In this document: one piece after another, positions 1 through 25,044 of the stretch
Layout of the letters: the number at the start of each line of letters is the position of its first letter
Numbering within the stretch: position 1 is the first letter of the stretch
Source: Candidatus Micrarchaeia archaeon
GTDB taxonomy: Archaea > Micrarchaeota > Micrarchaeia > Micrarchaeales > Micrarchaeaceae
Direction of reading: 5' to 3'
Assembly (NCBI GenBank): GCA_049964795.1
Contig: JBMFWY010000011.1
Span: 1 to 25,044 of the forward strand
DNA length: 25,044 bases
The notes under the pieces: model-generated
What the model was told of the DNA's origin: nothing
The model's database searches: none
Seen by the model: only the letters and a program-made list of their open reading frames with translations
Translations under genes and position numbers: made by a program

Positions 1-3
1 GAT

Positions 4-26
4 TAAACTCTTTCCCAAAGAGTTTA
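4..26. repeat. Perfect 10-bp inverted repeat (TAAACTCTTT-CCC-AAAGAGTTTA) immediately 3' of the tRNA
   Basis: Arms 4-13 and 17-26 are exact reverse complements with a 3-nt loop; lies 1 nt past the tRNA discriminator on the minus strand. Confidence 0.75.
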
Positions 27-27
27 T

Positions 28-99
28 TGGACCCAGCGGGATTCGCACCCGCGACCTTCTCGTTGCGAACGAGACGCTCTACTCCTGAGCCATGGGCCC
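28..99 (-). tRNA. tRNA-Ala (anticodon CGC), intronless, CCA not encoded
   Basis: Reverse complement folds as a cloverleaf: acceptor GGGCCCA/TGGGTCC with the G3:U70 Ala identity pair, D stem GCTC/GAGC, anticodon stem TCTCG/CGAGA with loop TT-CGC-AA, T stem GCGGG/CCCGC, discriminator A. Confidence 0.96.
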
Positions 100-233
100 A
101 AAACGCGATGCTATTACCGATTACACAAAAGATAATATAAAGATTTCCTGAACAATAAAACCGTGCTTAAATGCCCGGCAGTGCAAAGAAAGCTAATAAT
201 GCATTTTACAAATTTGATGCGCACAGGCTATCG

Positions 234-1604
234 ATGCTTGACAATCTGCTCAAAAAAGTGCTCAAGGACATAAAGCCAGACAAAAAAGAGATCGAGAGGC
301 TTACTGCATGCAGCAACGAGCTTATGAGCAGGCTGCACGCTGTAGTACCGAAAAGCGTCGAGATAATAACCGCAGGATCTATAGCGCATGGAACCCACCT
401 TAAAGGATCGTCAGATATAGACATATTCATGCTTTTTCCAAAAGAAAATGATGAAAGGAGTATGGAGAGGCGAGCACTCGAATTCGCCAAGAAAATAGTG
501 GATAAAGGCAAGAATGAAAGCTATGAGATAAAATATGCAGAGCATCCTTACCTAAGGCTCTTTCTTGGAGACTTGGATGTTAGTGCAGACATAGTACCTG
601 CTTTTAAGATAAGAGACGCAAGCGAGATGGGAAGTGCTGTAGATAGGACGCAGCTGCATACAGAATTTGTCGTTTCACACCTTTCAGAAAAGCAGAAGGA
701 CGAAGTAAGGCTTTTGAAATACTTTCTAGGGCAACATGACATATATGGCGCAGAAGCGATGACTGAAGGTTTCTCTGGCTATTTGTGCGAGCTGCTTGTA
801 TACCATTACGGCTCCTTCGCAAAGCTTATAGAAGGATTCGCCAGGCTACGGCTTCCTATAGCCATTTACCCTGAGACTAGGGCCGTTGCCACAGGCAAGC
901 AGCTTGAGGAGCTTGCAAAAAGATTTAGCTCCAACTTCATAGTCATAGACCCTACCGACAAGGAGCGCAACGTTGCGGCAAATGTGTCGGTAGAATCGCT
1001 TGCAAGGCTAACGCTGCTGGCCCGCAGGCTTCTTAAGTACCCTGTTGAAAAGGTATTTTTTAGGGAAGAATACGGCGACATAAGCGCCCGCACAAAAATA
1101 GCAAAATTTGAGAAATTGATGGGTTCGAAAATGTATACGATAACCATGCGCCTTGACGATATTGCGGAAGATATCCTATGGCAGCAAATTAAGAAGTTGA
1201 AAAACAGGATTGAAGTGGAGCTGTCGCGCGAAGGTTTCGCCCCGATACTCTCGCTTCAGTCTTTGGAAAAGGACAGAGGAGTGATAGCCTTTTTCATAGA
1301 AAGAAATGCAAAACGGGTTGAGGTAGTTCAAGGACCAAGCGTATTTATGCCTGAAGCGGCAGAAAAATTTGCAAGTGCGCATGCTTACAAAGCTTTGGCT
1401 GGCACGCTGAAGGCTGAAAGGCTAATATACTTTGAAAAACCCGCGTACCGAGAGCCGGAATCGCTTATAAGAAGCCTGCTTAGATCCAAGCAGGGCATGC
1501 CAAGCCATATAAGAAAAGGCAGCATCAAGGTCATGTCCAAGGGGATAGAAGAGGAGTATGCCAAAATGCTTTATAAGAGGCTTGTTTTTGCAACCACTAT
1601 TTGA
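234..1604 (+). CDS. cca: Archaeal class I CCA-adding enzyme (tRNA nucleotidyltransferase)
   Basis: GSxAxGT...SDIDIF nucleotidyltransferase motif, YAEHPY, SAVDRTxxH, IYGAE...GFSGYLCELL, VIDPTDxxRNVAA. Start placed at ATG 234 (MLDNLL); the track ORF extends to 171. Confidence 0.95.
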   Translation: MLDNLLKKVLKDIKPDKKEIERLTACSNELMSRLHAVVPKSVEIITAGSIAHGTHLKGSSDIDIFMLFPKENDERSMERRALEFAKKIVDKGKNESYEIKYAEHPYLRLFLGDLDVSADIVPAFKIRDASEMGSAVDRTQLHTEFVVSHLSEKQKDEVRLLKYFLGQHDIYGAEAMTEGFSGYLCELLVYHYGSFAKLIEGFARLRLPIAIYPETRAVATGKQLEELAKRFSSNFIVIDPTDKERNVAANVSVESLARLTLLARRLLKYPVEKVFFREEYGDISARTKIAKFEKLMGSKMYTITMRLDDIAEDILWQQIKKLKNRIEVELSREGFAPILSLQSLEKDRGVIAFFIERNAKRVEVVQGPSVFMPEAAEKFASAHAYKALAGTLKAERLIYFEKPAYREPESLIRSLLRSKQGMPSHIRKGSIKVMSKGIEEEYAKMLYKRLVFATTI

Positions 1605-1637
1605 ATCAAGCAAATTACTTTTGCTTTTGCAATATGC

Positions 1638-2270
1638 TTAAACCAATGGCTTTTGCGTTATTTTTCTCGCTTTCAGCATAGCATAAAGCTCAGGACTCTT
1701 GTCTATAGAATTAGGTAGATAGCCCTCTATTTTTTCCATCTCCTTTTTTTGCAGAGTGTTTTTTTGCTTATTAGCTGCACAGATGCTTGAAACAAGCTTT
1801 AATGCAAAGCGTTTTTGCAGTTGAGTTTCTATTTCGTAAACTTTTCTAGACTTCGTCCTTATTGTTTCTCCGCAGTAATCGAGCCCTTCTGCGATCAGGT
1901 TCTCGCTTATTTTTTCTTTTTTATATCCCCTCTCGCGAAGCCTTCTTTCAATCACTTTGAGAGGAGCGCGCACCACAAACGAGAGGTCATAATTCAAATC
2001 CAGCTCTGGGGCCAAATGGCCGGAGAGCACAATAAAGCAGCTATTGCTTTGTTCTCTATTTAAGCGCCTCTTTATTGCCCTATTAAGCTTGCCTATGCTT
2101 GCAATTTTAGAGCCTAATGCGTCGATCCCTGAATATGCTTTTGCCTCATTGAGAATGTCATTTATCTCGATTATTTTTGCACAGGGGCATCGCTCTGCTA
2201 TCATCTTAGAGAAAAAGGTTTTTCCAGCCCCAGGAGTGCCTGTTACGGTTACAATCTTGAGCCTGTTCAC
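1638..2270 (-). CDS. Adenylate kinase 6 / Fap7-like nucleotide kinase
   Basis: N-terminal P-loop VTGTPGAGKT, SGH at the Walker B/hhhxGH position, lid motif RLRERGYxxxKIxEN. Confidence 0.85.
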   Translation of the reverse strand: MNRLKIVTVTGTPGAGKTFFSKMIAERCPCAKIIEINDILNEAKAYSGIDALGSKIASIGKLNRAIKRRLNREQSNSCFIVLSGHLAPELDLNYDLSFVVRAPLKVIERRLRERGYKKEKISENLIAEGLDYCGETIRTKSRKVYEIETQLQKRFALKLVSSICAANKQKNTLQKKEMEKIEGYLPNSIDKSPELYAMLKARKITQKPLV

Positions 2271-2878
2271 TTTCCTGCCCTGATGCTTTTTATGTAATCT
2301 GTGGCAGCGTCCAACAAAGCATCTATTTCAGCAGCGCTGTTTTCTATTATTAATGCAGGGTTTTGATCAAGGCTAACCCTAACCACATAATTCTTGTTTC
2401 CGCTGAAAAGCCATTCGCCGATAGAATTGCCGTTGTACGTGCCAGTCATATCTACTACAAGAAGCGATGCATCTACAAGGCGTTCTACCATGTGCAATAT
2501 GTCTCCCTGTGCATCTTTAACGTAGATTACTTCATCCTTGCTCTCATCTCTTGCCACATTGTCTGATTTTATCAGTGGTATTTTACTCTGCTTTGCCTCG
2601 AGCGAGATAGCTTGAGCAAGCTGCGAGGTTATTGCATCGCATTTTGATGCATCATCACTCAGCTTTTTCCTTTCGTTTTCCATGCCGTCTAGCATTGCTG
2701 CGATCGAAGTGTCCACATCTTCCTTCATATTAATGATAGTGTTGACTATTGTAGGCTGAGACGCAAACTTGTCTGGATTAGAAAGCAGATCTGAAAGGGA
2801 TATCTTATATTTGGCAGCTATATCCTTATCTAGCCTTTTTATGATAATATCCGCATCGTCGCTCCATATGTTTGCCAT
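2267..2878 (-). CDS. Hypothetical protein (helical N-half), translationally coupled to the kinase gene
   Basis: About 203-aa ORF with AGGTG RBS-like sequence upstream; its stop overlaps the kinase start by 4 nt (GTGA). No family recognised. Confidence 0.8.
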   Translation of the reverse strand: MANIWSDDADIIIKRLDKDIAAKYKISLSDLLSNPDKFASQPTIVNTIINMKEDVDTSIAAMLDGMENERKKLSDDASKCDAITSQLAQAISLEAKQSKIPLIKSDNVARDESKDEVIYVKDAQGDILHMVERLVDASLLVVDMTGTYNGNSIGEWLFSGNKNYVVRVSLDQNPALIIENSAAEIDALLDAATDYIKSIRAGK

Positions 2879-2929
2879 GCACACACCTATCTTACTTATT
2901 TTTATTTGTGTGCTTATTTAATAAACCTT

Positions 2930-3196
2930 ATGCAGAACATGCCGGAAGATAAAAAAACCGAAGAGCGGATAGAAAAAGACATACTAAAATTTTACGAGAG
3001 CGTTGATGAGTACAAGGCCCTTCAAGGCAGCTTGGGCGCAAGGGAAAAGGAAATCGCCGAGCTATCCGAGATGTATGCGTCAGACGCAAAGAGCTATCTT
3101 AAAAAGGGAGATCTTTATACAGCTTTTTCGTGCATATCCTACGCCCACGGATTGCTAGACGCGCTGAAAGCGCTAAAAAAGGGGCGGGAGCAGTAA
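2930..3196 (+). CDS. DUF357 domain protein
   Basis: Motif Y-x-SDAKSYL-x-KGD...AFSCISYAHGLLDAL typical of archaeal DUF357; start taken as ATG 2930 (2939 also possible). Confidence 0.85.
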   Translation: MQNMPEDKKTEERIEKDILKFYESVDEYKALQGSLGAREKEIAELSEMYASDAKSYLKKGDLYTAFSCISYAHGLLDALKALKKGREQ

Positions 3197-3216
3197 AGTC
3201 GCTAATAGATGATTCT

Positions 3217-4332
3217 ATGTACAAGGAAGGCTCAGCAATGATACTAAAGCATGAAAATGCGTTCCTGAACCCCAAAGGGCGTGCTTCCAGGGAGATAAGC
3301 CTTGGCATTGCAAAGCTCGTATACAAAGGTGGGGAGATACTGGATGCGACTGCAGCAACGGGAATTAGAGGGATAGAGTATTCAGCACGGCTCGATGCCA
3401 AAGTGACAATGCTTGAGATAAACAAAACAGTTTATGAAGAACTCTCCGAAAATCTGAAATACAACTATGAAAATGGAGTAATCAAGAAGAAGAATGTGCA
3501 AGCGCTAAATGAAAGCTTCCAGAGATTTGCAAACACCACTGAAAAAAAATTTGAGATTATAGACATAGACCCATTTGGAGGCGCAGCACCTTATGTATAT
3601 GATGCGATGAAGCTCGTCTCGGACTCTTCCTACCTGTTTGTTACTGCTACAGATGTCGCTGTGCTATGCGGCGCACACAGGAACGCATGCCTGAAATTGT
3701 ATGGAGCAGTACCGATGCACAATGAGTTCTGCCATGAAGCTGGAATAAGGATCCTGCTCGGATACATTGCAAAAATTGCCGCGCAGTTTAATTACGGGAT
3801 TGCGCCCGTAATCTCACTTTACTATGCACACTATATGCGAGTATTTGTTAGGTTGGAGCACGGAGCGAAAAACGCTATGGCATCGATTGGCAAACTAGGC
3901 TATGCGCATTACTGCGATAAATGCGGAAACAGGCACAGCGAAGTAGGAATGTTCCCAAAAGAAAGAAAATGCGAAGTTTGTGGATCAGACATGAATACGG
4001 CAGGCGTTATGTGGATTGGTAGTATAAAGGACGATGATACGGCGAAAAAGGTTTATGAACATCTTCAAGATGGCGCTTCTAAAGAAGCAAAAAACATTTT
4101 AGAGAGGATTGTTGAAGAGATAGATATGCCATTTTACTATTCGATACCCCACCTTACGAAGAAGTTAGCTATAGGATCAATAAACAGAGGGGACCTGATG
4201 GCTGCACTAAGCAGAAGGGGAAAGGTATCAAAGACGCATTTCGATTACTCTTCAATAAAAACCGATGTGCCGTACAAAGATATTATTGACATAACAAAAA
4301 TGCTTTATGAGAAAAGAGAGCAAAGGAAATGA
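3217..4332 (+). CDS. trm1: tRNA (guanine26-N2)-dimethyltransferase Trm1
   Basis: EG...FLNP...RE-S N-terminus, LDATAATGIRG SAM motif, IDIDPFG, VTATD, HEAGIRIL, HYMRVF, CxxC...CxxC zinc ribbon, THF...IKTD C-terminus. Start placed at ATG 3217 to avoid deep overlap with DUF357. Confidence 0.95.
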   Translation: MYKEGSAMILKHENAFLNPKGRASREISLGIAKLVYKGGEILDATAATGIRGIEYSARLDAKVTMLEINKTVYEELSENLKYNYENGVIKKKNVQALNESFQRFANTTEKKFEIIDIDPFGGAAPYVYDAMKLVSDSSYLFVTATDVAVLCGAHRNACLKLYGAVPMHNEFCHEAGIRILLGYIAKIAAQFNYGIAPVISLYYAHYMRVFVRLEHGAKNAMASIGKLGYAHYCDKCGNRHSEVGMFPKERKCEVCGSDMNTAGVMWIGSIKDDDTAKKVYEHLQDGASKEAKNILERIVEEIDMPFYYSIPHLTKKLAIGSINRGDLMAALSRRGKVSKTHFDYSSIKTDVPYKDIIDITKMLYEKREQRK

Positions 4333-4358
4333 CCTGAACAGAGCAGGGGGTAGAGGCT

Positions 4359-4369
4359 TTTGAGATTCC
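4359..4369 (+). repeat. Direct repeat copy 1 (TTTGAGATTCC)
   Basis: Identical 11-mer at 5724-5734; the two copies flank the 4477-5718 gene. Confidence 0.6.
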
Positions 4370-4438
4370 TATCGAGAAGGAATTACTAATGCAAAATTGG
4401 GAATTTGGCAGTATTGCAAAACCGCACAAAAATATTGT

Positions 4439-4451
4439 GAAGGTATAAATA
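4439..4451 (+). promoter_or_regulatory. BRE-TATA promoter (GAAGG-TATAAATA), probably a leaderless transcript
   Basis: TATA box 4444-4451 ends about 25 nt before ATG 4477; a small inverted repeat CACAA-N5-TTGTG (4425-4439) abuts it. Confidence 0.6.
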
Positions 4452-4476
4452 TCTGAAAATACCGAAAAAGTAGATT

Positions 4477-5718
4477 ATGGAGAGATATACCGACTTGAAA
4501 ATATCGTCAGACAATATTAACAATTTAAATAGATATTACTACAGCAACAATGAGAGTGTTGGATTTCAGACAATGGCCCAGAGGGAGGAGTATCAAAAGG
4601 CTTTTGGAAGATACCTTTATAGAATTATAGAAGAGGATTATTTTAATTTGCCCAAGATAAAAGTGCTAGAGATAGGGCCAAGAGGGGTCTATTTTGAAAG
4701 AGGCGTTCACGAAGAAATTCAAAGGTTGGACCAAGAGAATGGCACGGATTATGGAGATAGGATAGAATGGTCCTTGTTTGATATTTCTAAGGTCGCAATT
4801 AATAAAGCAAGGAGAGAGTATATAAGCAGCCTTAACGATTTCTTTCCTACAAAATTTTTTGTCGGAGATGCAGTTAATAAAAACTTGCCTAAAGGCTACG
4901 ATGTGATAATTGCCAATGAGCTGATTGATGACTTGAGGCAAATGGTTTTAGTAAATAGGGGAGGAAGGCTTTATGAGATTGTTTATAAGATTGCGGTGGG
5001 TGATTTTATAAACGACGTAGGAATAGCACTTAGACAGAGTTACTTGAGGCCGATTAAGGAGGAAGACAAAAAAGAGTACTTTGAAGTCGTATCAAAATAT
5101 CTGCAGGAGGATTGCAACACTACCTTCTTTCCTGATTTGGACAAGTTCCTGGCAAATGTAAATAAGGCTTCAAATCCAGGTGCAAAGTTCATCATACACG
5201 ACTACATGATTGTAGGAGGCGTGGAGAAGGACAAATATTCCATAGAGAGGGTTTTTGGCATTTCGGATATCAAAAAGGTTTTTGAAGCTAATCCTGAAGA
5301 GGGGCTTATACAGATTACTGCTGATGTGAACTTCCTGCAATTGCTTGATAGCTTGAGCAAAGCGGGCTTTGCGGTGAAGATGATTGAGGAATACGACGAT
5401 TTTCTTGAAAGTTCATTAGGCACAAAGAGGATTAATAAATGGAAGCTAGACCAAGTGCTGCAATTGACAAGCAAGGAGAGCATCGCTGAAGCAGAGAAGT
5501 TGCTCAGGATAGAAGGCGATCCCGCTAGCATAGAAGCAAAAAAGAAGCTGTATGAAGCGCTAGATGTACCTTACGGGGTTTTAGGCATGAATTTTTACAA
5601 GTCAAGCCTGGAAAAATTAAATCTGCCTGAGGAAACAAAAGAAAAGATATGGAATATGTATAGGAGCGCCCTAGTAATTAGAAACCCGCTGCTGAATATT
5701 ACTGCAGTTAAATATTAA
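4477..5718 (+). CDS. SAM-dependent methyltransferase, MidA/NDUFAF7 (DUF185)-like
   Basis: VLEIGP (motif I), LFDIS (motif II), VIIANELIDDL matching the family's ANExxDAL motif, IHDY, and QITADVNF matching DITAHVNF. Confidence 0.72.
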   Translation: MERYTDLKISSDNINNLNRYYYSNNESVGFQTMAQREEYQKAFGRYLYRIIEEDYFNLPKIKVLEIGPRGVYFERGVHEEIQRLDQENGTDYGDRIEWSLFDISKVAINKARREYISSLNDFFPTKFFVGDAVNKNLPKGYDVIIANELIDDLRQMVLVNRGGRLYEIVYKIAVGDFINDVGIALRQSYLRPIKEEDKKEYFEVVSKYLQEDCNTTFFPDLDKFLANVNKASNPGAKFIIHDYMIVGGVEKDKYSIERVFGISDIKKVFEANPEEGLIQITADVNFLQLLDSLSKAGFAVKMIEEYDDFLESSLGTKRINKWKLDQVLQLTSKESIAEAEKLLRIEGDPASIEAKKKLYEALDVPYGVLGMNFYKSSLEKLNLPEETKEKIWNMYRSALVIRNPLLNITAVKY

Positions 5719-5723
5719 AGGAG

Positions 5724-5734
5724 TTTGAGATTCC
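5724..5734 (+). repeat. Direct repeat copy 2 (TTTGAGATTCC)
   Basis: Identical to 4359-4369; begins 6 nt after the methyltransferase stop codon. Confidence 0.6.
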
Positions 5735-5894
5735 GACGACGCTGCGCATTTTTTCTTTTTTACCCTTTCCTTTTTGCCTTTTATACGGCAAACAACGTTA
5801 ATAGATAGATAAGCTTAAATAGGAATTTTCTTCTTTTGAGCAATCTGCGTCGTAAATTGCCGCACTTCCACTTTTCAAAGGGATATAGCGCGGA

Positions 5895-5912
5895 AAAAGA
5901 AAGCTATAAATA
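5895..5912 (+). promoter_or_regulatory. BRE-TATA promoter for the zinc-finger gene
   Basis: Purine-rich BRE ...AAGAAAGC followed by TATAAATA (5905-5912). Confidence 0.6.
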
Positions 5913-5985
5913 TGAGCCTAGCAATTTTACTAAGCGATGTTGTTAAACTGCAATGCGCAGCTAACAACGCCTTTGGGTTGGGTAT

Positions 5986-6393
5986 ATGAATGGGGGTGAA
6001 GAATTGGTGGATAGCGTAGAGAAGTGTCCAAGATGCGGCACTGCACTGCATAGCTTTTCCAAGAAATATGCATACAGCATGAACAGGTACTACTGCGTAA
6101 AGTGCGCCGAAGAGCTAGACAGGAATTTTCTTGCCAAAATGACCTGTGCTGTTTGCGGCAAGCATTTAGGCAGGGAAGAGGTAAAGTATGTCATGTCCTC
6201 AAAGTTCTTCGGAGGAGAAGCTATGCCGATAGCAGACAGGCTTGTCTGTGCTGCATGCCATGAATCAGTAGAAGAGAAAGTGCGCAATAGAAGTGCACCT
6301 GAAAAGGCAAGGAACGTGCAAAGGATAAAGGCAGCCATAAGAAAAAGTATAATGCAAAGTGTGCCAAGGGCGGGCAATACTCCAAGATTTTAA
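5986..6393 (+). CDS. Hypothetical zinc-binding protein with four CxxC pairs (two putative zinc fingers)
   Basis: CPRC, CVKC, CAVC and CAAC motifs, basic helical C-terminus; alternative starts at 6004/6007 follow a GGGGGTGA RBS-like sequence. Confidence 0.8.
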   Translation: MNGGEELVDSVEKCPRCGTALHSFSKKYAYSMNRYYCVKCAEELDRNFLAKMTCAVCGKHLGREEVKYVMSSKFFGGEAMPIADRLVCAACHESVEEKVRNRSAPEKARNVQRIKAAIRKSIMQSVPRAGNTPRF

Positions 6394-6513
6394 GCATAGG
6401 GCAAGCAGCAGGAGGACAAAGGAGACAGCTACGCGGTGCGCTCCGACTTTAGCTTGCTATCTGCTATCCCCTATTCGCTTACTCGTTAAGGCATAGGTTC
6501 TAGACTTTTGAGA

Positions 6514-6539
6514 GGTCATTTGTTGACCGCGCTTTTTTT
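6514..6539 (+). terminator. Putative terminator: GGTCA/TGACC hairpin followed by a T7 tract
   Basis: Stem 6514-6518/6524-6528, T run 6533-6539, located upstream of the scpA promoter region. Confidence 0.45.
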
Positions 6540-6615
6540 CAAGCTGCTGAATGCTAGGAACTTTTTAATAGAGTAAACAAATAAATAGCTTTTTAGCCAT
6601 ATATAAAGCGATTGA

Positions 6616-7353
6616 ATGGCGGCCGGAGAAGAGCTCTCCACATACTATGACAGCTACGGCAAGTTTGACATAGAGGAACTTGTCAAAAACACTATGTGGA
6701 AGGATCTGCTTTTTGAGCTTGTAGAAAGCAACAGGCTTGATCCATGGGATATAGACATTGCAGTTATCGCGGATGAGTACGCACGCGCGATAAAGAAGAT
6801 GAAAGTATTAGACTTGCACATGCCTGCAAACATAATCTTTGCTGCTTCTGTGCTCCTAAGGATGAAAAGCGAAACGCTGCAGATTTTTGAGGATCTTGAT
6901 CAGATTGAGGGTAATAGCGAAGGCGACGCGGTCGATCTTATCCCGACAGCACAGCCAGAAGTGCCAGGCATAATATTCAAACTAAGGACGCAGCCAAAAA
7001 GGAAGATAACGCTAGAGGAGCTTATGGATGCGTTGGAGGAAGCAATGAAAATGCAGGACAAAAAGGAGAAAAGAGAGGAAGAATACAGCACTCCTCTTTT
7101 AATCAAGATAAGCAGAGAAGATATAGGAAGCAGAATGCGCAAGATATTTGACATGATAAAGTTGCGCATGGATGCTTACAAAATGGTTACTTTTGCGGAT
7201 CTTGCATCGCAGGCTTCAGGACAGGGCAGTGTCTTGCTCGATGTGTTCGTGCCTCTTCTTTTTCTTGCACATAAGGACTATATAGTGCTAAGCCAGGATA
7301 ACTTCTTCGGCGAAATATTCGTAAGACTTAAGAAGGATGAGCTCGATGGCTGA
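6616..7353 (+). CDS. scpA: Segregation/condensation protein A (kleisin)
   Basis: LDPWDIDI, AAS-LLRMKSE, R-ITLEELMDAL, and C-terminal FVPLLFLA...L-QDNFFGEI winged-helix motif. Confidence 0.95.
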   Translation: MAAGEELSTYYDSYGKFDIEELVKNTMWKDLLFELVESNRLDPWDIDIAVIADEYARAIKKMKVLDLHMPANIIFAASVLLRMKSETLQIFEDLDQIEGNSEGDAVDLIPTAQPEVPGIIFKLRTQPKRKITLEELMDALEEAMKMQDKKEKREEEYSTPLLIKISREDIGSRMRKIFDMIKLRMDAYKMVTFADLASQASGQGSVLLDVFVPLLFLAHKDYIVLSQDNFFGEIFVRLKKDELDG

Positions 7354-7813
7354 AGGCAACGATGAATACAGAAAACTTGTCGAGGCTGCTCTTTTTGTAG
7401 CTGGAAAGCCACTAAGTGCTGAAGAGCTTGCACAAGCGATAGGCGTTGCATCAATAGGCTATGTAAGCAAGATGCTTGAGGAGCTTGCGAGCGAATATGA
7501 AAAGAGAGATACTGCACTGAAGATAACTAAGTTTGACGGCAAATATTCAATGGATGTCAAAAAGGAATACGCGGCCAAGGTGAACGAGCTTGCTGGGAAG
7601 CCGGAGCTGAGAAAAGGGGCGCTGAGGATATTGGCGTATATAAGCAAAAATGAGCCGGTTATGCAGAGCGCGCTGGTGAAGGTTTTTGGAGCCTCTACAT
7701 ACGACTATATGAAAGAGCTTGTGGAAAACGACTTTGTAAGCTCAAAAAAACACGGCAGGACGAAAAAGCTTGAAACCACAGAAAAATTCAGGGAATACTT
7801 CGAAATTACATGA
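7346..7813 (+). CDS. scpB: Segregation/condensation protein B (kite family)
   Basis: VEAALFVAGKPLS, ALRILAYI...PV-QS, TTEKFREYF; overlaps the scpA stop. Confidence 0.95.
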   Translation: MAEGNDEYRKLVEAALFVAGKPLSAEELAQAIGVASIGYVSKMLEELASEYEKRDTALKITKFDGKYSMDVKKEYAAKVNELAGKPELRKGALRILAYISKNEPVMQSALVKVFGASTYDYMKELVENDFVSSKKHGRTKKLETTEKFREYFEIT

Positions 7814-7815
7814 AT

Positions 7816-7959
7816 TCATGAAAGGATTAGAGAAATAAGCCTTGAGAAAAAACCGTGCTTTTTGTTATGCTGAACTTCCGCTTCAACGGGATAGCGTATG
7901 TCCCATATGCGCCCCGGCACCTTCTCCACTACCTTAATTTTGTTTTGCATTTCCTGCAT
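7816..7959 (-). CDS. Small 47-aa protein not in the ORF track (MQEMQNKIKVVEKVPGRIWDIRYPVEAEVQHNKKHGFFSRLISLILS)
   Basis: Translated by hand. Strong RBS AAGGTGA 4 nt before the ATG, starts 14 nt after the stop of the upstream minus-strand gene, and fills the gap to 2 nt from the scpB stop. Confidence 0.7.
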   Translation of the reverse strand: MQEMQNKIKVVEKVPGRIWDIRYPVEAEVQHNKKHGFFSRLISLILS

Positions 7960-7973
7960 GCTATCACCTTCAT

Positions 7974-8276
7974 TTATTTTTGCTGCCAGTGCCTTAGGTT
8001 GTAATAGTTAAGCGAAAGGTTATACCTGTTTTTCAGGCTCTCTGCTATTTCTTTTCCAAGATCCGCGCACTGGTCCAAAGCCGTCGCCCTTACAATAAGC
8101 CCGTATGGCGTTTCTTCTATACTAACGTTCTCTATTCCGCTTATGCTAAGCAGCTTCTGCGAAAGACCTTTGGCACTAAATCCCGCAAAAGGTTTTGCGA
8201 ATAGAAAACTGTGTACGCCCTTGCGCGAAGACGTCATATTTTTTTTCGGAAAATTTTTAACGGCCATAAAAATCAT
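7974..8276 (-). CDS. Small protein resembling a stand-alone Lrp/AsnC ligand-binding (RAM, ferredoxin-like) domain
   Basis: Beta-alpha-beta-beta-alpha pattern: SFLFAKP / AKGLSQKLLSISG / IENVSIEE / YGLIVRA / DLGKEIAESL; no HTH. Start 8276 or 8267. Confidence 0.65.
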   Translation of the reverse strand: MIFMAVKNFPKKNMTSSRKGVHSFLFAKPFAGFSAKGLSQKLLSISGIENVSIEETPYGLIVRATALDQCADLGKEIAESLKNRYNLSLNYYNLRHWQQK

Positions 8277-8296
8277 GTTTTTTGTGAAACAAGCAT

Positions 8297-8506
8297 TCAG
8301 AACAAGTTTGCAGGAGCAGGAAGGAACAATACGTAAAATTTAATGTGCCAGGTGGGAGAAGATCTTTGACTGCGATAAACTGCCTTATGCGCAACGGGCA
8401 TTGCAAGCTTTTGGGTTTTGGGGAATTGGCTGCTTTTGACAGCAGAAGAAGCATCAGTGCCATAGAGGTACGCACCGGCGTTTTCTATTCCGCGTTCATT
8501 GACCAT
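8297..8506 (-). CDS. Small hypothetical protein (69 aa from MVNERG)
   Basis: AGGTGG RBS just upstream of ATG 8506; first ORF downstream of the minus-strand TATA box at 8573-8580. No family recognised. Confidence 0.5.
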   Translation of the reverse strand: MVNERGIENAGAYLYGTDASSAVKSSQFPKTQKLAMPVAHKAVYRSQRSSPTWHIKFYVLFLPAPANLF

Positions 8507-8570
8507 TCCCCCACCTGTTCGGCCAGCCAAGGCAATAAGCCTTGTCAAGCACGCTTATTATTACAGAGGC

Positions 8571-8589
8571 ACTATATAAATAGCCTTTG
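8571..8589 (-). promoter_or_regulatory. BRE-TATA promoter of the small-gene operon
   Basis: Minus strand reads CAAAGGCTATTTATATAGT. Confidence 0.55.
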
Positions 8590-8653
8590 AATATATCTGT
8601 ATTTGTTTAATTACATATATATGCAAAATTGATGCATATTTTAGATTTTCTTT

Positions 8654-8745
8654 TATTACTAATACATTGTTGAGCTTTTACAACAATAAAGTTTTACTAA
8701 TAAGTAATCAAATATAATAATAGAAATGTTTATATATTAGTAATA
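8654..8745. promoter_or_regulatory. Operator-like region plus BRE-TATA of the Lrp-like gene
   Basis: TATTACTAATA (8654-8664), TTACTAATA (8694-8702), inverted copy TATTAGTAATA (8735-8745) overlapping the TATA box TTTATATA (8729-8736); inverted repeat ATTGTTG-N8-CAACAAT (8666-8687). Confidence 0.55.
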
Positions 8746-8759
8746 ACTAAATTGCAAAC

Positions 8760-10139
8760 ATGGAGCTGCCAGATAAGATAAAAGAGGCGATAGAAGAGCT
8801 GAAGAAGAGACATAGCCATAGCGTAGTTGCGAAATTCTTGAAAGGCAACTACTATGCCTATGAGGTATATACAAAATGGGATCCCCTCATTAAAAGGCGA
8901 AGGACTTATTCGCTATACCTTGGCAAGATAGAACAAGACGGCGAGCTTATACAGCCCCATAGAAAATTGGATATAACACGAGGCGCGAGAAGCGTGGAAG
9001 GGTATGCAAGGGCAAAGAGCGAGAAACAAAGCATAAAAGAGCATGAAGGGAATAAAGAAGATATAGCCATACTAACCGCTTTGAGCACAAATGCACGTTC
9101 GTCCTACGAAGAAATAGGCAAGAAGGCAGGCATTTCCGCACAAGCGGCAAGGCGCAGGATAAAGAAACTGGAGGAAAAGTATGCTATTACTTATACTATT
9201 GACACACATGCGGCGCTTAACTTTGGATTTTATAGGTTTATAATAACAGTTAAGTTTAACGGAAGCAAAAGGCCGCGCAAAGAGGAGATAAGGAGGGAAC
9301 TTGAGAAAGAACCTAGAGTACAGCTAGTAATGAGTACAAAAGGTGAATTTGATCTGCTTATATACGCGCTATTCGAGAACACAGTAAAACTAGACGATTG
9401 GCTTTACGGACTGAGAAAATCGGAGGCCTTTGCCAACTTGGATGCGGATTGGAATGCTTCTTACTTTCTTATATCCAACGGCCTTGTGCCTTTGCGGGAT
9501 GAATTCTTCGAGATAGTTAAAGAAAGGGTATGGCATAGAACCAGAGAAACGCCAAGAAGAAAGGAGGGGGAGATATTCTATAGGGAATACGCGGTACTTA
9601 GGGCCCTGAATAAAAATGGGGTAGAAAAGTTCAACGAAATAGACAAGGGGTATGGACTGAGGAAAGGAAGTGCAGATTATACCTTTCAAGAACTAATGCA
9701 AAAGAAGGTAATAAGGCGCGTTACGATATCAATGGGCAATCTGCCAATCAAATATTTTGCAATAATTAGGGTAGAGATCCAAAATATGGAAGACTTTCTC
9801 GCAAAAGGTAAAAACTACTTTCTTTATATGATGCAGGACAAAGGCATGCTCACAAACAAAGTTATAATCTCGGGAGATATAGGCGCGCCGTATAGCATGA
9901 TAAGCGTTCATCCTGTATATATGGAAGAAGGCCTTGATAAGATAGAAGAGGATATTTATGGAATGCTGAAAGGAGTAAAAGTAAGCAGCACCATAGTTTC
10001 GGAGATAATATTGGGAAGTATTTGCCTAAACAAATTAGAAACAGTGGAGATGCCAATATACGAGTTCCTAAAGAAGGAGTACAATTTAAGCGATGAAGAG
10101 GTATTGCAAGAGATTAGGAGTTTAGATCAATCTGATTAA
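8760..10139 (+). CDS. Large Lrp/AsnC-family regulator: N-terminal transposase-like beta domain plus tandem (wHTH-RAM)x2
   Basis: DIAILTALSTNARSSYEEIGKKAGISAQAARRRIKKLEE (AsnC HTH), VQLVMSTKGEFDLLIY (RAM), second HTH EYAVLRALNKNG...SADYTFQELMQKKVIRRVTI, and a degenerate second RAM. Confidence 0.85.
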   Translation: MELPDKIKEAIEELKKRHSHSVVAKFLKGNYYAYEVYTKWDPLIKRRRTYSLYLGKIEQDGELIQPHRKLDITRGARSVEGYARAKSEKQSIKEHEGNKEDIAILTALSTNARSSYEEIGKKAGISAQAARRRIKKLEEKYAITYTIDTHAALNFGFYRFIITVKFNGSKRPRKEEIRRELEKEPRVQLVMSTKGEFDLLIYALFENTVKLDDWLYGLRKSEAFANLDADWNASYFLISNGLVPLRDEFFEIVKERVWHRTRETPRRKEGEIFYREYAVLRALNKNGVEKFNEIDKGYGLRKGSADYTFQELMQKKVIRRVTISMGNLPIKYFAIIRVEIQNMEDFLAKGKNYFLYMMQDKGMLTNKVIISGDIGAPYSMISVHPVYMEEGLDKIEEDIYGMLKGVKVSSTIVSEIILGSICLNKLETVEMPIYEFLKKEYNLSDEEVLQEIRSLDQSD

Positions 10140-10407
10140 GGATCGGTACAAAAGCTTGGCAAATTGCCAATTTAAACACTTGACTAAATAGGAATACCAC
10201 TATATACAATATGCACAAAGTAAAATAAGATAAAAAACAATAGCTCGCATTTGCCAGCTTTAACTTTTATAAAGTAGAATATCTGCGCAGTTTACGCGTC
10301 TCCTCCGCCGGGTCCTCTCATTTTATTCACCACAGTTTTAACATTGAATGGAAATCTTTAAATACTTTTGCTTAAACTATGACACATTATTAGAACAGTA
10401 TAAAGCG

Positions 10408-10959
10408 TCAATAGTGGGGGTTCGCTTCTTCTACGCCCTCTTTCTTATTCATGTAAAGAGCCGCAACAAACAGGTAAGAAGAAAGCCGGTTTAGATAGGG
10501 AAGAGTATTGATGCTGTTCTTGTACTTTGGGATAATTTTTACCACACACCTTTCGGTCCTGCGCGCAATCGCTCGTGCTACATGCAGATAGGACGATGCC
10601 TCAGAGCCTCGTGGTAAAACAAAATTTTTCAGGCCCGGCAGCCTTGAGGCGAGATCCTCGATTGCTTCTTCAAGTGCCCGAACTGCTGGCCTTCCCAGCT
10701 TTCTCTTTGGAGCAAACCTGCTGTTTATGCATGCCGCAAGCTCGGCGCCAGCTATAAAAAGGTTCTCCTGGGCGGCTTCGAGCTGCTTTGCTACTTTGTC
10801 ATCATCTATGCTCAACAATGCAAGGCCGATGAAGCTGTTTAGCTCATCTATGGCGCCGATAGCTTCGATTATTTCGCTGCCTTTGTATACCTTCTTTCCT
10901 AGCATGATGGAGTACCCCGCATCCCCCGTGCCCGTATAAAATCTTGTCATGTTTTGCAT
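10408..10959 (-). CDS. pduO: PduO-type ATP:cob(I)alamin adenosyltransferase
   Basis: YTGTGDAG, GAIDELNSFIG, FVLPRG, LHVARAIARRTER, YLNRLS-YLF motifs; start 10959 or 10950. Confidence 0.93.
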   Translation of the reverse strand: MQNMTRFYTGTGDAGYSIMLGKKVYKGSEIIEAIGAIDELNSFIGLALLSIDDDKVAKQLEAAQENLFIAGAELAACINSRFAPKRKLGRPAVRALEEAIEDLASRLPGLKNFVLPRGSEASSYLHVARAIARRTERCVVKIIPKYKNSINTLPYLNRLSSYLFVAALYMNKKEGVEEANPHY

Positions 10960-11194
10960 ATTAGAAAGTTAATAATAAAAGTGTTCGCAGGCATAGCAAG
11001 AAGGCACTTTTGAGAAACAAGAGCGGCAGGCGCATGACCACATACTGCTTATAAAAGGTGTAAAAGCGTTGATAAGCAGGCAAACAGCAAATACCTTCAA
11101 AAGAAGCTTCAGAACCTTTCACGTGCAATCGAGGTAATGCAAAATAAGGGCTTTTGCCGGCAAAATCATGCAGAAGGGGCAAACACCCCAATAA

Positions 11195-11210
11195 CGAAAA
11201 GCTTTTAAAT
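11195..11210 (+). promoter_or_regulatory. BRE-TATA promoter of the TRAM gene
   Basis: CGAAAAGC-TTTTAAAT, canonical archaeal BRE/TATA about 70 nt upstream of ATG 11280. Confidence 0.65.
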
Positions 11211-11279
11211 CTAAACATTTACTAATAACACCATACGGAGTAATGCGACATCGCTAATTCTACGTATAGGAAAGATAGA

Positions 11280-11558
11280 ATGGAATTCGAAGGAGATGAA
11301 GAAGGAAATGAAGAAAGGAGAGAATCTAGAGGAGGAAGAGGAGACATGAGGGTGAAATCTGCCTATTTCCTGCCAAAGCCCGTAAAGGTCGGGGACGAAC
11401 TTGAAGTGTCCATAGATGCGGTTGGCTCTAAAGGAGATGGAATCGCAAAAAAGGATGGGTTTGTCATCTTCGTAAAAGGAGTAAAGCAGGGAGACAAGGT
11501 AAAAATTAGGATAACAGATGTGAAGGCAAGATCTGCAATAGGAGAAGTCGTAGCATAA
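11280..11558 (+). CDS. Single-TRAM domain protein (archaeal RNA chaperone type) with an acidic/RGG N-tail
   Basis: PKPVKVGDELEVSIDAVGSKGDGIAKKDGFVIFVKG...GDKVKIRITDV. Confidence 0.93.
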   Translation: MEFEGDEEGNEERRESRGGRGDMRVKSAYFLPKPVKVGDELEVSIDAVGSKGDGIAKKDGFVIFVKGVKQGDKVKIRITDVKARSAIGEVVA

Positions 11559-11740
11559 TCCTGATTTTTCTTTTATTTTATTTTGTTATTTTATATTAAA
11601 AGCTCCATTTCATTTTTGCATATTTTATGTTTTATTTAATTCTATAGCTGTTACGGCTAACGCTTTTTGAAGCGACAACACATACTTTATTTATTTTTGT
11701 GCTCCAAATCATCTAAGCCAAAGCTTAGAAAGGGATATGC

Positions 11741-14194
11741 GTGATAGATGCAAAAGTTTTTAACAACGAAACCGCGGAAAAATGGAACGCGTATTGGAAG
11801 GAGCACAAACTTTTTATGTTTGATGAAAAAGCGGATAAGCCCATATTTTCGATAGATACGCCGCCGCCTTTTGTTACAGGAGAGCTTCACCTAGGCCAGG
11901 GTTTTTGGGTAGTATATATAGATTCAATAGCAAGATACAAAAGGCTGGCCGGATTTAATGTGCTGTATCCTCAAGGATGGGATACGCAAGGCTTTCCAAT
12001 AGAGATACTTGTAGAGAAGAAATTTGGCAAGGGAATAGGGAGGGAGGAATTTTATAGGAAATGCGCCGAAATAGCCCTTTCCAACATAGAGGTAATGAAA
12101 AATGAGATGAAGAAGCTCGGCGCCAGCTTCGACGAGAGATATGAGTACAAAACTCTCGAAAATAGCTACAGGGCGAAGGTCCAGCTTTCTTTGCTCGAAA
12201 TGTATAAGAAAGGATTCGTATATAGGGCGATGCATCCCGTTGAATGGTGCCCGCACTGCGAAAGCAGCATAGCAAGGGAAGAGACTACAGAAAAGGAGGA
12301 GAAAACATCCTTGAATTACATAGAATTTGACATTGTAGGAAGCAAGAAAAAGCTGACAATAGCCACTACAAGACCTGAGCTAATGCACGCATGCGTCGCG
12401 ATAGCTGTAAACCCGAGCGATGAGAGGTATGGCAAGCTTATAGGCAAAAAAATAGAGGTGCCTATATTCAACAGCAAAGTAGAGGTAATAGGCGACGAGG
12501 GCGTCGAAAAGGATTTCGGCACAGGAGCGGAGATGGTGTGCACCTTCGGAGACAAGAACGACGTGATCATGTACTACAAGCACAAGCTCAAGCTCATAGA
12601 CGCAATAGACTCAAAAGGAATGCTGAAGAATGCGGGAGAATTTTCAGGGCTTGCCGCAGAAGAAGCAAGAAAGCGTATTTTAGAACAGCTAAAGAATGAA
12701 GGCAGGATCACAAAGCAGGAAGAGATAGTGCATTCCTACAAAGTCCATGACAGATGCAAAACTAAGATAGAGCTAAGATCAGAGATGCAGTGGTTCCTGA
12801 AGACAAAGGAGAATGCACAAAACATAAAATCGATGGCGCACGAGATGCATTGGTATCCTGAGACGCTGAGGCAGAAGCTTGACGACTGGGTAGACTACAT
12901 AGAATGGGACTGGAACATCTCGAGAAACAGGATTTTTGGCACGCCGATACCCTTTTGGTACTGCGAGAATGAAAAATGCGGCAACGTCATACTTCCAGAA
13001 GAAGGCGCGCTGCCTGTAAATCCCGCCTTGCAAAAGCCGCCGGTTGAAAAATGCCCGAAGTGCGGAAGCAAGGTAGTTGGCGAAACAAACACATGCGATG
13101 TTTGGGTTGACTCTTCAATAACGCCGCTTGTAGTTGCAGGATGGCCGAACAAGGGATTTAAAGAAAGATTCCCGATTTCCGTAAGGATACAGGGAGAGGA
13201 CATAATAAGGACATGGCTTTTCTACACTACTTATAGGGTTTGGGCGCTTACAGATGACAAGCCTTTCGAAAACATTATTGCTACAGGCATGATACTGGGC
13301 ACTGACGGCAAGGAGATGCATAAGAGCGAAGGCAATGGCGTTGGAGTGGAGGAATTGCTTGAGAAATACAGTGTAGATACAGTCAGGCTTTGGGTTGCAC
13401 TGAGCGGCAGCGTAGGCAAGGATAAGCCCTTCTCGTACAAGGAAGTGGACTATGCAAGAGGATTCGTAAACAAGCTTTACAATACCGCGCTGTTTGTTAA
13501 AGGCGCGCTAGAGAGGTCAAAGCTGCCGAAGGAGGAACCTAAGGAGCACATGGGCTTGCTTGACATATGGATGCTACACAGGCTTAACAGCGTAATAAAA
13601 GAGGTGAAAAGCGCATATGAATCGTTCAACCTCTACGAAGCCATGAACAAGCTCATCACATTCTACTGGCATGAATTTGCGGACTATTATATAGAGGATG
13701 TCAAATACAGGATATACTCCGAAGACAAAAAGCTCGAGGGCAGCAAAAAGGCTGCGATATACGTATTGAATAAGGTAGTGGAAGATTCGCTCAGGCTTTT
13801 TGCACCGGTTATGCCGTATATTGCGGAAGAGATCAACGAATGGTTTGGCAGGAGAAGCCTGTTTGAAGGCTCTCTTCCGCAGCAATTCGAAAAGCTTGAG
13901 ACAAGAGACTATGTCATAAACGGATTGCTCTTCGAGGAAGGCTTTGTCGATGTAGACTATGAAGGCATAGGCGCGTTCATAAACAACATAATCGCTGAGG
14001 CCAGAAGGATAAAGTCGGAGGCGCACATGCCCCTCAATGCAGAGATACCGATAATAAATATAAATGTTCCTGAAGCATATTATAAAGCTGTAAGCGCGAG
14101 CAAAGAGGACATAAAAGGCATATGCAAGGCAAAAGAGGTAAAGGTAGAAAAAAGCAGCGAATATTCTGTTTCGATACCTTTAGGCAAAGCATGA
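11741..14194 (+). CDS. valS: Valyl-tRNA synthetase (archaeal type)
   Basis: IDTPPP, HIGH-like HLGQ, GWDTQGFPIE, ATTRPE editing motif, GTGAEMVCTFGD, WNISR, DVWVDSSI, QGEDIIRTW, KMSKS-like EMHKS; GTG start. Confidence 0.96.
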   Translation: MIDAKVFNNETAEKWNAYWKEHKLFMFDEKADKPIFSIDTPPPFVTGELHLGQGFWVVYIDSIARYKRLAGFNVLYPQGWDTQGFPIEILVEKKFGKGIGREEFYRKCAEIALSNIEVMKNEMKKLGASFDERYEYKTLENSYRAKVQLSLLEMYKKGFVYRAMHPVEWCPHCESSIAREETTEKEEKTSLNYIEFDIVGSKKKLTIATTRPELMHACVAIAVNPSDERYGKLIGKKIEVPIFNSKVEVIGDEGVEKDFGTGAEMVCTFGDKNDVIMYYKHKLKLIDAIDSKGMLKNAGEFSGLAAEEARKRILEQLKNEGRITKQEEIVHSYKVHDRCKTKIELRSEMQWFLKTKENAQNIKSMAHEMHWYPETLRQKLDDWVDYIEWDWNISRNRIFGTPIPFWYCENEKCGNVILPEEGALPVNPALQKPPVEKCPKCGSKVVGETNTCDVWVDSSITPLVVAGWPNKGFKERFPISVRIQGEDIIRTWLFYTTYRVWALTDDKPFENIIATGMILGTDGKEMHKSEGNGVGVEELLEKYSVDTVRLWVALSGSVGKDKPFSYKEVDYARGFVNKLYNTALFVKGALERSKLPKEEPKEHMGLLDIWMLHRLNSVIKEVKSAYESFNLYEAMNKLITFYWHEFADYYIEDVKYRIYSEDKKLEGSKKAAIYVLNKVVEDSLRLFAPVMPYIAEEINEWFGRRSLFEGSLPQQFEKLETRDYVINGLLFEEGFVDVDYEGIGAFINNIIAEARRIKSEAHMPLNAEIPIININVPEAYYKAVSASKEDIKGICKAKEVKVEKSSEYSVSIPLGKA

Positions 14195-14284
14195 GGTGCA
14201 AGCCTGGGCTATTAGGCTTTGCTTTGGCGCATAATATTTATTTGTTGCTGAAAAATTATAGGCTTAACTCAAACAGGTATTTAA

Positions 14285-14755
14285 ATGGCTAAAATGCATA
14301 CAAAAAGGCATGGAAAGGCAAAATCCGTCAAGCCTCCGCTTGAAAAGCTGGGAAATGTAAAGCTGAGCGAAGAGGAGTACAAAAAGGCAGAAGGCATAAT
14401 AATTGAATACGCAAAACAGGGCATGAGCGCTGCGATGATAGGCGAAAAGCTGAAGAAAGAGCACAGCATAAAATATGTAAAGGCTATGATGGGCAAGAGG
14501 CTCTCAAAGATACTCAAAGAGAACAAGCTTTATGGAGACATGCCCCAAGACCTGATGGATTTGATGAAGAGGGCGGTTGTCTTGCACAAGCATTTGGAAA
14601 GGAACAGGCATGACGTTTATGGCAAGACCAGGCTTCAAAGGATAGAATCAAAGATACTAAGGCTTAGCAAGTATTATGTCAAAGAGGGCGTTGTGCCGGC
14701 TGAATGGAAGTATGACCCCAAGCAGGCAGAGCTTCTAATAAAGAGCAAGGCGTAA
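14285..14755 (+). CDS. rps15: 30S ribosomal protein S15 (uS15/S13e)
   Basis: MAKMHTKRHGKAKS...P-DL--LMKRAV-L-KHL...LQRIESKI-RL-KYY...WKY. Confidence 0.97.
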   Translation: MAKMHTKRHGKAKSVKPPLEKLGNVKLSEEEYKKAEGIIIEYAKQGMSAAMIGEKLKKEHSIKYVKAMMGKRLSKILKENKLYGDMPQDLMDLMKRAVVLHKHLERNRHDVYGKTRLQRIESKILRLSKYYVKEGVVPAEWKYDPKQAELLIKSKA

Positions 14756-14757
14756 AC

Positions 14758-15324
14758 ATGGCAACACAAAAAGGAATGGACAAATGGAAAAGCAAAAGAT
14801 GGTACACCGTTTATGCGCCTGCGGTATTCGAAAAGAAGGCTGTAGGAGAGATACCTGCAAACGACGAAAAGAGCGTAAAGGGCAGGAACGTAAAGGTCAC
14901 GCTCAGCAACCTTACAGGAAATCCTGAGCATTCCTATACGAACGTAATTTTCAAGATAACTGAAGTAAGCGGCAATTCTGCCAATACGAAGCTTGAAAGG
15001 ATAGAGCTTCCGTACAGCTACACAAAATCGATAGCGAAGAAATTCAGGAGCGTGTTTGACGCAATAGTCAAAACTAAAAGTTCCGATGGAACTACCTTTG
15101 TAGTAAAAGTAATAGGCATAACGGCAAGAAAGTCTGCGCATGCAAAGATCCAGGCTATGAGGAAGGAGCTTACAAGCTTTACAGAAAAGTTCTTTGCAAG
15201 CGGCACGGCAGATGAAGGGATAAAGGCAATAGTTGAAAAGAGGTACCAGGAAGGCGCCGCTGCGCTTCTAAAAGACATAGTGCCAGTGAATAACCTTGAA
15301 GTAAAAAAACTTGAATTGCTTTGA
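14758..15324 (+). CDS. rps3ae: 30S ribosomal protein S3Ae (eS1)
   Basis: DKWKSKRWYTVYAP-VF, GRNVKVTL--LTG, C-terminal I-P---LEVKK. Confidence 0.95.
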   Translation: MATQKGMDKWKSKRWYTVYAPAVFEKKAVGEIPANDEKSVKGRNVKVTLSNLTGNPEHSYTNVIFKITEVSGNSANTKLERIELPYSYTKSIAKKFRSVFDAIVKTKSSDGTTFVVKVIGITARKSAHAKIQAMRKELTSFTEKFFASGTADEGIKAIVEKRYQEGAAALLKDIVPVNNLEVKKLELL

Positions 15325-15406
15325 ACGGAAGAGTTGGGGCTAGAGGCTTCTTTTGCATTTGCAATTGAAGCTTTGGCTGCCCGCATGTTCTTACAAAGGT
15401 GCTATT

Positions 15407-16708
15407 TTGTTTCATACTGGCTTAAGGACGCATTATGTTTCAGAGCTTTCCCCAAGCATGGAAGGCAAAGAAGTAGTGCTTTGCGGCTGGGTGCACGAGG
15501 TAAGAAATGTTGGCAAGATTATATTTCTTCTCCTTAGGGATAGCACAGGTATAGTGCAAGTAATAGGCAAAGCGGGAGTTACTCCAGAGCTTGTTCTCAA
15601 AAGCATGGACTTGCAAAAGGAGAGCGTAATAGCAATTACAGGCACTGTGAAGGCGAACAAGGAGGCAAAAAAGGGTTTTGAGATTTATCCCAGCAAGATA
15701 GAAAACCTCAACCCTCTCAATGAAACGATGCCTTTTGACGTAGCGAGCAAGATTCCGGCAGATTTGGAAGTCAGGCTGGACTACAGGTATGTAGACCTGC
15801 GCAGAAGCCCAACCGCTGCCATTTTCAGCATACAATCTACGTTGCTTAATTCTTTCAGGGATTTTTTTGTAAAGAAAGGCTTCCAGGAAGTCAGGACGCC
15901 GAGCGTTGTAGGGGAAGCGACGGAAGGCGGTGCTGATCTTTTCAGCATAGATTACTTTGAGAGGAAAGCGTATCTAGCGCAGTCGCCACAGCTTTACAAA
16001 CAACTTGCAGTAATAGGAGGTATAGACAAAGTTTTTATGATAGTGCCAGTTTTCAGGGCGGAGAAATTCAACACCATATATCATCTCAATGAATCAACCC
16101 AGATGGATATAGAGATAGGCTTTGCCGATTACAACGATGCGATAAAGCTGCTCAAAGGGGTTGCTTTCGAGATGATAAAGAGAGTAGCGCTCAAGAATAG
16201 GGAGCAGCTCGAAGCGCTTGGCATAGAGCTAAATCTTAAGCCAGCAAAGGAAGTGACATACACCCAAGCGATAAAAAAGCTGAATGAGAATGGAATAAAG
16301 ATTGACTGGGGCGAAGACTTGAGCAGGGAAGCGGAGCAGGAAATATGCAAGACATACGGCGATTTAACTGTTGTAAAGTTTTATCCTACAAAGGCCAGGG
16401 CTTTTTACAGCATGCCGAACGAAAAGAACCCGGAGATCTCAAACAGCTACGACCTGCTTTACAAAGGGCTTGAAGTTTCGAGCGGTGCACAAAGGATACA
16501 CAAGCCAGACATGCTTGTAAAAGCGATAGAAGGTAGAGGCCTAAATCCCGCCGGCTTCAAATTTTATATAGACGCATTCAAGAGAGGCGCGCCTCCGCAT
16601 GCAGGGTGGAGCATAGGCTTGGAGAGGTTTACAATGCAGCTCACTGAGCAAAAGAACATAAGGGAGTGCTCCATGTTCCCGAGGGATAGGACGAGGCTTG
16701 CGCCATAA
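15407..16708 (+). CDS. aspS: Aspartyl-tRNA synthetase (archaeal type)
   Basis: RTHY...GWVHEVR OB fold, RLDYRYVDLR, ATEGGA, YLAQSPQLYKQ, FRAE, SGAQRIH, PPHAGWSIGLER, FPRDRTRL-P. Start placed at TTG 15407 behind an AAAGGTG RBS. Confidence 0.96.
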   Translation: MFHTGLRTHYVSELSPSMEGKEVVLCGWVHEVRNVGKIIFLLLRDSTGIVQVIGKAGVTPELVLKSMDLQKESVIAITGTVKANKEAKKGFEIYPSKIENLNPLNETMPFDVASKIPADLEVRLDYRYVDLRRSPTAAIFSIQSTLLNSFRDFFVKKGFQEVRTPSVVGEATEGGADLFSIDYFERKAYLAQSPQLYKQLAVIGGIDKVFMIVPVFRAEKFNTIYHLNESTQMDIEIGFADYNDAIKLLKGVAFEMIKRVALKNREQLEALGIELNLKPAKEVTYTQAIKKLNENGIKIDWGEDLSREAEQEICKTYGDLTVVKFYPTKARAFYSMPNEKNPEISNSYDLLYKGLEVSSGAQRIHKPDMLVKAIEGRGLNPAGFKFYIDAFKRGAPPHAGWSIGLERFTMQLTEQKNIRECSMFPRDRTRLAP

Positions 16709-16738
16709 AGCCTTGCTCCATGCTTATGCGAAAGGCTT
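16709..16738. terminator. Inverted repeat between convergent genes (AAGCCTT...AAGGCTT)
   Basis: 7-bp arms spanning the short gap between aspS and the 409-aa ORF. Confidence 0.35.
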
Positions 16739-17966
16739 ATTGCAAGTTTTTTATGCGTACCTGCCTGCCATATTCGCTGTAAAGCATCTGCTCTATTTCT
16801 GCCTTGCTACGGCTTATTTCAAGAGACAGAAGCTCACGCCTCTTGCCCAAATCAATCTGCTTGCGATCCTCTTCTTCTGCTTCCTTAGCTGCGCTGCGAT
16901 ATCCCTCCAATGCGCTTTCTTGCTTCTTTATTTCTAGCTTAATAAGGCTTATCTGCCCAAGTAAATGATTTATGCCTGTGATTTTCTGACTTATGCTGTA
17001 ATCGATTGCTTTGTTGATATGCTGCAGCAAAAGTTTCTTTTCCTGGCCGGGCTCGCCTTTTTCCACGCTTTCGCGCAGTCTTAGCAGCACGTCCTCAAAG
17101 CTAGAGTATTGCCCGCCAGAAAAATTAGCTTCAAAAGGCGCAGATATGTAGGGCATTATCTTGCTGCCTTCCTTCAGGCCGTGATCAAATTTCCTGGCTG
17201 CGCGTTCCATGGGCTTCAGAATAACTTCGACTTCGGAGCGCTGCAGGCGCAATTTTGACTCTAGGGTATGCAACTGTTCTGCTAGGCTTTTTAATGCATG
17301 CTCGTGCGATTCTGCTTCTGAGATTAGGATGTTTCTTTCCCCTTTATGGGTACTATCCGAAGCGCTTGCAGGAAGAGCCAGTGCTTCCAATTCATCTATG
17401 CGCATTGTAAGTTTTTCAATTGCAATGCGCATGGAATTGTATTTGCCGAAATGCTCTCCCTCCTTTCCCAATTCGCGCTCCAACTCTTTTGCCTGCCTTT
17501 CCAGAGCGGAAAAAGGTTTTTTAAAAAGCGATATGCCAAAATAGTAGCCGAACACTACGACTTTGAAATTTGAATTTGTATATAGGACTTTGTATATGAA
17601 GGAGGAGTAGATAGAGTGAACTTCGCGCATGCGTTCGTATCCCGTATCCTTGTCGATTTTGCCAAGGCTGTCTTTTAGGGAAGCCAATGCATTGGCCAAG
17701 ACGTTTTGGTAATTTAGCTTCTGAGACTTTACAAAACTAGGGCTGCTAGCGCCAGAAACTTCTACATCTGGCATTGCATCAATCTCAGAAAACTTTTCCA
17801 AGGCGCGCGAAAAGTCTTCCAGCGAACTGAATAACAAATCGGCCTTCTTTTCGCAGGACTTTACAGTAGGTGCAGTGAGGGTATTAAATGAAGAAAGTAG
17901 ATATGCTCTTGCGGCATCGATGTCCAAATCCAAAGGGGGCGCGCCCCTGCCAAAAAATCCTCGCAT
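16737..17966 (-). CDS. Hypothetical all-alpha/coiled-coil protein (409 aa)
   Basis: Long ORF with heptad-like L/E/K-rich segments; no catalytic motif recognised. Confidence 0.8.
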   Translation of the reverse strand: MRGFFGRGAPPLDLDIDAARAYLLSSFNTLTAPTVKSCEKKADLLFSSLEDFSRALEKFSEIDAMPDVEVSGASSPSFVKSQKLNYQNVLANALASLKDSLGKIDKDTGYERMREVHSIYSSFIYKVLYTNSNFKVVVFGYYFGISLFKKPFSALERQAKELERELGKEGEHFGKYNSMRIAIEKLTMRIDELEALALPASASDSTHKGERNILISEAESHEHALKSLAEQLHTLESKLRLQRSEVEVILKPMERAARKFDHGLKEGSKIMPYISAPFEANFSGGQYSSFEDVLLRLRESVEKGEPGQEKKLLLQHINKAIDYSISQKITGINHLLGQISLIKLEIKKQESALEGYRSAAKEAEEEDRKQIDLGKRRELLSLEISRSKAEIEQMLYSEYGRQVRIKNLQ

Positions 17967-18182
17967 TTAAGTCATTTTTAAGTTAGGTTGAAAACAAGGT
18001 ATTGTAGCATTGCTAGATTTATTACACATACCCTTATTCTATTAGTAAAAAAGTAAAATTAGGTATTTTTTAAAGTTGGGCATGTTTGCTTATGTGGTTA
18101 GCGGAAAGCAGCTTGCAGGAAAGACCAAGATTTGCAAATAAAGCCGAACAAGCAACAAAGCAGAAGGATAGGGAGTATAAAG

Positions 18183-18256
18183 CGAAAGGTTTATATATCT
18201 ATTTATATATATCTGTTAATAGATATCTATTATAAGATATCTTTATTAAGATAAAT
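18183..18256 (+). promoter_or_regulatory. padR promoter (CGAAAGG-TTTATATA) overlaid by a tandem 14-bp operator-like array
   Basis: ATATCT ends at 18200, 18214, 18228 and 18242; perfect 16-bp palindrome TAATAGATATCTATTA at 18217-18232. Confidence 0.7.
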
Positions 18257-18274
18257 AATTGAACGGTGAAAAAC

Positions 18275-18832
18275 ATGAGAGGAAGAATGCATGGAGGATT
18301 TGGAGGAGTTGAAGGAGATGAAGGATATGGGAGAGGCCCTATGGGCCGCTATGGAAGCAGGAGATACGCAGGCATGATGGGATTCCCGATGCAAAGGGGA
18401 TTCGTAGGGCTAAGGTATTGGATCCTAAACCTCACTTCAAGGCGTGAGATGACTGGCGCAGAGATAATGTCTGCAATGAGCGAGATGTCGATGGGAGGCT
18501 GGAGCCCTTCTCCAGGGAATCTTTATCCTGCGCTCAAAAGCATGGAAGAGGAAGGTTACCTGGAATCCAGAGAGGAGGGAATTAAAAAATTCTATAAGGC
18601 CTCTCAAAAAGGGAGAGAACTGCTCGAGACCTTCAGTTGGCCGGCAGGAGCAGGATTCCAAAACAGGCAGAGAATGCCGGTATTTGAGGGAGTATCTGGA
18701 GACGCAGATGTGTTGGAGAACCTCAGCGGCTACATAGAGTACCTCAAGGACCACTCAGCGGAGATAAAAGGAGACAAAGCGCTTCGCGAAAGACTCGACA
18801 AGCTTAAGAGGGAGTTCGACGCTTTGTTCTGA
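18275..18832 (+). CDS. PadR-family transcriptional regulator with a Gly/Arg/Met-rich N-tail
   Basis: GLRYWIL...MTGAEIM...WSPSPGNLYPALKSMEEEGYL...KKFY-ASQKG; GGTGA RBS before ATG 18275. Confidence 0.92.
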   Translation: MRGRMHGGFGGVEGDEGYGRGPMGRYGSRRYAGMMGFPMQRGFVGLRYWILNLTSRREMTGAEIMSAMSEMSMGGWSPSPGNLYPALKSMEEEGYLESREEGIKKFYKASQKGRELLETFSWPAGAGFQNRQRMPVFEGVSGDADVLENLSGYIEYLKDHSAEIKGDKALRERLDKLKREFDALF

Positions 18833-18849
18833 TAGATGAACGGAAGGTA

Positions 18850-20061
18850 TTAGGGCAGGGGCCTGTCGGAAGGTGCCTTGAATATGGCAAAAGCGGTGAG
18901 CTCCTGCCTGTTGTGCCGCAGTTTGGCAAATTTTATTTCTGAGGAGAATTTGGACAGCAAAGACCTTGCCTTTTCTATGTAATGCTCAGGCTTAGGCTCT
19001 GGCATTTTTATTGTGATTATTATGGCAGAGCCAGGGGCAAGAAAGCGGCCCAATAAAGCGACAACAGCAGCTGCTTCATCCGGCTCCTTGTTTATGTCGA
19101 TCGCAAGCATGCTGAACCTACCCAAAAGCTCGAAAGCGGGAGGCAATGCATTTGACATATTAAATACCAAATGAACAAGATCATAATTTTCAAAAATGTC
19201 TGATTTCGCGGCCAATTCTTCAAATTCTTTCATGCTTTTAGCTTCTATTTTGCGCGCTTTTGCCTTTTCCTGTAAAGCGGCGTTTTTTGAATAATCATTT
19301 AACACGACGAGTATGCGCGACTGTTTTGGCATCAAATCGTATGACATAAAAGCGCTATCGATGGCGAGGACTTTTGCCCCATTCGAAAGCAGAAAATGCG
19401 TCCAACCGCCTGGTGCAGAGCCTACGTCTATACATCTGGCGCCTTCTTTGATGCTTATGCCAAAATGCTCCACGGCCTCGATCAGCTTAAATTCAGATCT
19501 GTTTATATGTACAGGATTTGACTTGTTAAAATACCTAAAGGCATCAAGCCCGCTTCTTTTTGCTAATGATTGCAAGCCTATTATTGCCCCTCTTGAGGTA
19601 AGCACTATGTTTATCTGAAGCGCGGGATTTTTCAAATCTGCAACAAGTCCCAGAGATTCTATTTCGCGACCTATCTTGACTTCCAAATCCTTTGCGTGCT
19701 CCTCGGATTTATAATCCACTTTTTTTACTTCTATACGAAAGCTCTTTTTTTCAGAACTAAGCCCCAATATCATATTGAATACGTTTTCCGCTACTACGAA
19801 ATATTCCGCGTCTATATCCTTTATAAAAGTGAAAACAGGGAAGATCTCGTAAACATATGAGAGTGGAGTGCCAAAATCGAACTCGCCACGACAATTTTTG
19901 CAGCTGGCAAATATTACAGAAGTAGAAGAATCCTGCGCCACCCGCTTAAACTCGGCATTTGGAAAAAGACTTTTAAGCTCTTTGAGGGCCTGAATGTAAA
20001 AACGCGGGTCAGCTAGCGCTGCAAATTCTTCCTCCACACAACCACTTTTTCTCTGATTCAC
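18850..20061 (-). CDS. THUMP + FtsJ-type RNA 2'-O-methyltransferase (RlmM-like architecture)
   Basis: THUMP (SFRIEVKK...LEVKIG...ADLKNP), then NRSEFKLIEA, IDVGSAPGGWT, AID, IDIN, ITIK and HNRQELT giving a K-D-K-E tetrad. Confidence 0.85.
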   Translation of the reverse strand: MNQRKSGCVEEEFAALADPRFYIQALKELKSLFPNAEFKRVAQDSSTSVIFASCKNCRGEFDFGTPLSYVYEIFPVFTFIKDIDAEYFVVAENVFNMILGLSSEKKSFRIEVKKVDYKSEEHAKDLEVKIGREIESLGLVADLKNPALQINIVLTSRGAIIGLQSLAKRSGLDAFRYFNKSNPVHINRSEFKLIEAVEHFGISIKEGARCIDVGSAPGGWTHFLLSNGAKVLAIDSAFMSYDLMPKQSRILVVLNDYSKNAALQEKAKARKIEAKSMKEFEELAAKSDIFENYDLVHLVFNMSNALPPAFELLGRFSMLAIDINKEPDEAAAVVALLGRFLAPGSAIIITIKMPEPKPEHYIEKARSLLSKFSSEIKFAKLRHNRQELTAFAIFKAPSDRPLP

Positions 20062-20139
20062 AGTAAAGGATTATATTCCTTTTGCATTGAATATTAATAT
20101 GCTTGCCTTGTCCTATACAATAAGCCGAAAAGTGTTTTT

Positions 20140-21570
20140 ATGATAAAAAAAGTTCACGATTTTCTGTGGGAAGTTGAAAAAGAAGGAGACATGAATGTGC
20201 CAGTGCGCCTTTATGCAAGCGAGATAATAGCGGAAAATATGCAAAGAGATAGAACATTGCAGCAGGCAATAAATGCGGCAAAGCTGCCCTCAATAGTCAA
20301 GCACATGCTTGTAATGCCAGATGGACACGAAGGCTATGGCTTTCCGGTAGGAGGTGTTGCTGCATTTGATGCTGAAAATGGAATAATTTCTCCAGGTGCA
20401 ATAGGTTTCGACATAAACTGCGGCATGAGGCTCATAAAAACCAACCTCACAATGGAAGACATAAAGCCGCGCCTTGGAGAGCTTATGGACAAGCTATTTG
20501 CAAACGTTCCAAGTGGAGTAGGCAGCAAAGTAAACATGAATTTTACGCAAAACGATTTGGAGAGGATAGCTACCGAAGGCGTGGATTACATAGTTCAAAA
20601 AGGTTTCGGAACAAAAGAAGACATAGAAAGAATAGAGGAAAATGGAGCGATGGAAGGGGCGGATACTGCAGCGGTAAGCTCAATGGCAAAGAAAAGGGGC
20701 TTGCACGAAGTAGGCACACTTGGCGCAGGCAACCACTTCCTTGAAGTGCAGAGAGTGGAGAAAATTTTTGATGAAAAGATAGCGAAGGTTTTCGGGCTTG
20801 AAGAAGGGCAAATAGTTGTGATGCTGCACTCGGGCTCAAGAGGCTACGGCCACCAGATATGCAGCGATTACCTAAAGGTTCTTTCAGATTACCAAAAAAG
20901 AAATAATATAAAGCTTGCAGATCCTGAGCTTGCTTATGCCGAAGTAAATTCCAAGGAGGCACAGGATTACCTCAAGGCTATGAGTGCAGCGGTCAACTTC
21001 GCCTTTGTGAATAGGCAGGTAATGACAAATTCGATAAGAAAGAGCTTTGAGACAGTGTTTGTAAAAAGCGCTGATGCTCTTGGCATGGAGCTCCTTTACG
21101 ATGTAGCTCACAACATAGCAAAACTTGAGGAGCACGATGTAGATGGGAAGAGAGTAAAGCTGTACGTGCACAGGAAAGGAGCAACAAGGGCCTTTGCTCC
21201 TGGAAGAAAAGAGGTGCCAAAGCTTTATAGAGAAGCGGGGCAGCCTGTAATAATACCTGGAAGCATGGGCACTGCAAGCTATGTGCTTGCGGGGAGAGAA
21301 GAGGCAATGAAGGAAACATTCGGCTCTTCCTGCCACGGCTCCGGAAGGCTCATGTCAAGGCATGCTGCAATAAGAGAGATACCTGCTTCGAAGACCTTAG
21401 GCGACCTAAAAAGCAAAGGCGTCGAGCTTCGGGTAAGAAACAAGAGCTTAATAAGTGAGGAGGCGGAATGGGCGTACAAAAACGTAGATGAAGTAGTAGG
21501 CAGCATAGCAAGGGCCAAGATATCTAACATTGTGGCAAGGCTTGTGCCAATTGGAGTAGCAAAAGGATAA
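20140..21570 (+). CDS. rtcB: RNA-splicing/repair ligase RtcB (no intein)
   Basis: MPDGHEGYGFPVGG, GFDINCG, GTLGAGNHFLE, HSGSRG, HNIAK, HRKGAT, PGSMG, SSCHGSGR, AYKNV. Confidence 0.98.
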   Translation: MIKKVHDFLWEVEKEGDMNVPVRLYASEIIAENMQRDRTLQQAINAAKLPSIVKHMLVMPDGHEGYGFPVGGVAAFDAENGIISPGAIGFDINCGMRLIKTNLTMEDIKPRLGELMDKLFANVPSGVGSKVNMNFTQNDLERIATEGVDYIVQKGFGTKEDIERIEENGAMEGADTAAVSSMAKKRGLHEVGTLGAGNHFLEVQRVEKIFDEKIAKVFGLEEGQIVVMLHSGSRGYGHQICSDYLKVLSDYQKRNNIKLADPELAYAEVNSKEAQDYLKAMSAAVNFAFVNRQVMTNSIRKSFETVFVKSADALGMELLYDVAHNIAKLEEHDVDGKRVKLYVHRKGATRAFAPGRKEVPKLYREAGQPVIIPGSMGTASYVLAGREEAMKETFGSSCHGSGRLMSRHAAIREIPASKTLGDLKSKGVELRVRNKSLISEEAEWAYKNVDEVVGSIARAKISNIVARLVPIGVAKG

Positions 21571-21637
21571 AACAGCACCAAGACATATCAATAAATAATA
21601 GGATGTGTGTAAAATTTCAAATAAAAGGTGAAAACAG

Positions 21638-21895
21638 ATGTCAAGGATTGTACTGCATGAAATGAACCACCCATATGTGGTAAAGCTGAAAGATCTTCCG
21701 GGAATAGGAAACATTACCAAGGACGAGAAGGTTTTGAACTATGAGATACATCTATGTTCCTGTGGCTTATCAAAGAACAAGCCTTTCTGCGATGGCAGCC
21801 ATGCAAGAACTAAGGATGAAGAGCAAGGCAAGGTTTACGACTATGACGAAAGCGATTCGAGGCACGAACTCGTAAACAGATACAAGCAAGAGTGA
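21638..21895 (+). CDS. CDGSH iron-sulfur domain protein
   Basis: LCSCGLSKNKPFCDGSH signature; AAGGTGA RBS. Confidence 0.93.
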   Translation: MSRIVLHEMNHPYVVKLKDLPGIGNITKDEKVLNYEIHLCSCGLSKNKPFCDGSHARTKDEEQGKVYDYDESDSRHELVNRYKQE

Positions 21896-22005
21896 CTATA
21901 ATTTAACCTGACACAATTTGCCAGGATTCTTTCTACTTTTGCAGAAGCATTTGGCATGCTAAAAGAAAGCTATTTATTGCTTTTTTTAATAGTATCATTG
22001 AGGAT

Positions 22006-22992
22006 ATGGAAAAAGCAAGTGATACACATAGGCAAGATTCAGAAAGTCGCAATTCTCTTAATCCTAAAATTAGAATAAGGCACGCAGGCAAGGTTTTTTC
22101 GAAAGCGCAGTCTGCAATGGAATACTTAATGACCTACGGCTGGGCCATACTCATAATTGCAGTAGTGCTTGGCGCCTTGTTCCAGCTTGGCGTTTTCAAT
22201 GCAAACAACTTCGCGCCGAAGGCGCCACCAGGCTCATGCCAGGTATTTAGACCAAATGGACCTGGCACGACATCTTTCATAAACCTTGAAGGCATATGCA
22301 GCGGCGAGCTGCCGCAGTATGTGGCACAGTTCAATGGGCAGAGCAGCTATATAATTATACCCCATTCTTCATCATACGCAGTTACTGGCGCCTTCAGCAT
22401 AAGTTGGTGGTTCAGTAGTGCGCTACCATTAACGGCTAGTTTTGACGGCGAAATGCTTACTTCAAGGCAACCTACAGATACTACGTTTGATATGCAGCTT
22501 ATTGGTGGCGGCGCTTATGGAGGTTCTGGATGGTCTGGACTACACGGTGATATAGGAACTGGCACAGGAACTTGGCTTTCAACATCGGTGGATTATGAGT
22601 TTCCTTTTAGTCAAAATACATGGTATAATGTAGTGGTTGTTTTTACTACAACCGGTTGGTCTATATTTTTGAATGGTAAAAACGTCAGCAGCGGAACATA
22701 TAATGGAATACCGAGCCTTCTCGATTCAAATTCTTATCTGAAGATAGGAACCCCTGCTCCATTTTTTGGTTCCATAGCGAATGTCCAAATATACAATACC
22801 TCCCTTTCATCAAATGACATAGAGGCCCTCTACCAAGAGGGCATTGGTGGCGCGCCTATTGATCTGCAGAACCTTGTTGGCTGGTGGCCATTGAACGGCG
22901 ACGCCAACGACTACTCTGGCAACGGCAACAACGGCGTACCTACAAACGTTACCTTTACAAGCAATTGGTGGTCTGGCTACACACCGCCATGA
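22006..22992 (+). CDS. Class III signal peptide (archaeal pilin-like) protein with a LamG/concanavalin-like domain
   Basis: SKA|QSAMEYLMTYGWAILIIAVVLGALF prepilin motif with Glu at +5; LamG motifs FSISWWF, WYNVVVVF, IFLNG, GSIANVQIYNTSLS, LVGWWPLNGDANDYSG. Confidence 0.9.
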   Translation: MEKASDTHRQDSESRNSLNPKIRIRHAGKVFSKAQSAMEYLMTYGWAILIIAVVLGALFQLGVFNANNFAPKAPPGSCQVFRPNGPGTTSFINLEGICSGELPQYVAQFNGQSSYIIIPHSSSYAVTGAFSISWWFSSALPLTASFDGEMLTSRQPTDTTFDMQLIGGGAYGGSGWSGLHGDIGTGTGTWLSTSVDYEFPFSQNTWYNVVVVFTTTGWSIFLNGKNVSSGTYNGIPSLLDSNSYLKIGTPAPFFGSIANVQIYNTSLSSNDIEALYQEGIGGAPIDLQNLVGWWPLNGDANDYSGNGNNGVPTNVTFTSNWWSGYTPP

Positions 22993-23031
22993 TACCAAAT
23001 CTTCTAATCACTCCGCATTGATACAGCATAG

Positions 23032-23047
23032 CGAAGTGCTTTTAATA
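23032..23047 (+). promoter_or_regulatory. Candidate BRE-TATA promoter of the ATPase operon
   Basis: CGAAGTGC-TTTTAATA; a second candidate TATA box (TTTATAA) lies near 23113. Confidence 0.4.
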
Positions 23048-23171
23048 CTTAATCTTAAATAAATTTGAGGGCTGCTTTGAATTTACTTCATAAAAAAACC
23101 CTTGGCGATTGCTTTATAAGCTATGCTTGCCCGAATTAATTGACAGGTATTGCGATTTAAATGGTGAAAAA

Positions 23172-23396
23172 ATGGTTGTTGCAAACCCAGAATACGCTAT
23201 TGCCGCGGCAATAGCAATTGCAGGAGGTCTTATAGGTACTGGAGTAGCGCAGCAGGGAATAGGGGCTGCAGGCATGGGAATTATCGCCGAAAGGCCAGAA
23301 AAGTTTGGCCAAGTGCTATTCTTCTTCGTCATACCCGAAACCCTTTGGATAATCGGCTTCGTGCTTGGGCTTATATTGCTGCTTCAGATACTTTGA
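23172..23396 (+). CDS. atpK: A/V-type ATP synthase proteolipid subunit K (c), single hairpin
   Basis: Two hydrophobic helices, GIGAAGMG, IAERPE loop, ion-carrying Glu in IPETLW; GGTGA RBS before ATG 23172. Confidence 0.93.
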   Translation: MVVANPEYAIAAAIAIAGGLIGTGVAQQGIGAAGMGIIAERPEKFGQVLFFFVIPETLWIIGFVLGLILLLQIL

Positions 23397-23411
23397 AGAA
23401 GCGTGCATAAT

Positions 23412-23990
23412 ATGGGGCTTGAAGAGGTCTTGGAAAGCATAAAGGCGCACAAGGAAGGCAGCATAGCGCAGATAGAGCGAGAAGCTGCGGAGCAAGAAGA
23501 GAAGATACTGGGCGAAGCTAAAGAGGCAGCCAAAGCGATTGCAAAGGAAAGCAAAGCAAAAGCAAAAAGTGATGCAGAACAGCTCATTGCTAGAGAGCTG
23601 TCTAAAGCTAGGATAGAGGCAAAAATGATTTACAATAACGCAGTCAGTGAAAAAGTAGAGCAAGGTATTTCTGAGATAAAAGAGAATTTTGAAGAAATTG
23701 CAAAAAGCGCTCGCTATCGTGAAATCCTGAATAAGCTCGCAAATAAGGCAGTAAAGGAGCTTGGAGATGACTGCATAATAGTTGCAAACAAGCAGGATTT
23801 GACATACCTTAAAAAAGCTGCAGGGAAGTTTTCGATAGGGCAGCCGGATGAAAGCATAACCGCAGGACTTCGAGCCTTTTCAAAAGATGGAAGGAAGGAG
23901 GTAGACTATACACTTGAAAGCATGATCGAAGAAATGCATGACAGGATTGCTTCCAGGCTTGCAAGTTACGCAATAGGCAATGAAGAGTGA
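23412..23990 (+). CDS. atpE: A/V-type ATP synthase subunit E
   Basis: MGLEEVLESI start, long E/A/K coiled coil, C-terminal AGL-AFSKDG---VDYTLE; position between K and C. Confidence 0.9.
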   Translation: MGLEEVLESIKAHKEGSIAQIEREAAEQEEKILGEAKEAAKAIAKESKAKAKSDAEQLIARELSKARIEAKMIYNNAVSEKVEQGISEIKENFEEIAKSARYREILNKLANKAVKELGDDCIIVANKQDLTYLKKAAGKFSIGQPDESITAGLRAFSKDGRKEVDYTLESMIEEMHDRIASRLASYAIGNEE

Positions 23991-23994
23991 AAGA

Positions 23995-25044
23995 ATGAGC
24001 ACGGATACAACTTATGTAGGCAAGTACGGCCAGCTTCGCGTGCTTAGCACCCAATTCTTAAAGAAAGAGCTAATTGAACAGCTGTCAGAAAAAGAGGGCC
24101 CCGAGTTGCTGAAAAACCTTTCTTCGACTACCTACAAGCAAGAAATAGACAGCTTATCAGCGCTTTACAAAATGCCAGATCTTTTCGAGGCGGTAATCAA
24201 TGCACATATGATGAAGATGATGAGATATGTGCTTTTTGCAATGCCTCCTAGCGCAAAGGACTTTGTTGTAGCTTATCTCAGCAAGTTTGACATAGAGAAC
24301 ATAAAACTCATATTGTCTTCCAAAATACTAGGCTATGACGTAGAGCAAACCGAGAATTTTCTTATGGTACAAAGAAATATACCTGCAGGTCTCATGGGAG
24401 GTATAATAAGCGGGAGCGACTACAAGAACATGATAGCGCAAAACGACATAGAAGGAGTGGTAAAATACCTTGCAAAATACGGCTACGGAGTTGTATTACT
24501 AAAATATTTGGATGAAGTGAAAAGGGCAGGAAACCTTGCACCTATGATATTGGCACTTGACAAATATTATTACGAAAGGCTGTTTGAGGAATACAGGTTT
24601 CACAACAGCTATGAAGGAAGCATCAGAGAATTCCTGCAAGAGATGGTAGACATCAAGAATATAGTCAGCGCCGCAAAAGCATCTTCTATCGGCTATACCC
24701 CAAGCAAGGAGGATTTCATACCAAATGGCAAGATACCCGAAGCAAAGCTTGCCGAGCTGGCTTCAAAGGGCATAGAAGAAATTGCCGAAGGCATACCTTT
24801 CAAAATAGGCAATGCGATAGAGCTCTATAAGGAGAGGCCTTTTATAAGCTTTATAGAAGTCGCATTAAAGCGCGAACTTTACAAGAAGTACATGGGAGTA
24901 TTCGAAAGATCCCCATTTTCGATAGCTTTCATGCTAAACTTCATGCTGAAAAGTGAGATAGAGAGGGATGAGTTGCGAAACGTGTGGCTCATTAAATTTT
25001 ACGGAGTGAGGAAAGAGATTGCTGAATCGATGAAAGTGCTGAAG
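23995..25044 (+). CDS. atpC: A/V-type ATP synthase subunit C (runs off the window end; absent from the ORF track)
   Basis: Open frame from ATG 23995: MSTDTTYVGKYGQLRVLS...L-STTY...KFDIENIKLILSSK...LDKYYY...VDIKNI...FIPNG...SEIERDELRNVW. Confidence 0.9.
   Translation, partial: MSTDTTYVGKYGQLRVLSTQFLKKELIEQLSEKEGPELLKNLSSTTYKQEIDSLSALYKMPDLFEAVINAHMMKMMRYVLFAMPPSAKDFVVAYLSKFDIENIKLILSSKILGYDVEQTENFLMVQRNIPAGLMGGIISGSDYKNMIAQNDIEGVVKYLAKYGYGVVLLKYLDEVKRAGNLAPMILALDKYYYERLFEEYRFHNSYEGSIREFLQEMVDIKNIVSAAKASSIGYTPSKEDFIPNGKIPEAKLAELASKGIEEIAEGIPFKIGNAIELYKERPFISFIEVALKRELYKKYMGVFERSPFSIAFMLNFMLKSEIERDELRNVWLIKFYGVRKEIAESMKVLK

Follow-up and report, generated by a model that had tools for sequence, protein, structure and literature searches.

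A short stretch of the window analysed here (25,044 nt from a Candidatus Micrarchaeia archaeon) contains a regulatory cassette that is restricted to one lineage of the Micrarchaeota. The cassette is composed of a gene for a double Lrp/AsnC-type regulator and, divergent from it, a group of small genes that encode a stand-alone RAM protein (p100) and a microprotein of 47 residues, together with a 69-residue ORF (p69) that is probably a third gene. On the basis of this arrangement and of its recurrence, we hypothesise that the cassette may be a switch that regulates itself, with feedback on the regulator from the RAM protein, either alone or together with the microproteins. We give this hypothesis about an even chance of being correct.

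The positions of the features are collected in Table 1. An earlier sequence-only reading of the window had described a 459-residue gene transcribed away from three close ORFs on the minus strand, the whole block being inserted between housekeeping genes. All four ORFs are indeed found where it placed them, with gaps of 20 and 14 nt between the small ORFs, and the flanking genes are confirmed as scpA/scpB and a PduO-type adenosyltransferase. A second whole copy of the cassette is present in the same genome on a different contig (C3), with identical order and orientation, and is flanked by L30e and S12 rather than by scpB and pduO. Comparison of the flanks of the two copies revealed no other conserved target or effector gene, and it is solely in the sense of having no further conserved neighbour that the cassette can be called self-contained.

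Table 1 Features of the cassette. Nucleotide positions are those of the window; residue numbers (aa) refer to the regulator.
Feature	Position	Strand	Basis and remarks
Double Lrp/AsnC-type regulator gene, 459 aa	8760..10139	+	ORF coordinates
Regulator domains	N-terminal aa 1-95; HTH1 aa 99-141; RAM1 aa 158-241; HTH2 aa 274-324; RAM2 aa 332-419; C-terminal helices aa 432-457	+	Model, profiles
Regulator N-terminal domain, one helix and three strands	8760..9044	+	Secondary structure of the model
TATA box TTTATATA, regulator gene	8729..8736	+	23 nt before the 459-aa ATG
Candidate operator box 2, perfect palindrome TTAGTAATAACTAA	8737..8750		Between regulator TATA and ATG
Candidate operator box 1, perfect palindrome TTACTAATAAGTAA	8694..8707		Sequence
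Candidate half-box TTACTAATA	8656..8664		38 nt from box 1
TATA box TTTATATA, small-gene operon	8573..8580	-	Read from sequence; about 70 nt upstream of the p69 ATG
69-aa ORF, p69	8297..8506	-	ORF coordinates, from ATG; 83 aa from TTG at 8548
Stand-alone RAM gene, p100, 100 aa	7974..8276	-	ORF coordinates
47-aa microprotein gene	7816..7959	-	ORF coordinates
47-aa microprotein: predicted hairpin (...VEKVPGRIWDIRY...), then C-terminal GFFSRLISL-type motif	7816..7959	-	Sequence, prediction

The 459-residue protein is a fused derivative of the Lrp/AsnC (FFRP) family and not a canonical member of it. A canonical Lrp consists of one dimerising HTH-RAM unit of about 150 residues, whereas this protein has two such units and an additional N-terminal domain of 95 residues. 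The first HTH is clearly identified by Pfam HTH_AsnC (PF13404; aa 101-138, E 3.2e-12, 46.5 bits against a cut-off of 27). The second is a winged HTH in the model with a weak Pfam match (TrmB, E 5e-4, under the cut-off), and the RAM domains reach 20.1 bits with PF01037, under its cut-off of 25. A LysM-like model of NCBIfam matches aa 99-220 with E 2.2e-15, under the family cut-off, and in a comparison with models of defence and toxin-antitoxin families the HTH gave generic Csa3/CasR-type HTH matches only. The AlphaFold (AF2) model, with a pLDDT of 90 and a pTM of 0.77, shows two HTH-RAM units, including two β-α-β-β-α-β units. A search with this model using Foldseek returned the fused NirDL (4ch7) as best match (E 5.5e-12, 359 columns), followed by Lrp/FFRP regulators, with single Lrps at about 1e-5; whole Lrp chains superimpose on it with a TM (target) of 0.7 and an rmsd of about 3 Å. 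The HTH_AsnC match, the confident model and the similarity to NirDL uphold the earlier description of the protein as two HTH-RAM units, which had however overlooked the N-terminal domain. This domain is present in 13 of the 14 long-form rows of our alignment A3, and is absent from the remaining row, of 400 residues (L031), and from all four short-form rows. Its own alignment (A9) found no family in Pfam or PDB, and the best score in an Atlas feature search, 0.84, is at chance level.

The p100 protein consists of a single domain, with no match to HTH families. The window's own p100 does not match PF01037 even at E 0.1, but 22 of the 28 members of its family do (best E 6.3e-7), and the PDB entries closest to the family profile are 2e1a/2cvi, RAM-only proteins of 75 residues (E 1.3e-4), and PH1519, matched in its RAM domain (E 4e-4). 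These family matches support the assignment of this ORF as a stand-alone RAM protein, first made from the letters of the sequence. The model of p100 is a single β-α-β-β-α-β unit (pLDDT 71). Foldseek and VIA-align match it to the RAM proteins ST1022, PH0061 and 2cvi amid generic ferredoxin-like folds (Z up to 9), with HMA domains and S6 ranking as high as the RAM proteins, and a profile-profile comparison with RAM1 of the regulator gives a weak match (E 0.0038, probability 8.8%). A protein homology search returned two homologues, at 96% and 56% identity. The dN/dS values of 0.08-0.21 in the six closest pairs indicate purifying selection on the RAM gene. There are alternative ATG codons at 8267 and 8237, giving 87-97 residues, and one of these may be the true start.

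The microproteins fall into two types. A local HMM of the 47-residue type has matches in 10 loci, in all of them directly downstream of the RAM gene, and none elsewhere among 23,618 ORFs; the gene has pN < pS in all nine pairs compared, and is therefore conserved under purifying selection. The small ORFs thus have homologues, and both the RAM and the 47-aa genes are under selection, as the earlier reading would lead one to expect. In the second (ADE) type, conservation is strong in a hairpin and in an acidic end of the form ...W[RQ][IV]V[WY]ADE, at which the protein often stops. A short amphipathic GFFxRLxG-like motif is also found in the microproteins. Searches with the HMM of the 47-aa type fail to pick up the ADE type, and iterating them does not change this. 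Using hhalign, the hairpins of the two types align in register, with E 0.17 from small alignments and with E 0.01 and a probability of 4% from 10 against 27 sequences. The RAM protein, the 47-aa and 69-aa proteins and two ADE-type microproteins have no match in PADLOC, PHROGs or Pfam, and the best Atlas score of the 47-aa protein (0.80) is at chance level. A co-fold of two RAM copies (aa 14-100) with the 47-aa protein, run without controls, scored 0.09 against a mark of 0.32, a result that counts neither for nor against a complex.

The linkage of these genes was surveyed in 41 related genomes, with a limit of 1.5 kb between the RAM gene and a double-Lrp gene. The two are found together at 43 of 60 RAM-gene places, at 40 of which they are divergent, and the median hit-to-hit distance is 426 nt. 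Seen from the side of the regulator, the pairing is far from universal, a divergent RAM gene being present at 31 of 59 long-form and 6 of 48 short-form places. At 33 of 45 loci the RAM gene has a microprotein gene directly beside it, and almost all of the pairs that can be measured (29 of 31) are at most 25 nt apart or overlap by 4 nt. Both orders occur, with 13 cases upstream of the RAM gene and 10 downstream. Nearly all matches to the RAM and ADE-type families come from two families of a single order; for the RAM family, 110 other genomes yielded three weak matches. Both within the genome and across the order, therefore, small ORFs recur divergent from double-Lrp paralogues, which was the check that the sequence-only reading asked for, and homologues, linkage and purifying selection were all present in so far as they were examined. 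A metagenome scan with the RAM protein found no close orthologue of the window locus. With the regulator as query, a genome collection yielded a single record (75% identity), in which the gene begins 70 nt from the contig end, so that any small genes would be out of view.

The spacer between the divergent genes is AT-rich and 211 bp long (8549-8759). It contains two copies of the TATA box TTTATATA as an inverted pair, one of which gives the small-gene operon a promoter of its own, again in agreement with the earlier reading. The other is so close to the ATG of the regulator that its mRNA would be leaderless or near-leaderless. GGTG-type ribosome sites had been noted for two of the small ORFs, and are found 5 nt before the 69-aa ATG (GGTG, 8515-8512) and 3 nt before the 47-aa ATG (GGTGAT, 7968-7963); the start of the 100-aa ORF has no motif of this kind. 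The repeated operator-like boxes that had also been noted are present, but comparisons with chance give mixed results. Counted simply, palindromes are no more frequent than in local shuffles, either in the window (2 against a mean of 3.7) or in 18 spacers (45 against 49.7), whereas two perfect 5-4-5 palindromes alike in at least 12 of 14 positions occurred in 1 of 500 local shuffles, a statistic that was picked post hoc. Palindrome enrichment was also considered as a general trait of these AT-rich spacers, and was not found.

The p69 ORF is probably a real, fast-evolving microprotein gene. Its C-terminus is conserved as W-[DNH]-[IV]-K-..-L-F-P. Positional equivalents at three other loci (L002, L006 and L007) have the same features, such that at all four loci a conserved TATA, an SD-like element GGTTTGGGGTG and a start codon are followed by a frame that is open to the conserved C-terminus. 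Such an open frame was seen by chance in 175, 69, 5 and 112 of 2000 shuffles at the four loci (fractions of 0.0875, 0.0345, 0.0025 and 0.056). In the 11 codons conserved at L002, L006 and L007, an inspection by eye gave 5, 1 and 8 variable sites at codon positions 1, 2 and 3 respectively. Moreover, the same position upstream of the RAM gene is held at 13 other loci by an ADE-type microprotein gene. These observations argue against a reading in which the ORF is no gene, and the conserved block near its 3' end functions as DNA or RNA, for instance as a promoter or leader for the RAM gene, within a long 5' leader. We consider this possible, though doubtful. It would account for the failure of tblastn with the 69-aa ORF to find any significant match, for the N-terminal two thirds being unalignable across the orthologous loci, where they are 14-22% identical to p69 of the window, for the inclusion of a TATA-like ATTAAA / ATATAAAG in the conserved block, and for four other loci of the genus at which the spacers, of 122-235 nt, have no room for p69. 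The lack of an Rfam family and the ordinary fold energy of the spacer/69-aa region are listed under the same reading. A non-coding RNA in this region was tried as a separate candidate and rejected: there is no Rfam family at the gathering score, matches up to E 10 are at chance level, and the fold z is -1.59 on the minus strand and +0.37 on the plus strand.

In the self-regulating switch that we propose, the regulator, which joins two Lrp/AsnC units in one chain as a 'pseudo-dimer' and carries the additional N-terminal domain, would bind the 14-bp palindromic boxes in the spacer. The location of candidate box 2, between the TATA and the start codon of the regulator, suggests autorepression. 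From the same spacer the regulator would also control the divergent promoter, which would drive the RAM gene with its flanking microproteins, p69 upstream and the 47-aa gene downstream. The RAM-only protein may then dock on the RAM core of the regulator by RAM-RAM contacts, and so alter its assembly state or its response to effectors, as is reported in vitro for FL11 and DM1 of Pyrococcus, thereby closing a feedback loop. The microproteins, with genes so close to the RAM gene, would be made in step with the RAM protein, and are most likely to be its partners or modulators.

A simpler reading, which we consider rather unlikely, is that the double Lrp just controls the divergent operon, and that the RAM protein and microproteins are a cargo that acts elsewhere without any feedback. 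The cargo might for example be a RAM protein that senses amino acids, together with a small partner that is membrane-active or toxin/antitoxin-like. In keeping with this, the RAM and microprotein genes occur together without an adjoining regulator in one genome (G002, where the regulator gene is on another contig) and without a detected regulator at locus L011, and roughly every second long-form regulator lacks a RAM gene in its vicinity. The amphipathic motif of the microproteins would suit such a partner, as would the several copies of the cassette per genome, since multiple copies are common for toxin-antitoxin-like or accessory modules. Against it, the small proteins belong to no PADLOC, PHROGs or Pfam family, and the cassette has no further conserved target or effector gene. 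A RAM-only gene beside a RAM-containing regulator is moreover an arrangement for which hetero-assembly has a precedent, described in parts of PMC2995911.

Less probable still is a regulator-peptide pair that works like Rgg/SHP but is built from Lrp parts, with the microproteins as effectors and the RAM domains, in either the RAM-only protein or the regulator, as their sensors. The likeness to Rgg/SHP is one of layout only: in both, a genome has several paralogous copies of a regulator gene with a very short ORF beside it or divergent from it; the receptors there are of the TPR type and here of the Lrp type, which makes this an analogy and not a membership. This reading would explain the four loci (L035, L038, L041 and L069) at which an ADE-type microprotein gene stands opposite a long-form regulator without a RAM gene, the conservation of the hairpin and acidic end, the occurrence of both gene orders, and the confinement of the microprotein family to the lineage with expanded regulators. 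However, no secretion signal was seen in the microproteins, no export or processing genes were noticed in the cassette, the match between the 47-aa and ADE types is weak, and the RAM effectors known so far, as given in sections of PMC2995911, are amino acids and small metabolites. In its specific form, which is similarly improbable, the hairpin with its acidic end and the amphipathic motif would bind the RAM-only protein, or the RAM or N-terminal domain of the regulator, as genetically encoded RAM ligands. If true, microprotein binding would set the assembly state of the regulator, in what would be the first switch of the Lrp family gated by a protein or peptide and not by amino acids, and might point to peptide-based sensing or signalling in a DPANN archaeon that depends on a host and has more than one paralogous copy.

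That the 459-aa protein is a siroheme decarboxylase, with the small genes as unrelated neighbours, can hardly be correct. Among solved structures NirDL does resemble the whole model most closely, and the protein shares the tandem HTH-RAM units in one chain with the NirDL / AhbA-AhbB enzymes, whose Lrp-like fold is fused or heterodimeric. However, the protein does not belong to the AhbA family (NCBIfam NF040708, E 0.019, 14.7 bits against a cut-off of 140, far behind the LysM-like model), its HTH fits DNA-binding Lrp far better, there are 2 to 11 copies per genome, and the conserved pairing with RAM and microprotein genes is left unexplained. Searches for the tetrapyrrole pathway genes for ALAD (PF00490) and porphobilinogen deaminase (PBGD, PF01379) found neither in this genome, which is 91.6% complete, although they detected both in 11 of 14 control genomes.

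The closest known counterpart of the proposed switch is FL11 (PH1519) with DM1 of Pyrococcus horikoshii, likewise an Lrp/AsnC HTH-RAM regulator with a RAM-only protein of about 75-100 residues, to which the best solved relatives of the p100 family also point. FL11 and DM1 are described as forming a hetero-octamer in vitro in the available text of a 2010 review (PMC2995911), where such hetero-oligomers are proposed as the reason for stand-alone RAM proteins and as their mode of working, and where the physiological role of RAM-only proteins is called unclear. The sequence-only reading spoke of a novel system, which is too strong; the cassette is better described as a lineage-specific variant of this theme of a full-length Lrp with a stand-alone RAM protein. 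The new elements are the fusion of two units in the regulator, the N-terminal domain that it carries, and the microproteins. In these genomes the RAM gene is divergent from the regulator and genetically tied to it across the order, the RAM gene is itself coupled to one or two microprotein genes, and the cassette is multiplied although the genomes are very small. It is worth adding that the two RAM domains of the fused unit are already paired with each other, and it is not easy to see how a further RAM dimer would bind. Neither a dedicated gene pairing nor microproteins are described for FFRP and stand-alone RAM proteins in the portions of PMC2995911 and PMC5498576 consulted, and the titles and opening lines of abstracts on Lrp/AsnC, the RAM domain, Micrarchaeota and DPANN contain no description of the cassette.

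A RAM-only gene that is tied to one regulator gene across an order provides a defined pair for the idea of hetero-assembly. Archaea with a restricted metabolism are described as having few Lrp regulators, two being predicted in Nanoarchaeum equitans (PMC2995911, in the part available). Against this background, the 2 to 11 double-Lrp matches per genome in host-dependent Micrarchaeota with genomes of 0.4-1.1 Mb represent an unexpected expansion of regulators. Microproteins of 35-60 residues are easily overlooked by gene callers, and those linked to this regulator would be a concrete case of functional microproteins in archaea.

The double-Lrp regulator, the RAM-only protein and their coupled microproteins form a real, conserved and lineage-restricted cassette. 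All four ORFs lie exactly where the sequence-only reading had placed them, with gaps of 20 nt and 14 nt between the three on the minus strand. That reading also gave two of the small ORFs GGTG ribosome-binding sites, and these are present: GGTG lies 5 nt 5' of the ATG of the 69-aa ORF, and GGTGAT 3 nt 5' of that of the 47-aa ORF. No GGTG-like motif was seen on inspection of the sequence in front of the 100-aa ORF. The block is flanked, as had been recognised, by housekeeping genes, which Pfam identifies as scpA/scpB and a PduO-type adenosyltransferase gene. The genome (G000), 91.6% complete, consists of 34 contigs totalling 725 kb.

Features of the cassette in the window (nt) and in the model of the regulator (aa)
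Feature	Position	Strand	Basis or remark
47-aa ORF	7816-7959	-	direct ORF reading
100-aa ORF (RAM protein)	7974-8276	-	alternative ATGs at 8267, 8237
69-aa ORF	8297-8506	-	83 aa if started at TTG 8548
TATA-type TTTATATA	8580-8573	-	read from window sequence
Half-site	8656-8664		sequence
Palindrome box 1, perfect 14 bp	8694-8707		sequence
TTTATATA of regulator gene	8729-8736	+	23 nt 5' of regulator ATG
Palindrome box 2, perfect 14 bp	8737-8750		between regulator TATA and ATG
459-aa regulator ORF	8760-10139	+	direct ORF reading
N-terminal helix + three strands	aa 1-57		regulator model; linker helix next
HTH1	aa 99-141		regulator model
RAM1	aa 158-241		regulator model
HTH2	aa 274-324		regulator model
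RAM2	aa 332-419		regulator model

In Pfam the 459-aa protein matches HTH_AsnC (E 3.2e-12); a RAM domain scores below threshold, and a second winged helix is matched weakly. Of the NCBIfam models, that of the Lrp-type regulator LysM scores best (E 2.2e-15), but far under the equivalog cut-off. The AlphaFold prediction (pLDDT 90, pTM 0.77, from an input alignment of 18 relatives) contains the two HTH-RAM units expected from the sequence-only reading, and ends in two C-terminal helices. In a Foldseek search with this model, the top match was the fused siroheme decarboxylase NirDL (E 5.5e-12, 359 columns), followed by many single Lrp/FFRP regulators at about 1e-5. Taken together, the domain matches, the model and the Foldseek results indicate that the protein is a single-chain double Lrp with an added N-terminal domain, for which no matching family was found in Pfam or PDB. 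The fused double-unit chain of NirDL is the closest fold to the regulator, but a NirDL-like enzymatic role is unlikely, because the regulator scores only 14.7 bits against the AhbA model (cut-off 140) and tetrapyrrole genes were not found, neither ALAD nor porphobilinogen deaminase being detected in G000. In databases the relatives carry generic names ('Lrp/AsnC family transcriptional regulator', from Micrarchaeia MAGs), and one relative with 75% identity is recorded as Candidatus Micrarchaeota archaeon. Across G000, matches to PF01037 are all sub-threshold and confined to the two long double-Lrp genes and the RAM gene of a second cassette; the same search revealed no canonical Lrp of one unit whose RAM domain scores above the cut-off.

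The 100-aa protein, searched singly, matches nothing in Pfam or NCBIfam. It was aligned with its homologues from 27 other loci (A2): the profile found first the Pyrococcus 75-aa RAM-only proteins in the PDB (E 1.3e-4) and then the RAM domain of PH1519, and 22 of the 28 family members match PF01037 singly (best E 6.3e-7). The structural model (β-α-β-β-α-β, pLDDT 71) gave only generic ferredoxin-like matches in fold searches, and the RAM assignment is therefore based on sequence. On these profiles, which agree with the earlier reading of the ORF, the protein is assigned to a stand-alone RAM family. Its similarity to RAM1 of the regulator is weak (hhalign E 0.0038).

The cassette is not confined to the window. 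A second copy in G000, on contig C3, has a regulator and a RAM protein that are each 37% identical to those of the window, and a 47-aa-type gene directly 3' of the RAM gene. Gene order and orientation are as in the window; the copy adjoins ribosomal protein genes, not scpB/pduO. Linkage was surveyed more widely by profile searches of 41 genomes, namely G000 and 40 relatives from the same order. The regulator family is present in 37/41 genomes, with as many as 11 matches in one genome, and the RAM family likewise in 37/41. Coordinates were compared by script for 122 of the 150 regulator rows (short fragments omitted) and 60 of the 63 RAM rows (omitting the three weakest, E 7.5e-5 to 3.2e-4). 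Viewed from the RAM side, 43/60 places have a regulator place no more than 1.5 kb away, and 40 of these 43 are divergent from it (median distance between hits 426 nt), so that the recurrent divergence named as a check on the small ORFs does hold for the RAM gene. Of the 17 'unlinked' places, at least two (G029:C33 and G036:C30) adjoin regulator fragments that were omitted from the comparison. Viewed from the regulator side, a divergent RAM gene accompanies 31/59 long-form places, which carry the N-terminal domain, 6/48 short-form places, and 1/12 places whose match starts only at about profile position 150. The RAM gene is therefore nearly always accompanied by a regulator, but the long-form regulator has a RAM gene in only about half of cases.

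The double-Lrp family has multiplied strongly in these 0.4-1.1 Mb genomes (G000-G040), with 2 to 11 matches each, the maximum being in G040. In the short form (about 340 aa) the N-terminal domain is missing, and a RAM gene close by is rare. G000 itself has a third, short-form copy (G000:C8:9933-10922, minus strand), whose profile match crosses one TAG, and beside which no RAM or microprotein gene was detected. Elsewhere (G013:C1:536822-539800, locus L045) two long-form genes lie head to tail, and neither a RAM nor a microprotein gene was detected there. At one locus of G002, the genome of a congeneric species (L007, on contig C26), RAM, 47-aa-type and 69-aa-type genes stand beside L30e and S12 with the regulator gene absent; the regulator gene of this genome is on another contig (L067, G002:C30) and is 52% identical to the C3 copy. 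The separation is due either to rearrangement or to a break in the assembly.

The microproteins are of two types. Local HMM matches to the 47-aa type occur solely directly 3' of the RAM gene, at 10 loci (the window, the C3 copy, six loci in three other congeneric species and two in one other genus), with no further match among 23,618 six-frame ORFs. In other genera a second type is found, of 35-60 aa, with an N-terminal MGFFxxL-like motif followed by RP[IV]K[LV][IV]xxGxxSW[RQ][IV]V[WY]ADE. An HMM of eight of these ADE-type sequences gave 15 matches among 21,732 ORFs with E no higher than 2.3e-11 (next best E 0.4), and all 15 are inside these cassettes. In a census of 69 loci, biased in that part were picked for already-known linkage, 45 have a RAM gene, and a microprotein gene abuts it in 33/45. 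Ten of these abutting genes belong to the 47-aa type, always downstream of the RAM gene; the other 23 belong to the ADE type and lie upstream in 13 cases and downstream in 10. The spacing is at most 25 nt or a 4-nt overlap in 29/31 measurable pairs, and 282 nt in two paralogous loci. Four further loci (L035, L038, L041 and L069) have no RAM gene, but a lone ADE-type gene divergently oriented to a long-form regulator gene. Neither type matches a family in Pfam, PADLOC or PHROGs.

Both types have a similar hairpin, and a GFFxRLxG-like amphipathic motif which is C-terminal to it in the 47-aa type and N-terminal in the ADE type (alignments A5 and A6). Judged from these alignments, the two look like the same elements in swapped order; iterated HMM searches and hhalign did not demonstrate homology between them.

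The sequence-only reading had allowed that the small ORFs might have no homologues or show no purifying selection, and the RAM and 47-aa genes prove to be conserved and under purifying selection. For the RAM gene the Nei-Gojobori ratio is 0.08-0.21 in the six closest pairs, these values being rough because dS is near saturation. For the 47-aa gene it is 0.27-0.62 where computable, and pN is below pS in 9/9 pairs. In phylum-wide tallies that take in the unpublished genomes G054 and G204, the ADE type occurs in 33/201 genomes, all from two families of one order (20/56 and 13/35), and in 0/110 genomes of the other 23 families. The RAM family occurs in 42/56 and 29/35 genomes of the same two families, with three weak matches in the 110 genomes outside them.

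The 69-aa ORF has no homologue by tblastn. Three loci of the C3 type (L002, L006 and L007) have an ORF at the equivalent position, and the ORFs at this position share a conserved TATA (CTATTTATA), an SD-like GGTTTGGGGTG with the start codon a few bases after it, and a C-terminal motif, W-[DNH]-[IV]-K-x-x-x-x-x-[FL]-P. Their N-terminal parts do not align. The frames, of 58-86 codons, stay open in only 175, 69, 5 and 112 of 2000 dinucleotide shuffles, with frame and starts picked after inspection. Four other congeneric loci have too small a space for such an ORF, and 13 loci of other genera have an ADE-type gene in its position. We consider the 69-aa ORF to be probably a real, fast-evolving microprotein gene.

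Of the repeated operator-like boxes described from the sequence, two near-identical palindromes and a half-site were found, but the number of palindromes in the spacer is not enriched over local shuffles. Boxes 1 and 2 are 43 bp apart and differ only by a compensating C/G swap; two perfect palindromes so alike arose in 1/500 local shuffles, a post hoc statistic. The pattern is unique to the spacer within the 25-kb window (5 strand matches against 0.98 expected, from a control that ignores the local 21% G+C). Since Lrp dimers are described as recognising 13-17-bp sites (PMC2995911), the 14-bp boxes are reasonable operator candidates.

The theme of an Lrp with a stand-alone RAM protein is already known, as in the pairing of FL11 and DM1 of Pyrococcus horikoshii reported in vitro, and the cassette is a variation on it. 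It adds a fused regulator with an N-terminal domain, two types of microprotein, and multiplication in very small genomes. The regulatory module proposed earlier stands as a conserved arrangement, and its interpretation is partly supported. The regulator would autoregulate through the candidate boxes, the RAM-only protein would feed back on it by RAM-RAM hetero-assembly, by analogy with FL11-DM1, and the microproteins may act as partners of the RAM protein.

It is worth adding some details of the flanks. The genes for scpB (plus strand) and the 47-aa protein (minus strand) meet tail to tail at 7813-7816, with 2 nt between their stop codons, which leaves no space for a terminator. G000 has the PduO-type cobalamin adenosyltransferase gene (10408-10959, minus strand, Pfam E 6.9e-44), but neither ALAD nor porphobilinogen deaminase was detected in this genome, which suggests corrinoid salvage rather than synthesis. 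A tRNA-Ala gene (anticodon CGC) at 27-100, on the minus strand, is the sole Rfam/ARAGORN match within the window.
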